64,000 nt of DNA from Escherichia coli. Its GTDB lineage: Bacteria; Pseudomonadota; Gammaproteobacteria; Enterobacterales; Enterobacteriaceae. The translations under genes and the position numbers were made by a program. How positions within the stretch are numbered: the first letter of the stretch is position 1; the number at the start of each line of letters is the position of its first letter. Location: assembly GCA_029351405.1 (NCBI GenBank), contig GCA_029351405.1_4841.1; one strand, given 5' to 3'. Under the pieces are notes generated by a model that made no database searches, was not told the DNA's origin, and saw nothing but the letters and a program-made list of their open reading frames with translations. This document shows, in pieces, positions 1 to 64,000 of this stretch.

Positions 1-1556
1 ACCAAAACGGGCGCGTCGCCGTCCGCATCTATGGCGTACACACCGACGATCCCGTCCTCCTGCCTACGGACAAACTCCCATGGGCGAAGGTACTGATGCC
101 TGCTTCAAACGCCTCCTCTGCTGGTTTAGGTTGGTCTCCAACGGGTATCATTCCTGGTACTGAGGTTATGGGGTTCGCCCTTGACGAAGCATACCAGAAT
201 TTACGCATCACCTGGACTTGGACTGGTTCAAGTCCTACTGATGGTGCCGACACAAACCCACTGGCTCTCGGGCAGGTCGTTCAATCTGTGGAACGTCAGG
301 CGTACAACGCCGTCACTGACGTTCCTGTGAAACAAGAAGACGAACCACAACCAGATCCACAACCACCTGTTGGCGGGTATGATCCAGAGAAGTGGATGAC
401 AATCGCGCGTGGTGAATTGGGTATCAAGGAGTACGCCGGAAAGTTCAACAACAACCCGCGCATTATAGAATATCACAAGACAACCTCCCTTGGTGCTTCT
501 GAAGATGAAGTGTCGTGGTGTGCGGCGTTCGTGGGTTGGGTTATGATACAGGCTGGATACACGTCTACGCGCTCCGCTCTTGCCCGATCTTACCTTACAT
601 GGGGTACTGCACTGTCAGCACCACAATATGGCGCTATCGTAGTCTTCCGGCGTGGTAACAACCCCACATTTGGACACGTAGCGTTTGTGCAGAAGTTCGA
701 TGCAAACTATGTCTGGTGTATTGGTGGCAACCAATCCGATTCAGTGAAGGTTAGTCGTTTCAGACGTTCTTCGGTCTTGGGATATCGTTGGCCTGGTCCT
801 GCTAACACAGCCACAGCCGCGCCTGCGCAGCAGAATGGTAAATGGTCAGAACCTATCCCAGATCGTACTCCAAAGGAACAACCGACTCCGGCTCCTACTG
901 GGCGAGTACAGGATATTGACAACACTGGAGAAACCATGGTTCCGGCTGCGGGTGGATCTAAATACCCGTACAATAACGTCATGGTGTCCCGAGCTGGGCA
1001 TATTATGGAAGTGGATGACACCCCTGGCGGTGAACGTCTTCACTGGATGCATAAGTCTGGGTCTTACAAGCAAATGTTGCCGGATGGTGATGTGGTCAAC
1101 AAGTCCGTCAAAGACCACTATGACCTGACGATGTTCAACAAGCGTTATTATGTCGGCGGGGACCACAACCTGACGGTCAAAGGAACTGAAGTTCAGCGCA
1201 AGACAGGTGAGGTCTATCATTTGCATTCCAACAATTACTCCAACGTGGTTGCGGGCACAGCGCTGATGAAATTCAGTGACCTAGCTGAGTTTCAAGCACA
1301 GAATATTCTGCGCATTATCTGCGAGACTCTGGAGGTCGGCGGGACATTGAAGGTTCCTAAGATTCTAACGACTGAGATCATCGCTGACAAACTGACTGTC
1401 GCTCAGACGATCAATGGTAACATCATATATGCCGAAGGTGCTGGTCGCGCTTCTTCTCTGTCGGGTGCAACCCCTGCATCCCCTACGGGTCCGGGTGAGA
1501 TTGACATCAAGGCAGAATTAAAAGACAATGGTGGTAATTTCGGCACCAAAGAGTAA
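1..1556 (+). CDS. gp5: baseplate central hub / cell-puncturing protein (T4 gp5-like), 5' partial, with embedded NlpC/P60-CHAP-type cysteine peptidase domain
   Basis: Frame 3 is open from nt 3 with no stop before the ATG at 96, so the gene runs off the window edge. The N-part resembles the gp5 OB-fold. The middle has a Cys/His peptidase signature (SWCAAFVGW ... GHVAFV). The C-part (HIMEVDDTPGGERLHWMHKSGS...) resembles gp5/VgrG beta-structure. Confidence 0.75.
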   Translation, partial: QNGRVAVRIYGVHTDDPVLLPTDKLPWAKVLMPASNASSAGLGWSPTGIIPGTEVMGFALDEAYQNLRITWTWTGSSPTDGADTNPLALGQVVQSVERQAYNAVTDVPVKQEDEPQPDPQPPVGGYDPEKWMTIARGELGIKEYAGKFNNNPRIIEYHKTTSLGASEDEVSWCAAFVGWVMIQAGYTSTRSALARSYLTWGTALSAPQYGAIVVFRRGNNPTFGHVAFVQKFDANYVWCIGGNQSDSVKVSRFRRSSVLGYRWPGPANTATAAPAQQNGKWSEPIPDRTPKEQPTPAPTGRVQDIDNTGETMVPAAGGSKYPYNNVMVSRAGHIMEVDDTPGGERLHWMHKSGSYKQMLPDGDVVNKSVKDHYDLTMFNKRYYVGGDHNLTVKGTEVQRKTGEVYHLHSNNYSNVVAGTALMKFSDLAEFQAQNILRIICETLEVGGTLKVPKILTTEIIADKLTVAQTINGNIIYAEGAGRASSLSGATPASPTGPGEIDIKAELKDNGGNFGTKE

Positions 1557-1628
1557 GTTGGTATAAGTTTAGTGGCAGAGGGCAGCACGTCTCTCTGCTC
1601 CTTATAGGCATCCTGAGAGGATCGCGAA

Positions 1629-2009
1629 ATGAAAGAGTACAAAGATGTCGATCTGAAGTTCGGCATGCATCCGGTGACCAAAGATGTCACCATGAAATCA
1701 GGTGTATATGCTGTCTTACAATCCGTGCGGAATATCGTCATGTCTTCAGTCGGGGACTGGCCCACTTATCCTGGGATCGGCGCAGGGTTGTATAATCTCC
1801 TCGGAGAGAACACCACCCCAACGATTCAGGTAGATGTGAAGAACAAAGTAGAGGACGCTATCGCCCTGTATGAACCCAGAGCAGAGGTAGAAGAAGTCAC
1901 GGTGAGTCTGTCAGAGGATTACCATTCTCTGGGCGTGACCATCACATTCTATGTGGTCAACAATCCAGATCCAATAACAGACACCGTGTGGTTGAAAAGG
2001 ACGAATTAG
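1629..2009 (+). CDS. gp25: baseplate wedge protein, gp25/GPW-like
   Basis: 126 aa. The pattern DLKFGMHP..LQSVRNIVMSS..GDWPTYPGIGAGLYNLL..AIALYEPRAEV fits the gp25/GPW family. It directly follows the gp5-like gene and has SD GAGAGGA upstream. Confidence 0.7.
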   Translation: MKEYKDVDLKFGMHPVTKDVTMKSGVYAVLQSVRNIVMSSVGDWPTYPGIGAGLYNLLGENTTPTIQVDVKNKVEDAIALYEPRAEVEEVTVSLSEDYHSLGVTITFYVVNNPDPITDTVWLKRTN

Positions 2010-2356
2010 AGTTTCGTCCTGAATGCCGGAGCCACGACTAACATGAAGTGGCTCAATAACCTGAACATTTCTTTGCCGTTGAAGTGGTAGAGGATAATCA
2101 TCGGCCTGACGTCAACCACTGATCCCTCCAGCTTCTTGTTCAACATAAATCTGGAACCGACACTGACCTTCCCGCGCTCTTCGTCTCCTGGTTTGTCGTA
2201 GACCACGCAACTGGTGGCATAACCGATCTGAGATCCATCCTCAGACCGCAAGGGCAGCATATGCCCTTCAGACATCAGATGATGCAGGTTTTGGTATAAA
2301 CCTTTGTCTGGTATGGGGACTGCCAGCTGCATTCTCAACTCTTTGTAATCTTGCAT
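2006..2356 (-). CDS. hypothetical protein (116 aa)
   Basis: ATG ORF packed 5 nt after the upstream stop. Its stop overlaps the convergent gp25-like stop. No motif recognised. Confidence 0.45.
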   Translation of the reverse strand: MQDYKELRMQLAVPIPDKGLYQNLHHLMSEGHMLPLRSEDGSQIGYATSCVVYDKPGDEERGKVSVGSRFMLNKKLEGSVVDVRPMIILYHFNGKEMFRLLSHFMLVVAPAFRTKL

Positions 2357-2361
2357 GAGGA

Positions 2362-2823
2362 CTACTCCGCCAGGGTGATCACAACCATATTTAAGACTGT
2401 GTCGATAGCTCGGCCTGTTTCCTCTTCATGGAGGGTTTCGGCGCGGAGGTGCACGTCGGTGATGAAATTGTCGATGTGCATTGACGTCAGGTACGGGCGG
2501 TGCTGGCTGACCGGACGGTTGATCAGTACATAGTTACGCAGTGTGTTGAAGTCCTGCTGAGAGCACCCGGTGGTGTCAATGCGCAGGAAGCGTTCATTGT
2601 GGCTTGTCTTCAACTCAGTTACTTTGCCGAGGTAGACCAGAGGTCCATTGCGACCGATACGGAACATAACATCAACAACAGACTTGAAGATTTCGCGTTC
2701 AATCAGTGCGGTGGGTGACCAGCAGATCTCTTCTTTGTCGTCGGCGTACAGGGTGTCGATCACCAGAGGGAGTTGAATGTAACCGAAGTTGTGCAGTGGG
2801 TTGGTGAGTACCTTGTTTGTCAT
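2362..2823 (-). CDS. hypothetical early protein (153 aa)
   Basis: The true ATG at 2823 is preceded by the conserved cassette ATTGAAAGCAGGAACTATATCATG. The longer ORF-track start is an artefact. Confidence 0.6.
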   Translation of the reverse strand: MTNKVLTNPLHNFGYIQLPLVIDTLYADDKEEICWSPTALIEREIFKSVVDVMFRIGRNGPLVYLGKVTELKTSHNERFLRIDTTGCSQQDFNTLRNYVLINRPVSQHRPYLTSMHIDNFITDVHLRAETLHEEETGRAIDTVLNMVVITLAE

Positions 2824-2873
2824 GATATAGTTCCTGCTTTCAATTTGTGGCGAATGCCAATGAATTACTGGGA

Positions 2874-2902
2874 AGTATAGGGGAGGGCGTTTCAAAAGTA
2901 AA
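2874..2902 (-). promoter_or_regulatory. early sigma70-type promoter TTTACT-N17-TATACT
   Basis: Minus strand reads ggggcTTTACTtttgaaacgccctccccTATACTtcc. The -35 overlaps the 3' arm of the upstream terminator hairpin. Confidence 0.6.
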
Positions 2903-2922
2903 GCCCCTCAATGAGGGGCTTT
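2900..2922. terminator. GC-rich hairpin terminator downstream of the glutaredoxin-like gene
   Basis: AAAGCCCCTCaatGAGGGGCTTT, perfect inverted repeat flanked by A/T runs. Confidence 0.6.
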
Positions 2923-2928
2923 GACAGA

Positions 2929-3153
2929 TCAGCGTTTGAGGCTGGCGGCGAGTCCATTAACGTCGGTCACGGTCTGGTCAGCGAGGACGATTACAGGCAT
3001 CGACACGCGCGGCTTACCCGTCAACTGCTGAAGTTCTTCCAGCCGGTAATCTTTGTCCAGCTTGAGGATCTTGTGTTCCAGCCCTTTCATTTTGCACAGA
3101 TTTTCGGCTGTTACACACTGAGCGCAACCTTGTTTGGAATAGATCGTAATCAT
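2929..3153 (-). CDS. glutaredoxin-like redoxin (NrdH/T4 NrdC-type)
   Basis: 74 aa. N-terminal IYSKQGCAQCV has a CxxC active site in a beta-alpha context. Located immediately downstream of nrdB. Confidence 0.7.
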   Translation of the reverse strand: MITIYSKQGCAQCVTAENLCKMKGLEHKILKLDKDYRLEELQQLTGKPRVSMPVIVLADQTVTDVNGLAASLKR

Positions 3154-3162
3154 TTCTCACCT

Positions 3163-4266
3163 TTAAGCGAATTTGAGGCCATCGGATACCGAACCAGTCA
3201 GTACACCCATCAGATAATCAGGAGCTTCCGCTTCCTGCAACGCGTACTGCATTGCCTTATTATCTAGCCAGTCATTAATCCATGGAACTGGGTTCTCCTT
3301 GCGAGGTTCACCGGGATATGGGTGCCCGATAGCGCCCATCCGGTGGGTTGCCAGCCAGTCTACCATCTGATGAAGGATCTTGGCGTTCAGCCCCAGGATG
3401 GAACCGTCTTTGAACAGGTAGTTCGCCCACTCCTTCTCTTGATGAACCACGTCCAGGAACATCTGGGTCATCTCACCACGCAGTTCCTCACGGATGATTG
3501 CAAAGTCGGGGTCCATACCAGGCAGGCGGTTTAGTAGCGTCTGGGTCAGTATCAGGTGATCCTGCTCATCACGGGCGATCTGTCGAATGATTTTGGCATT
3601 GCCTTCCATCTTCTTCTGGAACTGTGTGAATGCCCAAGAGCACGCAAAGGACACGTAGAAGCGGATGCCTTCCAGTGTGTTGGCAGCAAACAGAGCACGC
3701 CAGAATGCGCGTTTGGCATTCATCAGATCTTCTCGGGTGAAGATGCGTCCGGCCATACGCATGCCACTGTACTGTACCATGTCATCGTAGTACACACTGA
3801 TCTGGTGAGCACAGTCCACGATCTCTGCAACATCCAGTACATGGTCAAACACGATACCTGGATCGTTCACAGTGTTGCGCAAAATGTGGGTGTACGATAA
3901 AGAGTGAATGGCTTCCTGGCGCGTCCATTCAAGGACAGCAAACTGCATTTCAGGGGTAGACGCCCATGGACCAAACGCCTCGAAAGGAGCCGCACCCTGG
4001 ATAGAGTCCAGCATGGTCTGGCGCTTCAGGTTGCTGAAGTAGACATGTTTCTCTGCTTCGTTCAGAGTAGCGAAGTCTGCCTTGTCCTTGGTGATGTCCA
4101 CCTCTTCAGGACGCCAGAATTGACTGAGACCTTTCTCATACCACTTCTGTACGAATGGCCAGGCCACGACATCGTAACGCTGGATGCTCACTGGGTCGCC
4201 GAAGAACGGTAGACCAGTGTTGTCCGAGCTTGGGTCGAATACGGAGAATTGTTTCTGTTCGCTCAT
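3163..4266 (-). CDS. nrdB: ribonucleotide reductase class Ia beta subunit
   Basis: 367 aa. Ferritin-like di-iron motifs QEAIHSLSYTHIL, TLEGIRFYVSFA and RDEQDHL. Adjacent to nrdA. Confidence 0.9.
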   Translation of the reverse strand: MSEQKQFSVFDPSSDNTGLPFFGDPVSIQRYDVVAWPFVQKWYEKGLSQFWRPEEVDITKDKADFATLNEAEKHVYFSNLKRQTMLDSIQGAAPFEAFGPWASTPEMQFAVLEWTRQEAIHSLSYTHILRNTVNDPGIVFDHVLDVAEIVDCAHQISVYYDDMVQYSGMRMAGRIFTREDLMNAKRAFWRALFAANTLEGIRFYVSFACSWAFTQFQKKMEGNAKIIRQIARDEQDHLILTQTLLNRLPGMDPDFAIIREELRGEMTQMFLDVVHQEKEWANYLFKDGSILGLNAKILHQMVDWLATHRMGAIGHPYPGEPRKENPVPWINDWLDNKAMQYALQEAEAPDYLMGVLTGSVSDGLKFA

Positions 4267-4285
4267 GTTTCTTTCCTGATTAATA

Positions 4286-4305
4286 AGGGGTGATCGCTCA
4301 CCCCT
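4286..4305 (-). promoter_or_regulatory. intercistronic hairpin between nrdA and nrdB
   Basis: AGGGGTGAtcgcTCACCCCT, 8-bp stem, no long U-run. Likely an mRNA stability or attenuation element. Confidence 0.45.
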
Positions 4306-4336
4306 GATGATATAACGGTAGTAGGTTTAGACCAAT

Positions 4337-6619
4337 TTATACAACACAGCTATCGCACTGAGTTTCCTCAGCCTGTTTCAACTCTTCGTCTTCCTTGGCG
4401 TCCTTGTTTGTGTTGTAATACAGAGTCTTGCCACCCCACATATAGAATGACAGGATATCCTGCATCATCTTGGCACGAGGGATCTTGCTGTCAGGGTACT
4501 TCTCTGGGTCATACCACGTGTTGGTACTGATGGACTGGTCAACCCAGCGCTGGATGACAGCAGCGGTCTTCAGGTACTCAATACAGTCCAGATCCCACTT
4601 GAGGTCATACATCGGTCCAAGGGTCTCAACGTCCGGGACGACCTGCTTATAAGTGCCGTCCTTGCTACCCTTGATGCTCACCAAGCCCTTCGGTGGCTCA
4701 ATGCCGTTCGTTGCGTTGAGGACCTGTGAGGAGCTTTCGGTAGGGGCTACTGCCAGCAGGGTAGCGTTGCGGATACCATAGGTCTTCAGATTATCCTTCA
4801 ACTCATCCCAATCCAGCCCATATGCCATGCCTTCCGGCTTCTTGCCATTTGGTAGGATATCAAGTGGAAGAGGCTGAAGGTCGGCGGTGACCTGCCCATT
4901 ATTGTGGATGGTTCCGCGTTTACACGCCCCGAACTTCATAGCCAGACGGTTGGATGCCTTGACCAGATAGAAGTGCAGGTGTGCCATCCACGTATCCAGC
5001 ATTTCAAGACCAGCTGGTGAGCCATAGCCCGTGAAGTTCTTGGCCAAGAAGTGAGCCACGTTCACGATACCAACACCCAGAGGACGATAGTCTTCAACAG
5101 CTTTACGAGCCTGAATCGCTGGATAGTCCTGATATTCCAACAGCATGTCCAGCGCAGACACCAACACGAACGCAACGTCTTCCATTTCCGTAGGATCTTC
5201 GAACGCCGTCAGGTTAAAGGAAGCTAGGGTGCACAGAGCCACGCGCCCGTTTTCATCGTTGTACTGCTCAAACTCACGGGTCGGCAGGGCGATTTCTAAA
5301 CAAAGATTTGAAGAATAAATCGTGTCTAGGTTGAATGGACTGTATTCATTCATGTGATCGACAAATGCGATGTAGATGCGGCCTGTGTCTGAACGCTGGT
5401 CTAACAGCATCTGGAACACCTCTTCTGCCTGCAACTTTTTAGCACGAACCAAACCAGCATCAGCGGCCTTGATCATGTTCTCATACAGAGTACGGAACTT
5501 GTCAACGTCAGCGAAGTATGCTTCATACATTTCGCGGTTGTCTTTCGGGTCGAACAGATACAGAGGCTGCTTGGCAACAAGGCGCTCAAACATCACGCGG
5601 TTGATCTGAATGCCATAGTCGATACGGCGTTCGCGGTTTTCTTCAGTACCACGGTTGTTCTTCAGAACAACGACGTCATCGAACTGGTAATGCCACAGAG
5701 GGATGTATGCTGTTGCTGCACCACCACGAATGCCGCCCTGAGAGCACGATTTGAGTGCCCCAGTGAGATACTTGATGAACGGGATCAGGCCTGTGTGAAC
5801 CATCTCTCCGCCGCGAATAGGACTACCAATCCCACGGATTGCCCCGACGTCGAAGCCGATACCCGCACGTTTGGAGACATAGTCAACGATGGTCTTGGCT
5901 GTTGCGTTGATAGAGTTCAGGGTGTCATCAGTCTTGATTAACACACAGGAACTGAACTGACGAGTAGGAGTACGAACACCTGCCATAATCGGGGTGGGAA
6001 GACTGAACTTGCCTGTGCTGGCATATTCATAGAACTTTTTCACCATCTCCAGGCGGCTGTCTTTGTCCCAGTTAGAGAACAACGCCATGGCTATGCCCAT
6101 GTACATGACCTGTGGGGTTTCGTAGAAGATCTTGCTGTCTTTCTTGGAACGGTCGCGCAACAGGTACTTCTCAGTCAGCTGACCCATGGCCGCCCACGTG
6201 AAGTTCTTATCGCGTTTGTGATTGATGACATCGTTCAGCTCGTTGAACTCTTCGGTCGTGTAGAGATCAAGGAACTCACGATCATACACGCGCTGTTTGA
6301 TGTTCTTGACGAAGATGTCCAGCAGGTGAGGCGGCTTGTACTGACCGTAGACAGCCTTGCGCAGATCATACGACTTCAGACGAGCAGCCACATACTGGTA
6401 ATTGGGTTTGTCTACAGAGATCAGTGAAGCTGCAGCCTGGATGAGGATATCCTGAATGCGATCTGTTCTCATGTTGTCGGTGAACTGAATCTTCGATGCA
6501 GCGATCACCTCTGACATTGACACACCAGACAGGCCATCACATGCGCGGTCTACGACTGCGTGTAGTTTCTCAATATCAAATGGGACAGAAGATCCGTCAC
6601 GTTTTATAACGTTAATCAT
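4337..6619 (-). CDS. nrdA: ribonucleotide reductase class Ia alpha subunit
   Basis: 760 aa. ATP-cone N-terminus (VIKRDGSSVPFDIEKL), catalytic-core motifs (SSCVLI, NLCLEI) and a C-terminal redox Cys pair (QCDSCVV). Confidence 0.92.
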   Translation of the reverse strand: MINVIKRDGSSVPFDIEKLHAVVDRACDGLSGVSMSEVIAASKIQFTDNMRTDRIQDILIQAAASLISVDKPNYQYVAARLKSYDLRKAVYGQYKPPHLLDIFVKNIKQRVYDREFLDLYTTEEFNELNDVINHKRDKNFTWAAMGQLTEKYLLRDRSKKDSKIFYETPQVMYMGIAMALFSNWDKDSRLEMVKKFYEYASTGKFSLPTPIMAGVRTPTRQFSSCVLIKTDDTLNSINATAKTIVDYVSKRAGIGFDVGAIRGIGSPIRGGEMVHTGLIPFIKYLTGALKSCSQGGIRGGAATAYIPLWHYQFDDVVVLKNNRGTEENRERRIDYGIQINRVMFERLVAKQPLYLFDPKDNREMYEAYFADVDKFRTLYENMIKAADAGLVRAKKLQAEEVFQMLLDQRSDTGRIYIAFVDHMNEYSPFNLDTIYSSNLCLEIALPTREFEQYNDENGRVALCTLASFNLTAFEDPTEMEDVAFVLVSALDMLLEYQDYPAIQARKAVEDYRPLGVGIVNVAHFLAKNFTGYGSPAGLEMLDTWMAHLHFYLVKASNRLAMKFGACKRGTIHNNGQVTADLQPLPLDILPNGKKPEGMAYGLDWDELKDNLKTYGIRNATLLAVAPTESSSQVLNATNGIEPPKGLVSIKGSKDGTYKQVVPDVETLGPMYDLKWDLDCIEYLKTAAVIQRWVDQSISTNTWYDPEKYPDSKIPRAKMMQDILSFYMWGGKTLYYNTNKDAKEDEELKQAEETQCDSCVV

Positions 6620-6702
6620 GGTGTTCCTCGGGTTTGTTTACGCAGGTTTTATTATACGCCGCCCTCATAGATTGAAGGCGGCAGGGAGGGTTGGCGGGTT
6701 AC

Positions 6703-7545
6703 TTAAATGTCGTACAGATCGTTGACTTCCAGCATCAGGCGGGTGAAGTCGCCGCGCCCGTTGCGGTCAGACTTGTCGAACTCGATGACACTGAAAGGCT
6801 GAACCCATTCAGGGTACTCATCGCCGACGCCAACACCATCGATCTTCAGGGTTCCGGCCTCCAGCTTGGCGTTGAAGTCGCGGAAGGAACTGACGTACTT
6901 TTCAAGGGCGCTGTCGCGCAGGCGCTTGTTAGACTGTTTGATGTCACCGTTGACGAAGATGTAAGTCGAGTCGGATGCGCGGGTCAGTAGGTTCTTCAGC
7001 TGCTCCATATCACATTCCTGCGCTTCTTCAATGATCAGGAAGGTGTCGTCGAAGGTCATCCCCTTGATGGTCTCCAGATCCTGGATCTCAATGATCCGCT
7101 TCTCCCACAGATAGTTGAAGAAACCGTCGCTACCTGTGTCAGTCTTCAGCACCTTCTTCAGCGTCTGAATCAGGGGCATCAGATATGGCATCAGCTTTTC
7201 GTATGTGTCGCCAGGGCGGAAGCCTGCAGTCTGGCCTGTTGGCAGCGGAGAGCGCGTGATGACGATCTTGCTGACCACTTTATCGATCAGGAGCTTGGCG
7301 GCGGCTGAGGCACCACAGTACGATTTACCTGTGCCTGCCGGACCGATTGCGATGGTGAGGTTTTCTTCAAGAGCAGATTGATACGCGAGGTTCTGATTTT
7401 CTGAGAGGCCATTGAACGGAGCGATTCTGAAGTCACCTTTAGAGAACTTCATCCAGTCATCTTCTTTCTGAATTGTCTCTTTCTTACGTGCTGACTTGGT
7501 CTTGCCCGCTGGCTTCTTACTTACAACTTTGGTGGCAGATTGCAT
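6703..7545 (-). CDS. phoH: PhoH-like ATPase
   Basis: 280 aa. Walker A GPAGTGKS followed by VITRSPLPTGQTAGFRPGD and IIEEAQ, which is the PhoH family pattern. Confidence 0.85.
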   Translation of the reverse strand: MQSATKVVSKKPAGKTKSARKKETIQKEDDWMKFSKGDFRIAPFNGLSENQNLAYQSALEENLTIAIGPAGTGKSYCGASAAAKLLIDKVVSKIVITRSPLPTGQTAGFRPGDTYEKLMPYLMPLIQTLKKVLKTDTGSDGFFNYLWEKRIIEIQDLETIKGMTFDDTFLIIEEAQECDMEQLKNLLTRASDSTYIFVNGDIKQSNKRLRDSALEKYVSSFRDFNAKLEAGTLKIDGVGVGDEYPEWVQPFSVIEFDKSDRNGRGDFTRLMLEVNDLYDI

Positions 7546-7624
7546 GGGAACCTTCCTATATCTCAGGGTGTCATCACCTCTAATTAAGGTGACAACCCCA
7601 GCATACCTGAGGATTGGATAAAGA

Positions 7625-7644
7625 AAAGGCCGTTTCCGGCCTTT
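7625..7644 (-). terminator. rho-independent terminator after the endolysin gene
   Basis: Minus strand reads AAAGGCCGgaaaCGGCCTTTTCTTT. Confidence 0.65.
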
Positions 7645-7647
7645 GAG

Positions 7648-8442
7648 TTAACTGAAACTCTTGTATGCTGCTGCGAGCTTCGTGTCGTACTGGTTCTTGG
7701 CATACGCCGGACCATTATAGCGCCGCGCAAACTCAGCCCAGTTCTTGTCCTTCAGAGCCTGCCAGAGCTTGGCGTCAGCCTTGATGAACTTCACGAATGC
7801 CATCAAATGAGCACGTTCTCCTGTCAGGAAGTCGTTGAACATCTCCTTGGCGTTGGCATATCCACAGACCTGGCAGTTGAATCCCATGATCTGGAAGAGA
7901 CCGTAAGAGGCGCTCTCGTACGCACAATCCTCGTCGATGTTGATCGCTGCATGAAGTCGATCCAACTCCGCGTCGCCGCCCGTGTACCCGCCTGCGGAAG
8001 GGCTGACCAACGTCGGGTACATATGTCCCATGGCATTCGCCCGAGCCTGTCCGAACTTCGCCATCAGCTTCTTATACATGATGTGGCGCTCAAATAATGT
8101 CTTGATCTTACCTGATTTGGTGAAGCCCGTGCCGCGCGACTCAACCTGATTCACCGCCTTGACAGAGGCAAGGTCAACACCCAGATCGTTAGCAGCATCA
8201 ATCAGGTCTGACTCAGTTAGATGATCCTGATGGGCGTCTCCGGCGTTGCGAATAGCATAGGAGGTCTTTGGACCCACGATACCATCAATGACAAGTCCCG
8301 CACCCGCCTGAACCGTCTTGACGGCGTTCTCTGTTACCTTGCCAAAGATACCATCAGCGACGAGGGTGAAGCCGATTTTGTTGAGGCTATTCTGAAGTGC
8401 CTTCACTTCAGTGCCACGGTTGCCAAGTTTTAGAATGGCCAT
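7648..8442 (-). CDS. endolysin: PG_binding_1 domain + N-acetylmuramidase (DUF3380-type) domain
   Basis: N-terminus LKLGNRGTEVKALQNSLNKIGF...DGIFGKVTENAVK is a peptidoglycan-binding repeat. The C-part (VNQVESRGTGF..LFERHIMYK..YGLFQIMG) is muramidase-like. ATG at 8442 with SD GGAGGT; the ORF-track start at 8457 is a GTG inside that SD. Confidence 0.8.
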   Translation of the reverse strand: MAILKLGNRGTEVKALQNSLNKIGFTLVADGIFGKVTENAVKTVQAGAGLVIDGIVGPKTSYAIRNAGDAHQDHLTESDLIDAANDLGVDLASVKAVNQVESRGTGFTKSGKIKTLFERHIMYKKLMAKFGQARANAMGHMYPTLVSPSAGGYTGGDAELDRLHAAINIDEDCAYESASYGLFQIMGFNCQVCGYANAKEMFNDFLTGERAHLMAFVKFIKADAKLWQALKDKNWAEFARRYNGPAYAKNQYDTKLAAAYKSFS

Positions 8443-8469
8443 AAGAAATACCTCCACAATGAATGCAGA

Positions 8470-8479
8470 GGTATTTAAA
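8470..8479 (-). promoter_or_regulatory. late-promoter-like motif TTTAAATACC
   Basis: Lies 28 nt upstream of the endolysin ATG. Matches the cTAAaTAc family seen before structural genes. Confidence 0.45.
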
Positions 8480-8627
8480 GTGAAAGTGAACTACTCGAGA
8501 AACTGAGGGAAAACTTTGTTCGGAATGTGGTCAGCAACCCAGAGAGCGCCTAAAGATGATTGAATGACTGTGATCTCCTCCCAAGACCTGATAGGGGGAG
8601 TTGCCTCCCCTATGTTACACGTCGGGA

Positions 8628-9116
8628 TTAGGCCAGTTTGCTCACCAGAGCTTCAACTGCGTCGGCGCTCAGTTTACCCATTTTGACGTACTGAGCTTTT
8701 GCTTCGCCGCCAACTGCTTTCACGATGTCGGTGTTGTCGTACCCCTTCTTAGGGAAGACCATCACAGAGAAGGAACCGTTGTTCAGCGGGTTCAGCTGGA
8801 TGCGACCTTTACCGACTACGATGGTGCCGTAAGTTTCGGTGTTTGCTTCGACAATGTGGATGTCGTGACCCAGGTTTTTCAGCATACCAACTTTGTCGGC
8901 AGTCTTAGCAACCACAGCTTTGTCAACCACAACCTGCTCTACCAGGGTGAAGCCGTTAGTCGATTTCACTTTACCGTTCAGCAGGTTCATGAAGGAAGTT
9001 TTGCCACCAGTGAAGCCAGCCGCCTGAGCGATGCGGAACATTTCAACTTTAGCAACTTCGGTGTTCAGTTCGAAAGAGATGGTGCCGTTGGTGATCAGAG
9101 TTTTGGTAGTAGCCAT
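8628..9116 (-). CDS. hypothetical early protein (162 aa)
   Basis: ATG at 9116 after AGGAATTACATC. Has its own strong early promoter and a long structured leader. No motif recognised. Confidence 0.6.
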   Translation of the reverse strand: MATTKTLITNGTISFELNTEVAKVEMFRIAQAAGFTGGKTSFMNLLNGKVKSTNGFTLVEQVVVDKAVVAKTADKVGMLKNLGHDIHIVEANTETYGTIVVGKGRIQLNPLNNGSFSVMVFPKKGYDNTDIVKAVGGEAKAQYVKMGKLSADAVEALVSKLA

Positions 9117-9189
9117 GATGTAATTCCTCATAATGTAGTTGGTTCATTTCACTTTTCATTCGGCGGTGTGTTGCCGCCCTATGTGAACT

Positions 9190-9218
9190 ATAATAGTGCA
9201 TCATTATTGAAGAGTAAA
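9190..9218 (-). promoter_or_regulatory. early promoter TTTACT-N17-TATTAT
   Basis: Minus strand reads ttattgaaaaagacTTTACTcttcaataatgatgcacTATTAT. An A/T-rich UP-like tract lies upstream. Confidence 0.6.
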
Positions 9219-9259
9219 GTCTTTTTCAATAATTTTTTAAAATATTTTTGAAGTATTTT

Positions 9260-9283
9260 AAAAGGCCTCATTCGACGAGGCCT
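9260..9283 (-). terminator. rho-independent terminator
   Basis: Minus strand reads AGGCCTCgtcgaatGAGGCCTTTTAAAAT, after the 68-aa ORF. Confidence 0.6.
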
Positions 9284-9311
9284 GGAGGGAGGTGATGTGA
9301 AGTAAAAAGTT

Positions 9312-9518
9312 TTAGCTCGGGCGAAATCTTACAAACTCGCGAGCCAATTCGGCCTGCTCAGCACTGATAGGAACTCCATGGAAGTCCACCTGACCATTCT
9401 TCCAGCCGTGGATGAAACTCGGGGACTCTTCCCCAGATAGGACATACCCCTCACGAGATTTCAAGTACCCCCGCAGGATCTCTCCGTCGTCCAGTTTGTT
9501 CAGTTCTTCTAACGTCAT
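9312..9518 (-). CDS. hypothetical protein (68 aa)
   Basis: ATGA overlap with the primase stop suggests translational coupling. Confidence 0.5.
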   Translation of the reverse strand: MTLEELNKLDDGEILRGYLKSREGYVLSGEESPSFIHGWKNGQVDFHGVPISAEQAELAREFVRFRPS

Positions 9519-10573
9519 CGCACTTTCCTCAGTTCAGCGAATTGTAATGATGCGGCCATACCTTGGTAAACGTTCTTGGCGATCAGCTTCAGGAGGTCTT
9601 GTATGGACATGTTGCCCTTTGATGGCATGACCATGTCGTTGATATCCTTCCAAGGAACGTCTGGTGGGAACAGTACAACTTTGACACCTTTATCTATCAT
9701 CTTCTGAATACCGTCACACACCTGCGGGTTCCGGTACTGATTATCAGGGATATAAATGTCGCCCTTCACGCTCAGTAGATCAGCATCGGCCGATGCAAGA
9801 CAGTTGGGTAGGAACAGGCTGTCAATCGGACCTTCCACAACCAGCTTGGTCTTGTGAATGTTCACCCGGTCTTCACCATACACCTTAGTGTCTTCATCCT
9901 TGGGCTTGACTGTTGCGTAGCGCAGTGTCGCACTCTTGTCGAATGCACGCCCCTGAACGATCTTCATGCGACCATCCTGAGTCCAGAACGGAATCACCAG
10001 CCGCTCATCGTCGGGGATCTTCAGCTGCTTCTCAGGGTTCGTTTCGAACTGGAGTAGATCCTGGCGGAAGTGCTGTGTGTAATATAGGAGGGTCAAAGTG
10101 CTCTCCGGCAGTCCACGCCACTGTACGTACTGTCGAGCCTTATGGTCAGGCGGTAGCAGATCAAGCCGTAGCATATTGCCGAGGAGGCTCTCGTCGCGTT
10201 TCGCCGCCACTGAGCCAATACGGGCGGTCTGTGTCAGCTTTGGCAACGGCTTCAGGGAAGGAAGTGGTCTGCCCGACGTATCACCCAGCAGACGGAACTT
10301 CTCCATGTTGTACTCTGTTGAGAGGCGTTCGTCGAACTTCTTCAGCCAGAACTCAAATGACCAGCCATTCATCTGGTTGCAGTTGTGGCACTTGAACCGG
10401 AAGCAGTCATTATCTCGATCGAAGAAAAAATAACCGCGTCGCTTATTAGCACTTTTGAGAGAATCTCCACAAAGCGGGCATCTAAAATTTGCGACAGACC
10501 CAACGCGTTCCCACTTGAATTTATCGAGTCTGGGAGCAACGTAATTTATGAATTGTTCATCAAGAAATTTCAT
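9515..10573 (-). CDS. gp61: DNA primase (T4 gp61-like; zinc finger + TOPRIM)
   Basis: Zinc finger FRCPLCGDS..RRGYFF...FKCHNCN and TOPRIM-like VVEGPIDSLFL..ADADL. The start at MKFLDEQ (10573) overlaps the upstream stop as TAATG. Confidence 0.8.
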   Translation of the reverse strand: MKFLDEQFINYVAPRLDKFKWERVGSVANFRCPLCGDSLKSANKRRGYFFFDRDNDCFRFKCHNCNQMNGWSFEFWLKKFDERLSTEYNMEKFRLLGDTSGRPLPSLKPLPKLTQTARIGSVAAKRDESLLGNMLRLDLLPPDHKARQYVQWRGLPESTLTLLYYTQHFRQDLLQFETNPEKQLKIPDDERLVIPFWTQDGRMKIVQGRAFDKSATLRYATVKPKDEDTKVYGEDRVNIHKTKLVVEGPIDSLFLPNCLASADADLLSVKGDIYIPDNQYRNPQVCDGIQKMIDKGVKVVLFPPDVPWKDINDMVMPSKGNMSIQDLLKLIAKNVYQGMAASLQFAELRKVR

Positions 10574-11184
10574 TAGATCTTCGGCCTCTGGAACACTTCG
10601 GTCACAGTATAGTCTACACCACGACTTTGAGCTATACACAGTTGTCGCCAAGCCCCATACAGGATATTCTGCTCCCCGGCAGTGTTGCGCTCAAAGTGGG
10701 CGAAGCCGTCGAGGAGTTTCATGTAGCTGCGCATAAGCTGGGTAACGGTTCTTCCTCTCTTGATCTGTTCATCAAGGTACTTCTGATAATGCTCTGGTGA
10801 TGACAATGAAGAGTACTTCATGTCTGGCACATGAACTGGCATCAGGGACTTGCGGGGTGTGAAGTAGAACAACCCCCACTTTGGTGGCAGGTCTTCAACC
10901 CTGATCACGTCCTGAGGGCAGACATAAAAGCGGTATGCGCCCATGCCCGTCGTCGGATCCATGCGATGAGGCTTCTTCTTGTCGGTAAGGAAATCAGAGC
11001 GAGACACCTTCACTTCCATCAGGATAGAGCAACCGCCGGAACGGAACCCGATGGCATCAGGTGATTCTTTGTTGTCAAACGAATTTGGCTCGATGAAGAC
11101 AGCGCCGCAGTTCATGCGACCGCGCAGGTAGTTGGCCGCGATTTCACATCCTTCGCGGTGTGACGGGATAAAGATTTTGCTCAT
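10573..11184 (-). CDS. PD-(D/E)xK nuclease superfamily protein (MmcB-like)
   Basis: Core DAIGF...ILMEVKVSRSDFLTD is a D...E-x-K motif. ATG at 11184 with SD AAAGGAAAGGA. Coupled to the primase gene. Confidence 0.5.
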   Translation of the reverse strand: MSKIFIPSHREGCEIAANYLRGRMNCGAVFIEPNSFDNKESPDAIGFRSGGCSILMEVKVSRSDFLTDKKKPHRMDPTTGMGAYRFYVCPQDVIRVEDLPPKWGLFYFTPRKSLMPVHVPDMKYSSLSSPEHYQKYLDEQIKRGRTVTQLMRSYMKLLDGFAHFERNTAGEQNILYGAWRQLCIAQSRGVDYTVTEVFQRPKI

Positions 11185-11241
11185 TGTCCTTTCCTTTTGG
11201 TGAATAATGAGCAAAATTATATGCCTTTATTTCGTATTGAC

Positions 11242-11595
11242 TTACGACAGCTGCTTCAGTTTGTAGATCGTCTGATAGCACAGTGTCTTGATTTCATCAA
11301 GCGTGTTCTGAAGGTGGGAGTCACACTGCTTGTAGATGCCATCGACGTCTATCACCACACTGTTAATATAGGAGATAGGGTCTGGGTTGTAGAGCTTGAT
11401 GTTCTCGAATGATGGAACATACTGACCACCCGCACCGATGTATGCTTCGGTAAACGTGTCCAGCAAGCCCTCCAGTTCCCCGTAGAACTCCCCGAGTGCC
11501 TTGTGCTTGGCATAGGATGTTGTAACGAAGTGCAAGGCATGAGAGTGGGCTATAGCAAGCAGTCCACGGTTGATGAAAATACTCGCATTGACCAT
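11242..11595 (-). CDS. hypothetical late protein (117 aa), possibly a four-helix (Dps/ferritin-like) fold
   Basis: CTAAATAC motif 31 nt upstream. HSHALHF..HKALGEFYGELEGLLDTFTEAY is loosely Dps-like, which is weak evidence. Confidence 0.5.
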   Translation of the reverse strand: MVNASIFINRGLLAIAHSHALHFVTTSYAKHKALGEFYGELEGLLDTFTEAYIGAGGQYVPSFENIKLYNPDPISYINSVVIDVDGIYKQCDSHLQNTLDEIKTLCYQTIYKLKQLS

Positions 11596-11609
11596 GATGT
11601 TGTCCTCAG

Positions 11610-11637
11610 AAAAAGAAATCCCCCTGTATTTAGGGGG
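11610..11637 (-). terminator. composite terminator hairpin carrying a late-promoter motif in its loop
   Basis: Minus strand reads CCCCCtaaatacaGGGGGatttcttttt. CTAAATAC (11626-11633) forms the loop. Confidence 0.6.
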
Positions 11638-11688
11638 ATCCAGTTACAGACCAAGTTCTTTCGTCGTGGCGTCGTCTAGTGCAACCTC

Positions 11689-12258
11689 CTAGACAGGCTT
11701 AACACCGAGGAACTTGGCAATGTCAGCAGCCAGGTTTTTACCCTTGCTGATATCATGCTCCTTGCCGTTGCAGGTGACGATCACATACGGGTCATCTTCA
11801 CCACCGAAGTTCACGGTGATCGCCTTGCCGATGCCAGGGATGCCAGAGTATTCGAACTCAGTACGACCACTCTTGCGAGACTTGCCAGCACCCAGTGCTT
11901 TACCGATCATCTTGTCCATGTTCGCCAGTTCCTGAGCATAGGATTCGGTCACCTGGCCTTTGTCGGCAGACTTGCCAAAGAAGAATTCGAAGCCGTCATG
12001 GACAGCAACGACTTCCTGACCTTGGGAAATACCGTGAGTCTGATCCGGAGTCAGCTTCACCTTGATGGTGTTGCCGTTGGTTAACTCCAGGTTGTAGACA
12101 TCCGCCTGATTGTCAGGAGTGATCTGGGTCACGGTAGCGCCGGAACACCACTGGGTGCCGTCAGCTTGCTTGGTGATGGATACGGTCTTACCCTGGACAC
12201 CAGCATGGGTCTGAGGTTTAGCGGCTTGTTCTTTAAAATATTCGATAAACGGTTTCAT
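11689..12258 (-). CDS. hypothetical late protein (189 aa)
   Basis: A perfect T4-type TATAAATA lies 25 nt upstream of the ATG. No motif recognised. Confidence 0.6.
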   Translation of the reverse strand: MKPFIEYFKEQAAKPQTHAGVQGKTVSITKQADGTQWCSGATVTQITPDNQADVYNLELTNGNTIKVKLTPDQTHGISQGQEVVAVHDGFEFFFGKSADKGQVTESYAQELANMDKMIGKALGAGKSRKSGRTEFEYSGIPGIGKAITVNFGGEDDPYVIVTCNGKEHDISKGKNLAADIAKFLGVKPV

Positions 12259-12282
12259 CTTAATCTCCTCGGGGATTTCAGT

Positions 12283-12290
12283 TATTTATA
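12283..12290 (-). promoter_or_regulatory. late promoter TATAAATA (T4 consensus)
   Basis: Exact octamer on the minus strand, immediately 3' of the terminator hairpin 12291-12308. Confidence 0.6.
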
Positions 12291-12308
12291 AGCCCCCGAA
12301 GGGGCTTT
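12291..12308 (-). terminator. hairpin after the 1017-aa gene
   Basis: Minus strand reads AAAGCCCCttcgGGGGCTT, followed directly by ATAAATA. Confidence 0.5.
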
Positions 12309-12314
12309 CGATGA

Positions 12315-15300
12315 TCAGATCTTAATCTGCATGTTGCCACCCAGGGACTGCTCGTACTCGCTGTATGCGCCTTCCCCGTAGTCTCGTGCCCACTGGTCAG
12401 ACTGCTGGGCGCTATCCAGAGTCATCAGGTTTGGTTCAGTCGGGTTGTAACCCTTGGACTTCGCATCCCGGTACAGAGTCTGCAGGTACTGGTTGGCGCG
12501 GTCAATCTGAGCTTTGAACTCGCGATATGCCCCTTCAGTTGTGTTGCGGCGGAAGGTGATATCCCAGTCCACGTTCAGAGTCTGGCCATCACGGCTTGCA
12601 TAGATCTGCCAATCCAGGTCGCGACCTTTTGGTGCGTTGTCGCGGATGGAGTCGGCGTATGCCGCAAGGTCGACACCAGTCTTCTTCGCAGTACTCGACT
12701 CTTTCTCCAGTCTCTCGGTTTCTTTGGACAGGATACCCAACATAAATTCATTAGTGCGGCGATCCGCCATGTCGTACCCGCGCCAAAGGACTGAACCGTT
12801 GTTGTCAACAGAAATGTCGTCCAAAAATACTTGTTTCGGATTATGCGACGTGCTTTTCAGAGTTTGCATATTCCGAGATATCATTTCCATATTAGAAGAA
12901 ATTTCATCGATCAATGCCTGAACAATGTCTTTCTTCAAAGGAAGTTCATATGTCTTCGGATTGTTCAGCAGCCGCCCTTTCTGGGAGATCATCGGTGTGA
13001 ACGCGACTTTTCCTTTGTCGTAGTAATAGGTCACATTCGTGGTCAATACAGCACCATCATACTTCCCAGTTTTCGGGAAATTGACGCCAGACCAAGTGAT
13101 GGACATACCGTTGACAGTCTCACCAAACACCATGGCGTTGCTTGGCATCTTCAGGGTTCCAGAGTTGACCAGATCAGCGCCTTGGGCATTCAGGTCGATA
13201 GAACCATAGATGGCCCCGGTAATACGATCTTTCAGCATCAGGGTCTTGTCGCCCTTCTCTGGGATGATTTCCAGCGGGTGCTTGCCACGCGGAGGCTCTT
13301 TGATGAGTTCCAGCAGAGCAGTGTTCCCAGGCTTCACACGATTCAGGACAGCGTCGGACACTGTCAGAGTCCAGTTTGCGGTTTCCACATAACCCCAGCC
13401 CCGAGAACGGCGAATGGCTTTGATAGGATATGGAGCGCTTGTTGGAACTGCGCTAATTTCCCATTTGCCAGTGTACTGGGTCTTGGCAACCTCAAAGATG
13501 GACGCAATTACCGCATTGGCGACGTCACGGGCGCTACCTTTGGCCACGCTCTCCTCTTCAGCAATTTCGCTGAAAACTGAGTATTGAACGAAACCAGCGA
13601 GGACGTTTGTGAAGTTGACAACGATAACCAACCCGCCTGCCGTCGTGTAACGACCAGCGCCCACGCGACGGATGTTTTCACCAGGAAGAATAGAAGTGTC
13701 CAGCCCAACGTTGGTATCAATGATACCCAGAACACGAGCGATGAAACCGCTGTCACGTAATTGATCAACACTGGTTGCACCCTCGGTCGAATCCGATGCG
13801 GATTTAGACACTTTGTTCAACTTGATAGAGACAAGAGTTTCCCCGTTGACACCGATGATATCCCATTCAGTACCCTGCTCGTTCGAGATGCGGGCAATCT
13901 TGCGCTTTGAATTGATGGCACCTTCGTAACGCCCGTTTTTGACCACAACAGAGGCAGTAGCAGCATCAGTAGCACTTGCTGCATTTGAAAAGTCTGGGTC
14001 AGAAATACTGATGTCGACGTCACCGTTTTGAGAACGCATGCGAACACCGTTTTTGAATCGTTCCACGTTTACTTCTCGAGCACCAAGTCGTTTGGCATCA
14101 ATAACAGCAGTTCCAGAACCGATAATGTTGGCTGGGTTATTTCTGTCTGAACTGTTTTGAGAACCTTTCCAAAATTTTGTGGACGCTGTGGTGAAATCAT
14201 TCAGGATACTGATAGGGACTTGTGGTAATTTCAACTGACGAGCAATGAAATCAGCACTTTGCCCACGCACAGGTTTCTCATTCATGTATGCGCCAACATA
14301 CACGCCCGGCTCATTGTAGTGGGGAGCGATATTTGCCGTGACTAAGCGACCTTTTTCTTTCCCCGCCCACACTAACATTGGTTGAGTGGCATCGGCTTTT
14401 GTGAGTTTCCAACCGTTGTCATTGCTGGTGTCATTGCTGGTGTCATTGCTGGTGTCAACGTCCACCACCAGAATTATCTGAGCACCTTTCTTGAAAGTGT
14501 ACTGATCGTACATGCCTTTCTTCTGTTTGGTCATGGACGCACCGACCAAGTCTTGGTTGGTGAAGCCGCGCTTCATATTCCAAGATACCTCAGTCCCGTC
14601 TGGATATTTGTCAAAATCATAACCATAGAATGCGGCTACTTCTTTCGAACCGCTTATCAGGCGGACGTAGTTTCCACGAATCGGGTCTCGCCCGCTCTTC
14701 AACTCCAGACCAGTGTCCGAGCTGTTGTACCACTCGCGGTTGACTTCGATTTCAGAAGAACCAGCCCCAACTCCCACATCCGAAGTATTATTCTGAACCG
14801 GAACGTCGCCGACCTTGTCTGGATCATCCCAGGTGATACCCTGCATCTTCGGACCGTCGAATACCTGAGCCGGATCTTTACCCTTGCGGACCAGCCACAC
14901 ATAACCACGGTCAGGGACAGGCGCGTAGGTCAGGTCCATGACATTCAGTTTCTGTTTCAGACCGGACTGGCGGATAATCTTAGGAATCAGGGTCATACCG
15001 CGATCCAGTGCTTTCTTGGAGAAGTTGACAGCAAAGCCATCGATGGTCTTGCCCAGAGGAGTCGCCATGAATTGTTTGGTCGCTTCGATCATGCTGGCAA
15101 TAACGCGCATTGGGTTCTTGAAGCGAGCGATGGCGTCAGGATAGACGGAGCCGCGCTTCTGGCCGATGAAAACCTGACGAACGCTCTTGCCCAGCCCCTG
15201 AGGGGTATAGAACTGAATACGGTATTCCTTTTCATCTTCGTCGACGAAGGTGAAGAACACATCGCCTGCGTTCTTCTTACCCATGGTCAGCTCATACGGA

Positions 15301-15368
15301 GCGGAGTTGAACGCTTCGTCCAACTGATCTCTTTCCTGCATGAACTGGAGGAAACTTAGCTTTGACAT
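12315..15368 (-). CDS. large hypothetical protein (1017 aa), probably late/virion-associated
   Basis: Uninterrupted ORF with SD AGGAGA. CTAATTAG motif 36 nt upstream. Contains an in-frame (DTSN)x3 repeat. No catalytic motif recognised. Confidence 0.7.
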   Translation of the reverse strand: MSKLSFLQFMQERDQLDEAFNSAPYELTMGKKNAGDVFFTFVDEDEKEYRIQFYTPQGLGKSVRQVFIGQKRGSVYPDAIARFKNPMRVIASMIEATKQFMATPLGKTIDGFAVNFSKKALDRGMTLIPKIIRQSGLKQKLNVMDLTYAPVPDRGYVWLVRKGKDPAQVFDGPKMQGITWDDPDKVGDVPVQNNTSDVGVGAGSSEIEVNREWYNSSDTGLELKSGRDPIRGNYVRLISGSKEVAAFYGYDFDKYPDGTEVSWNMKRGFTNQDLVGASMTKQKKGMYDQYTFKKGAQIILVVDVDTSNDTSNDTSNDNGWKLTKADATQPMLVWAGKEKGRLVTANIAPHYNEPGVYVGAYMNEKPVRGQSADFIARQLKLPQVPISILNDFTTASTKFWKGSQNSSDRNNPANIIGSGTAVIDAKRLGAREVNVERFKNGVRMRSQNGDVDISISDPDFSNAASATDAATASVVVKNGRYEGAINSKRKIARISNEQGTEWDIIGVNGETLVSIKLNKVSKSASDSTEGATSVDQLRDSGFIARVLGIIDTNVGLDTSILPGENIRRVGAGRYTTAGGLVIVVNFTNVLAGFVQYSVFSEIAEEESVAKGSARDVANAVIASIFEVAKTQYTGKWEISAVPTSAPYPIKAIRRSRGWGYVETANWTLTVSDAVLNRVKPGNTALLELIKEPPRGKHPLEIIPEKGDKTLMLKDRITGAIYGSIDLNAQGADLVNSGTLKMPSNAMVFGETVNGMSITWSGVNFPKTGKYDGAVLTTNVTYYYDKGKVAFTPMISQKGRLLNNPKTYELPLKKDIVQALIDEISSNMEMISRNMQTLKSTSHNPKQVFLDDISVDNNGSVLWRGYDMADRRTNEFMLGILSKETERLEKESSTAKKTGVDLAAYADSIRDNAPKGRDLDWQIYASRDGQTLNVDWDITFRRNTTEGAYREFKAQIDRANQYLQTLYRDAKSKGYNPTEPNLMTLDSAQQSDQWARDYGEGAYSEYEQSLGGNMQIKI
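14418..14457 (-). repeat. 12-bp tandem repeat x3.3 (GTCATTGCTGGT), coding for (TSND)n
   Basis: Three exact consecutive 12-mers plus a partial fourth. In frame, so the copy number can change without a frameshift. Confidence 0.9.
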
Positions 15369-15403
15369 TTTATATCTCCTGATTGAATTAACGGCGATTT
15401 CTT

Positions 15404-15411
15404 CTAATTAG
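15404..15411 (-). promoter_or_regulatory. late-promoter-like motif CTAATTAG
   Basis: Lies 36 nt upstream of the ATG at 15368, just 3' of a terminator hairpin. Confidence 0.4.
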
Positions 15412-15439
15412 CGAAACCAAAAGGGAGCGTCAGCCCCCT
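15412..15439 (-). terminator. rho-independent terminator
   Basis: Minus strand reads GGGGGCtgacGCTCCCttttggttt (one G-U pair). Confidence 0.5.
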
Positions 15440-15443
15440 TATC

Positions 15444-15779
15444 TTATTTTTGAACTTGGGCTACAGACATCGCCCAGAGCGGGAGGGTGTGGGGGTCCAG
15501 GGCTTCCAGTAGATATTCGACGCGCTCTGACATGATACCTTCAGGGAAGTTTACTTCTTCTGGTTCGTTGTTGGCCGTCCAACCCAAGGTCAGTCCTTCA
15601 GCGTGATGGATGATATAAACGAAGTCGCCCGATTCGTAGTCCTTTTCCATCAGGTCGAAGAACGCTTCCATTTCTTCGTCGGAGAAGTAGTAGATGCGAG
15701 GTACGGAGCCGTCAGCAAAGTGTTCAGCACCCTGGAAGGCAAACATGTCATCGGCGGTGAAGTTCTTGAGTTGTGTCAT
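15444..15779 (-). CDS. hypothetical acidic early protein (111 aa)
   Basis: ATG at 15779 within the exact cassette TTGAACCGAAGGAACTATATCATG. Rich in D/E. Confidence 0.6.
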   Translation of the reverse strand: MTQLKNFTADDMFAFQGAEHFADGSVPRIYYFSDEEMEAFFDLMEKDYESGDFVYIIHHAEGLTLGWTANNEPEEVNFPEGIMSERVEYLLEALDPHTLPLWAMSVAQVQK

Positions 15780-15801
15780 GATATAGTTCCTTCGGTTCAA
15801 A

Positions 15802-16077
15802 TTAACGGCGGAAAGGGCGGTTTGCGTTTTCGCGGTTAGACCAATTCTTTTCAGCCCGAGCGATAGCCGCTGGACTCCATTCGCGCTCCCACTCTTTGTC
15901 TACTTCAGCCTGGTTGGCAGGCTCTACCATTTCAACGCCAGGGAAGTCGCATGACATGATTTCGCGCAGCTGGGCAGCTGGGGCGGTCTGGGCGTGGATC
16001 AATTCTTCGCCGTCGTAAACCTTGGCCATCAGGTATTTCTGACCGTGGCGGATATATGCGTCGAGGATAATTTTCAT
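15802..16077 (-). CDS. hypothetical early protein (91 aa)
   Basis: ATG at 16077 within the cassette TTGAAAAGCAGGAACTACACCATG. An early promoter lies 49 nt upstream. Confidence 0.6.
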   Translation of the reverse strand: MKIILDAYIRHGQKYLMAKVYDGEELIHAQTAPAAQLREIMSCDFPGVEMVEPANQAEVDKEWEREWSPAAIARAEKNWSNRENANRPFRR

Positions 16078-16125
16078 GGTGTAGTTCCTGCTTTTCAAGT
16101 TGGTGTTGTACTGCTTATGGAATGA

Positions 16126-16154
16126 AGTATAGGGAAGGATATTGAAGAAGTAAA
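16126..16154 (-). promoter_or_regulatory. early promoter TTTACT-N17-TATACT (cassette copy A)
   Basis: Minus strand reads TTTACTtcttcaatatccttcccTATACTtcattccataagcagtacaacaccaac. Confidence 0.65.
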
Positions 16155-16172
16155 GGGGCGAAAGCCCCTTTT
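16152..16172 (-). terminator. hairpin terminator overlapping the -35 of the next promoter
   Basis: Minus strand reads AAAAGGGGCtttcGCCCCTTTAC. Confidence 0.55.
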
Positions 16173-16192
16173 ATTGAATTATTTTTACGGCG

Positions 16193-16822
16193 TCAGCTCA
16201 CAACCGGAATGTGGGATCGAATACCTGCGATGATGTCCTTCAGCTGAGGCTTCCATCCACCCACCAAACGGGGTAGAGCGATAGCACCAGGCTGGACCAA
16301 AATGATGTCGCTGCCTGTGATATTGTGCTGAGGGAACTGGGCGAGGTACTGCTCCATTGTGACACCCTCATCAATCAGAACCGCACCGACGTCAGACGAT
16401 GCGTAGGTTGCACCCAGACCGTCAACGCCCCATGCCAAGATGCCCCAGTCAGGGATGTTGGCTTCAGATGTGATGGTGAATCCAAACACGGTGTTCAGCG
16501 ATGTAAAGGAGTAGACATCGTGGGTGAGGTCATGCACCAGATACCCCTTGGCCAGCATATCGGCAAAGATCGCGTCTGTATCGCCAGCAGCCGGAGTCGG
16601 CACAGTAAACAACAGCTCACCCTCAGGAGGAGCAGGGTATGTTCTGAGGGCATAGAGGCACCATGCGTCAATACACTTCTTGATAAATGCCTCTGGTGCG
16701 ACATAATCGGCAAGGCGAACCGTGCCTGAGTACTCGGATACGATGATGCCTTCCTTCGCGCCCTGTAGAGCGATGAAGACCAAGATATGTTCATATCCGG
16801 TCTGAGATGGAGTGATGTTCAT
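16193..16822 (-). CDS. hypothetical protein (209 aa)
   Basis: ATG at 16822 (MNITPSQ) overlaps the upstream stop as TAATG. The longer ORF-track N-terminus overlaps the SLT gene. Confidence 0.6.
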   Translation of the reverse strand: MNITPSQTGYEHILVFIALQGAKEGIIVSEYSGTVRLADYVAPEAFIKKCIDAWCLYALRTYPAPPEGELLFTVPTPAAGDTDAIFADMLAKGYLVHDLTHDVYSFTSLNTVFGFTITSEANIPDWGILAWGVDGLGATYASSDVGAVLIDEGVTMEQYLAQFPQHNITGSDIILVQPGAIALPRLVGGWKPQLKDIIAGIRSHIPVVS

Positions 16823-17436
16823 TATCTTGTCCTCTTCAGTTTCTCTATCGTGTGCTTGTTCATGGCGATCACCCGAGGATCTACCTCGGAGATGGTCCGG
16901 CCTTTGAAGGACACACATTTCTGAAGATATTTAGCTTTCTTCACGACGTCAGCGGCATAAGCGTTCGATGCAGGATTACGGGCAAAGCCAGCATTGTAAG
17001 AGGAGAGGGATTTGCGGATATTCTGATTGTGATAGGTCAGCCAGAACTGCATCTCATCGAGGGCGGCTTGCGCGGCATATTCTTGGTCGGTCAGCAACTT
17101 TATGGCGACATTGGCATAGCACTTGCGATTCTTACAACCTTCGCGATCACCAACTGTCTTCACCTTGTTCTGAAAGGCTCCCATGTTGGCCGCCTTGAGG
17201 CCGTATCGCATTGACACTACATCTTCGCCAGCGCGGCTCTCACGCCAAGATATGGCGGCCAGAGTGTAGCCAAGATCTTGTGTCTTGCCCACGTGATAGG
17301 CGGTTGCCATCGTATTAAGTTGTTGCTCGGAGAAATTATAAACACATTGGCTTGTATTTTGGGAAGCGTGCACATTCCCGCTGGCAATGGTAAAGGTCAC
17401 GGACAAGGCCATGGCCTTCAACGTTGTCATCGTCAT
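16822..17436 (-). CDS. secreted lytic transglycosylase (SLT domain) with signal peptide
   Basis: Signal peptide MTMTTLKAMALSVTFTIASGNVHA|SQ. SLT-type catalytic region AISWRESRAG and a later SSYNAG motif. Confidence 0.7.
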   Translation of the reverse strand: MTMTTLKAMALSVTFTIASGNVHASQNTSQCVYNFSEQQLNTMATAYHVGKTQDLGYTLAAISWRESRAGEDVVSMRYGLKAANMGAFQNKVKTVGDREGCKNRKCYANVAIKLLTDQEYAAQAALDEMQFWLTYHNQNIRKSLSSYNAGFARNPASNAYAADVVKKAKYLQKCVSFKGRTISEVDPRVIAMNKHTIEKLKRTR

Positions 17437-17496
17437 GATGGCGTTCCTTATGTTTTGTCGACTTGCAGCTCGCTTGAGCCTCCTGACAGGGGGTTA

Positions 17497-17528
17497 AAAG
17501 ATAAAGGGCACGTGATATTTAGTGCCCT
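17497..17528 (-). terminator. composite terminator hairpin carrying a late-promoter motif
   Basis: Minus strand reads AGGGCACtaaatatcacGTGCCCTttatctttt. CACTAAATATC spans the left arm and loop. Confidence 0.6.
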
Positions 17529-17534
17529 TCAGCC

Positions 17535-17819
17535 TCATTCGTAGATGAGGTGGTAGGATTCCTCGATACACTCCAGCCAGCCGTAGACGAACTGTAGAGG
17601 GTCATCCCATGCCGTCTTGGTCGCGACGGTAAAGTTGCCGTCCAGGATCTGCATATCTTGGTACTTGTTGAAAGCGAGTACAGCATCAACCACAATCAGA
17701 CCGCCCTGCTCAAGATAACGATTCGGAGTGACGGTCACTTGGTAATGAGGATTCCTGCGATTCCATATCTCCACAGCAATGTCACAGGATTCCTGAATTT
17801 CATCTTTGTTTTCTGACAT
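17535..17819 (-). CDS. hypothetical protein (94 aa)
   Basis: ATG ORF overlapping the upstream gene by 20 nt. Confidence 0.5.
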   Translation of the reverse strand: MSENKDEIQESCDIAVEIWNRRNPHYQVTVTPNRYLEQGGLIVVDAVLAFNKYQDMQILDGNFTVATKTAWDDPLQFVYGWLECIEESYHLIYE

Positions 17820-18129
17820 ACGTTTGTCTCAGATGTTCGGTAAAGGATTTACCCAGCTTGCGGAATAGTTTAATACGACCAATGACTTTGACGTAAACAT
17901 CTCCGTGGCAGGGGCGCGGCTTACACCAGCACCCCAATACCTTCCCGTCAAGATCAAGGAGTTCATCCTCAGTGATATCCCCTTCAATCAGGCGCACATA
18001 CAGGTCGTCCTCAAACAGTTCGATACAGACGCCTCGTCCATGGTCTTTGACCTCAAACGGGTTTCCCCATTTACCAGGCCGACCAATGTAGACGTCATAT
18101 GGCTCCTTCTTGAAGTGGACGACTTTCAT
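17800..18129 (-). CDS. DUF4326-family protein
   Basis: YDVYIGRPGKWGNPF ... LGCWCKPRPCHGDV matches the DUF4326 pattern. Confidence 0.6.
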   Translation of the reverse strand: MKVVHFKKEPYDVYIGRPGKWGNPFEVKDHGRGVCIELFEDDLYVRLIEGDITEDELLDLDGKVLGCWCKPRPCHGDVYVKVIGRIKLFRKLGKSFTEHLRQTYVRKQR

Positions 18130-18290
18130 TTCAGGATTTGACCTGCAAGTAGATAACAGAACCAGACAGAGAACCCGAGATACCCCAGTGCTTTCAGGTA
18201 GTTTTTCCTTTCGACTTCACGAGAAAACGCAACGATGTCAATGATGCATGCAAAGACCAGGATTGCGAGTTTAATTTGTTCGTAGTTCAT
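18126..18290 (-). CDS. small membrane protein (54 aa, two predicted TM helices), below the ORF-track cutoff
   Basis: MNYEQIKLAILVFACIIDIVAFSREVERKNYLKALGYLGFSVWFCYLLAGQILK. Starts 2 nt after the gp46 stop and ends in an ATGA overlap with the next gene. Confidence 0.55.
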   Translation of the reverse strand: MNYEQIKLAILVFACIIDIVAFSREVERKNYLKALGYLGFSVWFCYLLAGQILK

Positions 18291-18292
18291 GA

Positions 18293-20638
18293 TCAATCCT
18301 TATTGATAACTTCGGTCAGGCCGTTGCGCAGGCCATAGCGAATATTGTGTTGGAAGTATTCCTGGAACTCCTGCTCACGCTGGCTGATGACAAACAGGTT
18401 GTTCCCGCCGAACTTATGCTTCAACATCTCAACCGATTCCTGCACCCCGCGCTCGCTCATGTTCTCAAGGATCTCGTCCAGCACGAACAGGTTACATTGT
18501 ACAGACGCCTTGAGGTTAGCCACATCGCGCAGGGCTAATGTCACAGCCAGGTTCAGACGACTGCGCTGACCAGTAGACAGGGAGAAGATACTCTGTCCTT
18601 TGCGGCCTGCTGCGCTCATGGTGATCTCAAAGGTATCGTCAACAACGATGTCCAAGAACATGTTGAGGGCTTCAAGATACTCGTTGATCTTGCTATTGAG
18701 GAATGGCAGATACAGGGCGATGATACGCGCCTTGGTCTGGTCATCTTTCAAGAAGAACAGCAGGTGCTGTAAGTCCTGGAGTTCCTGGTCGGCATCCTCG
18801 CGGCGCTGGTATAGATCCTCCAGTTCACCCTCCAACGCAGCGATAGAGTTCTCTAGGTCGGTGGTAGGTGTTGGCTGTACAGCCAGTTTACGCTCCAGAT
18901 CGGCAATAGACGCCACGAGAGGAGCACGACGGGCTTTCAGCTCGGCGATCTTATCATCGACGGCTTTAATCCCGCTGACGGCATTCTCTCGCGTTTGTTG
19001 TAGTGACGCAGTGATGTCTTCAAAACGAACGTTCAGTGCCTTGCGGATGTCAAGGATCTTCTGTTGGCATTCACGGTTCAGCGAATTACACTCAATCGTG
19101 GCGGCATCATGAAAACCTTGAATATCACGGCGCAGCTGCTTGATGTTGTCAACGATTTCGTCGGCCTGCTTGCGCATTGCATCCAGTTCAGCATCCAACA
19201 CAGCAATGTCAGCAACCAGCTTGTCGTCCTGGGCTTTGTGGTCATCGATCAGGACATTGATATCGGCGGTAACTTTGTCCAGTTGATCTAACTTCGACTG
19301 CAGTTCCTGGATCTGAGGATTGTACTCGCTTTCAATACGCGCCTTGGTGTCATCAGACACTAGTTGGGTACATGTTGGGCAAGTCCCCATGTCGTGGAAG
19401 CGCTTGATGGCCGACTGATGCCCATCCATTTCGGTCTGGAACTTGATACGGAAGTTTTCACCCTGTTGACGGCGCTGGATAGCAGCGTTCAGGGCGTCCA
19501 GGTTTGTGTTGCGCTCGGTGAGCAGAGTGTTCTTGCGTTCGGCCACTGTAAAGGCGCGGTCACGCAAGACCTGAAGATCATGCTCCGCAGTAGACACTTC
19601 GATGCGCTCATAATCGTCAGCCTTGTCCTGCGCGGCGTCCTTCACCGCCTGGATCTTGGTATCAAAGTCTTTCTTGACAGCCTCGATCTCCACCATGGAT
19701 TCATCATGCAGGCGGCTTTCTACCGTCTTCATTTCCTGGCTGGCTTCGAACTCAACCGCAGCGAGACGGGTGCGCTCTTCATTCTGGGAAGCGATGTCAG
19801 CATCCAGGGCATTCAGGGCTTCCTGTTGCTGTACAAGGATATCGGCCGACTGCTGTTGGATCAGGGCGTTGGATTGCTCGATCTGCTGAAGCTGCGTCTT
19901 CTTGTTGGTGTGGTCAACAACCTTCAGTGCGCATTCGTTAGATATAGAGTCCAGAGTTGCATTTGTCCTTTTGATGGCGGCCTTGACATCTTCGTTCATC
20001 AGGCTGAAGAAGCCCAAGTCCCAGATAGTCTCCACCATCGCGCGGCGGTCGGCTGTGTACATCTCCGTGAACGGAATGAACTTCTCTTTACCCAGCACCA
20101 GAGAGTTCTCAAACATCTTCTGGTCCACGCCGATGAGATTCACGATGTACTTGTTCATGTCGGCTTTGGCTGCTTCGTTATCGATCTGCAACCACTTGCC
20201 GTCCACCATCTGGTAGACTTCAACAAAGTCAGGTTTAATGCCACGGCGAACCTTCCATTCGCTACCACGGCAGGCAAACTCCACCTCACCCACACATTCC
20301 TTGCGGCTTTGTGAGTTAACCAGGCCTGCCTTCTTCTCCTTCTTGCTGTATGTGTCGTTGTACAGTACGAAAAACAGCAGCCATACCAACATCGTGGATT
20401 TACCCGCGCCGTTGTCATCAGACGTGACAAGGGTGGCCGGGTTGCGCTGATAATCAATCTCCATGAACTGATTGCCGATGGAGCGGAAGTTCTTGGCGCG
20501 GCCTTTGCGGAAGGTCAGTTTGTGTGTAACAACGTTACGCACTTCAAATGGGACTTCAACCTCGACCGGGGCGTCGGCTTCCTTCAAAAGATTACCAAAT
20601 TTGGTCAAGATATCTGTGCTCTGAGTCATGTTATGCAT
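18293..20638 (-). CDS. gp46: recombination endonuclease subunit, SbcC/Rad50-like (T4 gp46)
   Basis: Walker A DDNGAGKST, long coiled coils, central zinc hook CPTC, C-terminal signature LSTGQRSRL and Walker B LFVLDE. Alternative ATG at 20629. Confidence 0.88.
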   Translation of the reverse strand: MHNMTQSTDILTKFGNLLKEADAPVEVEVPFEVRNVVTHKLTFRKGRAKNFRSIGNQFMEIDYQRNPATLVTSDDNGAGKSTMLVWLLFFVLYNDTYSKKEKKAGLVNSQSRKECVGEVEFACRGSEWKVRRGIKPDFVEVYQMVDGKWLQIDNEAAKADMNKYIVNLIGVDQKMFENSLVLGKEKFIPFTEMYTADRRAMVETIWDLGFFSLMNEDVKAAIKRTNATLDSISNECALKVVDHTNKKTQLQQIEQSNALIQQQSADILVQQQEALNALDADIASQNEERTRLAAVEFEASQEMKTVESRLHDESMVEIEAVKKDFDTKIQAVKDAAQDKADDYERIEVSTAEHDLQVLRDRAFTVAERKNTLLTERNTNLDALNAAIQRRQQGENFRIKFQTEMDGHQSAIKRFHDMGTCPTCTQLVSDDTKARIESEYNPQIQELQSKLDQLDKVTADINVLIDDHKAQDDKLVADIAVLDAELDAMRKQADEIVDNIKQLRRDIQGFHDAATIECNSLNRECQQKILDIRKALNVRFEDITASLQQTRENAVSGIKAVDDKIAELKARRAPLVASIADLERKLAVQPTPTTDLENSIAALEGELEDLYQRREDADQELQDLQHLLFFLKDDQTKARIIALYLPFLNSKINEYLEALNMFLDIVVDDTFEITMSAAGRKGQSIFSLSTGQRSRLNLAVTLALRDVANLKASVQCNLFVLDEILENMSERGVQESVEMLKHKFGGNNLFVISQREQEFQEYFQHNIRYGLRNGLTEVINKD

Positions 20639-21746
20639 CCAGTTTGTTCAGGCGTTGTTGGGCAGCATTATAGAAGTGCTCTGCCAGTTTACAGACGTTG
20701 TCGGGGCGCTGAATGTTGTTCCCGGCGCGGATATCCTTCTTCAGGACTTCCACCGCATCGGTCGCCACCATCTCTTCGGTGACCTCAACCTTCTCGGCAG
20801 CAACAGTAATCGTCCGGTCGATGAAGTTGTAGTCAATACACTTGCATCGCTTCATGGCATCACAGAACTTTTCATAATGCTTAGCATTGTCACGGTTCTG
20901 TACAATAACCTTAACGATTTGCCCTTCAATACCCAAGCCTGTGTTCAACCATTCCGGGTCGATCCAATTACCTTCTTCATCAGAGGACAACTTGGTGTAA
21001 TCATATTCCACATAGCGGAACAGCGTCTGGTGCTCGGCGTTCGGGATAAAGATCTCACCACCACGCATGTCGTCTACATAGAAGCCACGATTGGTCCCGT
21101 CTTTGTAGTCTTCCCAGTTCAGGTGATACGGAGTCCCAATATATTGAATGTTACCTTCCATCGAACGGGTATGGAAATGCCCCGTGTCGACCCTGGTAAA
21201 CTTGGAAAGCAGCGCAACGTCGATCTGACCGTGATCACAAGTAGAAGACTGGTACATTTTGAACCCCGCCAGCTCCAGATGCGCAAAACAGTACTCGGCG
21301 TCTGTATCCTGTATCGCTTTAATAGACGCATCATAGTTCTCCTTGTTGATCCAAGGCAGCAGCAGAGTCTTGACACCCTCGATCATCACTTCGGTCGGTT
21401 CGCTGTAATAGCAGTACACATCCGGGTCGAGTTCGTTCAGGTAGGATGGCCAGTTGATGCGGTTGGACTCTTCCAGGGTGATGTCATGGTTGCCCACGAT
21501 GCCATTCCACTTGATACCAGCCGCTTTCAACGCAGGGGTGAGTTCATCCTTCAGCCAGTCTTTGTCGCGCCCGTACATGAATTTGCGGACATCAAACGTA
21601 TCACCGAACTGCCAGACCTCTTTGATATCAGAGTCGGCAAGTTCAGGAATGAAATAATTGATGAGATAGTTCTTGATGAAGTCGCGAACGTATCGAGAAC
21701 CATTACGGCTCCCGATATGCAGATCGCCAATTTTAGCAATCGCCAT
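20631..21746 (-). CDS. gp47: recombination endonuclease subunit, SbcD/Mre11-like (T4 gp47)
   Basis: Phosphoesterase motifs GDLHIG, GDTFD, GNHD and GHFH. Confidence 0.88.
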   Translation of the reverse strand: MAIAKIGDLHIGSRNGSRYVRDFIKNYLINYFIPELADSDIKEVWQFGDTFDVRKFMYGRDKDWLKDELTPALKAAGIKWNGIVGNHDITLEESNRINWPSYLNELDPDVYCYYSEPTEVMIEGVKTLLLPWINKENYDASIKAIQDTDAEYCFAHLELAGFKMYQSSTCDHGQIDVALLSKFTRVDTGHFHTRSMEGNIQYIGTPYHLNWEDYKDGTNRGFYVDDMRGGEIFIPNAEHQTLFRYVEYDYTKLSSDEEGNWIDPEWLNTGLGIEGQIVKVIVQNRDNAKHYEKFCDAMKRCKCIDYNFIDRTITVAAEKVEVTEEMVATDAVEVLKKDIRAGNNIQRPDNVCKLAEHFYNAAQQRLNKLDA

Positions 21747-22524
21747 TGTTCTTTTTCTCCCGTTCTTCTAATCTTTGTTTGAGGGCTTCCCAATCTGGTT
21801 CCATCGCACAGATATCATCTTCCAGATTGAATTGGGTTTTGCCAAAGTCCTGATCTGAATTGTCTTCGGCCTGCGCTGTTACCGTATTCTTAGCCTGCGC
21901 CATGTATTGAAGTATGCCTTTCGCAATCTTTTTATTCGATTCTGCGAGACGAGCCGCCTCCACCTTCTCTCGTTCCTTTTGCCTTTGAGCGTCCTTTTTG
22001 TTCTCAAAGTTGCCGATACGTTCACGGAAGTCCATGCCAATTCCTGTAGCATCAACAAAGACCTCTTGTTGGAAGTCGGGATCGTCTGCCAGGCCTGCGA
22101 ACCCACCCGCCTCTTCAAATGAGCGCAATTTAATGTACGTGTGCTCTTCTTCGATGTTCAGTTTACGAGCAAATGATCGATCAGCACACATGGTCACCCA
22201 AGAGAAGAAGTTGATCTTCCCTTTCTTTCCAATGTGTTCGACGTCAAATGTGTGGAGGTAGCGCAAGATGTTGACTATTGCTTCAGAGACCATGTCTTCA
22301 CGGAAGGGATAGTCGCGATAGTTGTAGCGGGTGCTCATCTTGGTGATGATGCGCTGGACCTGTAGAGCAACATAGTTGGGGATCTTTGGAAGCCTGGTGC
22401 CTTCAGCTAGAGCCTTCTTACGAGCAGGGATCCAATCACGCAGGATGCTGATGACACGCTCGTTATCTTCGTCTGTGAAATATTTGACGACATTCTCCCC
22501 TCTGTCCACGAAGTTCATTCCCAT
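21733..22524 (-). CDS. gp55: late-transcription sigma factor, T4 gp55-like, with C-terminal extension
   Basis: RYNYRDYPFREDMVSEAIVNILRYLHTFD...INFFSWVTMCADRSFARKLNIEE parallels T4 gp55 ([31 protein letters not shown]...AYITQACFNAFVQRIKKE). The gp55-47-46 order matches T4. Confidence 0.75.
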   Translation of the reverse strand: MGMNFVDRGENVVKYFTDEDNERVISILRDWIPARKKALAEGTRLPKIPNYVALQVQRIITKMSTRYNYRDYPFREDMVSEAIVNILRYLHTFDVEHIGKKGKINFFSWVTMCADRSFARKLNIEEEHTYIKLRSFEEAGGFAGLADDPDFQQEVFVDATGIGMDFRERIGNFENKKDAQRQKEREKVEAARLAESNKKIAKGILQYMAQAKNTVTAQAEDNSDQDFGKTQFNLEDDICAMEPDWEALKQRLEEREKKNNGDC

Positions 22525-22535
22525 TATGATAGCCC

Positions 22536-23063
22536 TCAGATACCGATAAATTCATCAAAAGATCCAACAACCTTCTTCACCGAGATATTGTCATTCTCAA
22601 TCAGGAAGTTGCTGTCGTTTTTGGCTGCTGTGGCCCAGTCATCGGCAAGTTCGTTGCCTTCGTGCCCCGCATGACCCTTAACCCATTTTAGTTCAACATC
22701 ACAAATTGAACAAACGAGATCATAGATTCTGAACAGATCTTTGATGAGTTCAACGTTCTTTTCTGGAAACCCCTGATACTCCCACTTCGCTCGCCATTCG
22801 GTGACGCTCTTGATGGCATATTGGCTGTCAGACCAAATTGTTGCCTTTGGTATTCTGCGCTCACCCTTTCCTGAGAATGCCCACAGTAGCTTCAATGCGT
22901 TGGTCACACCCAACAACTCGGCGATATTGTTAGTGGACGGGGGAGGTAGATGACCGAAGAACACCTTCCATTGCATACCCGTTATTGGCCTGATGACAAA
23001 TGCCCATCCTGCGGCCTGGTTGGTCTTCGGGTTAGAACCCCCGTCAGAATAAATTTCTATCAT
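22536..23063 (-). CDS. rnhA: RNase HI (cellular type)
   Basis: DEDD residues in SDGG, AELL, SDS and ELADDW. ATG at 23063 preceded by TTTATATC. Confidence 0.8.
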   Translation of the reverse strand: MIEIYSDGGSNPKTNQAAGWAFVIRPITGMQWKVFFGHLPPPSTNNIAELLGVTNALKLLWAFSGKGERRIPKATIWSDSQYAIKSVTEWRAKWEYQGFPEKNVELIKDLFRIYDLVCSICDVELKWVKGHAGHEGNELADDWATAAKNDSNFLIENDNISVKKVVGSFDEFIGI

Positions 23064-23065
23064 GA

Positions 23066-23073
23066 TATAAATA
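23066..23073 (+). promoter_or_regulatory. TATAAATA late-promoter consensus on the plus strand
   Basis: Exact octamer 36 nt upstream of the ATG at 23109. It is also the complement of the RNase HI initiation region, so the match could be coincidental. Confidence 0.4.
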
Positions 23074-23108
23074 TCCCAAACTGGTTTTATAGAAAGAGGA
23101 ATGAAACT

Positions 23109-23876
23109 ATGGCACCCCGCGCATATCGTTTCAGTCTCACCGCCCCGCAGATTGAGCAATTGCTCCTCTCTATCTATGATGCTATCAAGTCAGAAGATAT
23201 CATCTATGATTATGCTGCAGGTGGGACTGCTGGACAAGTCGCAGCAGCGTCTGCTGTCAAGAACATGTGGTTGAAGCTCAACGAGATGGTGACAGGCCAA
23301 GGTCTCAAAGATGCCATCAACGATGCAGAAGACAGCAACGTGTTCACCGACTATTATAAGTCTTTACTGGATCGCGAAGGCTGGAAATTTATTGGATCTC
23401 CAGCAGATGAACTTCAGCGAGGCGACATCGATACCTCGAACTTCAAAGGTGGTGAGGTCATTCTACTTCAGAAGAACGCTTCGGGCAACCCAGAATTCCA
23501 ATACTGGAAGCGAACCCCTGTTGCTGGGGGTGATCCTACCTTTGCATGGGCTTCGGTCTATGAAGGGAACTCCAATGATTCCAGCATAGAGATTCCCGTG
23601 GTTGGCACCAGCGTACTCAAGGACATCCCCAAGGCACTCTTCCATATGATCGAGTTCAGAGTGCATGTCTACGATGAGACACTGGGTCATTGGCAAGACA
23701 CCGATGGGAAGGTAGGGTATCGTGGCGAGGATCTGATCTACAGTGTCTATAACCATATTCAGACCAAACCTCTCGCCACCATTGACTTCAGCCAAGATAC
23801 GGACAATATGACGGTTTCTGTGACGTCGTTGGAACCGAATGTCAAATGTCATCTGTCCTTCGTTGCGGGTTACTAA
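23109..23876 (+). CDS. hypothetical protein (255 aa), probably late/structural
   Basis: Plus-strand island. ATG at 23109 with SD AGAGGA and TATAAATA upstream. The ORF-track N-terminal extension overlaps RNase HI. Confidence 0.6.
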   Translation: MAPRAYRFSLTAPQIEQLLLSIYDAIKSEDIIYDYAAGGTAGQVAAASAVKNMWLKLNEMVTGQGLKDAINDAEDSNVFTDYYKSLLDREGWKFIGSPADELQRGDIDTSNFKGGEVILLQKNASGNPEFQYWKRTPVAGGDPTFAWASVYEGNSNDSSIEIPVVGTSVLKDIPKALFHMIEFRVHVYDETLGHWQDTDGKVGYRGEDLIYSVYNHIQTKPLATIDFSQDTDNMTVSVTSLEPNVKCHLSFVAGY

Positions 23877-25591
23877 ACCTCAAACACGGCATCAGTGAAC
23901 CAAGCGGGGAAGAACTCTGGGTTGCGCATCATCAGTGATTCAAAAGAAGAATCAAGGATGTACGTCGCAGCCCAGTCATTCACGCCCCTGACCGAACGCC
24001 CACACATCTGAACGATACGCAGTACCGCCATCCTGAAGTACGCCGATGGGTCCACACTGTTGACGTGGGCCACCAGAGGATCACCAAGGTAATCGTATGG
24101 CACCTTGATCAAGATCTGAAATCGACTATAATCGCCTTTGAAGTCATACCCCTCTTCCATGGCCGGACTGGCGATGACACAAGGCGTCTTCGTCCTGAAC
24201 GCGTGTTCCATGATGTCCATCAGAGCCTTACGGGTACGAGGAACGTGAATCATATTCCGGTACTTACTGAACTTTTGTAGAGCCAGGGCGCGGTCATAAC
24301 TCACGGTGTGGATGATACCAGACTGCCCAGGGTGGAATGCGATGATTTCATCCACGTATTCGGCCAGCTTCTTCATCTCATAGTCACCCATGTTCGCCGT
24401 CATCTTCATGATGGGCATGTAGTTGACTTTCCGGTTCTCAATCGGGATAGGATTGCCGATCTGTATCTTGTGGTACTCACCCTCACGGATACCCAGTGAC
24501 CGGGCGTACGAGTCAATCCCACAAATGGTCGCCGACATGTGAACGTGGTAGTCACCCTTGCGGAACAGACCGAACTGGGATACATCAGAGGCGATGACAG
24601 GCTTGAACTGAATCATACCCTTGTCCTTCTCCTGTACGATGAAAGTGCTGGCGTTGGTCTGCCCCATGATACCACAGTAGTCGCTGAGGTTGTGAAGAGT
24701 ATCAATAATATCAGACAGCTTCATCACCTGGGCTTCAGTCAGGCGCTCGTCTTCTACCAGTTCCTCAAGAGTTTCCAGCAGGGATTCAACCTTGCCGTGT
24801 AGTTCATCAAATATCGCATGCATCTCACCAGACAGGGAATACAGCTTGCCCAATTCATAGTTCTCTGTGCGCCTGATGATATCCTTGATGGTCTCCACGA
24901 TAGGCACTCCCTCGGGGATCGTAAGCAGCCCTTCCACAGCCTTTGTGCTGTATTCCATGATAGTATGCTCTAGGAGCGTAGAGGGCATTTTATGACACTC
25001 GTCAAGGATCAGCATATCGGCGCGGTTTTCCGGCTTCATACAGATCGTCGTGCACATCTCCACCATCATGGCGGCGTTGGTGCAGCGCAAGGAGGAGACG
25101 TCGGTCCACTGTCGACGCGCCTGAACATATGGGCAACGATTCTTACTACAGTGGCCATCACGGCATGCCATACGACACTGAATGGCGTTGTAGTATAGGT
25201 CGGGACTGATGTGGCAACGATAGTTCTTCTTGCCCTTCAGGATGTCTATCGCCACGGCTTTCTCTGCTGCATACTGATCCTGTAAACCTTTGGTCGGCGT
25301 CGTGATAGACGTGCGAAACTGACCATACGGGTTGTGCTCAAGAACCAAATGGCGAAGCACGTTATGGATGGTAGTGCCGATGAGGGATTTACCCACACCA
25401 GTCGGAGCCTCGATGATCACGTGTTTGAATTTCTTATTCACAAGGGCATCAATGGCTTCAACGATGCACTCCATCTGGCCGGGGTTGGCGGTGTCATACG
25501 GGAAGAACTCAGTGGCAAGAGACTTGATGCGGTCTATGCTGACTGGTCCGACGCCGTCAAGCGCCTTGGTATATTGGTTGAATGCTGTCAC
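23873..25591 (-). CDS. DinG/XPD(Rad3)-like superfamily 2 DNA helicase with a Cys cluster
   Basis: Walker A APTGVGKS, DEAH-type LILDECHK and a four-Cys cluster (CRMACRDGHCSKNRCPY) between motifs I and II. GTG start with SD AGGAGGA. Confidence 0.8.
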   Translation of the reverse strand: MTAFNQYTKALDGVGPVSIDRIKSLATEFFPYDTANPGQMECIVEAIDALVNKKFKHVIIEAPTGVGKSLIGTTIHNVLRHLVLEHNPYGQFRTSITTPTKGLQDQYAAEKAVAIDILKGKKNYRCHISPDLYYNAIQCRMACRDGHCSKNRCPYVQARRQWTDVSSLRCTNAAMMVEMCTTICMKPENRADMLILDECHKMPSTLLEHTIMEYSTKAVEGLLTIPEGVPIVETIKDIIRRTENYELGKLYSLSGEMHAIFDELHGKVESLLETLEELVEDERLTEAQVMKLSDIIDTLHNLSDYCGIMGQTNASTFIVQEKDKGMIQFKPVIASDVSQFGLFRKGDYHVHMSATICGIDSYARSLGIREGEYHKIQIGNPIPIENRKVNYMPIMKMTANMGDYEMKKLAEYVDEIIAFHPGQSGIIHTVSYDRALALQKFSKYRNMIHVPRTRKALMDIMEHAFRTKTPCVIASPAMEEGYDFKGDYSRFQILIKVPYDYLGDPLVAHVNSVDPSAYFRMAVLRIVQMCGRSVRGVNDWAATYILDSSFESLMMRNPEFFPAWFTDAVFEV

Positions 25592-25643
25592 TTTCTTCCT
25601 CCTATGGGATTCGCCTATAGTTTACCCGATCCCCAAGAACGAA

Positions 25644-25670
25644 AAAGCCGGAGTACAATGCTCCGGCTTT
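25644..25670. terminator. bidirectional rho-independent terminator
   Basis: AAAGCCGGAGtacaatgCTCCGGCTTT flanked by A- and T-runs. Confidence 0.7.
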
Positions 25671-25719
25671 CTCTTTTGCCATGCCCTGATTACAGAGCCT
25701 GGCCGCGCGTCAGATAGAA

Positions 25720-25998
25720 TTACTTGCCGTTGGCAGCGTTCTTCAGACCTTCGCCCACTTTGAATTTCACAACGTTTTTCGCCGCGATCTGAATGGTCTG
25801 GCCGTTCAGAGGGTTGCGACCTTCACGCGCTTCTTGGTGTTTCACTTCGAACGCACCGAAGCCGACCAGCTGTACAGATGCGCCTGCAGCAACTGCAGTC
25901 TTAACACCGTCGATAAAGGATGCCACTACTTTCTCCGCTTCGCCTTTGGTGATATTCTGGGTCGAAGCAATGTGGGCAACAAATTCAGTACGATTCAT
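25720..25998 (-). CDS. HU/IHF-family DNA-binding protein
   Basis: 92 aa. MNRTEFVAHIA...GFGAFEVKHQEAREGRNPLNGQTIQIAAKNVVKFKVG is the classic HU beta-arm pattern. Confidence 0.85.
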   Translation of the reverse strand: MNRTEFVAHIASTQNITKGEAEKVVASFIDGVKTAVAAGASVQLVGFGAFEVKHQEAREGRNPLNGQTIQIAAKNVVKFKVGEGLKNAANGK

Positions 25999-26091
25999 CT
26001 AGATTTCTCCGTTGGGTTAATGTTTACTTTCATGTTCACTACAAGAGGACTACAGCTTACCTAACAAAACATATTGAATAAAGCGAAATTA

Positions 26092-26340
26092 TTAGCCTTT
26101 CACCACGTCTTCAGTCGTTATCGTGCCATAACATCCACAGCGTTCACAAATCACTCTGACGCAAGGCTTAAAAGTCTGAATATTAGACACAGGAACGTTC
26201 ACCGCCTTTGAAGAAACCTGCATTTCGCGGACTTTAACCCGTTGTTCGGCCAGGCGCTCATCGTCCAAGAAGGTGATCGTCTTGTGAGGACAACGCATTG
26301 ACGATTCACCAACCCAGATTATTGCCATGTTGGGACTCAT
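26092..26340 (-). CDS. hypothetical Cys-rich protein (82 aa)
   Basis: ATGA coupling. CPH ... CERCGC suggests possible zinc binding. Confidence 0.5.
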   Translation of the reverse strand: MSPNMAIIWVGESSMRCPHKTITFLDDERLAEQRVKVREMQVSSKAVNVPVSNIQTFKPCVRVICERCGCYGTITTEDVVKG

Positions 26341-26615
26341 GATTTGACCTCCGATTTGGAGATTAACGATTCCATCTCCTGACGACCAATGACAGTCTCA
26401 ACTTTGTCTTCTTCAACCATCATTTCATTCAGAAGATCGTACCCCAGGACTTGTACACCAAAAGACTTTTTGTTCAGTTCTGCCTCAATATTGAGAACTC
26501 GCTGAACCGTCAGGCCACCGGAAGAGGACGGTACTGGATAGAAGGCGGAACGCACTTGAACACACCCATTTACGCTGTAACGAACCAGCAAGACATCACA
26601 CCATACACCAGCCAT
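26337..26615 (-). CDS. hypothetical protein (92 aa)
   Basis: Starts 1 nt after the upstream stop. Confidence 0.5.
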   Translation of the reverse strand: MAGVWCDVLLVRYSVNGCVQVRSAFYPVPSSSGGLTVQRVLNIEAELNKKSFGVQVLGYDLLNEMMVEEDKVETVIGRQEMESLISKSEVKS

Positions 26616-26616
26616 G

Positions 26617-27279
26617 TTACACCTCCACCGCGTGAGACTTCAGGAGTTCATCAATCTCTTTCTGTCCCATGTATGAGAACGGGGTGCGCTGGTAGAACGC
26701 CCAGAGTACTAACTGGACAACAGCACGGGAACGGGTTTCGGCCGTCATCACCAGGCCACTGAAATGAGGAGACTCAGCTGTCCATTGTATCTCTTCGCCC
26801 AGGTCTTGATTACAGGTCACCGAGATGCGGAACTTGTTGCACAGATTGTCGACTTCTTTGTACGCATCGGTAGACACACGAAGTTGTTCCGCATGTGCCC
26901 ACGGAGTTGTGACGATTCTTTCACCCATCACTTTATCAGAGATAAACCAATCAATACATTCGGTAAACTCACTAAAATGGTCGATACGATAAATGCAGTC
27001 TCCCCCTTCCATAGAACGCATGGCATGATAGCGAGCGTCGATTTCGTTGTTGTGCATCGCGTTGAAGTCGATGAACACGCGACGCGCCAGCACAACATCT
27101 TCTGGTTGAAGTGCCAGGAAATCGTTCAGGCGGCTATAATGGAGGACATTGGAACCGTCGTGGCCACGTGTGCAATATGCGTAATGGCTACCGATACGGG
27201 CGTGGGCAATATAAGACAACGGGGCGAAGAATAATCCGTCAGGATCAGGACCGACGATAATAGAATAAAGTTTTTCCAT
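26617..27279 (-). CDS. hypothetical early protein (220 aa)
   Basis: ATG at 27279 after hairpin GGGCGGCttatcataaaGCTGCCC + tttcatttgagtGACTATATCATG. Confidence 0.6.
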   Translation of the reverse strand: MEKLYSIIVGPDPDGLFFAPLSYIAHARIGSHYAYCTRGHDGSNVLHYSRLNDFLALQPEDVVLARRVFIDFNAMHNNEIDARYHAMRSMEGGDCIYRIDHFSEFTECIDWFISDKVMGERIVTTPWAHAEQLRVSTDAYKEVDNLCNKFRISVTCNQDLGEEIQWTAESPHFSGLVMTAETRSRAVVQLVLWAFYQRTPFSYMGQKEIDELLKSHAVEV

Positions 27280-27335
27280 GATATAGTCACTCAAATGAAA
27301 GGGCAGCTTTATGATAAGCCGCCCGAGGTTATTGA

Positions 27336-28202
27336 TTATTGGAAATCGCCAACATACATGTTCAGCTTGTCGTCCCAATTCAGAACGACACGGATCGTTC
27401 CGGTATCTTCTGGGAAGGTCAGTTTGTCACACATGGCGCGATTAACATAAGTCCCGCTCTGGTTGACGTTGTAGTCCTTGCCTTGCATGATACCAAAACG
27501 CTTGAAGTCGCGAGTGACCATCATGTTCAACGTGGTCCACGGAATGATGTCACGCAAGGCTTTGCACAGGACGATCTTGCCATCCGACCTGAACGACACA
27601 AACAGCTCGTTGGCGATACGACGGCGAGTAGGCGGTTCAAGTTCACGCAGGGAAATGAATTGTGAATTCTTTACCTTTTCTGCCAGCGCCTGTACTTCTG
27701 CTGGATCCGGCTTGAACGGCTCCACTGAAGAGTCAGACTTCATCACAACATCACCCTTGCGCTTCTCAACCAATTGCTTCACAGCCTTTTGACTCACGGG
27801 CGGGAGGTATTTGGACTTAGGAACAACCGCTGGCTTGATGACAGGGCTTGCATCTGGTTTCGCCTTTGGGGTACTCCGAGCCGCACGCAGCTTTTCCTGG
27901 GCTTGTAGAATGCGCTCTTGACGAGAAAGCGGAGCCTTTGGGGTGATCTTCGTACTGAAGTCAGAAACTCCGACCCAGTCACCCTGGTCGTTGCGCTTGG
28001 CGACCAGAGTCAGTTTGTGGATGATACCCTGAAGTTTGCTCTCACGTAAGTTGTCGGCATACCAGAACTTCGCGCCCATCTCGAACTTCTCGGCGAAGAT
28101 CACGCGAGCGTCTTCGTGTACCAACATAACTTTGGCTGCGTTGGGGGCAAAAGCCTTATTCTTTTCGATAATCGCCGCAGCGATTGTTTTGGTCAGGAGC
28201 AT
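27336..28202 (-). CDS. hypothetical protein (288 aa) with a Lys/Pro-rich central linker
   Basis: ATG at 28202. No motif recognised. Confidence 0.55.
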   Translation of the reverse strand: MLLTKTIAAAIIEKNKAFAPNAAKVMLVHEDARVIFAEKFEMGAKFWYADNLRESKLQGIIHKLTLVAKRNDQGDWVGVSDFSTKITPKAPLSRQERILQAQEKLRAARSTPKAKPDASPVIKPAVVPKSKYLPPVSQKAVKQLVEKRKGDVVMKSDSSVEPFKPDPAEVQALAEKVKNSQFISLRELEPPTRRRIANELFVSFRSDGKIVLCKALRDIIPWTTLNMMVTRDFKRFGIMQGKDYNVNQSGTYVNRAMCDKLTFPEDTGTIRVVLNWDDKLNMYVGDFQ

Positions 28203-28241
28203 CACAGTGTATTCCTTCAGTTCACAATGTAGGGCTAAATT

Positions 28242-28568
28242 TTAACCCGAAACTTTATTTTGAAATCCGACAAAGTCCTGGGCAATTCCCCGGCAATACA
28301 TCAGGTCTTTCTTCGTTTGTGCACTGTTGTCAGCCGCAGTCAGCATCATGGGAAGGTCCAGCGCATTCTCTATCTGATCAACACTGAACAGATCAAGGCG
28401 CTTCAGCTCTCCCTCGAAGTCAGACAGTAGGATAGATGTGTCTTTGTCATCTGGGTGGAACTGCTGATACGTCTCCATCCATGCCACACATGTGTTCAGT
28501 TTGGACGGTGGCGCAGCGTTTACACACCCGGCTATCAGTACCAACAAGAGCAGGATTTTACATTTCAT
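28242..28568 (-). CDS. predicted lipoprotein (108 aa)
   Basis: MKCKILLLLVLIAGC has a lipobox LIAG|C. The ATG overlaps the upstream TGA (TGATG). Confidence 0.65.
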   Translation of the reverse strand: MKCKILLLLVLIAGCVNAAPPSKLNTCVAWMETYQQFHPDDKDTSILLSDFEGELKRLDLFSVDQIENALDLPMMLTAADNSAQTKKDLMYCRGIAQDFVGFQNKVSG

Positions 28569-29254
28569 CACTCGTTCTCCTTCATCATATTGTCGCAGTC
28601 AACGCGAGTCTGCTGGAGTTCGCGTGACATGCGAGGATCATCAAGGTTCACGCTCAGATTCGTGGCCAGGTCTTTCAGACCGTTCTGAACCCTGTCTTCA
28701 AAGTAATAATCGTTCTCAACCAACCAGGCTCTGAGACCGAGAGCGCGAGTGCGCCATTCCTTCTTCAGGACGCGATCAGAGGTCTGCGTAGCGCTGTATT
28801 CGAATACTTTGATGCACTGGTTGCCATCGTTGATAAGGTTCAGGTGGCGGCGACCAACCTGCACACCCTTCTGTAATGCCGGAGAAGGGAGCGAACGACA
28901 CTGTCTTACGGTCATTCGGCCTTGGGTGCCCATACGCCCAGTCATGATTAAATCGCCAGCCTCCATGCCTCCACGGTTAAATTCGTCGTCATTGAGGTAG
29001 CCCTTGAGGTTATAGGCTCCCTGTTTGTAACGGTTGAACTCAATTCCGGCATTGACGACAGCAGTGGAGACGTTGCCTGTGTTCCAGAGTTCAGCGAAGT
29101 TCTCTATGGAACCAGACTTGTCGATGGCAACCGCCTGGGAGAACCCAGCACAATAGGAAAGGTCGGACCACAGTTTATCACCTGTGGAGTTCAGATTGGC
29201 AGCGGCGGGTAATGCCAGACCAGCCAGCACAACCCCGAGGATTAAACGTTTCAT
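28568..29254 (-). CDS. predicted secreted/periplasmic protein (228 aa)
   Basis: ATG at 29254 with SD AAGGAG. Signal peptide MKRLILGVVLAGLALPAAA|N. Confidence 0.65.
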   Translation of the reverse strand: MKRLILGVVLAGLALPAAANLNSTGDKLWSDLSYCAGFSQAVAIDKSGSIENFAELWNTGNVSTAVVNAGIEFNRYKQGAYNLKGYLNDDEFNRGGMEAGDLIMTGRMGTQGRMTVRQCRSLPSPALQKGVQVGRRHLNLINDGNQCIKVFEYSATQTSDRVLKKEWRTRALGLRAWLVENDYYFEDRVQNGLKDLATNLSVNLDDPRMSRELQQTRVDCDNMMKENE

Positions 29255-29333
29255 GGTGATTCTCCTTATTTCATTGGATGAAATGATAGGCGGCTCACCA
29301 TGTTGAGTAAAGGGTTTCAATAAACTATCGTAT

Positions 29334-29783
29334 TCAGAAACGGGTATCGCTGACCGTTCTGTATCGCACACCCTGAAACTGTTTAGCGAGTTTAACAAAT
29401 TCCATCGCTGGTAAATCAACTTTGTAGACCTTCATGCGCTGTTTGCCGTCCATGTTCAACGCAGCGACAAATCGGTGTGAGCCGTCAACAACGTAATTGT
29501 CAGAAGACACCCAAACCCGACCCATAGGTTTCTTATTTCTGATGTTCTTCATGATCTTCCAGACCTTCATCTTGTTGATTTCGTTCTGGGTAAGACGAAG
29601 CATTTTGATGGGCACTTGCGCAGCATCTATGGACACGCCGTTGTCTTCAAGATATTTGTGAAAATCTTCTTGTTTGTCGGCATCGATTTGCGGCATAGAA
29701 GAACGAGAAAGCCCGAGGTTCCCAACAGGAATCCTCAGGCCGTTAATGATGTTCAACCAGTCAATAAAAGATGTAAGGAACAT
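29334..29783 (-). CDS. ParB-like nuclease (ParBc/sulfiredoxin-fold) domain protein
   Basis: LRLTQNEI ... VVDGSHRFVAAL resembles the ParB N-terminal DGHHR box. Confidence 0.5.
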   Translation of the reverse strand: MFLTSFIDWLNIINGLRIPVGNLGLSRSSMPQIDADKQEDFHKYLEDNGVSIDAAQVPIKMLRLTQNEINKMKVWKIMKNIRNKKPMGRVWVSSDNYVVDGSHRFVAALNMDGKQRMKVYKVDLPAMEFVKLAKQFQGVRYRTVSDTRF

Positions 29784-29815
29784 GACACACCTCGGGATAT
29801 AGGGTTATCCCTTAG

Positions 29816-29974
29816 TTAGCGCATCCATCGATCCTTTCTCTCTTTCTCCTTGCGTTCGCGACGTTTCTGGTCGGATCGGAATAACCAATAGAAGAAGTTC
29901 CCACCCAAGATGAAAACCACCGCGATTATTACTAGGACACCCTTCACAATTTCCCAAACCAATTCTTTATCCAA
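29816..29974 (-). CDS. small single-pass membrane protein with a highly basic tail (about 52 aa)
   Basis: Probable TTG start at 29974, 5 nt after SD GAGGTG and 1 nt after the upstream TAA. TM segment VLVIIAVVFILGGNFFYWLF followed by RSDQKRRERKEKERKDRWMR. Confidence 0.45.
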   Translation of the reverse strand: MDKELVWEIVKGVLVIIAVVFILGGNFFYWLFRSDQKRRERKEKERKDRWMR

Positions 29975-29975
29975 A

Positions 29976-30263
29976 TTACACCTCGTCTTCTTCAGGTCCA
30001 CCGTCAATCAGGATACGAGCGGTGTCGAAAGTTTCCCCACCCGTGTTCAACAGCTTGGTTAGATCATCAAGAGTACCGACAGGACCAAGATCAGCCTGGC
30101 GGAGAACGAACTCTAGAAGCCCGTAGAGCGCTGATTGGAAACGGGAGTTGTCGATATCGTTCTTGACTTCCATCAGGCGGACAACATTGGCAGACTGGAC
30201 ATAACTCAGCTGAGTCTTACCTTTTGCCATGTCTTTCACGGAACGGCGTTGTTCAGGCGTCAT
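29976..30263 (-). CDS. hypothetical protein (95 aa)
   Basis: ATGA coupling to the upstream gene. Confidence 0.5.
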   Translation of the reverse strand: MTPEQRRSVKDMAKGKTQLSYVQSANVVRLMEVKNDIDNSRFQSALYGLLEFVLRQADLGPVGTLDDLTKLLNTGGETFDTARILIDGGPEEDEV

Positions 30264-30637
30264 AATGTTCCACCCCCGACAGAGATCAAGAACTCTTCTT
30301 GCATGGTCTTGACCGGGTGGTGGTTTCGGATTTCGATCATGAAGCCCCAGCCGCCGTCGGCGACGTTGCCAAAGGTCTTGACGCCAAAGGACTTCGTCCC
30401 GTTGGAGCAGGAATAGATGTCCAGGACGTATGGGCTACCCTGATTGTCGATCCCACGATTCACGTCTTCTGATACGCAGCGCTCAATCATCTTCCCGTTC
30501 TTATACAGAACGAGGTCTTGGCCATACGCCTTGAAAGCATAAACACCGTTGGTAGACACTCCGGTGATGACAGGAGGGGCGGAAACAGCAGCAAAGGAAG
30601 CGCCTAGCAGGGCAACAGCGAGGATTAACTTTTTCAT
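30260..30637 (-). CDS. predicted secreted protein (125 aa)
   Basis: ATG at 30637 in the cassette TTGAAACCAAGAGACTATATCATG. Signal peptide MKKLILAVALLGASFAAVSA|P. Confidence 0.65.
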   Translation of the reverse strand: MKKLILAVALLGASFAAVSAPPVITGVSTNGVYAFKAYGQDLVLYKNGKMIERCVSEDVNRGIDNQGSPYVLDIYSCSNGTKSFGVKTFGNVADGGWGFMIEIRNHHPVKTMQEEFLISVGGGTL

Positions 30638-30661
30638 GATATAGTCTCTTGGTTTCAAATG

Positions 30662-30683
30662 GGCGGGGTATGATTACCCCGCC
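30662..30683 (-). promoter_or_regulatory. GC-rich leader hairpin followed by CATTTGAAA
   Basis: Minus strand reads GGCGGGGTAatcaTACCCCGCC. Its stem is identical to that of the hairpin at 31223-31240 and its loop is complementary. Confidence 0.55.
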
Positions 30684-30689
30684 GTGGGT

Positions 30690-31196
30690 TTATAGAGTAA
30701 CAAGTGATACGGTAAAAACCATCGTCCCGTCTGTTGCCATTTTTCTTGAAACTGGTATGACGCGAGGCTGGCAGAATATCCATTCTTTCTCCATGGACGC
30801 CAAGTCCAGCATATCCATTTCTGATTCATCGCCTTTGTTCACAAATTTTTCTAGAGAACCATAGACATTAAGCCCCTCCGGGAGTCCGTTTCGATGTTTG
30901 TAACAAATGCGGGCAACAGCTTTGGTTCCGTACGATTTAGAAAATTGTTTGGCCACATGCTTCAGTTCACTGAAGCTAAGACAAGAATCCCATGTCTGGA
31001 ACATGTCGCCTCGTTCAAACATCATCTCTAAACGCGCAACGTCCTCTTTAGGCAGCCCGCGATAAAGTGTGGTCGTCTGTGGTTCGCGTAATTCTTGCAC
31101 CAGATCACGGACGGCAGGGGAAACAGTACCGGGGCGCATTATGTGGGACTTATCATGGACGAGGTAAAATAAATCTTGAATTTGTTGATCGGTCAT
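30690..31196 (-). CDS. candidate mono-ADP-ribosyltransferase (R-S-ExE class; T4 Alt/Mod-like size)
   Basis: 168 aa. The ordered motifs TLYRGLP (Arg), CLSFSEL (S-x-S) and MEKEWIF (E-x-E) have spacing typical of the ART fold. ATG at 31196 in the exact cassette. Confidence 0.45.
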   Translation of the reverse strand: MTDQQIQDLFYLVHDKSHIMRPGTVSPAVRDLVQELREPQTTTLYRGLPKEDVARLEMMFERGDMFQTWDSCLSFSELKHVAKQFSKSYGTKAVARICYKHRNGLPEGLNVYGSLEKFVNKGDESEMDMLDLASMEKEWIFCQPRVIPVSRKMATDGTMVFTVSLVTL

Positions 31197-31222
31197 GGTA
31201 TAGTTCCTGCATTTCAAATAGA

Positions 31223-31240
31223 CGGGGTAATCATACCCCG
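31223..31240 (-). promoter_or_regulatory. GC-rich leader hairpin followed by TATTTGAAA
   Basis: Minus strand reads CGGGGTAtgatTACCCCG. Confidence 0.55.
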
Positions 31241-31302
31241 CCCAAAGTTATAGAATTAACTGATGTGCTTCAGAAGAGCGAAGAGGATCGCGGCCTTGGC
31301 CT

Positions 31303-31494
31303 TTACCTTTCCCACGATACCTGTCTCGACATCAACTTCTTCAGCAACCCACTCTTTCCCTTCTTGCTGATGATAACGTCACGACGCTGTGCGTAGACTT
31401 CTTTGGTCGCATACACACGACGGAACCCTTTAGCGCGGAGCAAGCCCCAATTGCGATCAATTTCTACTGAGGTTTCTACCATTTTGTTCTTCAT
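31303..31494 (-). CDS. small basic early protein (63 aa); possible -1 frameshift extension to 31256
   Basis: ATG at 31494 downstream of an early promoter. An in-frame G_GGA_AAG heptamer lies at 31354-31360, and the -1 frame stays open to the TAA at 31256-31258. Confidence 0.5.
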   Translation of the reverse strand: MKNKMVETSVEIDRNWGLLRAKGFRRVYATKEVYAQRRDVIISKKGKSGLLKKLMSRQVSWER

Positions 31495-31545
31495 GTTATA
31501 ATCTTACCTTTCAACCCGGTGAACCCATCGTTCGCCAGTTATTGA

Positions 31546-31574
31546 ATAATAGGACATTCCTTAGAGGAAGTAAA
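31546..31574 (-). promoter_or_regulatory. early promoter TTTACT-N17-TATTAT
   Basis: Minus strand reads ggggTTTACTtcctctaaggaatgtccTATTATtcaataac. Confidence 0.6.
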
Positions 31575-31585
31575 CCCCTAAAAGT

Positions 31586-31610
31586 AAAAATCCCCAACGT
31601 TTGTTGGGGA
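31586..31610 (-). terminator. rho-independent terminator after the ACP-like gene
   Basis: Minus strand reads TCCCCAACaaacGTTGGGGAttttta. Confidence 0.7.
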
Positions 31611-31616
31611 CTTCTG

Positions 31617-31940
31617 TTATTTGCGCAGGGCAACTACGAGTTCAGCGAGTTCACCCATGGTCGGGTCATCACCTTTACTGCCCAGCCAACCATCGTCGAT
31701 TTCGACCTGAAACTCTTCTTCGAGGTCCATTACAATTTCGATAGCGTCCAGTTCATCACCGCCGAGGTCTTTCTTGGTACGGAGGCCAGCCAGCTTGTCC
31801 AGGGCGTCCTCGTTCTGAGATGCCACGTCGTCCAGCAATTTGCGCTTGTCATCGTCACGCCACAGATCCAAGTTCAGATTGTCAGTGGCGTACTGAGCCA
31901 GATGACGCATGACTTCAACATATGTTGGTTTGCTGCTCAT
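31617..31940 (-). CDS. acyl carrier protein-like protein lacking the phosphopantetheine serine
   Basis: KKDLGGDELDAIEIVMDLEEEFQVEIDD aligns with E. coli ACP [27 protein letters not shown]. The DSL serine is replaced by Glu. There is an extra N-terminal extension of about 45 aa. Confidence 0.65.
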   Translation of the reverse strand: MSSKPTYVEVMRHLAQYATDNLNLDLWRDDDKRKLLDDVASQNEDALDKLAGLRTKKDLGGDELDAIEIVMDLEEEFQVEIDDGWLGSKGDDPTMGELAELVVALRK

Positions 31941-31982
31941 GCTACTTCTCCCAAAGAATGGCGGGTTGCCCCGCCCGTTGGA

Positions 31983-34184
31983 TTAGATTTTGATTTCTTT
32001 CTCTGTCAGTTCGGCAGTGACCTTGTACTTCACCCCATCCACTTCAACTTCCATGGTGGACTCTTCCAGGTCGAGGTCGGTGAACCAGCCATGACCAGCA
32101 ACGATACCATACACCACTTTAGACAGCGTCTTGTTCAGGGCGCGGACTTCGGTGATGGCCGCCTTGGTAGCAGCGTCGATCCAGTTTTCGATCAGCTGTT
32201 TCTGTAGGGCTTCAGGCACGGCAGTGATCATAGGAGACTTCACAAATGCTTCGTACTCTTTCAGAGCATTGGCGATGAACAAGTCACCAGCATTGAGTTT
32301 CTTGTTCTCGGCGATCTTCTTCTGTACTGCCGCGATGCTCGGTAGTGAAGATGCCCCGGCGATCTTAACGTTCAGCTCACGGCTCATGTAGACGTCCGTG
32401 GAGTCCTTCAGTTCGGTCTTCGGTGAGAAGCCGTAATCGCGGATGCCGTAGGAGGACAGGAACTCGGCCGCCTCAGCGCCGTACTGTACTGCCAGGCCTT
32501 TGGCGTTACCCTTACCAACCAGGGCGTCTCGATAGAACTTCAGTACCTTCTGCTTGCCTTTCAGGGCTTCCAGGCGGACATTATCCGCAAAGAACTGAGC
32601 AGCACTGATGTTCTTGACCATGGCGCGGTTGACCAGCGGTACGCTTTCCAGGTTCAGGATGAACACTTCCGGACCACCAAACACGTGGACGCCCATTTCG
32701 ATCAGCTTCTGTACAACTTCGATATCAGCCTTGAACGGCAGAGTCTTCACGTTAATGATACCGTCTTTGACGATGGTGTAGTTGCGCCACTGGAAAGTAT
32801 CCAGTTCTTCAGGCAGGCCAAACTTCTTCTGTGCGAATTCAGGCACAGCCACAGTACCGTGTTGAATTGTACGCACACTGATGTTCGGGCGCTCGGAGTT
32901 ATAGACCAAATCGCTGATTGGCACAACACCCAGGTCGTTGGTAGGTTCGAACGTCGGGTTCCACTCTTCGTGTTCTGCCAGCTTGAGAGCCAGGGCTTTA
33001 CGCTCTTCTTTGGACTGAGCATTCGCGATCTGTTCTGCCAGCTTGTCTTCGGTGTCGTCGGTTTTCTGCACAGTACCGCGCCCGATACTCTTATAGGAGA
33101 ACATCGGATGCTTGGTAGCAACAGGCACACCAGCTTCAGCCAGGTACGTCAGCACATCAACGACGGTTGTCGCATCTTCAGCCGGAACCATGTCATAGTC
33201 AATACCGTCAACGCCGCGCAGCTGGTCATCAACAATCGCCTGAACCAGATCGTTCTTGATGTTGGAGTAGTCCTGCTTGGTGAAGCAGTTGCTGTACTGT
33301 TTGATGAAGCGAACGTCGCCCGTCTTCTTCAGCGCAGCCCAAACCAGATCTGCGTCCATAGTGTGTACGCCGTAGAACGCCAGCACGTATGCCGCCTGGA
33401 TGTCCGTCAGGCTATCCATCTGGTCGATCATGTTAGGGTTTACAACCCACAGCTTGGTGACGCTCTCAGGGATGCTCACATAGCCGACCGGGTGAGAGTC
33501 ATCGTCCTGTACCGCCAGCACTGTTGCCACACCGTTTTCGACGTAGATTGCATGGGTGTAGATGACTGGGACATCAACTTTCACCTTCGGCACTGATGAC
33601 TTCAGCACGTTTTCCAGTTCGTTCTGGTATTCGGTCTGACCTTCGGCAAACACGTGAGTAGCACCGGAGCGTTCGGCCATCTGCGCCAGCAGTTCGCGGT
33701 TACAGTACCAGCCGTATTCGATAAATGTAATGTTATCGAAAGCAAATGGCAGGGTCTCAGCAACCAGTAAGATTTCGTTGGTACGCCAGCAGTTGTCATA
33801 ACCATCGGTCATGAATGCCAGGTTGTTGACGTAGCCAGGTTTCTTCAGGTCACGCGCAGTATCCATCGCCAGTTTCAATGGCTCAACGAAACCAGTACAG
33901 CCGGATGGTTGCAGGAAACGGTCGATCAGTTTGTTCAGCTCGCTCAGGTCAGATGCGACACCGATCTGACGCCCGGCAAATACCGTTCCGAAATCACCGC
34001 GAGATGAAAAGTAAAGGATGCTCACAGTATCTTCGGGTTTCACCAGGGAAGGTAGGTTCTCCTTCAGATGCTTACGGACTTCTGGAAGTGAACGATACAT
34101 GGAACCGGAGATATCCACAACGATTACATGGTTAGACGGCGCGACGGTCGCAACCGCATTCTTAAATGTTAATGATTCAATCAT
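31983..34184 (-). CDS. von Willebrand factor A (vWA) domain protein (733 aa)
   Basis: ATG at 34184 (MIESLTF). MIDAS motif VVVDISGSM, then ILYFSS and MTDG. The large C-terminal region is unassigned. Confidence 0.75.
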   Translation of the reverse strand: MIESLTFKNAVATVAPSNHVIVVDISGSMYRSLPEVRKHLKENLPSLVKPEDTVSILYFSSRGDFGTVFAGRQIGVASDLSELNKLIDRFLQPSGCTGFVEPLKLAMDTARDLKKPGYVNNLAFMTDGYDNCWRTNEILLVAETLPFAFDNITFIEYGWYCNRELLAQMAERSGATHVFAEGQTEYQNELENVLKSSVPKVKVDVPVIYTHAIYVENGVATVLAVQDDDSHPVGYVSIPESVTKLWVVNPNMIDQMDSLTDIQAAYVLAFYGVHTMDADLVWAALKKTGDVRFIKQYSNCFTKQDYSNIKNDLVQAIVDDQLRGVDGIDYDMVPAEDATTVVDVLTYLAEAGVPVATKHPMFSYKSIGRGTVQKTDDTEDKLAEQIANAQSKEERKALALKLAEHEEWNPTFEPTNDLGVVPISDLVYNSERPNISVRTIQHGTVAVPEFAQKKFGLPEELDTFQWRNYTIVKDGIINVKTLPFKADIEVVQKLIEMGVHVFGGPEVFILNLESVPLVNRAMVKNISAAQFFADNVRLEALKGKQKVLKFYRDALVGKGNAKGLAVQYGAEAAEFLSSYGIRDYGFSPKTELKDSTDVYMSRELNVKIAGASSLPSIAAVQKKIAENKKLNAGDLFIANALKEYEAFVKSPMITAVPEALQKQLIENWIDAATKAAITEVRALNKTLSKVVYGIVAGHGWFTDLDLEESTMEVEVDGVKYKVTAELTEKEIKI

Positions 34185-34353
34185 CGTTTTGACCTTTTTG
34201 GGCTTTGGAGTGTTTGGAGTTCGCGTCGGCGTTCTCCAGCATAGTTTCAATGAAATCCCGGTTGTTTTCCATTTGGGCGACCAGAACATCACTGGGGCGG
34301 AATGATTTGTCAAGACAATCAAGTCCGGCGCGTTTTAATTTGTTGTCGGTCAT
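34177..34353 (-). CDS. hypothetical small protein (58 aa)
   Basis: ATG at 34353. Its 3' end overlaps the vWA start by 8 nt. Confidence 0.4.
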   Translation of the reverse strand: MTDNKLKRAGLDCLDKSFRPSDVLVAQMENNRDFIETMLENADANSKHSKAQKGQNDD

Positions 34354-34398
34354 CAGGCTCTCGTGAGTTATATTTCCCAACTATTTCAACATGGAACT

Positions 34399-34429
34399 AT
34401 TATATTACGACAGGCGGTATTGATGTCAA
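34399..34429 (-). promoter_or_regulatory. sigma70-type promoter with a perfect -35 TTGACA
   Basis: Minus strand reads TTGACAtcaataccgcctgtcgTAATATaat, in a 123-bp AT-rich intergenic region. Confidence 0.5.
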
Positions 34430-34503
34430 TTAATATAATAAAAATACCCGATTGAATATAACCGGGCATTATATTATTGACAGGTTGAAATATTATTCAG
34501 AGC

Positions 34504-35376
34504 TTATTTAAAGGAGTCTACAATGGATTTGAAAATATAATCTTTGGAGCGCTGTTGTACCGGGAGTTCTCCATACGGAACCATGCAAGGGTGTTGTTTG
34601 GTCTGAGGGTCTTTGACTGGGCCATACACCCAACCCTCAGACTCCTTCTCCGCCATCCATCTCTCATGCGATTCGCTGGGCTTACGATCACCAGTGAGGT
34701 GGAAGATAACACCTTTGCAAGCGCTCTCACGTTGCCAGGCCGGAGATTGTTCCCAAGGCAGTTGAGAGTCGTCACCAACAGACTTACAGTATGCGCGGTT
34801 GGCTTCATGACAAATCTTGGCGATGCGCAGAACCAATGGCGAATAAGTGAGATCGAGTTTGGAGTTGGCGCGCAGGAAATCACTAACAGTCTTACGAGAT
34901 TTGGCGTTATGAGATTCAACAACAAGTTCCATGTCATCCGGCCCACAAACGAAAGACGCCAAGAAGCGCTCACCATTTTCCGCTCTGAACGTCACGTCCT
35001 GAATCATCACATTGAAGCCGAGGTGATAGGCCGGATAGAGGGCGCTACGTTCAACAGCGTATTGATCGATCCGGATCTCTGCCGTTTCCGTGGCTTTGGC
35101 CAACAGATCTTGTTCAACAAGCGCCCGGTACGTCTCGAGCTGCCACAGCTGGTCGAAGGTATTATTGTAGGAAATCTCTTTGCCCAGGGCTTCATCGAAG
35201 TTGGCAGGGTCTATGGATGTGCTGGGCTTGGTGCCGTGAACGACGAAGCCGTTATCCATCTTGAAATGACAAGTGATAGCCCGGTGACCGCCGACTTCGC
35301 GGTCTTCGTAAATCACCTCAGCGATATGTGACTTCAGGACTTCAGGAGTGAGTTTTATGCCAGTACGAGTTGTCAT
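34504..35376 (-). CDS. fusion protein: N4-gp49/Sf6-gp66-like N-domain + RyR (ryanodine-receptor repeat) C-domain
   Basis: N-part ITCHFKMDNGFVVHG...DPANFDEALGKEISYNN..WQLETY. C-part HERWMAEKESEGWVYGPVKDPQTKQHPCMVPYGELPVQQRSKDY matches the RyR pattern GWxYGxxxDxxxKxHPxxVPYxEL. Confidence 0.65.
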   Translation of the reverse strand: MTTRTGIKLTPEVLKSHIAEVIYEDREVGGHRAITCHFKMDNGFVVHGTKPSTSIDPANFDEALGKEISYNNTFDQLWQLETYRALVEQDLLAKATETAEIRIDQYAVERSALYPAYHLGFNVMIQDVTFRAENGERFLASFVCGPDDMELVVESHNAKSRKTVSDFLRANSKLDLTYSPLVLRIAKICHEANRAYCKSVGDDSQLPWEQSPAWQRESACKGVIFHLTGDRKPSESHERWMAEKESEGWVYGPVKDPQTKQHPCMVPYGELPVQQRSKDYIFKSIVDSFK

Positions 35377-35384
35377 GTGTTATC

Positions 35385-35759
35385 CTATGATAGTTGTTTA
35401 CAGACCTCCACTACTTTACGACACATATCGATATTGAACAACCCAATATGACAATCGCGCTTCTTGATCCCCAGCTTATGCGCCAGCCAACTGTAAGCGT
35501 CGCTCCTGCTCAACTCTCCGCTTTTCCACAGTGGGTCAAACGATCTATGGGCTTCCTGCTTAGCAGCACGGAGAGCGGCATTCGCCATCCTTCCCAAAGG
35601 TTGTCTGCCGTCGCCATGGGCATGGCAACCGACACGGGCATCACATGGGGTACATACCCAGAACTTCAGATTGCGGAGGTCAGGACGATGAGGGTAGAGA
35701 ACATCACCACCGACGAATTCGGCTGGGAGGCCACAGTAATCACATATAACAGGTTCCAT
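35385..35759 (-). CDS. DUF3268-type zinc-finger protein
   Basis: ATG at 35759. CDYCG ... CTPCDARVGCH ... CHIGLF. Confidence 0.55.
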   Translation of the reverse strand: MEPVICDYCGLPAEFVGGDVLYPHRPDLRNLKFWVCTPCDARVGCHAHGDGRQPLGRMANAALRAAKQEAHRSFDPLWKSGELSRSDAYSWLAHKLGIKKRDCHIGLFNIDMCRKVVEVCKQLS

Positions 35760-35819
35760 ATTCTTTGTCCAAAAGAAACCCCGCACATGGCGGGGTTGCT
35801 CAGGCCGAGGCCAACAGGG

Positions 35820-36191
35820 TTATTTCAGCAGCGCTTCCAGTTCTTCAATAGATTTGCCTTCCAGCTCCTGCTGTTTCTTACGCTGGATCAGCTCCAGGAT
35901 AACCTGGTTGTTCGCCTTACGCTCTGCCGCGTCTTTGATGTCGTCGCGTTCTTTCAGCTTAACACCGATGATGTGCTTGACAACGTCGAAGCGCAGCTGC
36001 AATTCGGAATCAACGTTGCTTTTGGTGCCAATGAAATCTTCTTCATCGGTTTCTGCTGCTTTCACCTGACGGCTCAGACCTTTCGCCATTTCGTTCAGGG
36101 CGGTCAGGCTCAGATCCCAAACCTGCTCAACAGACAGCAGACCTTTGTTAGACTCGAAGCGCAGTTTCAGACGGGTTACTTTATCAAACAT
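35820..36191 (-). CDS. hypothetical protein (123 aa)
   Basis: ATG with SD GAGGA. Helical and charged. Confidence 0.55.
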   Translation of the reverse strand: MFDKVTRLKLRFESNKGLLSVEQVWDLSLTALNEMAKGLSRQVKAAETDEEDFIGTKSNVDSELQLRFDVVKHIIGVKLKERDDIKDAAERKANNQVILELIQRKKQQELEGKSIEELEALLK

Positions 36192-36235
36192 TTTACTATC
36201 CTCAATGATGAATGGGTCACAATTTCAAATCAGGT

Positions 36236-38254
36236 TTAGAACACAACTTTCACAGTGCGGTTGAACGAGCCGCTCACCTTCACGAACACGTGGTTGCGTT
36301 GGGTGGTAGAGAAGCCCAGACCGGACAGCTGCTCAGTGCTTGGCTGTACTTTAATCTTACCACCTAACATTTCAAAAACCTTGCGGTGTTTATCAAGTTC
36401 CGGCTTCAGATATTCGTTATAGAAGCCACGGGTGCCGACAGGGTTAGCACAACCTTCCAGGATGAAGAACACGTGCTTGTTGCCAGTCTGCTCACCGTCC
36501 CAATGGTTTGGTGAGTTCAGAACCAGCTGTACCTTCTGGAAGACCGAGGTCTTGATGCCCCAGATTTCCTGAGAGCGAGCGTCGTCCTTCAGGGTAGAAC
36601 GGATGTCTACCACCTGACCAGCGCGGACATCAATCACAACAGCCAGAGTGCGATCTTTGTGCTTCAGACCAGGATGCGAAAAACGCTTGGTCTGGCCTTT
36701 GTATTCAACTTCGATTTCGAAGCCCATATCACAGGTTTCACGCTGGCTGAAGTTAGTGACATAGAACTCGTACAGACCATCACGCAGCTTGCGTTCATCG
36801 CTGAAGAAGATGTTCTCCACCGGGCGGCGGTTGGGATCAATGCCGTCCATACCGTTCATGTCGATATCCAGGGTTGCGCCAGTTGCCGAACGACGGTTGT
36901 GATAATACACGTGGTTGTGAAGAGGATCGTTCAGGCTCAGATCCAGGTCGTCGTTGTTATGCCAAGCCAGTGACACGCGGAGGAAGCTGTCGACATTGCC
37001 GCCTGCGGTCTTCACGCGCTCTTTGATAGAGTCGGCCACTTCGCCATTGTACGACCAGCTGAAGCCGTTGTTCCACTTGAACAGGTTAGGAGCGCCTGCG
37101 GTAGCCGGAGCGATCAGGGACATCAGGTTGCCAATGTGAGAGTTTTCGACCAGCACTTCCAGGGAATGCGCCTTTGGCAACACGTTGGTCAGGAAGTCGT
37201 CGATCGTGATCTCTTCAACCTTGTCCAGGGACTTGGTCGGAGTCTTCACTTCAGACGCCAGCTGAGCAAACGGGTCCATCTTCTTCTGAGCTGCCAGATC
37301 GGCGAACAGAACGTTGTTGATGGTCAGATCGTCATACACGGCATAACGGCGACCCAGTGAATCAGTCAGACCCAGCGCTTCGACTTCTTTCTGCGCGTTT
37401 TCAATCATAGACTTCGTGACCAGCGCGGTTGGGCGCTTGTAGTTCGTCGGAGCGACTTTGGTTTCAAAGGACTTCACGGCGGTTTCCAGATCCCGGCCTT
37501 CATTGAGGTCTACCAGCAGAGAGCCAATCACGGTATTACGAATGCCGTGAGGGGTATGACCGTTTGCACGGTAGCCAGTGCGCCAAGCCCACAGAGCGCG
37601 TTTCTCTTCTGCAGTTTGTTCGTACAGGGTCTTGTTCACCACAAACGCCTGCACTGCCGCTTTGTGCTCTTCACCGCGATACAGAGAATTCTGGTCGATC
37701 AATTCCAGAACGATTTCAGCCGATTCCAGAGACAGTTCACGCAGGCCGCGCTCAAACACTTCAATCGCCTGGCGGATTTCACCCTTCTTAGAAGCGATGG
37801 CATCTGCCCGCAGAACATAGCTGCCCAGCAGGTCGGTGTGGAAGTGGTTGTAGGTGCGGACAATACCGTCTTTCATTTCGTGATTCGACCCAACACCAAC
37901 TTTCTTGGTGTCGTTGAAGTACACGTCGACGATTGCGTGCTGCTTAACATACGCTGACAGCGCCGCAGCGACAACGTCATATTCGTTACCCAGCTGAATG
38001 TTATCCCAGATAGAGATCACGTTCAGGTCGGAGTCGATGGTGACCACACCGCCGATGTTACGGATGAATTGTTTACAGCAGGTGCAGTCGTGCTCGGTAC
38101 GCTCACGGTAGAGCGGGTTGGTACCAGCAGGGAAAGAAGACAGATACAGATCCCACAGAGCATCTTTATCGATGTTGGTCATGAACAGACCAGTTGCTGA
38201 CATGGCCAGCACGTTATTGTTGACAGCTACTGCGAAGGGCTTAAAATCTGACAT
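36236..38254 (-). CDS. large hypothetical protein (672 aa) with a Cys cluster and a possible TerD-like C-terminal module
   Basis: HDCTCCKQF near the N-terminus. DDLDLSL..HVYYHNRRSATGATLDIDMNG..PVENI loosely resembles the TerD DLDxS..VFYxN..S..G..GDN.TG pattern. The leader has a hairpin + ATTTGAA + GAAACAGGAAGATTACATCATG. Confidence 0.6.
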   Translation of the reverse strand: MSDFKPFAVAVNNNVLAMSATGLFMTNIDKDALWDLYLSSFPAGTNPLYRERTEHDCTCCKQFIRNIGGVVTIDSDLNVISIWDNIQLGNEYDVVAAALSAYVKQHAIVDVYFNDTKKVGVGSNHEMKDGIVRTYNHFHTDLLGSYVLRADAIASKKGEIRQAIEVFERGLRELSLESAEIVLELIDQNSLYRGEEHKAAVQAFVVNKTLYEQTAEEKRALWAWRTGYRANGHTPHGIRNTVIGSLLVDLNEGRDLETAVKSFETKVAPTNYKRPTALVTKSMIENAQKEVEALGLTDSLGRRYAVYDDLTINNVLFADLAAQKKMDPFAQLASEVKTPTKSLDKVEEITIDDFLTNVLPKAHSLEVLVENSHIGNLMSLIAPATAGAPNLFKWNNGFSWSYNGEVADSIKERVKTAGGNVDSFLRVSLAWHNNDDLDLSLNDPLHNHVYYHNRRSATGATLDIDMNGMDGIDPNRRPVENIFFSDERKLRDGLYEFYVTNFSQRETCDMGFEIEVEYKGQTKRFSHPGLKHKDRTLAVVIDVRAGQVVDIRSTLKDDARSQEIWGIKTSVFQKVQLVLNSPNHWDGEQTGNKHVFFILEGCANPVGTRGFYNEYLKPELDKHRKVFEMLGGKIKVQPSTEQLSGLGFSTTQRNHVFVKVSGSFNRTVKVVF

Positions 38255-38368
38255 GATGTAATCTTCCTGTTTCAGTTCAAATGTGCGCCCCGTTTGCCAG
38301 GGCGCTTCGTTTAAGTGAGGTCAATATACGCTGGATTGAGTTATTGAAGAACGAAGTAAAGGGAATCT

Positions 38369-39592
38369 TTATTCAGGTTTCTTCAAACGGTCCAGCAAAT
38401 TGACGGAACCACGTTTGAGCACGACTTCATCACAGCGCTTTTTGTATTCCCCACCGCCGTCATAGCTGACCTTGCCCCGAGGTTTTTCACCGCGCCCAAC
38501 CGCCTCAACACAGCGGGTGTACTTGCTCAGTTCACAGAACATGTTCTCCAGCTGCATAACGTTCATGCACTGATCTACAGGCTCTTCAGCCGACCAGAAT
38601 TGCTCACGAACATACCCATATTGGGAATACACCGCGTCCTGATTGTCCCGCAACCAGAAGATGCATTCTTCATGCGTCATGCCATCTTTGTCCTGGAACA
38701 TCAGATCAATCCCTGCGCGACAGCCTGGTCCAGCAACCGTGAAGTGGTTCTCACTGAAAGGATATCCAGGAATGTACGTGAAATCAACCCAGATCTGATA
38801 GGCCAGGAATGGACCAAGCCCTTCGATGTCGTCATACATGCGCTGGTATACTTCCAGAGGAGTACCAAGGCGCAGCAAGTCATGGAAATAGTTTGGATAC
38901 TTGTTGACGAATGCCTTCAGAGAACGGATAACACGCATCGGCATGTATGGTTCCCATCCCTCGATGGTATATTCACCAGGATTCTCTTCGACCAGCTTTT
39001 TGGCGACCTTGTAGTCCATCTCGTCCACAATACCCTGGCCAACGCGATACACTTTCACCATCATCCCACCGAAGCGCTGCTCCTTGTGGTTGACAACCAG
39101 CTCAGGGAAAGCCAGGCATTGCTTCAGGCCGCCCGTGTTGAAGGCATTGGTGAATACCTTACCGCCGTCGGCCTCGAACTTCTGAAGTCGTTCGCGGGTT
39201 GCATCAAGGTTGATCTTGGCGAATTCTTTGATCGTCATCGCGCCGCCGATAGCCTGGATTGGATCCCAGAGGTTGAACATGCGGAACAACACGCAGTTGA
39301 ACATCTTGTCGGCCATACCCAGAGCATCGTTGTTGACGATGTTGTTGATCAGGTTGAGAGACTGCCTGTCGTGCTCTCTCCGGACATTACAGAACTTGAC
39401 CTGCCGTAATATGGGATTATCAGTCCAAGGAGCAGGAAGGCGCTGGACATCCTTCTTGACGTGGATCTGATAACGATCGCGCATCCATTCGTAAGACAGG
39501 CGGGTATGGGTCGGACTGAGAACCGGTTTGGCCGACTTTATCTTTTCTTCACGGACACCGCAGTACGGGACGTCTAGGGCTTTATCTTTCAT
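38369..39592 (-). CDS. probable thymidine-hypermodification enzyme (alpha-glutamyl/putrescinyl thymine pyrophosphorylase, aGPT-Pplase-like)
   Basis: The N-terminal signature YEWMRDRYQIH..LPAPWTDNPILRQVKFCNVRREHDRQS matches my recollection of the aGPT-Pplase family (PWTxDPIL..FxNVxRExDR). Needs HMM confirmation. Confidence 0.5.
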   Translation of the reverse strand: MKDKALDVPYCGVREEKIKSAKPVLSPTHTRLSYEWMRDRYQIHVKKDVQRLPAPWTDNPILRQVKFCNVRREHDRQSLNLINNIVNNDALGMADKMFNCVLFRMFNLWDPIQAIGGAMTIKEFAKINLDATRERLQKFEADGGKVFTNAFNTGGLKQCLAFPELVVNHKEQRFGGMMVKVYRVGQGIVDEMDYKVAKKLVEENPGEYTIEGWEPYMPMRVIRSLKAFVNKYPNYFHDLLRLGTPLEVYQRMYDDIEGLGPFLAYQIWVDFTYIPGYPFSENHFTVAGPGCRAGIDLMFQDKDGMTHEECIFWLRDNQDAVYSQYGYVREQFWSAEEPVDQCMNVMQLENMFCELSKYTRCVEAVGRGEKPRGKVSYDGGGEYKKRCDEVVLKRGSVNLLDRLKKPE

Positions 39593-39660
39593 GGTATCCT
39601 CTTAGAATACGAAAACAGAGGCCATTATAGCCTCTGTTGTTTAGTGAATAACTGTATATC

Positions 39661-40533
39661 TTAATCGATACGGGTCAGTTGGGTGATAGATGATTGCACT
39701 GGGCTGGCCACATAGATACGGACGTTGGCTTTCCATTCACCCCAGATCAACGGTAGAGTTGGAAAGTTGTCTTCATTGAAAACAAACACGGGAATGTAGC
39801 TCTCGACTGTTTCGCCAGAGAACGCCTGGAAGCCCATCTTGGTGTATCCCACGATCTCGTCAATAAAATCGAACGGCGCGTAGGCAACACCAGCATGTTC
39901 GTTGCATCCGAGTCGACCTGGGGTAGCCGTGCCCGTCAGAATGATTTCGGTGATCTGGCGCTTAGGCTCGGTGGTCAACATATCAGAGAAGTCAGGCTCT
40001 TTGAAGGTTGCCATGTTCTTCAGGAACTTGCCAGCCGGGTATTCTTTGCCGTCGACGGTGATGGTGTTCACCACTTTGATACACGCCTGAGGGAATTCCC
40101 CTTCGATGCGCAGACTTTCGCGTGGGAAGCCTTTGTTGTAGTAGTAATCCAGTGCTGGCACAACTTCACCTTCATTACGGATGAACTTGCTCATGTTAGA
40201 GGCATACACGCGTTGTAGGCATTCGTCACCGTCGAAACCAGCAATATGAGCCACACCGTCGTTGACTGTTGTGATGTCGCCCTGAGCATCCATGATCTGG
40301 CGCATAATGCCTTTGATGTCGACAACAACGGGTTCTTTCAGGACTCGCGGAGATGCAGTGAACTCAATTTTCACCTCATGGTCGAAATACGCCGCTTCCA
40401 GCAGTTCACGGGTTTCTTCCAGCACCAGTTTCGCCTGATTGCGGATCTTGTCAAAATTGGGCGACGTGACATCGCCCTTTGCATTACCGAAAGCCAGATT
40501 CAGATTCACGTTCTTAGAAAATGTAGTTGTCAT
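39661..40533 (-). CDS. two-domain protein with an N-terminal all-alpha NTP pyrophosphohydrolase (MazG/HisE-like) module
   Basis: LVLEETRELLEA ... IMDAQGDITTV ... VYASNMSKF fits the EExxE/D...D metal ligands and SNxSK motif of that fold. The C-terminal half is unassigned. Confidence 0.4.
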   Translation of the reverse strand: MTTTFSKNVNLNLAFGNAKGDVTSPNFDKIRNQAKLVLEETRELLEAAYFDHEVKIEFTASPRVLKEPVVVDIKGIMRQIMDAQGDITTVNDGVAHIAGFDGDECLQRVYASNMSKFIRNEGEVVPALDYYYNKGFPRESLRIEGEFPQACIKVVNTITVDGKEYPAGKFLKNMATFKEPDFSDMLTTEPKRQITEIILTGTATPGRLGCNEHAGVAYAPFDFIDEIVGYTKMGFQAFSGETVESYIPVFVFNEDNFPTLPLIWGEWKANVRIYVASPVQSSITQLTRID

Positions 40534-40549
40534 GATTTAGCGACTCCAG

Positions 40550-41014
40550 TTATTCGCTTTTGGCCTTTGTAGGCCGGATAATGTATTTTGGGACCAGCTT
40601 CCATTCAGGAACCTGATCGTGTTTAACCACTTTAATGCGTGACATATCAGCGGCTTCGGTGACCTGCTCAGGATGAATGACCTTCACCATGTTCCACTGC
40701 TCCAGCAGCTTGATGATTCGGTTCATCCTCAGGACATCTTCGCGGTTAAATCCGTTGTAATGCCCGTCCAGCATAAATAGATGCTTAAAGTGGACGATAT
40801 AATACTTACCACACTTATGAAGAATATGGCAAGTCTGATACAGAGTATTCGGCTCTTGGCGCGTGTTTACCCCAATTCGACTCAGTGTTTCCTTGATCCC
40901 CAGGAATATACCTGGCCGATCTTGGTTCAATTGAACTTCAACCATACAATCAACGATGCTGGCCTCATCGTTGACTGCTGAAATATTCAATATGTCTAGC
41001 GTATTACGCGCCAT
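40550..41014 (-). CDS. regA: translational repressor RegA homologue (N-terminally extended)
   Basis: IKETLSRIGV..NTLYQTCHILHKCGKYYIVHFKHLFMLDG ... EWKLVPKY parallels T4 RegA VKETLTRMGI..VLYQSCHILQKKGLYYIVHFKEMLRMDG ... EWKLVPKY. Sits after 44-62 as in T4. Confidence 0.85.
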   Translation of the reverse strand: MARNTLDILNISAVNDEASIVDCMVEVQLNQDRPGIFLGIKETLSRIGVNTRQEPNTLYQTCHILHKCGKYYIVHFKHLFMLDGHYNGFNREDVLRMNRIIKLLEQWNMVKVIHPEQVTEAADMSRIKVVKHDQVPEWKLVPKYIIRPTKAKSE

Positions 41015-41042
41015 GACTCATTCCCCTTTACAATAGTTTGAA

Positions 41043-41465
41043 CTACTTAGCCTTGCGCGGTTTCGCTTTGGCGTTCAGCTCAGTGCGTCTCATCTTCTCG
41101 CGTATCTCGGCCAGGACTTCCTTCGGCAAGAAACGGACGTACTCCGATGCCTTCTCCATGCTGATGTAGAAGTACTCTGAGAGTAACTTCACGTCAGGAT
41201 CAATCGGACCTTTCTTAGACCATTTGTCGTAGCGTTTCCGAGCCGGAATGGTGTAAAAGGCATATGACCATTGCATCCATGGAGTGATAGCATGTAGCTT
41301 ATTCATCTGTTGCGCAGCCACTAGAGTGTCTTTGCTCTGAGCTAAACCACGCCGCGTCATAAACGGGTCGAATCCTTTCAACACTTCTGGGTCATCAGAC
41401 CGCAAAAGGTTTTCTTTGCTGCTGTTCAGAGCAGCCAGGTAATCGAACAATCCAAGGGCGGCCAT
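41043..41465 (-). CDS. gp62: clamp-loader small subunit (T4 gp62-like)
   Basis: Synteny. FMTRRGL...TIPARKRYDKWSKK parallels T4 gp62 FMVENAL...AVPRGKRYGKWAKL. ATG at 41465. Confidence 0.65.
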   Translation of the reverse strand: MAALGLFDYLAALNSSKENLLRSDDPEVLKGFDPFMTRRGLAQSKDTLVAAQQMNKLHAITPWMQWSYAFYTIPARKRYDKWSKKGPIDPDVKLLSEYFYISMEKASEYVRFLPKEVLAEIREKMRRTELNAKAKPRKAK

Positions 41466-41469
41466 AATA

Positions 41470-42459
41470 TCACTTCCACTTGATGTTGAGCATGACATTG
41501 GTCAGGAAAAACACAGCATGCAACCAGACATCGCCGACTTGGCGGTGTTCAATCTGAGACTGACCACATACGCACACCAGATCAGGGATAGACTCATTCT
41601 GAACCAACATTTGCTTCTCTTTATCCTGTGGCACACAGAACTGGAAGAAGCGGGAATAGAAGTCTTCAGTGATATAGTTCTGGTTGTCGGTCACCCACTG
41701 CTTCATCCCAGCCCAGTCATTATCCTTCAACATATTCACCAACATGCCCATATCGGCCGATTTTAACACAGCCAGTGCACGTTCGTCGATCTTGCCGTAA
41801 GTGGTGACGTTATCCTGTAGAACACCCATGATGCGGCGGTTATCAGGGAAATGGCGCTTGACAATAGCAGCCAACACAGGAGGGTCATACTCAACACCTT
41901 CGCTGCGAAGGATTTCAGCACAGCGGCGCATGAACTGAAGTTTGACCTCATCAGCCTCAGTCTCATTCCAGATAAAGTCGATTTCACGGCAACGAGAGCG
42001 CAGAGGTTCGTTCACACGTTGCTTGGCGTTGGTGGTCAGGATGAATGAACAGTTCTTGGAGACCTTCTCCACAATACCCTTCAGCGACTCCTGCGCCGCC
42101 ATAGACAGACGCTCTACTTCGTCGAGGATAACGACTTTGCGACCACCGAATACACTCACACCAGTAGAGTACTGAATCACGCGGTCACGGATAACGTCGA
42201 TACTGTTGTCCAGGGATGCGTTGATCATCAGTGGTTGCTTACAACCGATCTCGTTACACACAGCCAGGGCGGAGGTAGTCTTGCCAGTACCAGGCTGAGG
42301 GGAGTAGAACAGCATAGACGGGATGTTACCGTTGCCGCTGGTGATGTAGCCATGGATTTTAGCGCGGACGTCTTGAGGGATGATAATCTCGTCCAGGTTG
42401 TCAGGGCGGAAACGGTTCTCCCAGGCGTACTGGTCTTTTACAATCGTGATATTAGACAT
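41470..42459 (-). CDS. gp44: clamp-loader large subunit, AAA+ (T4 gp44-like)
   Basis: WENRFRP, Walker A PQPGTGKTT, Walker B VVILDEVE and SRC motif LRSRCREI. The C-terminus ...NIKWK matches the T4 gp44 end ...EMQWK. Confidence 0.88.
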   Translation of the reverse strand: MSNITIVKDQYAWENRFRPDNLDEIIIPQDVRAKIHGYITSGNGNIPSMLFYSPQPGTGKTTSALAVCNEIGCKQPLMINASLDNSIDVIRDRVIQYSTGVSVFGGRKVVILDEVERLSMAAQESLKGIVEKVSKNCSFILTTNAKQRVNEPLRSRCREIDFIWNETEADEVKLQFMRRCAEILRSEGVEYDPPVLAAIVKRHFPDNRRIMGVLQDNVTTYGKIDERALAVLKSADMGMLVNMLKDNDWAGMKQWVTDNQNYITEDFYSRFFQFCVPQDKEKQMLVQNESIPDLVCVCGQSQIEHRQVGDVWLHAVFFLTNVMLNIKWK

Positions 42460-43115
42460 TATGTATTTCCATGATATAGTTTACAGAACAGAACCCAAGC
42501 GTCGTCATCATACGGGTTCCAGCCCTCTTTGAATTTGTTTAACATACTCGTTGCGGTGTTCTCTTTAATAGAGAACAAACGGGCAATTCTATGGCACCCA
42601 TCACCAGTAGAAACCCAGTGATCATACACTACCCCAGCCTTTAACCACATCGGTCTGGTGTTGTGTAGCAGCGCAGCCCCGGTGTCCCAGGGTTTTATTC
42701 CTGCGGCGGGGTGGCTTTTACCAGTTCTTCCGTGCATGGGATGAAGATTCCCAGACTTGCCCTTCAACCAACTCGAGACACCAACTCGGTGATGTTTAGG
42801 TCCCGCTGACCTACCGTTGGCGATACCACAACCCCGTGGCTGAAATGATTTGTTTAAACATTTTGGGTGATCAATGTTCTCACTAATCAACTGCTGCTCT
42901 CTCCAATATGCTTCTTCTGGGGAGTCAAACAGTTCTACGAATTCTACATCAAAGAAATCAGAACCTTTCTTAGATATGATTTCCTTGACTGTTTGTGAAG
43001 AAGTGAAATATGAAGTGAACAATTGTAAAGGATGTGCACCCAATTTCGTTCTAGAACCAAAATAGAAAGAACCATCCTTCCCTAACAAATGATATACAAA
43101 CGGTTGGTTCCTCAT
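42459..43115 (-). CDS. GIY-YIG homing endonuclease (T4 Seg-like) with NUMOD3-like repeats
   Basis: FVYHLLGKDGSFYFGSRT (GIY...YIG variant), EEAYWREQQLI, CLN, then GNLHPMHGRTGKSHPAAG. ATG at 43115 with SD GAGG. TAATG overlap with gp44. Confidence 0.7.
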   Translation of the reverse strand: MRNQPFVYHLLGKDGSFYFGSRTKLGAHPLQLFTSYFTSSQTVKEIISKKGSDFFDVEFVELFDSPEEAYWREQQLISENIDHPKCLNKSFQPRGCGIANGRSAGPKHHRVGVSSWLKGKSGNLHPMHGRTGKSHPAAGIKPWDTGAALLHNTRPMWLKAGVVYDHWVSTGDGCHRIARLFSIKENTATSMLNKFKEGWNPYDDDAWVLFCKLYHGNT

Positions 43116-43180
43116 TTCAGCCTCGTGTAGAAGAATCATTTCAAATAGGCGGGGAACTCCCCCGCCCACACATTATAGCA
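42459..43180 (-). mobile_element. free-standing homing-endonuclease insertion between gp45 and gp44
   Basis: Interrupts the otherwise T4-conserved 45-44 junction. Carries its own extended -10 (TGcTATAAT at 43172-43180) and a leader hairpin. Confidence 0.6.
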
Positions 43181-43196
43181 TCAGGCTGGAGATTGA

Positions 43197-43865
43197 TTAC
43201 TCAATCTGTGCGCCGACGAAGTAATTGATCGTCGCGTCGGATGATTGGAAGTTCACCATCTGTAGATCAGCACATGCACGCAGAGTGTAGTTGCCTTCGA
43301 TCATTTTCAGGTTGGCAACATCCAGCGGCATTACGAAGTCCGGCAGCGCGGTTTCGCCCAGCTCAACAGTGTAATTGTTGGAGTTGTCCAGGGTAGTGGT
43401 GGTTGCAACCAGGCGTGTTTTGCCACCCTGAGCAACCAGACGCACAGTCTTATGTCCTAGGGTAGAGCAGGCGCGGGTCAGTTCTTTCATCTTCTCTGGA
43501 GTGATGATCGCTTCAAAATCGACAGACGGCAGTTCAATGGTGTCAGCCGGAACAACAGTGAGTTCTTTAGCAGAACGCCAGAATTGCAGCTGAGAGCTTT
43601 CGCCTTTCAACAGGATGTAGTCCTGATGGAATTCGGCTTTGGCACCTTTGAAGGAAGGTAGGCGCTGGATGGCCAGAAGTTTGGTCAGGTCCAGAATCGG
43701 GAACTCAAACGGGAAGTCTTCTTCGATCTGCGCCACGGCGATCACAGTAGAAGAATCATTAATACTGCGCAGCATCTTGCCCGGTGTCAGAACGATAGAT
43801 GGGTTGATGGTCTCAAAGTTGGCCAGCAACTGAAGTGTACGTTCAGAGAGAGTGATCTCTTGCAT
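43197..43865 (-). CDS. gp45: sliding clamp (T4 gp45-like)
   Basis: 222 aa. The N-terminus LQLLANFETINPSIVL parallels T4 ALLKNFATINSGIML. The length and position match. Confidence 0.8.
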   Translation of the reverse strand: MQEITLSERTLQLLANFETINPSIVLTPGKMLRSINDSSTVIAVAQIEEDFPFEFPILDLTKLLAIQRLPSFKGAKAEFHQDYILLKGESSQLQFWRSAKELTVVPADTIELPSVDFEAIITPEKMKELTRACSTLGHKTVRLVAQGGKTRLVATTTTLDNSNNYTVELGETALPDFVMPLDVANLKMIEGNYTLRACADLQMVNFQSSDATINYFVGAQIE

Positions 43866-44207
43866 TTGTATGTATCCTCAAAATATAGTGGGGGTTCAAG
43901 TCATGTTTGACGCAATCTAGTATCGCTGTGTTTTGCTTATAGAACAAGTGGCAAATTGCGCTACGCGTTATTAATAAATGCCTTCGGCATTTATGGACTT
44001 TATTAAAGATAATAACCTTTATTAATCCTATTCGCTTCGCTCATAAAACAAATACTCGTTGTTCGCTAACGCTCACAACTCGTATAATACCACGCCGTTG
44101 TTCAACAAGAAAGCAGTTTTTATTCAACAGCAAAAATAATTTATTTGGTCTAAACATGCACGCGAAATAATATGTATGTCATGTTAACCAACACACGAGA
44201 GTAATAT
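43866..44207. other. 342-bp AT-rich divergent control region (largest non-coding tract in the window)
   Basis: Contains hairpin AAATGCCttcgGCATTT (43974-43991), three TTTATTAA repeats, direct repeats TTCGCTtCGCTCAtAA / TTCGCTaaCGCTCAcAA, two CGTTGTTC copies, and plus-strand promoter-like TTGTTC-N18-TATAAT and TTGGTC-N17-TAATAT. Confidence 0.6.
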
Positions 44208-44552
44208 ATGAAACAGTTCGTAGGATTATACGCAGTTGGGTGTAGTAAGCCAGACGCCAACACCCCAGTTTATCTGACACAGCTGGCGTCAGACAAGAAC
44301 TTACCATCGGAACCGCGATTTGTCCCCCTTGGCTTGATGACAGGCCTGAAAGTTGGTCTGTATGTCGGCGTTGTGACGTTTGAAAACGGCATCGAAGCGA
44401 AGGTTCTGCCATTCAAATTGGGTAGTGAACAAATGCTGAAGGATACGATCAGTGAACACCTGAACTCACAATGTCTGGCTTCTCTGGATAAATTGTTCGG
44501 CGTAGTATCTGATGAAGGCGAGGCCACCCCCGCCTATGTGAATCAAGATTAA
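44208..44552 (+). CDS. hypothetical protein (114 aa), plus-strand island
   Basis: ATG with a weak SD (GAGAG). Its stop overlaps the convergent uvsW stop by 4 nt. Confidence 0.5.
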   Translation: MKQFVGLYAVGCSKPDANTPVYLTQLASDKNLPSEPRFVPLGLMTGLKVGLYVGVVTFENGIEAKVLPFKLGSEQMLKDTISEHLNSQCLASLDKLFGVVSDEGEATPAYVNQD

Positions 44553-46057
44553 TCGTGATTACCCAGCGCCACCTTCATGAACTCCACAGGGTGGCGCTCT
44601 GCCAGGTAAAACTTGTAACGCTCATGAGAGTGCCTAAGAGCGTGGTTCGTGCTGGCGTTATACGATGCATCATCAACTAAGTCCCATATCCACGCAACGT
44701 CCTTAGAGGAGTGCTGACGCATCAGACGACCCAATGTCTGTATGACGCGGATATATGACTTGCTCGGGTGTGCCAGTACAAGGTGGTGCAGCTTCTTGAT
44801 TGACACACCCTGCTGCATTGTTCCGTATGATGCTAACAGGGTGATGTCCTCTCCATCCTCCATCGCTTTCTGTATGCGACGGCGGTCTTCTATCTTCACT
44901 TCCCCGTTGATGACAAACACGTTGGGCTTGACTGCGCTCAGCATATCATACACGACCATCATGTGACCATCAATACGCTCGAACATGATGGCCACGTTTC
45001 CTTTCAGATTCAGTGCCATCTTGGCGATCAGTTCGTTGCGGGACTGGTGTGTAATAAGGTATTCTATTTCCTTGGAATAATCCCCGTCCAGACCAACGGC
45101 ATCCGCCGGAGTGTGCTTCAGCTGAATCATCTTCACTTTGATGTCAGTGGCGTACCCGAGATTGATAAGGTCGCGAGCCGTGATGATCTTATGGTACGCC
45201 CCGAAGTGAGCCACCACCTGAAGCCCGGCAACTTTGGTGTTCGCCAGCGTACCTGTAACCCCCAGGCGCTGGTCGGCATAGATGCAGTTGTTTAGGATGT
45301 AAGACAGTTTATCAGACTTGGAGGTGTGCACTTCGTCCACCACGATATCACCGAACTGGTGGAACCATTCCTTCGGCTGGTCTTGAATGCCTTGCCATGT
45401 ACTGATGACGATTGGTTTGCTGATCTCCTTTGTCGCGCCCTCAAAAATCAGCTGGGTGTTAGCAACGGGCTTCCAATCACTGCCATGAGCATACTCTTCG
45501 AAGTTGTCGTACAGCTGAGTGACTAGGTGGATTGACGGCACCACGATAAGCGTCTTCAGAGGACTTTCGAGAGCTTCTCTGCGCCGCCTGTAGTACCGCG
45601 CCATGACATACAGAATAAAGGACTTACCGGCACTCGTAGCCAGTTCACAGACGCATCTGGTTTGACGCATAGCCTTGGCGATGGTGTCGTACTGGTAGTC
45701 ACGAGTCTCGGCATCGATATATTCGTGATTTTCGGTGCGGATCTTTGGATGCAGACTGTCGATGAAGTCACGGATTTCTTCATCTGGGATTTCCTGAATG
45801 TACTTCAGTGTCGGATCCAGTTCAATTGTGTATCCGTTGTTCTTACAGAACTTAAATACCTCAAACAGCAGACCGATATCGATTAGACCAGATGACTTGG
45901 TAAATAGGCGGACAACCCCGTCCCATTTAGAGAAGGGGTTGGGAACGAAGTTCGGGTCTTCGAATTTGAAGTAATCATTAAGTTCTTCCCTGATAGAAAG
46001 ATCTGCGATGCAACGCATGCGGACTTCGTTAACCTTAACAATCTGAATGTCTGCCAT
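44549..46057 (-). CDS. uvsW: UvsW-like SF2 DNA helicase
   Basis: FKFEDPNFVPNPFSKWDGVVRLF, ATSAGKS and WQGIQDQPKEWFHQFGDIVVDEVH closely parallel T4 UvsW (FSFEADGYRFNPRF..NWDGRIRLL, PTSAGRS, WQTVVKQPKEWFSQFGMMMNDECH). ATG at 46057 with SD GGGAG. Confidence 0.88.
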   Translation of the reverse strand: MADIQIVKVNEVRMRCIADLSIREELNDYFKFEDPNFVPNPFSKWDGVVRLFTKSSGLIDIGLLFEVFKFCKNNGYTIELDPTLKYIQEIPDEEIRDFIDSLHPKIRTENHEYIDAETRDYQYDTIAKAMRQTRCVCELATSAGKSFILYVMARYYRRRREALESPLKTLIVVPSIHLVTQLYDNFEEYAHGSDWKPVANTQLIFEGATKEISKPIVISTWQGIQDQPKEWFHQFGDIVVDEVHTSKSDKLSYILNNCIYADQRLGVTGTLANTKVAGLQVVAHFGAYHKIITARDLINLGYATDIKVKMIQLKHTPADAVGLDGDYSKEIEYLITHQSRNELIAKMALNLKGNVAIMFERIDGHMMVVYDMLSAVKPNVFVINGEVKIEDRRRIQKAMEDGEDITLLASYGTMQQGVSIKKLHHLVLAHPSKSYIRVIQTLGRLMRQHSSKDVAWIWDLVDDASYNASTNHALRHSHERYKFYLAERHPVEFMKVALGNHD

Positions 46058-46085
46058 ACAAAATCTCCCAAGGATTATGGGGTAT

Positions 46086-46832
46086 TTAGTGATCCGGCCA
46101 GACTCCGTTTTGTTCTTTATCCATGCGATGATACAGACGAACACGCTCAAACATCTTTGTCAGAATGTCATCACGGTTGAACTCAATGATGGTTGGTAGA
46201 GGGGAAGACTCGTTGGCAATCACGTTGATGAGGCGGGTGATCTTGACACCGAACATCTGCTGGAACATGACCGAATATAAACACAGCTGGATACTGTAAT
46301 CCTCGATCATGCCCCGCGTCTTCATAGTGTTCGATGTCTTGAAGTCGATGACAGCAGGTTTACCCTCATAAACCCCGATAAGGTCTACACGACCTGCAAG
46401 ACCAAGCACCTCGCTATATAATGGGATCTCCTGAGCATAGATCTTTGTCATCTTGTTCAGGTAAGGGAACAGCTGCTTGAACATGAACATGTATTCGCCA
46501 GCCGCTTCCAACACTTCTTTCATTGGGCGGTTCTTTAGATACAGTTCACACGCAAGGTGCAGCTTCTCCCCTCGGTCAGCACAGCGCATGGTCTCAAGAT
46601 CAGCGGCCTCTGCGCCCAGCTTCTTCCTCCAAGACTCAAGCCATTCATGATCTCCAGTGCGTCCCAGCATAGTCGTGACGGATGTCAGTTTAACACCAGA
46701 CGGTGAAACGTAATGACGACCATTCTCCGTCGTAACACACTCCAGTTCCTTGTAAGGAAGTTCGTATTGCTGGAATGTGTAATGACGGTTTTCGAAGTCA
46801 TTCAGCTTGCGTAGATCCTGGAGAGATGCCAT
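46086..46832 (-). CDS. PD-(D/E)xK exonuclease (RecB/Cas4/lambda-Exo-like)
   Basis: GRVDLIG, AVIDFKTS and QLCLY supply the D, D/ExK and QxxxY motifs. Confidence 0.65.
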   Translation of the reverse strand: MASLQDLRKLNDFENRHYTFQQYELPYKELECVTTENGRHYVSPSGVKLTSVTTMLGRTGDHEWLESWRKKLGAEAADLETMRCADRGEKLHLACELYLKNRPMKEVLEAAGEYMFMFKQLFPYLNKMTKIYAQEIPLYSEVLGLAGRVDLIGVYEGKPAVIDFKTSNTMKTRGMIEDYSIQLCLYSVMFQQMFGVKITRLINVIANESSPLPTIIEFNRDDILTKMFERVRLYHRMDKEQNGVWPDH

Positions 46833-46847
46833 TATGTGTGATCCTCG

Positions 46848-47300
46848 TTATACACCATCAATATATTTTCTCCACTCAATAGCATTTTTCACTTCGTATC
46901 CCAGTTTGTTCAGGCGATCCAAACAAGTCTCTATGAACTTGACTTTTGCTTTTTGTTCTTGTAACAGAACAGACAACTCCACATAGTCATCGTCTGCTTT
47001 GACCCATGTATCCAGGTCAGACTTCAGGGGGCGAACCTTCAGGGGGCGCTCTGCGTAGATGTTAGGGGGTAACTCCCCTGCATAGTAGCGGCGCAGATAG
47101 AGATCGATCTGGCGGAAGCGTCCGTTGAGAAATTCAAGATAACGCCCCTCGCGCAGATAATGCCGCTGTACAGCCATCCAAGAGCGCCCGATTTTCAGCG
47201 AGATCTGGTCAAGGTTCATGTCTTCTGGGTCCACTGTGATCAGCGGCTCCAGTTCGTTCATGATGTCCTCGGTAGCCATTGTCTGTAGTTGTTCTTTCAT
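46848..47300 (-). CDS. uvsY: recombination mediator UvsY-like
   Basis: 150 aa. The W..Q..Y...LRRYYAGE and C-terminal GYEVKNAIEWRK pattern parallels T4 UvsY (RLDYYSGRG, GFAIKHIQDMR). Next to uvsW as in T4. Confidence 0.6.
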   Translation of the reverse strand: MKEQLQTMATEDIMNELEPLITVDPEDMNLDQISLKIGRSWMAVQRHYLREGRYLEFLNGRFRQIDLYLRRYYAGELPPNIYAERPLKVRPLKSDLDTWVKADDDYVELSVLLQEQKAKVKFIETCLDRLNKLGYEVKNAIEWRKYIDGV

Positions 47301-47330
47301 AAAATATCCCAGCTTGTCAATGTCATAGAA

Positions 47331-47843
47331 TTATACCGCATTTCGTGGATTAGAATCAATCGCCTTCCCACCAGATAGTGGAACCAGCTGTTGGAACTTG
47401 AAGGTCACTGTCGTCACCAGCTGAGGTACAGCCGCGTCTACGTCCACCAGTACGTTGTCCAAAGCAGTCGGGCGGGCTTCCTCCAGCACGAGAGTGAGGC
47501 CAATCGGTCGGTTGAGGTTATCCAGCAATTCAATGGTAATGTCCTTGCTGACAGGCAAATCCTTGCCGACGTTGCTGGTAATCCATTGGTGGATCTGTAA
47601 CCATGATTTCCAGTCCTCGTCTATAACGAAAGTAAATACGACGGGATCATAGGTTAAACGCTCTGAAGGTATAGAAACCAACACGTCACCAGGAGACGGA
47701 CCATCGATGCCTTCGGAGTACACCCCTGGTATACTGAAGTCGTGGATGTTACGGGTTAGGAGTACAAGGTCTCCGATAGTCAGACGCCACTTATCGGACG
47801 CCGCGAAATTAGGGTTTTCGTTCTTAAATTGTACGTTGGACAT
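47331..47843 (-). CDS. tail-tube-fold baseplate/tail protein (gp19/gp48/gp54-like)
   Basis: ATG at 47843 (MSNVQFKN). F..DKWRLTI...FSIPGV...YDPVVFTFVIDEDWKSW..IHQWI resembles the T4 tube-family N-terminal pattern. Confidence 0.4.
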   Translation of the reverse strand: MSNVQFKNENPNFAASDKWRLTIGDLVLLTRNIHDFSIPGVYSEGIDGPSPGDVLVSIPSERLTYDPVVFTFVIDEDWKSWLQIHQWITSNVGKDLPVSKDITIELLDNLNRPIGLTLVLEEARPTALDNVLVDVDAAVPQLVTTVTFKFQQLVPLSGGKAIDSNPRNAV

Positions 47844-47880
47844 AATAGCACCTTTACTGTGGAGATATTTTGTGACCCTG

Positions 47881-48522
47881 ATGCGCGGGATCAGTAGATT
47901 GTTGTTGGCATGCTCGATGCTCTTGTTTACGAGCTGTCGCATCTTTGTCACGCCAATAATTTCTGTTTCCGAACTCTGGAACCCAGAAGTGCGCACTGTA
48001 CCTGTGACGTTGTCGGCCAGCGTTCCCACTTGTAACAAGGGTATGCTGGACATCATCGTGCAAGAGTTCCAGCCCTTCCAGAAGCTCGTACCTTTAGGTT
48101 GCTTTGATGAGAACACGAGCACCCTCAAGCCATACTGGAAGACCACAATTCCTCTCCTGCGGCGTGGCGATGAAGGGAAGATTCCATACCTATCAGCAAG
48201 TATTTATTACTCTCAGAACAACAGCATCATTATCACCTTTAATCCATCATTCCATGCCAAGCTGAAGCAACACATAGTTGGGCGACTGGATACAACATCA
48301 GATATAATCGTGACGTTCAAGATCATGAATGACTCAGATAAACCAGTACGAATCGCAACTCAGGGTGTGTTCGTTAACAACGACGCGGTTGGAAATGGGA
48401 TGAGTATCTTTGAAGTTAACCCAGGGGGAACGATCTTGATCAGACTGAGTAATGTGGGTGTGAACTCCCTGCTGTTGGATGGCATCGAACCAGTGGGAGT
48501 TCTTCCGGCGCGGGAGCACTGA
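47881..48522 (+). CDS. predicted lipoprotein (213 aa) on the opposite strand
   Basis: MRGISRLLLACSMLLFTSC has an n-region, an h-region and a lipobox-like LFTS|C. The ORF fills the whole 47881-48522 gap, ending stop-to-stop against the next gene. No obvious SD. Confidence 0.5.
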   Translation: MRGISRLLLACSMLLFTSCRIFVTPIISVSELWNPEVRTVPVTLSASVPTCNKGMLDIIVQEFQPFQKLVPLGCFDENTSTLKPYWKTTIPLLRRGDEGKIPYLSASIYYSQNNSIIITFNPSFHAKLKQHIVGRLDTTSDIIVTFKIMNDSDKPVRIATQGVFVNNDAVGNGMSIFEVNPGGTILIRLSNVGVNSLLLDGIEPVGVLPAREH

Positions 48523-49251
48523 TTACTTCAGCGCGTTCTTCAGATTATCGGAACCGATGCTGTTGATGACACCTCCGGCGCAGATATCTTTCGCCCACTC
48601 TGAGATCACGTTGGCGAAAGAGAAGTTAAGACACTTACCAACCATGTCTTGGATATGGGCTAACTCTGCTGCAATACCGTTCGTGATGTCCTGAGCAATA
48701 GAGGCTACTGATGCGACAGCAGTGTCGATGGCCTGAGTAACTTCAGCGGCCAGTGCCTGAATAGCATCAAGACCAGCACTGACACCCTGAGCTACCAACT
48801 CAGCCAGCTCATTCATCTTGTTTGTGATAGTTGTGAGAACACTTTGCATTGTGTTGATCCACTGTTTGCCGAGGTTCTGAATAACCCCAAATGCATTATT
48901 GATCAGATCACAGTTGTTCGGTTCTCGACCTATAGACTTCAGGGCGGACTTATACGACACAGATGTACCGATGCGGGAATATGCCTCGTTCACTGACTGG
49001 TAGCCATAGTTGTTCAAAGTAGTGATGCTGTCGTTGGCTGAGTTGAACATTGCTGTAGATTCGTTGAGTTTGGCTGTAGTCAACCCACCTGCCGTCAGCG
49101 CTTCCTGAATCTGCGTATTTCCGGTGTTAGCCAGTGACGCTGTAGTCGCCTTACCACTGGTGATTAACCCCTGTGAGGCGCTGCTGAGGGACGGGAGAGG
49201 ATTGGTAAAGGCGTTGCCCTGCGATAGGGCGTCATAGATCTGTGCGTTCAT
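48523..49251 (-). CDS. hypothetical late protein (242 aa), helical
   Basis: CTAAATACCCC motif 29 nt upstream. Confidence 0.6.
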   Translation of the reverse strand: MNAQIYDALSQGNAFTNPLPSLSSASQGLITSGKATTASLANTGNTQIQEALTAGGLTTAKLNESTAMFNSANDSITTLNNYGYQSVNEAYSRIGTSVSYKSALKSIGREPNNCDLINNAFGVIQNLGKQWINTMQSVLTTITNKMNELAELVAQGVSAGLDAIQALAAEVTQAIDTAVASVASIAQDITNGIAAELAHIQDMVGKCLNFSFANVISEWAKDICAGGVINSIGSDNLKNALK

Positions 49252-49260
49252 AAGAAAATA

Positions 49261-49287
49261 CCCCCATGGATGATGGGGGGTATTTAG
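49261..49287 (-). terminator. composite late-promoter motif + terminator hairpin
   Basis: Minus strand reads CTAAATACCCCCCatcatccatGGGGGtattttctt, then the ATG at 49251. Confidence 0.6.
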
Positions 49288-49290
49288 GGA

Positions 49291-49461
49291 TCATGGTAGT
49301 TTGTAAACGAAGTTGGACCAGAACTTACGAACAAACTTCTTGACATAAACCATTCGGTTGGCGTATTCCCCATCCTTCAGGTCATTGTAGGTCTCGATCC
49401 CTACCGCGCCCAAGAAGTACGCCGTGAAGATATAGCAGAACAGATTGATGACGACAAACAT
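49291..49461 (-). CDS. small membrane protein (56 aa), below the ORF-track cutoff
   Basis: MFVVINLFCYIFTAYFLGAVGIETYNDLKDGEYANRMVYVKKFVRKFWSNFVYKLP. SD GGAG 7 nt upstream. Confidence 0.5.
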   Translation of the reverse strand: MFVVINLFCYIFTAYFLGAVGIETYNDLKDGEYANRMVYVKKFVRKFWSNFVYKLP

Positions 49462-49502
49462 GATGTATCTCCGCTGTGTGTACTCAAATTATTTATGATA
49501 TG

Positions 49503-49925
49503 TTACAAAAGACGCTTGGTCTTCGGCTTACCCATTAGAGTGATATCCACAGGGAGGCCAGCTTTCTTGCAACGGTTGATCATGTCCAGGGTGCCAGTGG
49601 ACGAACCATCCCACATCGCAATCGGATACACTTCCAGCTTGGTCTGCCTGACGAGATCCAATGCCTTGTCTAACATGTCCTGATTGCGTTTGTTGCCCAT
49701 CCCTTTCCCATACTTTTCATAATAGCTCGGAGGTATTGGCATAGGAGTGATATGAACATAATTGATTTCAGCCCAATCACGGCAAATCGTGTCGACACCC
49801 GTGGCCTCACCCTCAATCAGTGTATAGACCTCACGAGGATCCAAGAGTTCGTCCAGCTTGGCGAATACCTTATCCCGCTCGGTGATTGAGCGGGAACCCG
49901 TAATGAGAACGATATACTTCTTCAT
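49503..49925 (-). CDS. DUF2493 / SLOG-superfamily protein
   Basis: ATG at 49925. KYIVLITGSRSITE ... IEGEATGVDTICRDWA is the Rossmann-like SLOG pattern. Confidence 0.55.
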   Translation of the reverse strand: MKKYIVLITGSRSITERDKVFAKLDELLDPREVYTLIEGEATGVDTICRDWAEINYVHITPMPIPPSYYEKYGKGMGNKRNQDMLDKALDLVRQTKLEVYPIAMWDGSSTGTLDMINRCKKAGLPVDITLMGKPKTKRLL

Positions 49926-49929
49926 AGAA

Positions 49930-50250
49930 TCACAGCGCCCCAAGATTGCCGATTACGTACAGGGAGCACAGAGGAGTGCCTGACGAACGAGGTTCGATCG
50001 TCATCCCGCTCAGGCGGATCAGTTCCAGTAAGCCGTCAGTGGTCTGATACGCGCGTGTCGAACCGTTCGGTCGATATAGCTCCAGCTCAGTTCGCCCTTC
50101 CTTTATTGCATTGCGAATGCGAGTGAACACGCTGTGGTCGCCGAATTTCTGTTTCAGAATATCCAGTTTGGTGGTCAGGCGGCGACGCGATTTGCGCGCA
50201 CGAGGGTTCTCTTTTACGACCGCTTCTAAAATCGGGATGCTGTTAGTCAT
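49930..50250 (-). CDS. hypothetical basic protein (106 aa)
   Basis: ATG after AGAGGACTTTATC. Confidence 0.55.
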   Translation of the reverse strand: MTNSIPILEAVVKENPRARKSRRRLTTKLDILKQKFGDHSVFTRIRNAIKEGRTELELYRPNGSTRAYQTTDGLLELIRLSGMTIEPRSSGTPLCSLYVIGNLGAL

Positions 50251-50342
50251 GATAAAGTCCTCTATTTGTAGGGGATAGGGTATGCGGTTAACATACCCTG
50301 TTCAAAGGTTTAGAACAAATTGCTGCAATGTTACTTTGTAAC

Positions 50343-50426
50343 GAGAGTGGTGATAGTTCCTTCATTTCAGAGTCAGTGTTGTGCTGCTTATGGAATGAAG
50401 TATATGGGGTTTATTGAAGAAGTAAA
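50343..50426 (-). repeat. early promoter + leader cassette copy B (orphan: the ATG position is mutated)
   Basis: Minus strand reads TTTACTtcttcaataaaccccaTATACTtcattccataagcagcacaacactgactcTGAAATGAAGGAACTATCACCAC. About 80% identical to copies at 16078-16154 and 58961-59036, but CACCAC replaces ATCATG. Confidence 0.7.
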
Positions 50427-50451
50427 CCCCGTTTATTGAATAAATTTAAAT

Positions 50452-50688
50452 TTATTTGAAGCGATCAGGAAGGGTGTCGTGAACCTCGGCGCTCAGCACC
50501 AGAAACTTACCATCCGTCGTTGGGAAGCAATAGTCTTTCTTGATGTGACGCAAGTGTTCAGCTACAGCTGCCACGCAGTCATCTGTCACGTCGGTCTTCT
50601 CACCAACCCACATGCTGGTTTTAGTGTTCAACCTGCCCTGGAATATAGTACCAGTGAGAGGACTTGTGCCGATCTTTTTGATAATCAT
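50452..50688 (-). CDS. hypothetical protein (78 aa)
   Basis: ATG ORF 8 nt after the upstream stop. Confidence 0.5.
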   Translation of the reverse strand: MIIKKIGTSPLTGTIFQGRLNTKTSMWVGEKTDVTDDCVAAVAEHLRHIKKDYCFPTTDGKFLVLSAEVHDTLPDRFK

Positions 50689-50696
50689 GTTTGACC

Positions 50697-51140
50697 TCAG
50701 TTGTTAATGCGGAACAGTTGTGGATAACCACCTGGATGCCCTTCTCCGGTCACGAAGACCTCGTACCGGGCACCTTTAACCAAACCGGGCAAATTGCCTG
50801 AGTCGAGCAGATAGCGGATTTTATCCATAGTGTCCATCCAGGACTTAGCAGGTTCAGCTTCAGCCTCTCCACGATTGAGGACGAGTTCACCTTCAGAATA
50901 ATACTTCCCGCTGTCCTTCATGTAGTACAGCTTGATATGGATATACTGAGGGGATGGGACCAAACGCCAGCCGTCATCAATCAGATCCTGGCGATCATTA
51001 TCCAGGGACTGGTAATCGATCTCACCAGACGCCAGACCATAGCTGCGCATGTAGCGGAACTTCTCAACACGGTCTTTCACGTCAGAGATGAAGAACTCCT
51101 TCGCGGCTGGACTGATAAAAATGTATTTCTCTTTTGACAT
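50697..51140 (-). CDS. hypothetical early protein (147 aa)
   Basis: ATG at 51140 in the exact cassette TTGAAAGGAAGGAACTATATCATG. The upstream TGA lies inside the TTGAAA. Confidence 0.6.
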   Translation of the reverse strand: MSKEKYIFISPAAKEFFISDVKDRVEKFRYMRSYGLASGEIDYQSLDNDRQDLIDDGWRLVPSPQYIHIKLYYMKDSGKYYSEGELVLNRGEAEAEPAKSWMDTMDKIRYLLDSGNLPGLVKGARYEVFVTGEGHPGGYPQLFRINN

Positions 51141-51157
51141 GATATAGTTCCTTCCTT

Positions 51158-51382
51158 TCAAAGAATGATGTGTTTGTCGATATCGGACTGCGTTGCAATC
51201 TCCCAGCGGACGATGTTCTCGGTTGTGATGAAATCACGGTTCAGGTGAGAGGCTGGCACATACACCAATGTGTTGACCATGAAGTAGCGCTGCTCATTGT
51301 TCCAGGAGTCAACATAAGCCTCAATAAGGCACACTTCGATCACTTCGCCTTTCGGATTCTTCACAGTCTTTTTCAGATACAT
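51158..51382 (-). CDS. hypothetical protein (74 aa)
   Basis: ATG at 51382 (MYLKKTV). Confidence 0.45.
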   Translation of the reverse strand: MYLKKTVKNPKGEVIEVCLIEAYVDSWNNEQRYFMVNTLVYVPASHLNRDFITTENIVRWEIATQSDIDKHIIL

Positions 51383-51441
51383 GACACAGCCCTCGGTAGT
51401 AGACGGGGCAATAATACCTCTCACCCCGTTATTGAAAACTG

Positions 51442-51642
51442 TTATCCTTCTTGTTCTTCCCAACCCCATTCATCTTCCCAAGACTGGCGAGGGGTCTTGC
51501 CCGCTTCGTAATCATCACGCCAGGCGTCGGCGTCGGCGGCTGAACCGCCCTGGCTTTTCGCGACTTTGCACAATACGTCGTGCCACTCACGGAAAGTGGA
51601 GTTGGCGACTGTGGTGTTTACAGAATCTTCTTTCAGGCTCAT
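51442..51642 (-). CDS. hypothetical protein (66 aa) with an acidic/aromatic C-terminal tail
   Basis: ATG at 51642 with SD GAGGAAA. The tail is SWEDEWGWEEQEG. Confidence 0.5.
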   Translation of the reverse strand: MSLKEDSVNTTVANSTFREWHDVLCKVAKSQGGSAADADAWRDDYEAGKTPRQSWEDEWGWEEQEG

Positions 51643-51701
51643 TGTGATTTCCTCGATTAATAGAGAGGGTAATAATACCCTCATGCAATCTTTGAAACTC
51701 T

Positions 51702-52034
51702 TTATCCAGCCAAAGTCATATTCTGGGAACCAACCCCATCTTCACATTCTGGATGACATGAAGTGCCCAGTTTTTCATGGATCACATCCAGATGGGTAAA
51801 GATAGCGTCGATGATATCGTCTTGGTCAGACTGGACGTCAATCACCAAGCCGACCAGACCAGGCGCGGCCATTTCTTTATCTTCACCTTTCTGAGCGGTT
51901 GGGTAATCACCGTCGAGTTGGATACGGATGTTTCTGATATTAGTAAGGAGGTTGCACAAACGCTCTTTATGAGAACGAGCATTGACCAAGATTTGGGACA
52001 CGGATTGTGTTGGTGATACGAGGTTGCTTGACAT
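51702..52034 (-). CDS. hypothetical protein (110 aa)
   Basis: SD AGGAG, partly inside the hairpin at 52045-52080. Confidence 0.5.
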   Translation of the reverse strand: MSSNLVSPTQSVSQILVNARSHKERLCNLLTNIRNIRIQLDGDYPTAQKGEDKEMAAPGLVGLVIDVQSDQDDIIDAIFTHLDVIHEKLGTSCHPECEDGVGSQNMTLAG

Positions 52035-52044
52035 GATTTATACT

Positions 52045-52080
52045 CCTGTTGTATGGTTGACCGTACAAGCATACAACAGG
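52045..52080 (-). promoter_or_regulatory. perfect 11-bp stem-loop abutting a Shine-Dalgarno
   Basis: Minus strand reads CCTGTTGTATGcttgtacggtcaacCATACAACAGGagtataaatcATG. Confidence 0.6.
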
Positions 52081-52126
52081 CAGGTGTATTGAACAACGCG
52101 GGTATTAAATCGACACGATAAAGGAA

Positions 52127-52354
52127 TTAACTCGGAATGTGTCTAGCGATCTTCTTGTTGATGTCGTCTAGCAGAATATTCATCGTATCTTTGCAGACCT
52201 CTACAGCCAATATCGATTTGGAATTCATGAATGAGCTGAAGATACCAGATTTCAAACGCCTCAACTCCTTTTCCGCTTCTTCAATCTGTCCCATGATGTA
52301 TTTCTTCGCGCCCTGTAGCTCTATAGCACGGATGTCTATTTCTTTATCGTTCAT
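52127..52354 (-). CDS. hypothetical protein (75 aa), coiled-coil-like
   Basis: ATG at 52354 with SD GGAGG. Confidence 0.5.
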   Translation of the reverse strand: MNDKEIDIRAIELQGAKKYIMGQIEEAEKELRRLKSGIFSSFMNSKSILAVEVCKDTMNILLDDINKKIARHIPS

Positions 52355-52403
52355 GATGACCTCCAATTAGTTTGGCACATCATATAGCGAATCCACATAA
52401 TGA

Positions 52404-52427
52404 AAAACCCCGCCGAAGCGGGGTTTT
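52404..52427. terminator. strong terminator after the major capsid gene
   Basis: AAAACCCCGCcgaaGCGGGGTTTT. The same hairpin recurs at 59066-59088, and a variant at 58579-58597. Confidence 0.8.
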
Positions 52428-52446
52428 GTAGGACCAGCCTGTTAGA

Positions 52447-53769
52447 TTAGAACAAGCCTTTGATCAGCCCTTTACGGAAGTACACGTTGCTGTCCTGGGC
52501 GATACCGTCCGCAGTCACATAGACCTGTGGATCCTGGTTCGCTGGGATCTGAACGAATGGGTTAGCACAAATCCCGTAGCGGGTCTTGAACGCCATACGT
52601 GGCGCGAAGGTGGTTTCACCCTGGGTGCGGTACATTTCCAGCGGCACATACGGCGCGAAGAAGATACCAGCATCCAGCGCGGTCGCGCCTTTGTATGCCA
52701 GGGTGATGTACTCTGCTACTGCATACGGGTCGATGTAAACGCGCATGCCGTTAGACAGAACACCAGCGAAGGTCTGACCAGTTGGGTCAATCGCCAGCTT
52801 GGTGTTTTCCTGCAGCGCCGGAGCATAATCCAGCATGCCGGACATCGCCAGAGCGGATGCTACGTTCGGAGAGCACAGAACACGGTTGCCTTTACCACGA
52901 CGGGTGTCAACACCGATGCCGTTCGCTTCAACTTCCAGCATGAAAGTCATGTACTTCCATTTTTCCAGCGCCCAACGACCGGAGATGTCAGTGGAGATGT
53001 CTACGATACCGTTGGTGCCGAATTTTTTGAAGCGTACTGCGCTGAAGTTCATGGTGCGGATAAACTCACGGTTCATCTCTGCCTGAATTTCAGTTACCAT
53101 CACGTCGGACAGGATGCTGTCAACGTCTTCGCCGTGGATCGCCATCATGTCCTGGCGCAGTTCGTGGCTGTAGTCAGCGTACAGGCCGCGAGACTTCGCA
53201 GTCACGGTTGCTTTCTGAACGGTGATACCGACACGTGCCCATGGGTTGGTGGTGGTGCCCAGCAGTTCAGCGTCGGTAGATGGCATGCCTTTACCGATGG
53301 TGGTGGTAGCAGCGCCGGAACCTTCGATCTCAGTCTGGGTAAAGCCAGATGGGTCGCCAGCCTGAGCAGTGCCGTCACCAGAATAGCCAGAATCAGCTTC
53401 CTGCATGAACAGTTCTTTACGGGACTGTGCAGTGTTGGAACCGTCTGCAACACCTTGGCGAGCACGCAGTGCGAAGATCTGACCGTCAGGACCAGACAGC
53501 GGCTGAACGCCGAAGAAGTCCATCGCGATGTTGACCGGAGCCAGACGTTTGGCCATGTCGATCAGGACTGGCTGCCATTTGCCCACAGAGGCGTTCACGG
53601 AGCCAGGAGCGTCGGATTCGCCCAGGTTTTTGGCGTTCCACTCAGCCTGGTTTTGCAGCAGACGGACGGCAACGTTTTCGGCAGAAAGCGGCTGGATGCT
53701 TTCAGATTCTTTCTGAAGAACCGGCAGCCACTGCTCGCGCATTTGTTCGGTAACAAGTTTCTTAGCCAT
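52447..53769 (-). CDS. gp23: major capsid protein (T4 gp23-like)
   Basis: FGVQPLSGPDGQIFALRA, AKSRGLYADYSHELRQDMMAIHG, KTRYGICANPF and C-terminal YFRKGLIKGLF parallel T4 gp23. ATG at 53769 (or 53778). Confidence 0.92.
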   Translation of the reverse strand: MAKKLVTEQMREQWLPVLQKESESIQPLSAENVAVRLLQNQAEWNAKNLGESDAPGSVNASVGKWQPVLIDMAKRLAPVNIAMDFFGVQPLSGPDGQIFALRARQGVADGSNTAQSRKELFMQEADSGYSGDGTAQAGDPSGFTQTEIEGSGAATTTIGKGMPSTDAELLGTTTNPWARVGITVQKATVTAKSRGLYADYSHELRQDMMAIHGEDVDSILSDVMVTEIQAEMNREFIRTMNFSAVRFKKFGTNGIVDISTDISGRWALEKWKYMTFMLEVEANGIGVDTRRGKGNRVLCSPNVASALAMSGMLDYAPALQENTKLAIDPTGQTFAGVLSNGMRVYIDPYAVAEYITLAYKGATALDAGIFFAPYVPLEMYRTQGETTFAPRMAFKTRYGICANPFVQIPANQDPQVYVTADGIAQDSNVYFRKGLIKGLF

Positions 53770-53808
53770 GATGGTCATTCCTTACATTGATATTCAGTTA
53801 AGTTGAAA

Positions 53809-53816
53809 TTACTTAG
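53809..53816 (-). promoter_or_regulatory. late motif CTAAGTAA
   Basis: Lies 40 nt upstream of the capsid ATG. Confidence 0.4.
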
Positions 53817-53860
53817 TAGTTCAAAATCAAGCCCCCTTTCGAGGGCTGTGGCTGCTAAAA

Positions 53861-54715
53861 TTAGCCGTTGATGCCGAAGCGACGATTATAGTCGGCCAAC
53901 TGACGCTTGATAGATTCTTTCAGCTCTTTGTCTGTTTCGTCTTCATCGTCATTGTCATCGCCTTCTTTCTTAGGCTTTTTGCCTTCTTCGACTTTACCAT
54001 CTTTGTTGTCGTCATCGCCGTCTTTACCGCCGACTTTGTCCTGGAAGTCATCGTCATCGTCATCACCTTCTTTCTTCACGGACTTACCTTCTACCAGGTT
54101 GCGGAAGGTGTGTACGCGGGAAGCGAATTCGCTTTCGGTGGTGAACTGCACAGCTTCCAGCAGATTGACAACCGTTGCTTTCTTGGTGTCGACCATACCT
54201 TCACAGACACGGGCGATCACAGAGTCACGCAGAGTCGCATTCGCGGCTTCTTTGATTTGACGGTTTTCGCTTTCGGCAATCGCAGCACGTCGTTCTGCTT
54301 CGGTCAGGCGGGCAGTCAGCGCAGCGATCTGGCCGTTTTCGTCGGTGGCAAAGTTAATACCAGCTTCTTTCAGAACACCAGTCAGGCCAGTCAGCAGATT
54401 TTCAGCCGCTTCACGTTTGATCTGAGCATCGATTGCAGGAGCGTTCTTGTTAGCCCACTCTTCTACAACCGCGTTCAGGAAGCCATCGACTTTGGTCGCG
54501 ATTTCCATCAAGTGAGACTCTTTCAGCTGAGCAATCTCAGCCTGATGAGCTTCAACCAGACGCAGGCGCTCAATGTTGGCAGCGTTTTCGGTTTCTTGAA
54601 TAGCGGTCAGGCGAGCGGCTTCTACTTTAGATTCCAGCAGACCAGATACTTTATCCAGGAAGTCGGTGCTGAGGCCGTTAACACCCTCAAACAGTTTTTG
54701 CAATTCAGGTTTCAT
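53861..54715 (-). CDS. gp22: prohead scaffold protein (T4 gp22-like)
   Basis: Coiled-coil sequence with an acidic DDDDDD tract. Position between the protease and MCP genes. Confidence 0.75.
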   Translation of the reverse strand: MKPELQKLFEGVNGLSTDFLDKVSGLLESKVEAARLTAIQETENAANIERLRLVEAHQAEIAQLKESHLMEIATKVDGFLNAVVEEWANKNAPAIDAQIKREAAENLLTGLTGVLKEAGINFATDENGQIAALTARLTEAERRAAIAESENRQIKEAANATLRDSVIARVCEGMVDTKKATVVNLLEAVQFTTESEFASRVHTFRNLVEGKSVKKEGDDDDDDFQDKVGGKDGDDDNKDGKVEEGKKPKKEGDDNDDEDETDKELKESIKRQLADYNRRFGING

Positions 54716-54741
54716 GATTGTTTCCTTCTGAACGATTTTCA

Positions 54742-54749
54742 GTATTTAG
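54742..54749 (-). promoter_or_regulatory. late motif CTAAATAC
   Basis: cactaaatactg, 27 nt upstream of the ATG at 54715. Confidence 0.5.
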
Positions 54750-54760
54750 TGAGGCTGAAT

Positions 54761-55429
54761 TCAGCCCAGATGTTTCAATGCGATATCGAGGCGGCGCAGG
54801 AAGTCGTCTTCTAACTGAATATTGGTTTTCACCAATGAATCGACCACATGCCCCTTAATGTCCTTAGGAACCCAAATTCCTGAAGATTCATCAAGCTGCC
54901 ATTCCACAGATTCGCTCACAGCCTTTACATAACAAACTTGTCCAGAAGGACGGTCGACTGCATCAACAGCAGTGAGCATAAAGCCGGGTTGAACGTCATC
55001 ATAGCCGTTCACTGACTTGGTCTCACCAAGGCCACGTGTAGACACGGCCAGGTTGAAGTCTGCTTCAGCCAGAGCACGAATGATCTGACCTTTCGGTGTA
55101 TTCAGGATCCGCGCTCGACCGATAGCGTTGGTGCCTTCCCAGCGCAAAGATTCGGTTTTGAGTGCAGCGTGTTCGATATCGGGGAAAGGATAATCCGGAT
55201 GCTTGAGTTCACCGATTGCACGACGATCCTGGATATACTCTTTGTCGTATGCTTCGACAGCAGGGATACCCACCTTTTGGAGATCGTAGTTGCGACCATT
55301 ACGGTTCACCTGGTTACACATCACGAATGGACCTTCGATGTACATGGCTTTTCCGCCAGTAGCCGTGGCCGCTTCACCAATCTGAAGGTCTTTCCCTATC
55401 GCAGTGATCTCACGCAACAGTTTCATCAT
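54761..55429 (-). CDS. gp21: prohead core protease (T4 gp21-like)
   Basis: YIEGPFVMCNQVNRNGRNY, GELKHP and STRGLG parallel T4 gp21 YIEGIFLQAEVVNRNKRLY, GELNHP and SSRGLG. Confidence 0.88.
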   Translation of the reverse strand: MMKLLREITAIGKDLQIGEAATATGGKAMYIEGPFVMCNQVNRNGRNYDLQKVGIPAVEAYDKEYIQDRRAIGELKHPDYPFPDIEHAALKTESLRWEGTNAIGRARILNTPKGQIIRALAEADFNLAVSTRGLGETKSVNGYDDVQPGFMLTAVDAVDRPSGQVCYVKAVSESVEWQLDESSGIWVPKDIKGHVVDSLVKTNIQLEDDFLRRLDIALKHLG

Positions 55430-55436
55430 TCGCTCC

Positions 55437-55742
55437 TTAACTCAGTCCCATCATACGACGGAACTTCATTGCTTTTTTCTTACGACGCTCGATTTTGCGC
55501 TGGTATCCCATACCCATGCGTTTCTTGGCTCGGATCGCCTTGCGGTTGCCCAGCTTGCGAGTACGGCGCTCACTGGCGACCATCACCTCACAACGGGAAC
55601 CATCCGCAGACAGTTTGAAACCAGGAGCACACTGCAGACGGCGACGGCGTTTGCCTTTTGCGTTCACCTTGTCAATGACTTTCTGCTCATCCATGCGGGA
55701 AGCCAGGAAATCAGCGAACGTTGCAACTTCTTCGATTTCCAT
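55437..55742 (-). CDS. prohead core protein (gp68-like position), highly basic
   Basis: 101 aa, Arg/Lys-rich. Position as in the T4 order 20-67-68-21. Confidence 0.55.
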   Translation of the reverse strand: MEIEEVATFADFLASRMDEQKVIDKVNAKGKRRRRLQCAPGFKLSADGSRCEVMVASERRTRKLGNRKAIRAKKRMGMGYQRKIERRKKKAMKFRRMMGLS

Positions 55743-55754
55743 GATACATTCCTC

Positions 55755-55925
55755 TTACTGGTCGTCGCCGAAAGGACCCATGTCTTGGCTCAGGGAGTTC
55801 AAGACATATTCAGTGCCCTGCTGGACCAGTTCTTGGGCGCGAGCGGACAGTTCCATTTCGCATTCAGCAGTAGCGGCATCAGTATCACCAGCGATGATTG
55901 CTTTTACCAGATCGATAGCGGCCAT
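55755..55925 (-). CDS. small acidic prohead core protein (gp67-like position)
   Basis: ATG at 55925 (8 nt after SD GAGGAT) or at 55931. The ORF-track GTG start overlaps the portal gene. Confidence 0.5.
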   Translation of the reverse strand: MAAIDLVKAIIAGDTDAATAECEMELSARAQELVQQGTEYVLNSLSQDMGPFGDDQ

Positions 55926-55949
55926 GTTCATATCCTCTAAATGTTTTCT

Positions 55950-55957
55950 ATACTTAG
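55950..55957 (-). promoter_or_regulatory. late motif CTAAGTAT
   Basis: Lies in the 30-nt gap after the portal stop. Confidence 0.4.
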
Positions 55958-55962
55958 TCGAA

Positions 55963-57657
55963 TTATTCTTCACCACCAGGAGGGTTAGTCGCTGGGATGA
56001 CGTTAGGTCTGAATTTCAGTGGACTGACTTCCCCGCTGCCGAAGCCGCCGGACTCATCTGCCTGCACTTCAGGGTATTTGCCTTCTTTCTTCTCTTTCTC
56101 GATCTTCTCTTGCTGGTCTTTGATGTCTTCATCGGACATACGCAGCAAATTGCGTTGAGCAAAATCGATAGAGAAGAGAGTGCCGATATATGGTTCGATC
56201 TGACCGAGAGCCGCCATACGCTGTGACAAGATTTCGTTCTCTTGTTGTTCACGGATGAAGCTGTCAGAAGTGAATTCGAACTTGACGAACGGCTTGATCT
56301 TCTCATTCCAGTCAGCCTGATCTGTAATGCCTTTCAATATCAGCTGGCGGCGCAGAAGTTCCAGGAAGATACCAGAAGAATAACGACGGCGCAGGCTCGC
56401 ACAGAACTTGTTGAAGCGCAGTTCTTCCTGTGTGATTTCAGCAAGATTGGAACCACCGATGTTGATGGAACCTTCCTCTTGCAGGCGGCTCTTAGGGATC
56501 ATCAGAGCCTCGTAGAGCTTCTCGCGGAAGTATACCACATGATCCATTTGACCCAGTTGATCGCCACCGCCTACGTTGGAGATCTCGGTTGCGTTCTGCC
56601 CTTCGCGACGTGGTAGCCAGTAGTCCTCAGCGATACCCATCAAATGAGTGTTACCAGCCACCTTACCAGTGGTGCGATCATACGCCAGACGGTTCTTGAA
56701 TTTGCCCATCATGGCTTGCATGTATTCTTCGGCCGACTTCTTACCCAGCGTACCCACGTCGAGATAGAACGCTCGCTTCTCAGGAGCACGTGTGATCGCA
56801 TAGATTACCGTTGCATCTTCAGTTGTAACAAGGTTGTTCAGGGGACGGATAGCCGGGTTCAGCAGGCTTGGCACAACCCCATTCGCCAGAGGCTCTTCAC
56901 CACTGTCCAGATACACTATGCTCTCATCATCAAACACCAGCTCTTGCTGTGACGGTTGGAAGTTCTGAGACGTACCGGACTGGCCAGTGAATTGGTTGCG
57001 GTTGTAGTTCGGGTTGTAGTAGTATTGAAGTTTTACGTCATTGATGACTTCGATACCGTCGCGCATCGCTTTTTGAACGATGTATACAGGACGGATACAG
57101 CGTGAGTCCATCATGATGAGTTTGGCGATACCCGCTTTCTTGTTCTTCGGGTCCACTACAACGTGGAATGCCTGACGGCCTTCAATATACCATTTGCGGA
57201 TCTTCTGATACGCCGTGTTGTCAAAGTCAAGGAGATGCATGATCTCTTTGAATGCGTCAGTGATCTTCTCTTTGACTTCTTCTGTGATACCATCTACCTT
57301 TTCCAGGTTGATGGTTACAGGAGTCTCTTCCTCTTCACAAGTGACGACGTCGTTGACAATGATATCCACAGCCTTACGAATCTCAGGCTGCTGAGCCATA
57401 GACTGGTACTCTTCGACCAGCTGTTTGACGTTGAGCAACTCATTCTCAACACCAACGAAATTGAATGTGTTCGCGCCGCCCTGGAGGATGATGGAACCAT
57501 CCTGAGAATCGTCCAGCGCAACAACAGTCGCTTTTGAAAGCAACTTCTCTTCTTGGTTCGTGACCATCTTGTCGGTATCAATCGGCGCTTCTACTTTGCC
57601 GCCTCTACCGAACAGGCCGAAGAACCCATTTCCGAATGCACCATTACCGAATGCCAT
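55963..57657 (-). CDS. gp20: portal protein (T4 gp20-like)
   Basis: 564 aa. Called from its position upstream of the head core genes and its size and charge pattern. Confidence 0.8.
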   Translation of the reverse strand: MAFGNGAFGNGFFGLFGRGGKVEAPIDTDKMVTNQEEKLLSKATVVALDDSQDGSIILQGGANTFNFVGVENELLNVKQLVEEYQSMAQQPEIRKAVDIIVNDVVTCEEEETPVTINLEKVDGITEEVKEKITDAFKEIMHLLDFDNTAYQKIRKWYIEGRQAFHVVVDPKNKKAGIAKLIMMDSRCIRPVYIVQKAMRDGIEVINDVKLQYYYNPNYNRNQFTGQSGTSQNFQPSQQELVFDDESIVYLDSGEEPLANGVVPSLLNPAIRPLNNLVTTEDATVIYAITRAPEKRAFYLDVGTLGKKSAEEYMQAMMGKFKNRLAYDRTTGKVAGNTHLMGIAEDYWLPRREGQNATEISNVGGGDQLGQMDHVVYFREKLYEALMIPKSRLQEEGSINIGGSNLAEITQEELRFNKFCASLRRRYSSGIFLELLRRQLILKGITDQADWNEKIKPFVKFEFTSDSFIREQQENEILSQRMAALGQIEPYIGTLFSIDFAQRNLLRMSDEDIKDQQEKIEKEKKEGKYPEVQADESGGFGSGEVSPLKFRPNVIPATNPPGGEE

Positions 57658-57680
57658 GATTAAGTCCTCAACATTTTCTT

Positions 57681-57688
57681 GTAATTAG
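57681..57688 (-). promoter_or_regulatory. late motif CTAATTAC
   Basis: cactaattac, 24 nt upstream of the portal ATG. Confidence 0.45.
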
Positions 57689-57722
57689 TGAGGGGGAATA
57701 AGATCCCCCAGCACTGAGGACA

Positions 57723-58256
57723 TTAGAGAGACTTGTCTGAGATGGCCTGGAAGTAACGCAGGTCAACAGTGAACTGAGTATAAGAGTCCATTGCAGACAT
57801 GTCCAGTTCCAGCTGACCGAGGTTCTGAGGCCAGGTGCCCTGAAGGGTCCAAGTCTTGGTGACGTTGTCATTCGCATCCAGCAGTTCCATGATTACATCA
57901 CGGAAATAATCATCTGGGTTAGCAGACGCACGGTTGTTGTTGCTGCCGTTGATATACTGCTGCCAGACTTCGAATGCGTTGTACGGGGCGTTGTCCACAA
58001 CGTTGATAAACGTTACAGGCAGAGCCTCGAAGCGGCGGTCACCTGGGAATGGAAGTTCACGACCACCCCATGGGACGAGTATTTCCCCGAGCTGGCCTGT
58101 TGGGGTATTTGTGGTCACCGCCAACAGCGAAACATCACGGATAGTATCGCTTCCAGCCACGAAGGAAGGGAAGTTAACAGTCACACGCCAACGGTGTTGG
58201 CGCTGAACGCCACCCCCGCGTGACATAGCTGCTCTGAATTCATTAACTGTAGCCAT
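57723..58256 (-). CDS. gp19: tail tube protein (T4 gp19-like)
   Basis: 177 aa. RWRVTVNFP...GDRRFEALPVTFIN...WTLQGTWPQNLGQLELDMS parallels T4 gp19 ...GDRTFDDWTVTVMN...IEIKGLWPTNVGELQLDWD. Confidence 0.85.
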   Translation of the reverse strand: MATVNEFRAAMSRGGGVQRQHRWRVTVNFPSFVAGSDTIRDVSLLAVTTNTPTGQLGEILVPWGGRELPFPGDRRFEALPVTFINVVDNAPYNAFEVWQQYINGSNNNRASANPDDYFRDVIMELLDANDNVTKTWTLQGTWPQNLGQLELDMSAMDSYTQFTVDLRYFQAISDKSL

Positions 58257-58281
58257 GGTCGTTCTCCTCTGAATAGTGTAA

Positions 58282-58289
58282 ATATTTAG
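58282..58289 (-). promoter_or_regulatory. late motif CTAAATAT
   Basis: Lies 26 nt upstream of the tube ATG. Confidence 0.5.
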
Positions 58290-58363
58290 TTTTGAAATAA
58301 ATGGGGGTTAAAATACTCCAAAGTGAAGATATTTATTATGTCATTCCCCGATAAAAATTATTC

Positions 58364-58578
58364 ATGCTGGGAACGATGAAACGCAATCCGGGTTTGTTGG
58401 ATAACATCCGACGACCGAAACTGAATGCCGCTCTTGGGTTGATAGTAAACTCAGGAAAGAGAAATTCCTTAAACTTGGATACGATGTAGAAGGTAAAACA
58501 GAGGATATGCTGGCGATAGAAGCCGGGTTGGGGCGTATCTGGGGGTGTGGTCTTATCCGGTATGAACAGGAAAACTAA
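58364..58578 (+). pseudogene. decayed gene remnant on the plus strand (possible homing-endonuclease relic)
   Basis: A 41-codon ATG ORF (MLGTMKRNPGLLDNIRRPKLNAAL...) ends at TAG 58487. An overlapping frame is open from 58405 to TAA 58576-58578 with no start (..SWVDSKLRKEKFLKLGYDVEGKTEDMLAIEAGLGRIWGCGLIRYEQEN). No SD. Confidence 0.4.
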
Positions 58579-58597
58579 AACCCCGCCTCAGCGGGGT
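58579..58597. terminator. hairpin terminator
   Basis: CCCCGCctcaGCGGGG. On the minus strand it is followed by TTTTAGTTTT. Confidence 0.7.
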
Positions 58598-58603
58598 AAA
58601 CTA

Positions 58604-58960
58604 CTATTTGCGAATGCCAACCTGAGCATAATACACATGATAATCACCGTGGGTACGGAAGCTGGTGAGGTGGAAGGTGACGAGGTGGCTCCCGAAAGCT
58701 ACAACTTTGGTATCTGGGGAGCATAAATCATTAGTTAGTTCACCCAGAACCTTACCACAAAACTCCCCAACAATAGCGTTAAATCTGTCAATGTGTGGAC
58801 TGGTCACCGTCATTGGACCAACATCTGCACAGTAGATCCCTTTTATCATCTTTCCCTGGCTGTCGCGTACTGGCTTTGCAGGCTGGTAAGGGTTGACGCG
58901 GCGTTTCAGGTTACAGAGGCCGATTTCTTTCAGGATAGCGTTAATTTCGGTCTTGGTCAT
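58604..58960 (-). CDS. hypothetical early-type protein (118 aa) inserted between the sheath and tube genes
   Basis: ATG at 58960 in the exact cassette TTGAAACGAAGGATCTATATCATG. Has its own early promoter and terminator. Confidence 0.6.
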   Translation of the reverse strand: MTKTEINAILKEIGLCNLKRRVNPYQPAKPVRDSQGKMIKGIYCADVGPMTVTSPHIDRFNAIVGEFCGKVLGELTNDLCSPDTKVVAFGSHLVTFHLTSFRTHGDYHVYYAQVGIRK

Positions 58961-59008
58961 GATATAGATCCTTCGTTTCAAGTTGGTGTCGTACTGCTTA
59001 TGTTTAGA

Positions 59009-59036
59009 ATTATACGTGAGTTATTGAAGAAGTAAA
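59009..59036 (-). promoter_or_regulatory. early promoter TTTACT-N16-TATAAT (cassette copy C)
   Basis: Minus strand reads ttattgaattacTTTACTtcttcaataactcacgTATAATtctaaacataagcagtacgacaccaac. Confidence 0.65.
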
Positions 59037-59065
59037 GTAATTCAATAAAATAATCTGGAAAATTT

Positions 59066-59088
59066 AAAACCCCGCCGAAGCGGGGTTT
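59066..59088 (-). terminator. terminator after the tail sheath gene
   Basis: AAAACCCCGCcgaaGCGGGGTTT, identical core to the hairpin at 52404-52427. Confidence 0.75.
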
Positions 59089-59093
59089 GTTTA

Positions 59094-60989
59094 TCAGGAA
59101 GCGGCTACGATACCACCGCCAGTTTCGATCTCGCTGAACTCCATGTCCGGACGTACCGCAGCAAAGTCCAGATACACCCAGTTGATGGAGTATTCTGGTT
59201 TCAGCCAGATACCCGCGACCATCTGGTTCGCAGCGATAACATCAGCGGTGTTATTGTCCTCGTCACACTTCACCATCCCGTCATAGATCGCGCCCATGTT
59301 GGCCAACTGGCGGATATATGGGCGGACAGCGTTGCTGAACAACCCACGAGTGAATGCATCGTTGTTCTCACCAAGGTAGTATTTGGCGATGGCTGCGATA
59401 TTCTGCTCTGCCATAATGAACAGACCACGAACGTTGATGCGGTCGAACGCAGATGGGCGGGTCAGGCCAGTCTTGTCGCCGTACAACACGATGCCTTCGT
59501 TGGAGAAGGTGACGATGCTGTTGATCTGGTTGCGATACAGCACAGCACGCTCATCAGAAGACGCAGACCACGCCATTCGATTATAGTTGTTGTATTTACC
59601 ACGGTTGTGGAACGCTGGAGATTTGTAGATACCCGCGATTTCAATGCTTCGCGCCCAAACACCTGCGGTGCCGCCACAAGCCGGAATCCAACGCATTTTG
59701 TCGTTGTACTTGTCGTACACATACGCCCAGTTGTCATCCATGAAGAAGTAGGAGGAGTCGCGAACAAGGCTTTCACGCCAGGCCACAACATCATCCATCT
59801 CACGGCCACGGTTTCCGACGACCGTATCGCGAAGAGGAGACACAAAGGACACTGTGTCTTTACGCTCAGTGGACAGGTCGATCAGTGCCTGCTGCTCAAT
59901 CAGTTCTTCACAGAAACCGAACACTGGCTTGGCATCATACGCTTCGGCGTTGTTCAGTGCCTGGATAGCCGCAACACGGTTCCCAGTGTAATCGTCTACA
60001 CCACCTTCGAGTTCAATGACACCAGCAGCCAGGGTAGTGGCGAAGGTGTACACCCAATTTGAGGTGCCGTTGATCACGTCTTTGAAGTACGCATTGGATC
60101 CATCAGATTTCTTAGAACCCTGAGCGGTCTGCACCAGTTCATACTTCTCGATGATCGTACCGGAAGCGCCAACAGTGGTGACGGCAGCGGTAGCAGTCAG
60201 ACCATTCGCGTCTGGAACAATCGCAGTCGCAGCCTGAGGACCGATTGCTTTGTGGGTGACGGTGACGGTGTTGGACTTCACGACAACAGAAGAATACACG
60301 TCAGACAGAGACGTCAGCGCGGTTCCGATCTTTGTCGCCAGAGTCGCCGGAGTATCAGCGTCAGTGTACGCCACGGCTTCCCCAGCAACAGAGATGGAAC
60401 CAGCAGCGGTGGCAGTACCGGATACAGAGATACGATCAACCTGGCTAACAGCGCCAGAAGAGTCTGTGATGCGACCTACTTTGTCAACGATGGCGATATG
60501 GTACTCGCCAGCCTGCGGAGCATATGCGAAGTTGTTACGGAATTCCCAGGTCGGGAACAGTGCAGCATCACAGATGTTCACAGCAATGTCGTTACCCAGA
60601 GAGCCAGCATAGCGGCCTGTCCAAGTAATAGACGCAGATGGGGACGCAGTTTCGAAGTCTAGTTTGTTGCGGATAAGGATTGCAGTCTGACCTTTGGTTA
60701 CAGCGTTGCGTGCCGCCGGACCGACCACACGGGTCACCCATGCAACAGAGCTGTAAGACAGGAAGTCAGCAATCACCAAGAAGTCGGTGGCAGTTGCATC
60801 GTTTGGCTTGAAGAATTTCTTTACCAGACCAGTTTCGCCACCAGTGACCAACACAGGGAGTTCTGCTTCACCCCATTGGAATTTGCCGACAGTCGCACCC
60901 TGAACAACAACGGATGGAGACGTCTGAAGCGTGGCATCACGCTCAGTCCACTGTACGGACGGCGCAACGCTGAAGCTTTGAGTTGCCAT
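59094..60989 (-). CDS. gp18: tail sheath protein (T4 gp18-like)
   Basis: 631 aa from the ATG at 60989 (MATQSFSV). Sits between TerL and the tube gene. C-terminal region AGIYKSPAFHNRG...GDKT is sheath-like. Confidence 0.8.
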   Translation of the reverse strand: MATQSFSVAPSVQWTERDATLQTSPSVVVQGATVGKFQWGEAELPVLVTGGETGLVKKFFKPNDATATDFLVIADFLSYSSVAWVTRVVGPAARNAVTKGQTAILIRNKLDFETASPSASITWTGRYAGSLGNDIAVNICDAALFPTWEFRNNFAYAPQAGEYHIAIVDKVGRITDSSGAVSQVDRISVSGTATAAGSISVAGEAVAYTDADTPATLATKIGTALTSLSDVYSSVVVKSNTVTVTHKAIGPQAATAIVPDANGLTATAAVTTVGASGTIIEKYELVQTAQGSKKSDGSNAYFKDVINGTSNWVYTFATTLAAGVIELEGGVDDYTGNRVAAIQALNNAEAYDAKPVFGFCEELIEQQALIDLSTERKDTVSFVSPLRDTVVGNRGREMDDVVAWRESLVRDSSYFFMDDNWAYVYDKYNDKMRWIPACGGTAGVWARSIEIAGIYKSPAFHNRGKYNNYNRMAWSASSDERAVLYRNQINSIVTFSNEGIVLYGDKTGLTRPSAFDRINVRGLFIMAEQNIAAIAKYYLGENNDAFTRGLFSNAVRPYIRQLANMGAIYDGMVKCDEDNNTADVIAANQMVAGIWLKPEYSINWVYLDFAAVRPDMEFSEIETGGGIVAAS

Positions 60990-61030
60990 AATCTTATTCC
61001 TTCTCTGTAGAGTTTCGCTCAATTTGAAAG

Positions 61031-61038
61031 ATATTTAG
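61031..61038 (-). promoter_or_regulatory. late motif CTAAATAT
   Basis: cactaaatatc, 42 nt upstream of the sheath ATG, in the gap after TerL. Confidence 0.5.
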
Positions 61039-61041
61039 TGA

Positions 61042-63252
61042 TCACCGTCTCAGCCATTCTTCCATAGACATACCAGAGTGTTCATCATAAACCTGAATTC
61101 CACCGAACCCTGGGATGTTCTCCACAGAGTGAGGATCTGGCGTCGACATCATACCCCCAAATGGTAGCATCTGTGATTCTTCCATCGCAGACAACCGTCC
61201 TCTCATGTCCGCAGAGATATTTGAATTGGTGAGATCACTAAACCATTCTTGTTTCACCGCCCATGCATACAACACGAGGGGCATTACACAGTCATCATGA
61301 CAACCATCATCGGCTTCATACCTTGTTCCAGTCCATACGAATGTACTGAGTTCATCTATCGTGTCCTGGTCATCTATCACCAGCATTTCACGTTCAATCA
61401 GGGCTTTCAGGTTGGCACAGCCGTTTGTGCGCACCTTCTTGTTGGTATTGATACCAGGTTCAGGGCGGCGACCACCGATTCTCTTGCCTGTGCCCTTGGT
61501 ATCTGTTGTGGTGAAGATGATCTCGGGATATTCAATTTCCTGGTATAGAATTGTGATTACCTGACCACCCACGTCGTTGTTGGTCTCGACTAGCATCGGG
61601 CACGTTCCATACTTCTCGCCCATATCGGCGATTGTGTACGCATACATCATTGGAGGTATCGTGTTATTTCGATACTTGGCTGCGATCTTGTGAGGATAGT
61701 CTGTGATGTCGATAATGGTCAGCACAGAATAATCCCCTTCGACACCCTTGCCTGTATCTGCGATACCCATATAGATGCGCTTAGGATCGTAGTCGTGATA
61801 AATCTTGGTGAACTCGTTCGGCTCCTGATACAGCTTCGAGGTCATCTTGTCCAGACACTTGGCAGGTATCAGTGATCCCACAGAACCACGGAACTTAATA
61901 CCAAATTCTTGATCGAAACGTGCATCACCCAGCTTCGCCCTTTGTTTGGATTCCCAGTCTGGATCTTTGGTGTACGTTGGAACACGATACCATGGGACCT
62001 CTGTGAGTTTGAAGTCGTTGTATTGTGGATGTTCTGGGTTCGCCTTGGTGACGATGTCGTAGAACAACCCGCGCTGACCTTTCGGCGTACTGGTCAGAAT
62101 ACAACGTGAAGTCTCTGCAGATGCAATCGCCGGGAATGTAGACTCCCAGAATTCAAAGTCGTTTTCAATGAACGCCACTTCGTCCACATACAGGAGCGAT
62201 ACAGATCGACCACGGATGGAGTCGGAAGATGTCGCATAGGCGTAGATCTTTGATCCGTTTTCGAACTCGATCAGCGTGGAACCGAACTTCTCACAACCCT
62301 GTTGGAGGAAGAATGGCAAATCTTGATATGCTTTGCGAATACGATCTAGGATTTCAATCGCCTGCTTCTCTTTGTTCGCCAGTACTGCGATCTCTTTGTC
62401 AGAGTGGAACATGGCATACCAGAGCAGGAACGCTGCCACGACAGTCGTGTTGTGGCTGAGGAAGCCGTTGGTGTAGTAGCGCTGATCACTAGATTTCACC
62501 TGTAGGTCATACATGTGATGCGTCTCACCAGTCTGCCAAACCTCACGGATTTCTTCTGGACCTTCTGATGTCATGATGTATGACCCAGCATTCAGGTCTT
62601 TGGCAAATATCTCCTTCATTTCCGGGGTGAAGAATATGTGTTCGTCGGCCACGTTAATTCGCCGCCCAGTAACAGTCACAATAACGAATTCCGCATATTT
62701 CTTCGTCTTATGCGCTGCGATAACCGGAACCCAGCCACTATCGGATTGCACAAAGTAACGTTTGCCGAAGCGGCTGTCCACAAACTTGTCATGGTTGCCA
62801 ATGGTATTCAGCGGCACAGCGTGATTGACGTCCTCGAAACGGCTGTGAAGCTCCCCTATGGTCAGGAGCAACTGCTCTTGGCTGAGAGTATCGTAAACTG
62901 TGACAAGCGTGTCACCTTTTACACATTTCCCAGACTGACGAGCCTGGACGACCGCATTGAATCGATAGTCCTGGAAGTCATGGAACAACTGCTTCTGATA
63001 ATCGTGCATGTCAAAGAGGATGAAGCCTTTATCGATGGTCGTGATCTTGTAGTAGTTGGCGGCGAAGTAATGGGCGTCCATCGCGCACTCGACGAACTCC
63101 GATTCCTGCTCATCTGTTAGCATCAACTCCACACGAGGAGCACGCACAGACGGCTTGCGCATGAACGTTTGGTCCATACGCAGTCTGACGTCTTCTGTCT
63201 TAAACCCCGTCTTGAGCGGGGCATATTCTACATCACGCTTCTGATACGCCAT
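61042..63252 (-). CDS. gp17: terminase large subunit (T4 gp17-like) interrupted by a mini-intein
   Basis: ATG at 63252 with SD GGAGGTG. Walker A is split (RQSGK | intein | TTVVAAF). Walker B-like LLYVDEV. C-terminal nuclease region with DDCVMP. Confidence 0.88.
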   Translation of the reverse strand: MAYQKRDVEYAPLKTGFKTEDVRLRMDQTFMRKPSVRAPRVELMLTDEQESEFVECAMDAHYFAANYYKITTIDKGFILFDMHDYQKQLFHDFQDYRFNAVVQARQSGKCVKGDTLVTVYDTLSQEQLLLTIGELHSRFEDVNHAVPLNTIGNHDKFVDSRFGKRYFVQSDSGWVPVIAAHKTKKYAEFVIVTVTGRRINVADEHIFFTPEMKEIFAKDLNAGSYIMTSEGPEEIREVWQTGETHHMYDLQVKSSDQRYYTNGFLSHNTTVVAAFLLWYAMFHSDKEIAVLANKEKQAIEILDRIRKAYQDLPFFLQQGCEKFGSTLIEFENGSKIYAYATSSDSIRGRSVSLLYVDEVAFIENDFEFWESTFPAIASAETSRCILTSTPKGQRGLFYDIVTKANPEHPQYNDFKLTEVPWYRVPTYTKDPDWESKQRAKLGDARFDQEFGIKFRGSVGSLIPAKCLDKMTSKLYQEPNEFTKIYHDYDPKRIYMGIADTGKGVEGDYSVLTIIDITDYPHKIAAKYRNNTIPPMMYAYTIADMGEKYGTCPMLVETNNDVGGQVITILYQEIEYPEIIFTTTDTKGTGKRIGGRRPEPGINTNKKVRTNGCANLKALIEREMLVIDDQDTIDELSTFVWTGTRYEADDGCHDDCVMPLVLYAWAVKQEWFSDLTNSNISADMRGRLSAMEESQMLPFGGMMSTPDPHSVENIPGFGGIQVYDEHSGMSMEEWLRR
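62449..62925 (-). mobile_element. mini-intein (159 aa) in the TerL P-loop
   Basis: Begins CVKGDTLV and ends GFLSHN, with +1 residue Thr. Block-B-like NVADEH and block F/G-like MYDLQV..YYTNGFLSHN. No endonuclease domain. Confidence 0.8.
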
Positions 63253-63949
63253 CGTCTTCACCTTCTTCCTTCGGCTCTGCCTGAACGTCGATTACATCTT
63301 CTTCGGGATCAGGTCCTTTGGATGCAGCTTTCGCTGCAGTACGTTCTTCAGCACGTTTACGGGCGTCTTCGATGGTCTTCAGTAGATCACGAGAAGACCT
63401 GGCCTGTTTACCGACGTTGACCGTGGTTGTGCCATCAGGGGACGTGGTGACCTCGACGGTTGTTTCGTCTCCAGGAGGTGGCTCTCTGTCGCCCGTGACC
63501 GCCTTGATAGTTTTCTGGTTCTCCATCAGGTCTTTGTTCAGACCGCGCATGAGTTCACCCAACTCTTTGAAGACTGTGAAAGCACGGGGTGCTTCAGTCG
63601 TCGTCGCAAGTTTGGCTGCCTGTCCCATCATGAACATCGTGGCTTCCTGCATGGCATAAGTCGTGTCACGGATGCGTTTGTAGTCGGTGGTGGCATCAGT
63701 GTCTTCGAAGTCTGGAACCTTAGATTCCTTGGGCTTCAGCTCTTCTGGGTCCAATGAAGGAGGAAACACCACAGGCTCATACCCCGCAGTCTCATACCCC
63801 GCAGGCTTTTCACCCAACCATTCGCCTGTATCCGGATCGTAATCTTTTCCGGCCATAGGCGAGGTCTTCTCCATGACTTCTTGAGCGACCTCATCCCGCG
63901 CTTGGATAGCACTGAGGGTGGATAATAGGCGTTCTGACATAGCACTCAT
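63233..63949 (-). CDS. gp16: terminase small subunit (T4 gp16-like)
   Basis: DYKRIRDTTYAMQEATMFMMGQAAKLATTTEAPRAFTVFKELGELMRGLNKDL parallels T4 gp16 [54 protein letters not shown]. ATG at 63949 with SD GGAG. Confidence 0.7.
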   Translation of the reverse strand: MSAMSERLLSTLSAIQARDEVAQEVMEKTSPMAGKDYDPDTGEWLGEKPAGYETAGYEPVVFPPSLDPEELKPKESKVPDFEDTDATTDYKRIRDTTYAMQEATMFMMGQAAKLATTTEAPRAFTVFKELGELMRGLNKDLMENQKTIKAVTGDREPPPGDETTVEVTTSPDGTTTVNVGKQARSSRDLLKTIEDARKRAEERTAAKAASKGPDPEEDVIDVQAEPKEEGEDDGVSEA

Positions 63950-63951
63950 AA

Positions 63952-64000
63952 TCAATCTCCAGGATGATGTACACCGTCTTTGTCAACACGGAACCACTCC
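63952..64000 (-). CDS. 3' end of an unidentified upstream gene (partial)
   Basis: An open frame ..EWFRVDKDGVHHPGD ends at TGA 63952-63954. The rest lies outside the window. Confidence 0.3.
   Translation of the reverse strand, partial: EWFRVDKDGVHHPGD

Follow-up and report, generated by a model that had tools for sequence, protein, structure and literature searches.

A start sequence shared by unrelated genes

The window, that is the whole 64,000-nt stretch of DNA analyzed here, is part of an Agtrevirus-like, ViI-like phage of the Ackermannviridae. A scan of the window for the sequence TTGAAA-N3-AGGAAC-TATATC-ATG (TTGAAANNNAGGAACTATATCATG), which we call the cassette, returned seven matches when up to three mismatches were allowed, all on the minus strand, which is the coding strand (2821-2844, 15777-15800, 16075-16098, 30635-30658, 31194-31217, 51138-51161, and 58958-58981). 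The expected count is 0, the motif being absent at the same threshold from all 100 dinucleotide-preserving shuffles. Six copies, with the ATG at 15779, 16077, 30637, 31196, 51140, and 58960, have zero to two mismatches, and in the copy at ATG 2823 the N3 element is shorter by 1 nt. In the annotation transferred from Salmonella phage vB_CECAV_050 all seven ATGs are gene starts, and every copy supplies the AGGA at −12 to −9 together with the ATG of the annotated gene. The claim of the first-pass annotation that one 24-nt sequence stands in front of unrelated ORFs was thus borne out. The consensus of the copies can be written as (A/T)(C/T)TTGAAA-N3-AGGAAC-TAYAYC-ATG. Enrichment of k-mers over the whole 64,000 nt was uninformative since codon bias dominates.

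The proteins encoded downstream of the seven cassettes are not paralogous as judged by blastp and fall into seven different PHROGs, all but one of unknown function. Gene duplication as the reason for the shared upstream sequence was therefore rejected, there being no mutual blastp matches. We also confirmed that the TTG of the cassette accounts for the MKxRNYIM-like N-termini of the listed ORFs, because the ORF lister begins at this in-frame TTG, which precedes each ATG by 21 nt. These extensions are spurious, since the N3 element varies and the copy at 2823 carries an indel that breaks the frame.

The cassette as the 3′ end of a larger module

The 24-nt cassette closes, on the downstream side, a repeated module of terminator, promoter, leader and start region. 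In its complete form an AT-rich stretch is followed by a GC hairpin whose T-tail runs into the −35 box, by the promoter, by the leader and finally by the cassette. This larger unit around the cassette had been missed in the earlier annotation. The promoter consensus is TTTACTTCTTCAATAA-N6-TATAMT, i.e., TTTACT-TCTTCAATAA-N6-TATAMT, and resembles the sigma-70 early promoters of the T4 type; in complete units this canonical site lies 45-60 nt upstream. The pattern TTTACT-N16/17-TAYNNT occurs seven times on the coding strand and not at all on the other strand, with 0.03 occurrences expected from a first-order Markov simulation, and six of the seven sites are followed by a cassette or by one of its variants. 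Between promoter and cassette lies a CA-rich, unstructured leader of ~40 nt (CATAAGCAGTACRACACCAAC). GC hairpins are found directly upstream of the −35 box or overlapping it at 16171-16152, 59088-59067, and 2921-2901, and hairpins with −10-like loops at 31243-31221 and 39638-39614.

Three of the seven copies belong to full units on the minus strand. In the first, the cassette copy TTGAAAagcAGGAACTACACCATG (16075..16098) starts the hyp086-like ORF 16077..15802 and is preceded by the conserved unstructured leader CATAAGCAGTACAACACCAAC (16099..16119), by the T4-type early promoter-like site TTTACT-N17-TATACT with the spacer TCTTCAATA (16126..16154) and by a terminator-like GC hairpin (16152..16171) whose T-tail overlaps the −35 box (AAAGGGGCtttcGCCCCTTT). 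The second contains the copy TTGAAAcgaAGGATCTATATCATG (58958..58981) at the start of ORF 58960..58604, a member of the phrog_13016/VOG8808 family which is inserted between the genes for tail sheath and tail tube. Its upstream part (58982..59088) consists of the hairpin 59088-59067, the site TTTACT-N16-TATAAT at 59036-59009 and the leader 59002-58982, and the module ends with a second terminator at 58597-58580. The third unit (2821..2921), with the shorter N3, has its hairpin at 2921-2901, its promoter at 2902-2874 and its cassette at 2844-2821 in front of ORF 2823..2362.

The other four strong copies (15779, 51140, 31196, and 30637; 4 of 7) have no promoter of their own. Such truncated versions, consisting of the cassette alone or of hairpin and cassette, stand within the same early transcription units, between one cistron and the next. 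The intercistronic copy at 15777..15800 starts the hyp085-like ORF 15779..15444, and the exact copy at 51138..51161 starts the hyp134-like ORF 51140..50697; at the latter the preceding ORF terminates with the TGA within TTGAAA. Hairpin-borne copies are present at 31194..31243, where a GC hairpin (31243-31221, loop TATGATTA) and TATTTGAAAtgcAGGAACTATACCATG precede the ADP-ribosyltransferase-like ORF 31196..30690, and at 30635..30683, where a GC hairpin (30683-30662, loop TAATCATA) and CATTTGAAAccaAGAGACTATATCATG precede ORF 30637..30260. A GC hairpin followed by (C/T)ATTTGAA had been described before as a frequent companion of the cassette, and we recovered this arrangement upstream of 31196, 30637, 27279, and 38254 as well as at 43147.

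The early regulatory signals of the ViI-like phages (Ackermannviridae) are essentially undescribed. In the CBA120 paper early promoters were not identifiable by informatics (PMC3184105), the AG3 and LIMEstone papers list just a few matches to the sigma-70 or T4 consensus, and promoters are absent from the text of the 2024 family review. Our literature searches returned nothing relevant on the cassette motif or on Ackermannviridae transcript maps or data. The module provides a concrete family-wide consensus for the early promoter, the leader and the start region. Promoter activity, early timing and translation efficiency of the module are predictions from the DNA sequence.

Distribution among phages

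A search with the 47-nt leader and start region gave 284 phage records, almost all from Ackermannviridae hosts, with ~87-96% identity over the full length, and every record examined among these 284 is from the Ackermannviridae, with essentially no occurrence outside the family. CBA120, which belongs to a different subfamily, carries strong cassette copies at the same loci as the window, and there are ~7-9 repeats per genome. The exact 24-mer was confined to viral contigs of 156-161 kb in a search of viral contigs, and 596 Gb of genome sequence from bacteria and archaea gave no match. In metagenomes it was found in two contigs, one of which is Ackermannviridae-like; the match in metagenome contig L031, which has no similarity to CBA120, is probably due to chance. 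A search of IMG/VR with the ADP-ribosyltransferase-like protein returned three loci only, not enough to align across the family. The cassette explains mis-called TTG starts and should aid the annotation of start codons in ~280 genomes.

Gene exchange at the cassette

When the window was compared with CBA120, homology ended between +1 and +8 relative to the ATG at the loci 30637, 2823, and 96257 (the last in vB_CECAV_050 numbering). Downstream of these breakpoints the ORFs are unrelated or an ORF has been inserted: in CBA120 the cassette equivalent to 30637 is followed by an unrelated ORF, and exactly at the ATG equivalent to 2823 an additional ORF (orf096) has been inserted. In Dickeya phage phiDP23.1 the ortholog of hyp085 (window ORF 15779..15444) is fused directly to the leader. 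The family of ORF 58960, present in just 42 records, occupies three different loci, namely between sheath and tube genes in the window and in maane, in the hyp086 slot in aagejoakim and after the capsid gene in Klebsiella phage Menlow. At all three it is preceded by a full unit (TTGAAAcgaAGG) with the N3 sequence cga. Furthermore, among the window, CBA120 and aagejoakim the ORFs are re-assorted across the leader with the two promoter variants, TATAAT/ctaaac and TATACT/cattcc; in this comparison identity is 98.5% in the flank that lies downstream of the terminator and 78% in the module itself. The breakpoints at the ATG, the one ORF family at three loci and the re-assortment together support the earlier suggestion of a portable cassette that moves with accessory ORFs.

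Orthologous copies hold locus-specific signatures across genera, an example being ctgactcTGAAAtga, which three genomes share at one locus. Exchange must therefore be rare, and the sequence is kept by long-term purifying selection and not by homogenization alone. In the −24 to −1 region, the identity between orthologs of the window and CBA120 does not set cassette loci above many other start regions. The special property of the cassette is the likeness between loci and not the likeness between orthologs.

In the reading that we consider probable (roughly 0.7), the cassette serves translation initiation at the end of a repeated module for early expression, which has the build of the promoter early stem-loops (PeSLs) of T4-like phages and is a place where accessory genes are swapped. 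At the DNA level, the near-identical repeats of 25-110 bp common to the whole family would act as portable homology, and recombination within the leader or the cassette would swap the ORF behind the ATG, and its N3 and terminator would go along with it. We infer that the exchanges are made by homologous recombination and not by selection on random joints. Recombination at this place would have the consequence that a newly acquired ORF is expressed at once. At the RNA level, the cassette may be an open, purine-rich ribosome loading site of high efficiency, in which the Shine-Dalgarno (SD) sequence AAGGA ends 8 nt (ACUAUAUC) upstream of the AUG and is followed by an AU-rich spacer with an A at −3, so that a promoter-proximal or hairpin-isolated cistron could be translated without coupling. 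The cassette marks sites of gain, loss and exchange of accessory genes in phages that are widely used for biocontrol and detection, and such sites could be used as natural landing pads with built-in expression for reporter or payload genes.

Comparison with known systems

The module has much in common with the PeSLs. These carry a promoter of the type TTTACW-N17-TAYWAT in T4/PST, adjoin ORFans and indels, and have crossovers mapped between the −10 box and the ATG (Arbiol et al. 2010, PMC2839356; Comeau et al. 2014, PMC4122927); for RB49/phi1, promoter and terminator activity and PeSL mini-circles, the latter by inverse PCR, have been shown experimentally (PMC2839356). Shared with the PeSLs are the AT-rich region, the stem-loop or terminator, the sigma-70-like early promoter and the SD and ATG downstream of it. 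Also alike are the many dispersed copies beside small ORFans, tied to insertions, deletions and replacements between related phages, the crossover points between −10 box and ATG, and the stem-loops which sometimes overlap a −10-like box. What defines a PeSL at the sequence level (a sigma-70-like promoter, an adjoining stem-loop, SD and ATG downstream, dispersed copies with indels) is found here. The two differ in that our module comes from the Ackermannviridae and not from the Straboviridae and is known from its sequence, whereas PeSL activity was demonstrated at the bench. Moreover, the leader and start part of the Ackermannviridae module is far sharper (~45 nt, ~87-96% identity across genera), it also stands alone between cistrons without a promoter, and the copy number is low (~7-9 per genome). 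The promoterless copies at 15779, 51140, 31196, and 30637 are at most partial PeSLs. The papers searched did not link PeSLs to the Ackermannviridae. With the module described here, gene shuffling at PeSLs would reach beyond the Straboviridae, which suggests a general mechanism among T4-related lineages.

The 58960 module, an autonomous series of terminator, promoter, leader, ORF and terminator within the late sheath/tube block that is absent from many relatives, is also reminiscent of a moron. Morons of lambdoid and other phages are autonomous insertions of promoter, gene and terminator and are defined by their insertion context. They do not have a shared repeated regulatory sequence, whereas here the regulatory repeat itself supplies the homology for recombination.

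For the translational part the leader of T7 gene 10, a strong translation leader with an enhancer, AAGGAG and an AU-rich spacer, offers itself as a parallel. In both, an A/U-rich element lies upstream of a strong SD, the spacer is AU-rich and 6-8 nt long, and the surroundings are unstructured. By this analogy the cassette likely acts as a high-efficiency ribosome loading site like the T7 leader. The sequence differs, however, and the cassette serves accessory genes of low profile and not a major capsid gene. Complementarity of the cassette to 16S rRNA outside the SD was not identified. In line with an open ribosome site, the mean minimum free energy of cassette start regions is −3.6 kcal/mol as compared with −10.3 kcal/mol at other starts (p=2e-4). 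RNAalifold analysis of ten leaders from six phages gave no consensus pairs and the Rfam models had no match in the window, and a structured cis-regulatory RNA such as a riboswitch, a thermosensor or an Rfam leader was rejected on these grounds.

Candidate regulators and other readings of the cassette

Conservation of the cassette from −8 through +4 extends further than an SD requires. Selection on TTGAAA and CTATATC beyond any known SD function leaves room for a binding factor, and a shared trans-acting factor had indeed been the other option of the first-pass annotation. The UUGAAA (−21 to −16), the CUAUAUC (−7 to −1) and the CA-rich leader might hence form a site for a translational regulator of the phage, a tentative reading which we regard as rather unlikely and for which a RegA homolog would be the likeliest candidate. 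Should it be true, the cassette would be a family-wide operator that switches mobile early accessory genes off (or on) together, and a recombining ORF would inherit expression plus the correct temporal control.

The window encodes a full-length homolog of the translational repressor RegA (40553..41014, minus strand; 41014..40553 in the direction of transcription; PF01818 E=2e-34, phrog_242 E=3e-53), which is a candidate trans-acting factor only. In T4, many early mRNAs are bound by RegA at start regions that are unstructured and rich in A/U, and RegA requires the AUG. Accordingly the positions outside the SD (CUAUAUC-AUG-A and possibly UUGAAA) could be a RegA operator through which the early mRNAs are jointly shut off as RegA accumulates. 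The cassette resembles T4 RegA operators in that it covers start regions in a group of early mRNAs, is unstructured and includes the AUG, and its conservation beyond the SD would be accounted for. Also in favor, the T4 RegA targets rIIA and rIIB have cassette-like start regions in relatives (AGGATTTCTATATCATG and GGGAACTACAAGATG). On the other hand, the cassette is absent from the gp44, gp45, and regA orthologs of vB_CECAV_050 and CBA120, which are classical target genes, and the known sites of T4 and RB69 RegA are degenerate and A/U-rich, unlike a sharp 24-nt motif. The RegA operator would leave the exact breakpoints at the ATG and the movement of ORFs unexplained. We consider it unlikely; it could coexist with the exchange module.

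Alternatively, the cassette could be an optimal ribosome context reached by convergent selection, with neither mobility nor a dedicated factor. In favor of this, the consensus over 81 starts of the window (G-rich at −12 to −9, T−6, A−5, A−3, T−2, C−1, A+4) resembles the 3′ half of the cassette, and cassette start regions are the least structured. ATC occupies −3 to −1 at 21 of the 81 starts (26%) as compared with 3.8% of all ATGs on the same strand, and these 21 include the portal, scaffold and major capsid genes, just as had been noted before, namely that late genes keep ATCATG. Position weight matrix scores of the starts are, however, bimodal without intermediates (six starts reach 32-40 bits and a seventh 23, and the best of the remainder has 12.5), so that the cassettes form a discrete family rather than a continuum. 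The full motif is missing from the highly expressed structural genes of the late class, and the copies also share a 20-nt leader and a promoter, which would not be expected if ribosome sites had converged. Finally, the ATG breakpoints and the one ORF family at three loci point to descent and exchange, and several recombination junctions have already been seen within the cassette. In our judgment convergence is improbable.

We also considered that early mRNAs are inactivated or matured through a cut by a RegB-like enzyme of the phage or by RNase E of the host, either at the cassette or at the hairpin and YAUUUGAA preceding it. RNase E commonly acts at a hairpin with AU-rich single strand. ORF 17436..16825 lies two genes upstream of the 16077 unit, and its ortholog is called RegB in several GenBank records. 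For this window ORF there was no RegB match in Pfam at E<=10 (the sole match, to SLT, is below threshold) and no matching PDB chain at E<=1, so the label RegB in relatives is not supported by these sequence comparisons. T4 RegB cleaves GGAG, whereas the SD of the cassettes is AGGAAC, AGGATC or AGAGAC and contains GGAG in no case; many non-cassette genes in the window do have GGAG. The cassette as a RegB target was rejected as unlikely on both counts. The promoter-type copies have no hairpin either, and an endoribonuclease site of phage or host appears highly improbable. The reading of TTGAAA and TATATC as −35-like and −10-like boxes for a phage-modified RNA polymerase, prompted by their similarity to TTGACA and TATAAT and by a TTGAAC-N6-TATATT upstream of the SD of gp45, can be virtually dismissed on spacing and position, as the boxes are 9 bp apart instead of the 16-18 for sigma-70, TATATC is without the invariant final T, a canonical promoter is already present 45-60 nt upstream in complete units, and such boxes could not express their own gene because a start ~7 nt downstream would land inside the ORF.

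Variant and decayed units

Besides the seven copies the minus strand of the window contains several variant units. The one at 31492..31574 has the promoter-like site TTTACT-N17-TATTAT (31574-31546) and the start region GTTGAAAggtAAGATTATAACATG (31515-31492). At 9114..9218 a promoter (9218-9190) and a hairpin (9179-9162) are followed by a duplicated degenerate start region (9153-9114), GTGAAAtgaACCAACTACATTATG being the first and GAGGAATTACATCATG the second repeat. At 27277..27324 a terminator-like hairpin (27324-27301) and CATTTGAgtGACTATATCATG precede ORF 27279 with shorter spacing and a weak SD, and at 38252..38305 a hairpin (38305-38285) and CATTTGAACtgaaacAGGAAGATTACATCATG precede ORF 38254 with longer spacing. 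Five starts had earlier been listed as near-matches with one to four changes. This held for 2823, which has the shorter N3. The starts at 9116 and 23063 retain the 3′ half only and have more than four changes, while 27279 and 38254 do have the hairpin and (C/T)ATTTGAA but differ in spacing. At 43113..43167 a hairpin and TATTTGAAA form a start region without the AGGAAC/TATATC half, which in relatives serves gp44 directly and in the window an inserted Seg-like ORF.

A decayed unit lies at 50350..50434, with the promoter at 50426-50399, the leader at 50392-50372 and a truncated cassette at 50371-50350. The ATG and the 5′ part of the gene, which are present in vB_CECAV_050, have been removed by a deletion between ACTAT repeats. 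An exchange from cassette to cassette was therefore rejected for the remnant at 50349 in favor of a microhomology (ACTAT) deletion that inactivated a gene.

Identification of the start-region cassette

The window belongs to a ViI-like phage of the Ackermannviridae, with the genus Agtrevirus being closest, and shows 93–97% identity to the Escherichia phages YX22 and PC3 and to Salmonella phage vB_CECAV_050. Nearly all genes lie on the minus strand. Gene starts were assigned by tblastn transfer of the vB_CECAV_050 annotation, which gave 81 starts including nine window ORFs from the ORF list. A window search with TTGAAANNNAGGAACTATATCATG allowing up to three mismatches returned seven matches to the cassette, the 24-nt block TTGAAA-N3-AGGAAC-TATATC-ATG with its variable triplet N3. 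All seven are on the minus strand, in all seven the ATG is an annotated gene start, and 100 shuffled sequences gave no match. The six sites listed in the first-pass annotation, named here by the position of the downstream ATG (15779, 16077, 30637, 31196, 51140 and 58960), carry the cassette with zero to two mismatches each, and at 2823 N3 is shorter by one nucleotide. Among the weaker sites proposed there, 27279 and 38254 have changed spacing, and 9116 and 23063 match the motif in its 3′ half only. Scores of the whole motif with a position weight matrix were bimodal (six starts at 32–40 bits, one at 23, the next best at 12.5); the matrix was built from the cassette sites themselves, which inflates the absolute values, and the gap between the score classes agrees with the independent mismatch search. 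The cassette is real and goes far beyond what chance would give.

The proteins downstream of the seven cassettes show no detectable mutual similarity and fall into seven different PHROGs, six of unknown function and one ADP-ribosyltransferase-like; a Pfam search gave no match for any of them. The odd N-termini in the ORF list had been attributed to the in-frame TTG of the cassette, which indeed explains them. Since N3 is variable and one copy carries a frame-breaking indel, the extension from TTG to ATG is noncoding.

ATC directly precedes 21 of the 81 starts (26%) compared with 3.8% of all minus-strand ATGs. These 21 include the portal, scaffold and major capsid genes, so that the earlier remark on an ATC retained at late structural genes holds. 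Over all 81 starts the bases before the ATG tend to be A (−3), T (−2) and C (−1), with T (−6), A (−5) and A (+4) also favored, and this context extends to late genes. At 9114–9153 the 3′ half of the start region is duplicated, GTGAAAtgaACCAACTACATTATG being followed 15 nt on by an in-frame GAGGAATTACATCATG, and therefore two in-frame ATGs are possible (9131 and 9116); a Shine–Dalgarno (SD) sequence is present only at the second, 9116.

The cassette is part of a larger unit

When 130 nt upstream of the copies were compared, about 110 nt proved to be common to the three sites 16077, 58960 and 2823 and to the remains of a copy at 50426–50350, with looser versions at 9116, 31494 and 38254. The unit consists, in this order, of an AT-rich stretch, a T-tailed GC hairpin, a predicted promoter (TTTACT-TCTTCAATAA-N6-TATA(A/C)T), a leader (CATAAGCAGTAC(A/G)ACACCAAC) and the cassette. 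The promoter fits the T4/PST early form TTTACW-N17-TAYWAT (PMC4122927). TTTACT-N16/17-TAYNNT occurs seven times on the coding strand and never on the other, with 0.03 sites expected from a first-order Markov simulation, and six of the seven are followed by a cassette or variant. A generic scanner also lists the promoter sites and the flanking terminator-like hairpins. Of the other strong cassettes, those at 31196 and 30637 lie downstream of a GC hairpin and YATTTGAAA. The other two, at 15779 and 51140, lie between cistrons, and at 51140 the upstream ORF ends with the TGA within TTGAAA.

Several further features of these regions were observed. TTCAATAA occurs twice per complete unit, immediately before the terminator hairpin and in the promoter spacer right behind the −35 box (16126–16185, 59009–59066, 50399–50448), and could act as an UP-like element or as a repeat bound by a factor. 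The GC hairpins before the 31196 and 30637 cassettes (31243–31221 and 30683–30662, loops TATGATTA and TAATCATA) are mutual reverse complements, and the loop at 30637 has the opposite orientation in the closely related vB_CECAV_050 (PQ306799, 76619 locus), which points to an inverted loop or to template switching at a quasi-palindrome. Terminator-like hairpins with a perfect or near-perfect −10 box (TATAAT, TATTAT) as loop and a T-run behind are found at 39614–39638 and in PQ306799 at 148251 and 151088 (plus strand); by analogy to some reported PeSLs (promoter-early stem-loop elements of T4-like phages) these may be overlapping terminator and promoter signals. The module at 50350–50434 is pseudogenised, with promoter, leader and a truncated cassette left: a deletion between two ACTAT repeats took the ATG and the 5′ part of an ORF that vB_CECAV_050 has, and most of the remaining ORF was lost to a second internal deletion. 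Finally, CTAAATA(C) recurs 20–40 nt upstream of late or structural and some other genes (11616–11641, 46057, 49251, 8442, 54715, 58256), sometimes within a hairpin loop (11641–11616), and is probably the gp55-type late promoter of this family, analogous to T4 TATAAATA.

Evidence for exchange of ORFs behind the cassette

When the window (or vB_CECAV_050) is compared with CBA120, a phage of another subfamily, homology spans promoter, hairpin and cassette and ends at ATG +1 to +8 at three loci (30637/77294, 96257/97413 and 2823/49721), followed by unrelated ORFs or an extra inserted ORF. In Dickeya phage phiDP23.1 the 16077-locus leader runs straight into the counterpart (ortholog) of the 15779 gene; the window has the 16077 ORF and a second cassette copy between the two. 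The 58960 ORF family is patchy (42 records, some from T4-like Straboviridae) and occupies three loci within the Ackermannviridae: between sheath and tube genes (in the window and in Salmonella phage maane), in the slot after the DUF7270 gene (Salmonella phage aagejoakim; a 16077-type ORF in CBA120 and the window) and directly after the capsid gene (Klebsiella phage Menlow). At all three a complete unit lies upstream and N3 is always cga. The promoter comes in two variants, TATAAT/ctaaac and TATACT/cattcc. The window pairs TATACT with the 16077-type ORF and TATAAT with the 58960 ORF, CBA120 pairs TATAAT with the 16077-type ORF, and aagejoakim TATACT with the 58960-type ORF. This re-assortment implies that crossovers fell within the conserved leader, between the −10 box and N3. 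The two Kuttervirus genomes among these are 98.5% identical in the flank beyond the module terminator versus 78% in the module.

The features of the unit match point by point those of the PeSLs (PMC2839356, PMC4122927), in which crossovers were mapped between the −10 box and the ATG and stem–loops may overlap the −10 box (PMC2839356, PMC4122927). We favor, with a probability of about 0.7, a PeSL-like early-expression module whose leader and start-region end is the cassette. The cassette would act as a strong ribosome loading site for the ORF behind the unit, and cassette and leader would offer portable homology by which accessory ORFs are swapped, which accords with the first-pass proposal of a portable expression cassette that moves with early accessory ORFs. 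A link between PeSLs and Ackermannviridae is absent from the literature searched, and the element is not described in the founding genome papers or a 2024 review; according to the CBA120 paper, early promoters could not be identified by informatics in that phage (PMC3184105). The PeSL-like module would now supply an early regulatory signal, previously undescribed in this family.

T4-like phages have distant homologs of the 58960 ORF, and these also lie behind PeSL-type promoters (Shigella phage vB_SdyM_006, Straboviridae, 440–600; Cronobacter phage LPCS28), and the vB_SdyM_006 leader has TTGAAACGAA and GGAGTATATTATG, like a split Ackermannviridae cassette; these sequence resemblances hint at module exchange between phage families. 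An extra 214-aa ORF (42474–43167, minus strand) with a weak sub-threshold SegE_GIY-YIG match (E=0.003) lies between the genes for gp45 (sliding clamp) and gp44 (clamp loader). In vB_CECAV_050 and CBA120 gp44 itself directly uses a hairpin and TATTTGAAA...GAGGctgaaATG start region, which in the window has been taken over by the extra ORF. Behind the stop codon of the extra ORF comes AACTATATCATG, out of frame and 13 nt before the ATG of gp44.

Distribution

A 47-nt query of leader and cassette matched 284 records of phages that infect Salmonella, Klebsiella, Escherichia, Dickeya, Serratia, Shigella, Erwinia and Yersinia, most at about 87–96% identity over the full length, and every record fetched was from Ackermannviridae. 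The exact 24-mer was found in IMG/VR only in contigs of 156–161 kb and was absent from 596 Gb of bacterial and archaeal genomes. Two metagenome contigs contain it: one is Ackermannviridae-like and covers part of the locus with the ADP-ribosyltransferase-like gene, and the other is probably a chance match. In their complete genomes, vB_CECAV_050 and CBA120 have six to nine strong copies each, mostly at the loci of the window.

A likely loading site and a possible target of a regulator

The mean minimum free energy from −40 to +30 was −3.6 kcal/mol for cassette genes versus −10.3 for other genes (Mann–Whitney p=2e-4), and cassette genes are more accessible around SD and AUG. An alignment of ten leaders (six phages, four loci) contained no consensus pairs, conservation falls abruptly past the ATG, and Rfam gave no match. 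The 3′ half of the cassette resembles the consensus of all 81 starts. From weak folding, accessibility, lack of consensus structure and this likeness, the cassette looks like a full-consensus, unstructured ribosome loading site of Ackermannviridae phages. Locus-specific signatures of orthologous copies are kept across subfamilies, which argues for long-term selection maintaining the sequence and not for frequent homogenisation; orthologous conservation is no higher than at many other start regions.

The first-pass annotation had also offered a trans-acting factor. The window encodes a RegA-family translational repressor (PF01818, E=2e-34), which keeps the idea of an operator alive, and the start regions of rIIA and rIIB are cassette-like; the orthologs of gp45, gp44 and regA, classical targets of RegA in T4, lack the cassette, however, and we consider it unlikely that a dedicated regulator of this type also uses the non-SD positions. 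A target of the endoribonuclease RegB was rejected as unlikely because the cassette has no GGAG and, for the ORF of the window that corresponds to 'RegB' in relatives, Pfam and PDB lend the name no support.

Orthologs of the ORF at 17436..16825 (minus strand) are labelled 'RegB' or 'endoribonuclease RegB family' in the GenBank records of phiDP23.1, aagejoakim, ZQ1 and allotria. For this ORF Pfam gave no RegB signal even at E<=10, its sole signal being a sub-threshold SLT transglycosylase match, and a PDB sequence search returned nothing. The RegB annotation looks like a propagated error; in the AG3 record the ortholog is named Vs.1.

Follow-up and report, generated by a model that had tools for sequence, protein, structure and literature searches.

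[quoted passage not shown] The target of ModA is R265 of the RNA polymerase alpha-subunit, and ModA and ModB differ in their targets (PMC8120803). ModB acts on S1, EF-Tu and trigger factor and is also able to RNAylate (PMC10468400). A survey of NAD-ADPr systems in viruses lists the Mod family of the RSE clade as one of the most frequent viral ART families (PMC9503650). The gene described here probably encodes an active, minimal member of this family, a phage ART of only 168 aa belonging to the R-S-E (cholera-toxin-like) clade, and it is carried on a dispensable cassette that varies between strains.

The gene lies in a stretch of 64,000 nucleotides (the window), whose DNA matches Enterobacter phage fGh-Ecl02 at 95 % identity and other Kuttervirus and Agtrevirus phages of the Ackermannviridae at 90-95 %. 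The window represents a Kuttervirus-like Ackermannviridae phage. The encoded protein is 97 % identical to the product of orf140 of CBA120 (gp110, YP_004957813), which is called 'RNA polymerase ADP-ribosylase' in RefSeq and is hypothetical in many GenBank records. The ADP-ribosylase assignment is thus already public through the RefSeq label of the orthologue. The label evidently came by profile transfer; it is the inherited family name of PHROG 832, not a tested function. A search of the literature for ADP-ribosylation or temporal transcription in CBA120, Ackermannviridae or Kuttervirus found nothing relevant. The features of the locus are collected in Table 1.

Table 1 Features of the predicted ART gene and its flanks (window coordinates; residue numbers refer to the 168-aa protein)
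Feature	Coordinates	Strand	Basis or remark
Predicted Mod-family R-S-ExE ART coding sequence, stop codon included	30690..31196	-	ORF, PHROG 832, hhalign, AlphaFold model, fold neighbours, CBA120 orf140/gp110 orthologue
Shine-Dalgarno-like AGGAA, 7 nt 5' of the ATG	31204..31208	-	Read from the sequence
TLYRGLP codons, residues 43-49 (R46 codon 31061-31059)	31050..31070	-	Predicted NAD-binding Arg, end of predicted strand beta-1
CLSFSEL codons, residues 72-78 (S74 codon 30977-30975)	30963..30983	-	S-x-S/T motif, predicted strand then helix
MEKEWIF codons, residues 135-141 (E136 30791-30789, E138 30785-30783)	30774..30794	-	Predicted catalytic E-x-E, start of predicted strand
Upstream GC-rich hairpin, 9-bp stem, 4-nt loop	31221..31242	.	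Pattern search; RNA fold -22.1 kcal/mol, z -2.6
Downstream copy of the same hairpin	30662..30683	.	Followed by ATTTGAAA, a ribosome-binding site and the ATG of the next gene

The ORF reads on the minus strand from an ATG at 31196-31194 to a TAA stop at 30692-30690. An alternative TTG start at 31217 would lengthen it by seven residues. The homologues all begin at the position of the ATG (MTDQQ or MKEDD), and the ATG start is therefore the right one. An earlier note, made from this DNA by a reader of the letters alone, had picked out the same 168-aa ORF without giving its strand; the ORF is real and its coordinates are right. The note had also pointed to three ART hallmarks in a plausible order and spacing, and these are found as described: R46, S74-F-S76 with S74 28 residues further on, and E136-K-E138 with E136 62 residues after S74.

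Taken by itself the bare R/SxS/ExE triad is weak evidence. The loose pattern R..SxS/T..ExE with the same spacings was present in 11 of the 530 ORFs read from the six frames of the window, and 10.6 % of the shuffled versions of the protein also had it. When the context of the motifs was included ([YFW]RG...SxS/T...ExE followed by a hydrophobic residue), the candidate was unique in the window (1 of 530 ORFs) and the pattern arose in 0.06 % of shuffles. As the bare triad was unconvincing, the decisive evidence had to come from profile and fold tests.

The profile comparisons all led to the Mod family. PHROG 832 matched the candidate with an E-value of 2.8e-15 over profile positions 1270-1425 of 1480, and T4 ModA and ModB match the same stretch of the profile (1241-1438). 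When an alignment of the candidate family (A1, 10 sequences, 56-95 % identical) was compared by hhalign with an alignment of the Mod family (A6, consisting of T4 ModA, ModB and eight homologues), the probability was 97.4 % and the E-value 1.3e-11 over 136 columns. An HMM built from the ModA/ModB homologues alone had the candidate as its sole match among the 530 six-frame ORFs of the window (E 1e-7), and no second Mod-like ORF was found in the window by this model. Even BLASTP recovered the relationship, with an E-value of 4e-4 to ModA and 0.017 to ModB. In these pairwise alignments the R, S and ExE motifs fell on each other, LYRG over LWRG/LYRG, SFS over SAS and EKEW over EQEW. The precomputed Pfam tag PF26816.1 was present on all the ModA/ModB homologues retrieved and on the candidate-family members P0003, P0006, P0013 and P0015.

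Other database searches gave no match. A local copy of Pfam-A that lacks the PF26816 model, and NCBIfam, returned nothing for the candidate or its homologues; this is uninformative, since the same databases also miss T4 ModA and ModB. A sequence search against PDB chains found only a chance citrate synthase for the candidate (E 1) and nothing for ModA or ModB, which means that no solved Mod structure is available. An exhaustive search of representative sequences at E <= 0.001 gave 11 hits, the new ones among them being only distant relatives of 164-188 aa; the candidate family is small.

The relatives of 164-188 aa form a wider Mod-like clade, 28-43 % identical to the candidate, which includes a protein of Erwinia phage pEa_SNUABM_7 (L007, 2959-3510) and the metagenomic proteins P0013-P0025. 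This clade and the candidate have in common an N-terminal L-x-Y-L-x-H-D-K motif with an invariant Lys (K16 in the candidate); in T4 ModA and ModB only the Lys of the motif is conserved.

The earlier note had proposed to look for an ART fold by structure prediction, and such a fold is present in the predicted structure. An AlphaFold2 model made from a 17-sequence alignment had a pLDDT of 89.1 and a pTM of 0.84, with no segment below 50. In the model R46 ends the strand 44-47, S74 lies on the strand 73-76, which is followed by a helix at 79-88, and E138 starts the strand 138-141. The predicted order of the motif-bearing strands is that expected for an R-S-E ART. All 50 Foldseek matches listed from the PDB were ADP-ribosyltransferase entries, and the nearest solved structures are all R-S-E ARTs. 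The fold neighbours among these matches included HopU1 (E 4e-7), C3, ExoS/T, Tre1, Vis, Certhrax, SpvB and iota toxin. Against viral models the best match was the orthologue from phage bering, and the first match carrying a Mod name, ModB of Serratia phage CBH8, stood at rank 4 with an E-value of 9e-11. Beyond the candidate's own family the closest named viral neighbours were CBH8 ModB, a 'putative ADP-ribosylase' of Pectobacterium phage PM2, Sf22 ModA and TG1 ModA, with E-values of 1e-8 to 1e-10 and TM-scores of 0.68-0.72.

The residues expected to be catalytic are conserved far beyond the close family. In an 18-sequence alignment that takes in the distant 164-188-aa relatives as well as ModA and ModB, R46, G47, A82, F85, E136 and E138 show no variation, even at 19 % identity. 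The 17-sequence family alignment has S74 throughout, and the residue is still nearly invariant once ModA and ModB are added. By column, R46, S74, E136 and E138 correspond to R72, S96, E163 and E165 of ModA and to R73, S99, E171 and E173 of ModB. The R73A,G74A mutant of ModB is inactive (PMC10468400), as is the E165A mutant of ModA (PMC11404850), and R72, E165, F127 and F129 are counted among the key residues of ModA (PMC8120803). The motif serine of ModA has been named as S109 (PMC8120803). In the structure-guided alignment the serine column contains ModA S96 and not S109; the S109 column is occupied by K87 in the candidate, and its neighbours are unconserved.

With these correspondences the enzyme would be expected to work as other R-S-E ARTs do. 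R46 on strand beta-1 and S74 on the S-x-S strand would hold NAD+, and E138 would be the catalytic Glu that stabilises the oxocarbenium intermediate once nicotinamide has left. The EXE motif is common in arginine-modifying ARTs (PMC8120803), and the presence of E-x-E rather than Q-x-E points to an arginine acceptor; E136 would then direct ADP-ribose onto arginine side chains of host proteins. If ModA and ModB are a guide, its targets are likely to lie in the transcription or translation apparatus of the host.

The resemblance to T4 ModA and ModB that the earlier note had suggested is thus borne out by the PHROG match, the profile-profile match, the predicted fold and the column-by-column alignment of the motifs. 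One of its remarks does not stand. The sequence outside the motifs, which it took to be not recognisably similar, is recognised by profile methods and even by BLASTP to ModA, and in place of a possible separate divergent family the candidate appears as a divergent branch of the Mod family. It may have a different target, as the note had suggested. Judged by homology, it is a short and divergent Mod member, new to a known family and already labelled by homology in public records.

Within the family the likeness to T4 ModB is seen in the shared PHROG and profile stretch and in the aligned R-G, S-x-S/T and E-x-E-W motifs. Both are small proteins with a single domain, and the gene of each stands in a block of small genes to which no function is assigned. 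The two differ in length, ModB having 207 aa and the candidate 168 aa, and the candidate is without about 25 N-terminal residues and is about 15 residues shorter in the insert before the ExE strand. They also differ in origin, Straboviridae and Ackermannviridae, respectively, and are only 19 % identical in the multiple alignment. ModA shares the PHROG too, and models of ModA rank high among the structural neighbours. Compared with ModA the candidate is 32 residues shorter (30-40 residues shorter than ModA and ModB overall), is here too without about 25 N-terminal residues and part of the insert, and again has 19 % identity, while ModA and ModB are about 25-27 % identical to each other.

It is rather unlikely that the candidate is a functional equivalent of T4 ModA, which would ADP-ribosylate R265 of RNA polymerase alpha and shut off host or early promoters. 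The shared PHROG, the slightly better BLASTP score to ModA than to ModB and the labels of the RefSeq orthologues speak for such a function. However, the label is inherited from the name of a PHROG that covers both ModA and ModB despite their different targets (PMC8120803), and in the multiple alignment the candidate has the same identity to ModA and to ModB. In the columns of ModA F127 and F129 it has L109 and V111, within a G-L-N-V segment that is conserved in the close family of the candidate, and the candidate thus has neither of the two traits specific to ModA, these phenylalanines and a greater closeness to ModA. The residue that follows ExE is W (EKEW), which ModB shares (EQEW) and where ModA has V (EQEV); nothing in the sequence speaks to the choice of target.

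More distant relatives share the clade. The bacterial R-S-E mono-ART toxins and effectors (Vis, Certhrax, C3, VIP2/iota, HopU1, Tre1 and ExoS/T) are 7-18 % identical to the candidate and all longer, and the candidate has none of the secretion, translocation or immunity partner domains of such toxins. T4 Alt and the VIP2-type packaged phage ARTs also belong to the R-S-E clade. Alt is a capsid-packaged protein of 682 aa in PHROG 802, whereas the candidate is a single-domain protein of 168 aa in PHROG 832 without the N-terminal packaging region. A relationship of the Alt type was considered and rejected, as hhalign of the candidate family against Alt gave a probability of 0.2 % and the PHROG is 832 rather than 802.

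The gene lies within a long run of minus-strand genes. Upstream of it are genes for a vWFA-domain protein, an acyl carrier protein (ACP) and a small protein, and downstream are those for a signal-peptide protein, a 95-aa protein, a ParB-like 149-aa protein and the spanins. A sigma-70-like sequence, TTTACT-17-TATTAT, is found at 31574-31546 (minus strand) 5' of the preceding small gene; it is a weak candidate, the scan giving 10 sites where 6.5 +/- 2.4 were expected.

On both sides the ART gene is bordered by the same GC-rich hairpin, GGCGGGGTA-4 nt-TACCCCGCC, in two near-identical copies, taken with about 25 nt on either side. The loops read TGAT and ATCA, so that one copy is inverted. These two copies were the only ones in the 64 kb, where a pattern search would be expected to give 0.01, and on the coding strand each of them leads into ATTTGAAA, a ribosome-binding site and an ATG. 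Intrinsic termination was considered as a role for the hairpins; however, a terminator scan called neither of them, and the T runs in their tails are short.

The hairpins mark the ends of a unit that can be missing. Salmonella phage Maynard is without exactly one unit of 559 bp, which corresponds to the gene and one hairpin, and no gene is annotated there. At the Maynard junction a single hybrid copy of the hairpin is found, with a 50-bp overlap at the hairpin. The hybrid copy together with the missing 559 bp suggests gain or loss of the gene by recombination between intergenic hairpins, and such recombination between the repeats could either delete or insert the ART cassette. Shuffling of promoter/stem-loop cassettes has been proposed for T4-type phages, and the hairpin arrangement at the ART gene is reminiscent of it.

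The distribution of the gene is similarly uneven. In tblastn searches the protein was found in 78 phage records, of which 11 belong to Erwinia jumbo phages at about 27-30 % identity, while the flanking DNA matched 222 records. A second allele lineage (barely, PhiSH19 and PMBT18) occupies the same locus and is 56-58 % identical (57-58 % for barely and PhiSH19), and the nearby ParB-like gene is 97 % identical. The neighbours are mosaic as well, with identities between phages of 65 % for the ACP and 32-39 % for the 95-aa protein. From the absence in Maynard, the record counts and the two allele lineages, the ART gene is by genome comparison an optional, exchangeable cassette in a mosaic region. 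The earlier note had placed it among early accessory genes; the precise absence from Maynard agrees with accessory, and expression may be early.

[quoted passage not shown] T4 Alt acts in this way on MazF, and AcrIF11 on Csy1. ARTs directed against defence proteins thus have precedents (PMC8120803; PMC12421852). The precise presence or absence of the 559-bp unit, the difference between the records with the protein and those with the flanking DNA, and the diverged alleles beside a well-conserved gene would all fit an enzyme of this kind. However, the neighbouring genes are mosaic too and the variability is therefore a property of the region and not of the ART gene, and no defence-related partner was identified. 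We regard an anti-defence function as unlikely. A related, more speculative proposal, to which we give a similarly low probability, is that of a minimal Mod-type ART on a hairpin-bounded variable cassette whose target is neither RNA polymerase nor a known ModB substrate, and possibly a defence or toxin component specific to the host strain. If it were true, the two allele lineages, which are ~57 % identical beside a 97 % identical gene, would reflect an arms race.

An activity like the second mode of ModB, in which NAD-capped RNA serves as the substrate and RNA chains are attached to host proteins (RNAylation), would agree with the homology to ModB, the aligned R-G and ExE-W motifs and the documented RNAylation by ModB itself (PMC10468400). 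It is nevertheless distinctly improbable, since among the three T4 ARTs only ModB is efficient in this reaction and the sequence determinants are not known (PMC10468400), and since the candidate at 19 % identity is no closer to ModB than to ModA. Least probable is that the protein is no protein ART at all, be it a dead ART-fold protein, a pure NADase, a nucleic-acid-modifying ART like those R-S-E enzymes that modify DNA or tRNA, e.g. Scabin and SCO5461 (PMC8120803), or an unrelated protein with motifs of the kind that arise by chance, since homology and fold were established independently of the motifs and a dead enzyme would hardly have kept the catalytic R, S and both E unchanged throughout the family.

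The preferred reading, a minimal Mod-family ART on an optional cassette, means that a stripped-down Mod-type enzyme, as predicted here, also circulates in Ackermannviridae. The hosts of these phages include Salmonella, E. coli O157 and Shigella, and the phages are studied as biocontrol or therapeutic agents. With its 168 aa the protein would offer a compact model for target choice, and possibly for RNAylation, in the Mod family, and the presence/absence polymorphism provides natural comparisons that are close to isogenic. The interest of the enzyme would rise if its target differed from the known T4 substrates.

Some further observations were made on the neighbouring genes. The small gene just upstream (phrog_804, 31303-31494, minus strand) has a 1-nt deletion near 31357 ('aaggg-aaag') compared to Maynard, CBA120 and fGh-Ecl02. 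The reading frame changes after residue 47, so that the product has 63 aa and not 79 aa. Either this is a genuine frameshift or the purine run was misread in sequencing. The 149-aa protein (29334-29783, minus strand) has a DGSHRF motif and a weak ParB-like match to phrog_1033 (E 6e-4), and its best family is phrog_2859, of unknown function. In public records it is labelled 'cytidyltransferase', 'putative structural protein' or hypothetical. It is 97 % conserved where the genes beside it have only 32-66 % identity between the phages.

The signal-peptide protein downstream of the ART gene (MKKLILAVALLGASFAAVSA..., phrog_5474, 30260-30658, minus strand) is present here and in Maynard, and is not annotated at the same locus in CBA120 (L002) or in barely (L006). 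By comparison of the phages, the stretch downstream of the ART gene is a mosaic hot spot. A further GC-rich hairpin, GGCGGG-GCAA-CCCGCC on the minus strand, is situated at 31959-31980, just downstream of the vWFA-domain gene. It is terminator-like on both strands, and a terminator is annotated in Maynard at the matching place.

Follow-up and report, generated by a model that had tools for sequence, protein, structure and literature searches.

The locus and its transcription unit

The stretch of DNA analysed here (the window, 64,000 nucleotides) is a piece of the genome of an Ackermannviridae phage (Aglimvirinae/Agtrevirus-like). On its minus strand lies a unit of three genes, a small open reading frame (ORF), a gene for a protein with a von Willebrand factor A (vWA) domain, and a short gene whose product resembles acyl carrier proteins (ACPs); the features of this region are as follows, in the direction of transcription of the unit.

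34443..34470, minus strand: terminator-like hairpin that closes the preceding gene, which encodes a RyR-domain protein
34402..34429, minus strand: sigma-70-like promoter, TTGACA-16-TAATAT, agreeing with the consensus at 10 of 12 positions and heading the three-gene unit (prediction only)
34177..34353, minus strand: small ORF of 58 aa, phrog_11447, conserved upstream of the vWA gene
31983..34184, minus strand: vWA gene, 733 aa, phrog_2426
31960..31975, minus strand: intercistronic hairpin GGCGGG-GCAA-CCCGCC, with a 6-bp GC stem and a GCAA loop, followed by AUUCUUU
31948..31952, minus strand: Shine-Dalgarno sequence GGGAG, read from the sequence, 7 nt before the ATG of the ACP-like gene
31617..31940, minus strand: ACP-like gene, ATG at 31940, stop codon at 31617-31619, 107 aa, phrog_4154
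31576..31615, minus strand: strong intrinsic terminator with a 13-bp stem and a U-run, immediately following the stop codon of the ACP-like gene and conserved in relatives
30690..31217: gene for an ADP-ribosyltransferase-like protein, phrog_832 (Mod_ADP_RT in L006), conserved two genes downstream

The ORF at 31617..31940 is real and encodes the peptide quoted in the original prediction, KKDLGGDELDAIEIVMDLEEEFQVEIDD, and the surroundings described there are also as stated: the gene lies directly downstream of the vWA gene, behind a spacer of 42 nt that contains the hairpin, and is closed by a terminator of its own (-18.5 kcal/mol, z -4.05, followed by UUUUUACUUUU). The product matches phrog_4154 over its full length (E 6.8e-57) and is strongly acidic, with a net charge of about -14 and a pI of 4.2. 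Upstream, the stop codon of the small ORF overlaps the start of the vWA gene (ATGATTGA). The vWA and ACP-like ORFs are in frame with each other.

The 4-kb stretch around the ACP-like gene is 94-96% identical to Salmonella phage vB_CECAV_050 and Escherichia phages PC3 and PH4, and the closest ACP-like protein is that of Escherichia phage LHE287 (99% identity). The gene occurs, with its ORF intact, in at least 272 phage records from several genera. These records usually carry the label 'acyl carrier protein', and PHROGs files the family as an auxiliary metabolic gene; the family is already catalogued, but mislabelled.

The order small ORF, vWA gene, hairpin, ACP-like gene is shared by LIMEstone1, PH4, Det7, Marshall, CBA120, Menlow and five metagenomic contigs, and phiEa2809 retains the vWA gene, the hairpin and the ACP-like gene behind a larger upstream ORF (152 aa). 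Every examined Ackermannviridae lineage that bears the ACP-like gene has it next to the vWA gene, Nezavisimistyvirus among them, and at identities as low as 33%. The intercistronic hairpin exists in several versions (stems GGCGGG/CCCGCC, GGCCGGGG/CCCGGCC, GCCGGG/CCCGGC and GGGGGC/GCCCCC), and its structure has been maintained by compensatory changes in 13 lineages, which indicates a selected RNA element, probably a leaky terminator or a stabiliser of the 3' end of the vWA mRNA. The ACP-like gene behind this conserved, terminator-like hairpin may be expressed at a low level. In phages that lack the ACP-like gene, the vWA gene ends at a hairpin of the same type, followed directly by a promoter, which suggests that the ACP-like gene was inserted long ago between the terminator of the vWA gene and the terminator/promoter that follows. 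The slot that it occupies, between the ancestral terminator hairpin of the vWA gene and the following terminator-promoter, is moron-like.

The ACP-like domain and its replaced serine

Several lines of evidence place the protein among the carrier proteins. The Pfam PP-binding model PF00550 matches above its gathering cut-off (24.8 bits against 20.8, E 2.7e-5), over residues 58-101 only, and PF14573 scores 27.4 bits, under its cut-off of 32. A phmmer search of the PDB returned 99 chains with E<=1, of which the best 60 are all ACPs or ACP subunits (top E 1.6e-5), and the alignment sets D-E-L of the phage protein, without gaps, on D-S-L of Bacillus subtilis ACP. By our own count the helix II region is identical to residues 30-56 of Escherichia coli AcpP at 17 of 27 positions. 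The resemblance to helix II of AcpP on which the original prediction was built is therefore borne out, by this count, by the PF00550 match and by the identity of the PDB chains; the protein has the four-helix carrier-protein fold and is truly homologous to ACPs. AcpP itself is not its orthologue, because all NCBIfam AcpP equivalog models score far under their cut-offs (TIGR00517, 33.7 bits against 70.45), the matched part being only residues ~54-83, the helix II segment.

The elements that distinguish the protein are the following.

Residues 1-27 (31860..31940, minus strand): N-terminal extension with a helix at residues 7-21, specific to the family
Residues 59-83 (31692..31766, minus strand): helix II, the 'recognition helix', with its flanks, LGGDELDAIEIVMDLEEEFQVEIDD
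Residue 63 (31752..31754, minus strand): Glu63, codon GAA, at the position of the phosphopantetheine-accepting serine of ACPs
Residues 85-95 (31656..31688, minus strand): lengthened helix III/loop, WLGSKGDDPTM

An alignment of 27 cluster representatives contains 29 invariant columns, clustered in three places. The first is the helix II region (L59, G60, G61, D62, L64, D65, I67, E68, E74, E76 and D83), in which D62, D65, E68 and M71 correspond to AcpP D35, D38, E41 and M44, and E74, E75, E76, F77, I81 and D83 to AcpP E47, E48, E49, F50, I54 and D56, all of them invariant or nearly so. As aligned, helix II retains every position at which AcpP contacts its partners; AcpP D35 and D38 are partner-contact residues that have been shown experimentally to be required for binding (PMC13343975). 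The second is one face of the N-terminal helix (Y7, V10, L14, A18, N21 and L22), a helix found neither in ordinary ACPs nor in the serine-less ACP-like proteins of other phages. The family profile begins to match ordinary ACPs at about position 24-30, and residues 30-40 correspond to ACP helix I, so the extension consists of one extra helix and comes to ~27 aa, not the ~45 aa first proposed. The third is the helix III loop (W85, G87, D91, D92, P93, T94, G96 and E97), and this W..DDPT loop and the N-terminal helix are as conserved as helix II. The helix I region (residues ~25-45), on the other hand, is hypervariable, and has been wholly replaced in Marshall-type Kutterviruses. Compared with AcpP (PF00550; TIGR00517), the family shares the acidic contact residues of helix II, a similar charge (-14 against -15) and the size of the core domain, but differs in having Glu or Asp for the serine, an extra N-terminal helix, a longer, Trp-containing helix III loop, and a helix I that is shortened and hypervariable.

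The replacement of the serine, which the original prediction read as DEL in place of DSL in this one gene, extends to the whole family: among about 48 diverse members, down to 33% identity, the position is always Glu or Asp, and none keeps Ser. The 27 cluster representatives, which reach down to 57% identity, have Glu in 25 cases and Asp in two; a profile search of 1.8 billion proteins added distant full-length members at 33-49% identity (P0040-P0047 and P0060), in every one of which the residue is Glu or Asp. The residue is Asp in orf142 of CBA120, and phiEa2809 and Bue1, two phages of Erwinia, have M-D-E-L-D in an ORF that follows the vWA gene and is not annotated. Among orthologues the codon is GAA, GAG, GAT or GAC, depending on the lineage, and never a Ser codon, such that the site has repeatedly switched between Glu and Asp without leaving these two residues. 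The alignment of the 27 representatives contains no other invariant Ser. Pairwise dN/dS values of 0.035-0.23 indicate strong purifying selection on the gene. A decayed allele, considered at the outset as an explanation of the missing serine, is rejected by the serine-less orthologues found family-wide and by these dN/dS values.

The constant retention of Glu or Asp, together with the low dN/dS, shows that the gene is functional and that selection acts on the negative charge at the old attachment site itself. The residue stands at the N-terminus of helix II and, to judge from the position of Ser36 in ACP, is exposed. With no serine to accept 4'-phosphopantetheine (Ppant), the protein is predicted to be unable to carry acyl groups, and so to act as an acyl carrier; most likely it works by binding proteins rather than by carrying fatty acids. 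The impossibility of a carrier role would also make the metabolic reading of the family, as an auxiliary metabolic gene, wrong. In the Ackermannviridae literature we found the gene in annotation and mass-spectrometry tables only, with no discussion of it; a literature search found no paper that notes the missing serine of the phage family or discusses its function, and a search on replaced serine in ACPs returned no matches.

Small ACP-fold proteins are also encoded by other phages. Those of phrog_5934 and its relatives, some of which share the G...DDPT loop, are without the N-terminal helix of the Ackermannviridae family and without a vWA neighbour. Xanthomonas phage phiXF1 keeps D-S-L, and one relative (P0062) keeps D-S-L along with DDPT. 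A phage contig (L002) encodes a D-E-L protein of the phrog_5934 type, with ThyX and HNH genes and no vWA gene nearby, and Vibrio phage 277E43-1 encodes a D-N-L protein with a C-terminal tail, again with no vWA gene nearby.

The vWA neighbour and rival explanations

The first ~290 aa of the vWA protein comprise the vWA domain and a beta-sandwich, and the protein is 97% identical to its counterpart in Agtrevirus AV101; a PDB sequence search with it found no match. It contains a complete metal-ion-dependent adhesion site (MIDAS; DxSxS...T...D), whose residues D24, S26, S28, T97 and D127 are invariant in 48 vWA sequences down to 33% identity. It is much better conserved than the ACP-like protein, with 71-73% against 33-49% identity in the same contigs. 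Virion preparations contain it: in LIMEstone1 mass spectrometry (MS) detected the vWA protein with six peptides (11% coverage), and the ACP-like protein was not detected in these virions; in a Sajous1 virion preparation each of the two proteins was represented by one peptide.

These properties allow the ACP-like protein to be seen as a dedicated partner of the co-transcribed virion vWA protein, whose Glu or Asp would complete the metal coordination of the MIDAS and which would serve as assembly chaperone, plug or adaptor. There is precedent for such a contact, as the Glu or Asp of integrin ligands and the UBL domains of Ytm1/Rsa4 complete the MIDAS of integrin I-domains and of midasin, respectively. 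The likeness of the phage pair to these systems, no more than a lead, is that a vWA/MIDAS protein adjoins a small protein with an invariant, exposed carboxylate; the difference is that the phage vWA protein is widespread without an ACP-like partner, and the contact is only putative. Partnership would fit the Ser-equivalent site, which alternates between the two carboxylate residues only, the N-terminal helix, which occurs only in ACP-like proteins adjoining a vWA gene, the presence of the vWA protein in virions and of a peptide of each protein in Sajous1, and the gene order, with its spacer of ~40 nt, in every gene-bearing lineage. The weight of this last point is limited, since Ackermannviridae genomes are collinear and synteny is therefore weak evidence for a partnership.

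Against partnership stands the distribution of the two genes. The vWA protein is found in 504 phage records, many of which lack the ACP-like gene, compared with the 272 for the ACP-like gene, and the two do not consistently co-occur across genomes, either being found without the other nearby. Slopekvirus (Matisse; Straboviridae), Pseudomonas phage pf16 and Aeromonas phage TSW001 retain the vWA protein, its MIDAS and the terminator hairpin, but have no ACP-like gene nearby. The genes that follow vWA in these phages are unrelated, one of them being basic, and no small acidic counterpart was found among them; the ligand of the MIDAS is thus probably something common to all these phages. ACP-like proteins with the serine-to-acidic change are also encoded where there is no neighbouring vWA gene, the vWA protein has an acidic pI of its own (5.1), and the ACP-like protein went undetected in the virions of LIMEstone1. 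We regard a dedicated vWA partner as rather unlikely, while counting its unbroken adjacency and the Sajous1 peptides of both proteins against mimicry of a host ACP, the reading that we lean to and develop below.

An acidic protein of this size could alternatively be a generic poly-acidic mimic of nucleic acid, of the Ocr, Arn or gp5.9 type, that blocks a DNA-binding host defence or enzyme. The protein is small and strongly acidic, with its charge of about -14 carried on 107 aa at a pI of 4.2, and small acidic DNA mimics are common in phages, gp5.9 for example hitting both RecBCD and MukBEF (PMC7617805). Ordinary AcpP, however, is at least as highly charged (-15), and conservation follows the helix II pattern of AcpP and its hydrophobic positions instead of a general acidic array. 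A PADLOC scan of the three cassette proteins gave nothing meaningful, with no match to an anti-defence or defence model, and among PHROGs no anti-restriction family was matched. This explanation we consider very improbable.

Even less credit can be given to the idea that the protein is still a carrier, with a prosthetic group or modification placed on Glu63/Asp or on another residue by a non-canonical enzyme such as an Alt/Mod-like ADP-ribosyltransferase. The strictly carboxylate site and the conserved ADP-ribosyltransferase-like gene (phrog_832) two genes downstream would suit it, but that gene belongs to another transcription unit, beyond a strong terminator and a promoter, Alt and Mod of T4 are specific for Arg, no Ser is invariant in the family, and we know of no phosphopantetheinyl transferase that uses Glu or Asp. 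Decay of an acpP gene, captured from a host or phage, into a remnant without function, to which the loss of the canonical active residue and the hypervariable or mosaic residues ~25-45 might have pointed, is effectively refuted by the selection data (the low dN/dS and the 29 invariant columns), by the intact ORF in the many phage records from several genera, by the retention of the acidic residue through repeated E/D switches, and by the ACP-like peptide detected by MS in Sajous1.

Possible mimicry of apo-ACP and candidate host partners

The reading that we tentatively prefer, which seems to us quite possible if still short of probable, is that the protein is an obligate non-carrier mimic of ACP that binds those ACP clients which act independently of the prosthetic group, with PlsB, MukB and AcpS as candidates. 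The ACP fold and helix II are retained and the serine is lost, a combination that would permit docking without carrying. Helix II would dock onto the basic ACP-binding patch of a partner that does not require the prosthetic group; the Glu or Asp would preserve the negative charge that the phosphodiester gives to holo-ACP, and the N-terminal helix and the W..DDPT loop would supply extra affinity and specificity. During infection the host target bound in this way would be blocked or hijacked, and the targets that can be named, speculatively, are PlsB (glycerol-3-phosphate acyltransferase), the neck of MukB, and AcpS. Apo-ACP is the natural substrate of AcpS. Apo-ACP is also the stronger inhibitor of glycerol-3-phosphate acyltransferase (PlsB), and it arrests the growth of E. 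coli (review PMC3896788). MukB is bound and activated equally by apo- and holo-AcpP (PMC8602292), and a phage inhibitor of MukBEF exists in gp5.9 of T7 (PMC7617805). The ACP-like protein may in effect be a permanent apo-ACP with an intact recognition helix; it differs from E. coli apo-ACP in that the inhibitor there is the host's own protein at high dosage, while the phage protein has extra conserved elements.

The original prediction had named SpoT, MukB and IscS as non-fatty-acid-synthesis partners for which the protein might be a decoy. Of these MukB stands, its response to apo- and holo-AcpP being equal, whereas SpoT, which does not bind apo-ACP (review PMC3896788), and IscS, whose binding is abolished in ACP S36T (PMC13343975), both need the prosthetic group. 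SpoT and IscS are accordingly rejected as decoy targets, on account of their dependence on holo-ACP/Ser36 (PMC3896788, PMC13343975). Because the level of AcpP in the host is about 50 uM (PMC8602292) and the phage gene lies behind a hairpin resembling a leaky terminator, a specific, tight binder is favoured over a bulk competitor, and a bulk decoy of many partners is the less plausible form of mimicry.

Other observations bear on mimicry in both directions. We count in its favour the non-detection of the protein in LIMEstone1 virions, the moron-like slot and the predicted sigma-70-type promoter. The serine-less ACP-like proteins of phages without a nearby vWA gene show the trait to be independent of the vWA neighbour, as mimicry would have it. 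The top PDB matches, by contrast, are generic type II ACPs, that of B. subtilis first, and nothing in them suggests adaptation to the enterobacterial protein, which speaks against a host mimic; and the N-terminal helix and W-loop, being conserved like helix II, would suit a dedicated partner, perhaps one encoded by the phage, just as well as a host partner. A stronger version holds that such a mimic, locked in the apo state, serves Ackermannviridae and, independently, some other phages as an effector of host takeover or anti-defence, binding PlsB, AcpS or the neck of MukB (or an SMC relative of the Wadjet/Mks type) with high affinity; as a whole this version appears unlikely.

ACP-fold proteins without Ppant are of a kind already known. 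The mACP of Plasmodium is an essential ACP that lacks Ppant and acts by protein binding via conserved acidic residues (PMC8547962), and the phage family resembles this apicomplexan mACP in the clade-wide loss of the modified serine, the ACP fold and purifying selection. In mACP the interface includes the replacement residue, which is hydrophobic (Phe, or in Toxoplasma Cys or Gly), and the LYR partner Isd11 has correspondingly lost an Arg, canonical partners contacting the Ppant phosphate through Arg (PMC8547962). The phage replacement is different in being acidic, so that negative charge is preserved and not removed, and in its viral context; by analogy, the Glu or Asp could stand in for the Ppant phosphate. 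No LYR-type gene was seen near the ACP-like gene. What is new is a virus-encoded family with an acidic replacement under selection, an added N-terminal helix, and a fixed place behind a virion vWA gene.

ACP is among the most connected proteins in the bacterial cell. If the protein is indeed an effector that mimics apo-ACP, it would represent a new class of phage effector, made by disarming the host's most connected hub protein, and several hundred phage annotations as 'acyl carrier protein' would be functionally wrong. A viral ACP that cannot be modified and has a docking helix would be a probe for those ACP interactions that matter in infection, and the protein may naturally inhibit lipid synthesis or the organisation of the chromosome. 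A conserved host-directed effector would also be of practical interest, as many Ackermannviridae are candidates for therapy or biocontrol (against Salmonella, E. coli O157, Klebsiella and Dickeya).

On a larger scale, the residues at the serine position among the profile matches were Glu in 62, Asp in 18 and Ser in 132, counts that are skewed by the Glu-bearing query profile and prove the existence of such proteins, not their frequency. Many of these matches are single- or multi-domain proteins reading D-E/D-L-D, cellular metagenomic ones included, and one is named from Streptomyces; such Ser-to-Glu/Asp proteins in other phages and in cellular metagenomes hint that ACP-fold adaptors of this type form a wider class, as yet undescribed. 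The nearest Ser-bearing relatives (P0062 and P0059) lie in surroundings that are mobile-element-like and chromosomal.

The vWA gene and its neighbourhood

The virion vWA protein is common to Ackermannviridae, Slopekvirus-type Straboviridae and phage pf16, with more distant relatives in AR9 and Rhizobium phages. Its metal site (MIDAS) is invariant and is followed directly by a conserved basic stretch (R37, H39, K41); for the C-terminal ~440 residues, no structural match was found in the PDB. The window features considered here are as follows.

30690-31217, minus strand: ADP-ribosyltransferase-like protein, 175 aa, phrog_832 match
31546-31574, minus strand: promoter-like motif, GTTTACTTC...TATTAT/TATAAT, also at homologous positions in relatives
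31960-31975: hairpin in the spacer that separates the vWA gene from the ACP-like gene, with matching spacers in compared loci L001, L004-L008, L014 and L017-L021
31983-34184, minus strand: virion vWA protein
34504-35376, minus strand: protein with Phage_gp49_66 and RyR (ryanodine-receptor repeat) domains, 290 aa

The Phage_gp49_66/RyR gene is conserved immediately upstream of the cassette formed by a small ORF, the vWA gene and the ACP-like gene, and in some relatives nicotinamide salvage genes (Pribosyltran, NAPRTase) lie between the two. The gene for the 175-aa protein belongs to a different transcription unit from the ACP-like gene and keeps its position two genes downstream of it. Of phrog_832, the T4 Alt-type RNA polymerase ADP-ribosyltransferase family, this protein matches only the catalytic C-terminal portion (positions 1265-1425 of 1480); the counterpart in locus L006 matches Mod_ADP_RT.

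Hairpin and promoter-like motif

Compensatory base changes preserve the stem of the intergenic hairpin across 13 lineages, and the hairpin is the counterpart of the vWA-gene terminator in Matisse, pf16 and Aeromonas phage TSW001, which have no ACP-like gene. The promoter-like motif, probably the family's early-promoter consensus, is kept in every lineage immediately past the ACP-like terminator; in TSW001 it stands after the vWA gene.

Divergence of the ACP-like protein

Directly after the vWA gene of Erwinia phage phiEa2809 lies a 99-aa ORF (L014 4810-5106; NC_027340 about 84802-85101) encoding a divergent ACP-like protein, which reads M-D-E-L-D and has a pI of 4.05. The same ORF is present in Erwinia phage Bue1, and the GenBank annotation of both phages omits it. 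Compared with the protein encoded in the window (31617-31940), that of Salmonella phage Marshall (L019 601-927) has an unrelated segment in place of residues ~26-45, where ACP helix I lies, between near-identical flanks; the segment is a mosaic or hypervariable cassette within the 107-aa protein.

Ser-less domains outside Ackermannviridae

A further feature comes from Vibrio phage 277E43-1.

L022 2480-3013: VP277E431_P0098, 178 aa, annotated 'hypothetical protein'

An ACP-like domain makes up the N-terminal half of this protein and reads D-N-L-D, with Asn at the Ser position; a C-terminal tail of ~95 aa follows in the same chain. The protein thereby adds a third independent case of a phage ACP-like that lacks the Ser. 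D-E-L-D or D-D-L-D also occurs in PP-binding domains of many non-Ackermannviridae proteins matched by the family profile (P0072, P0073, P0086, P0125, P0135, P0126 [WP_165956069.1, Streptomyces hainanensis] and others), in a search whose bias makes the frequency unreadable. These proteins, some of them tandem two-domain proteins, may belong to a broader class of ACP-fold proteins that are not carriers, a class so far undescribed.
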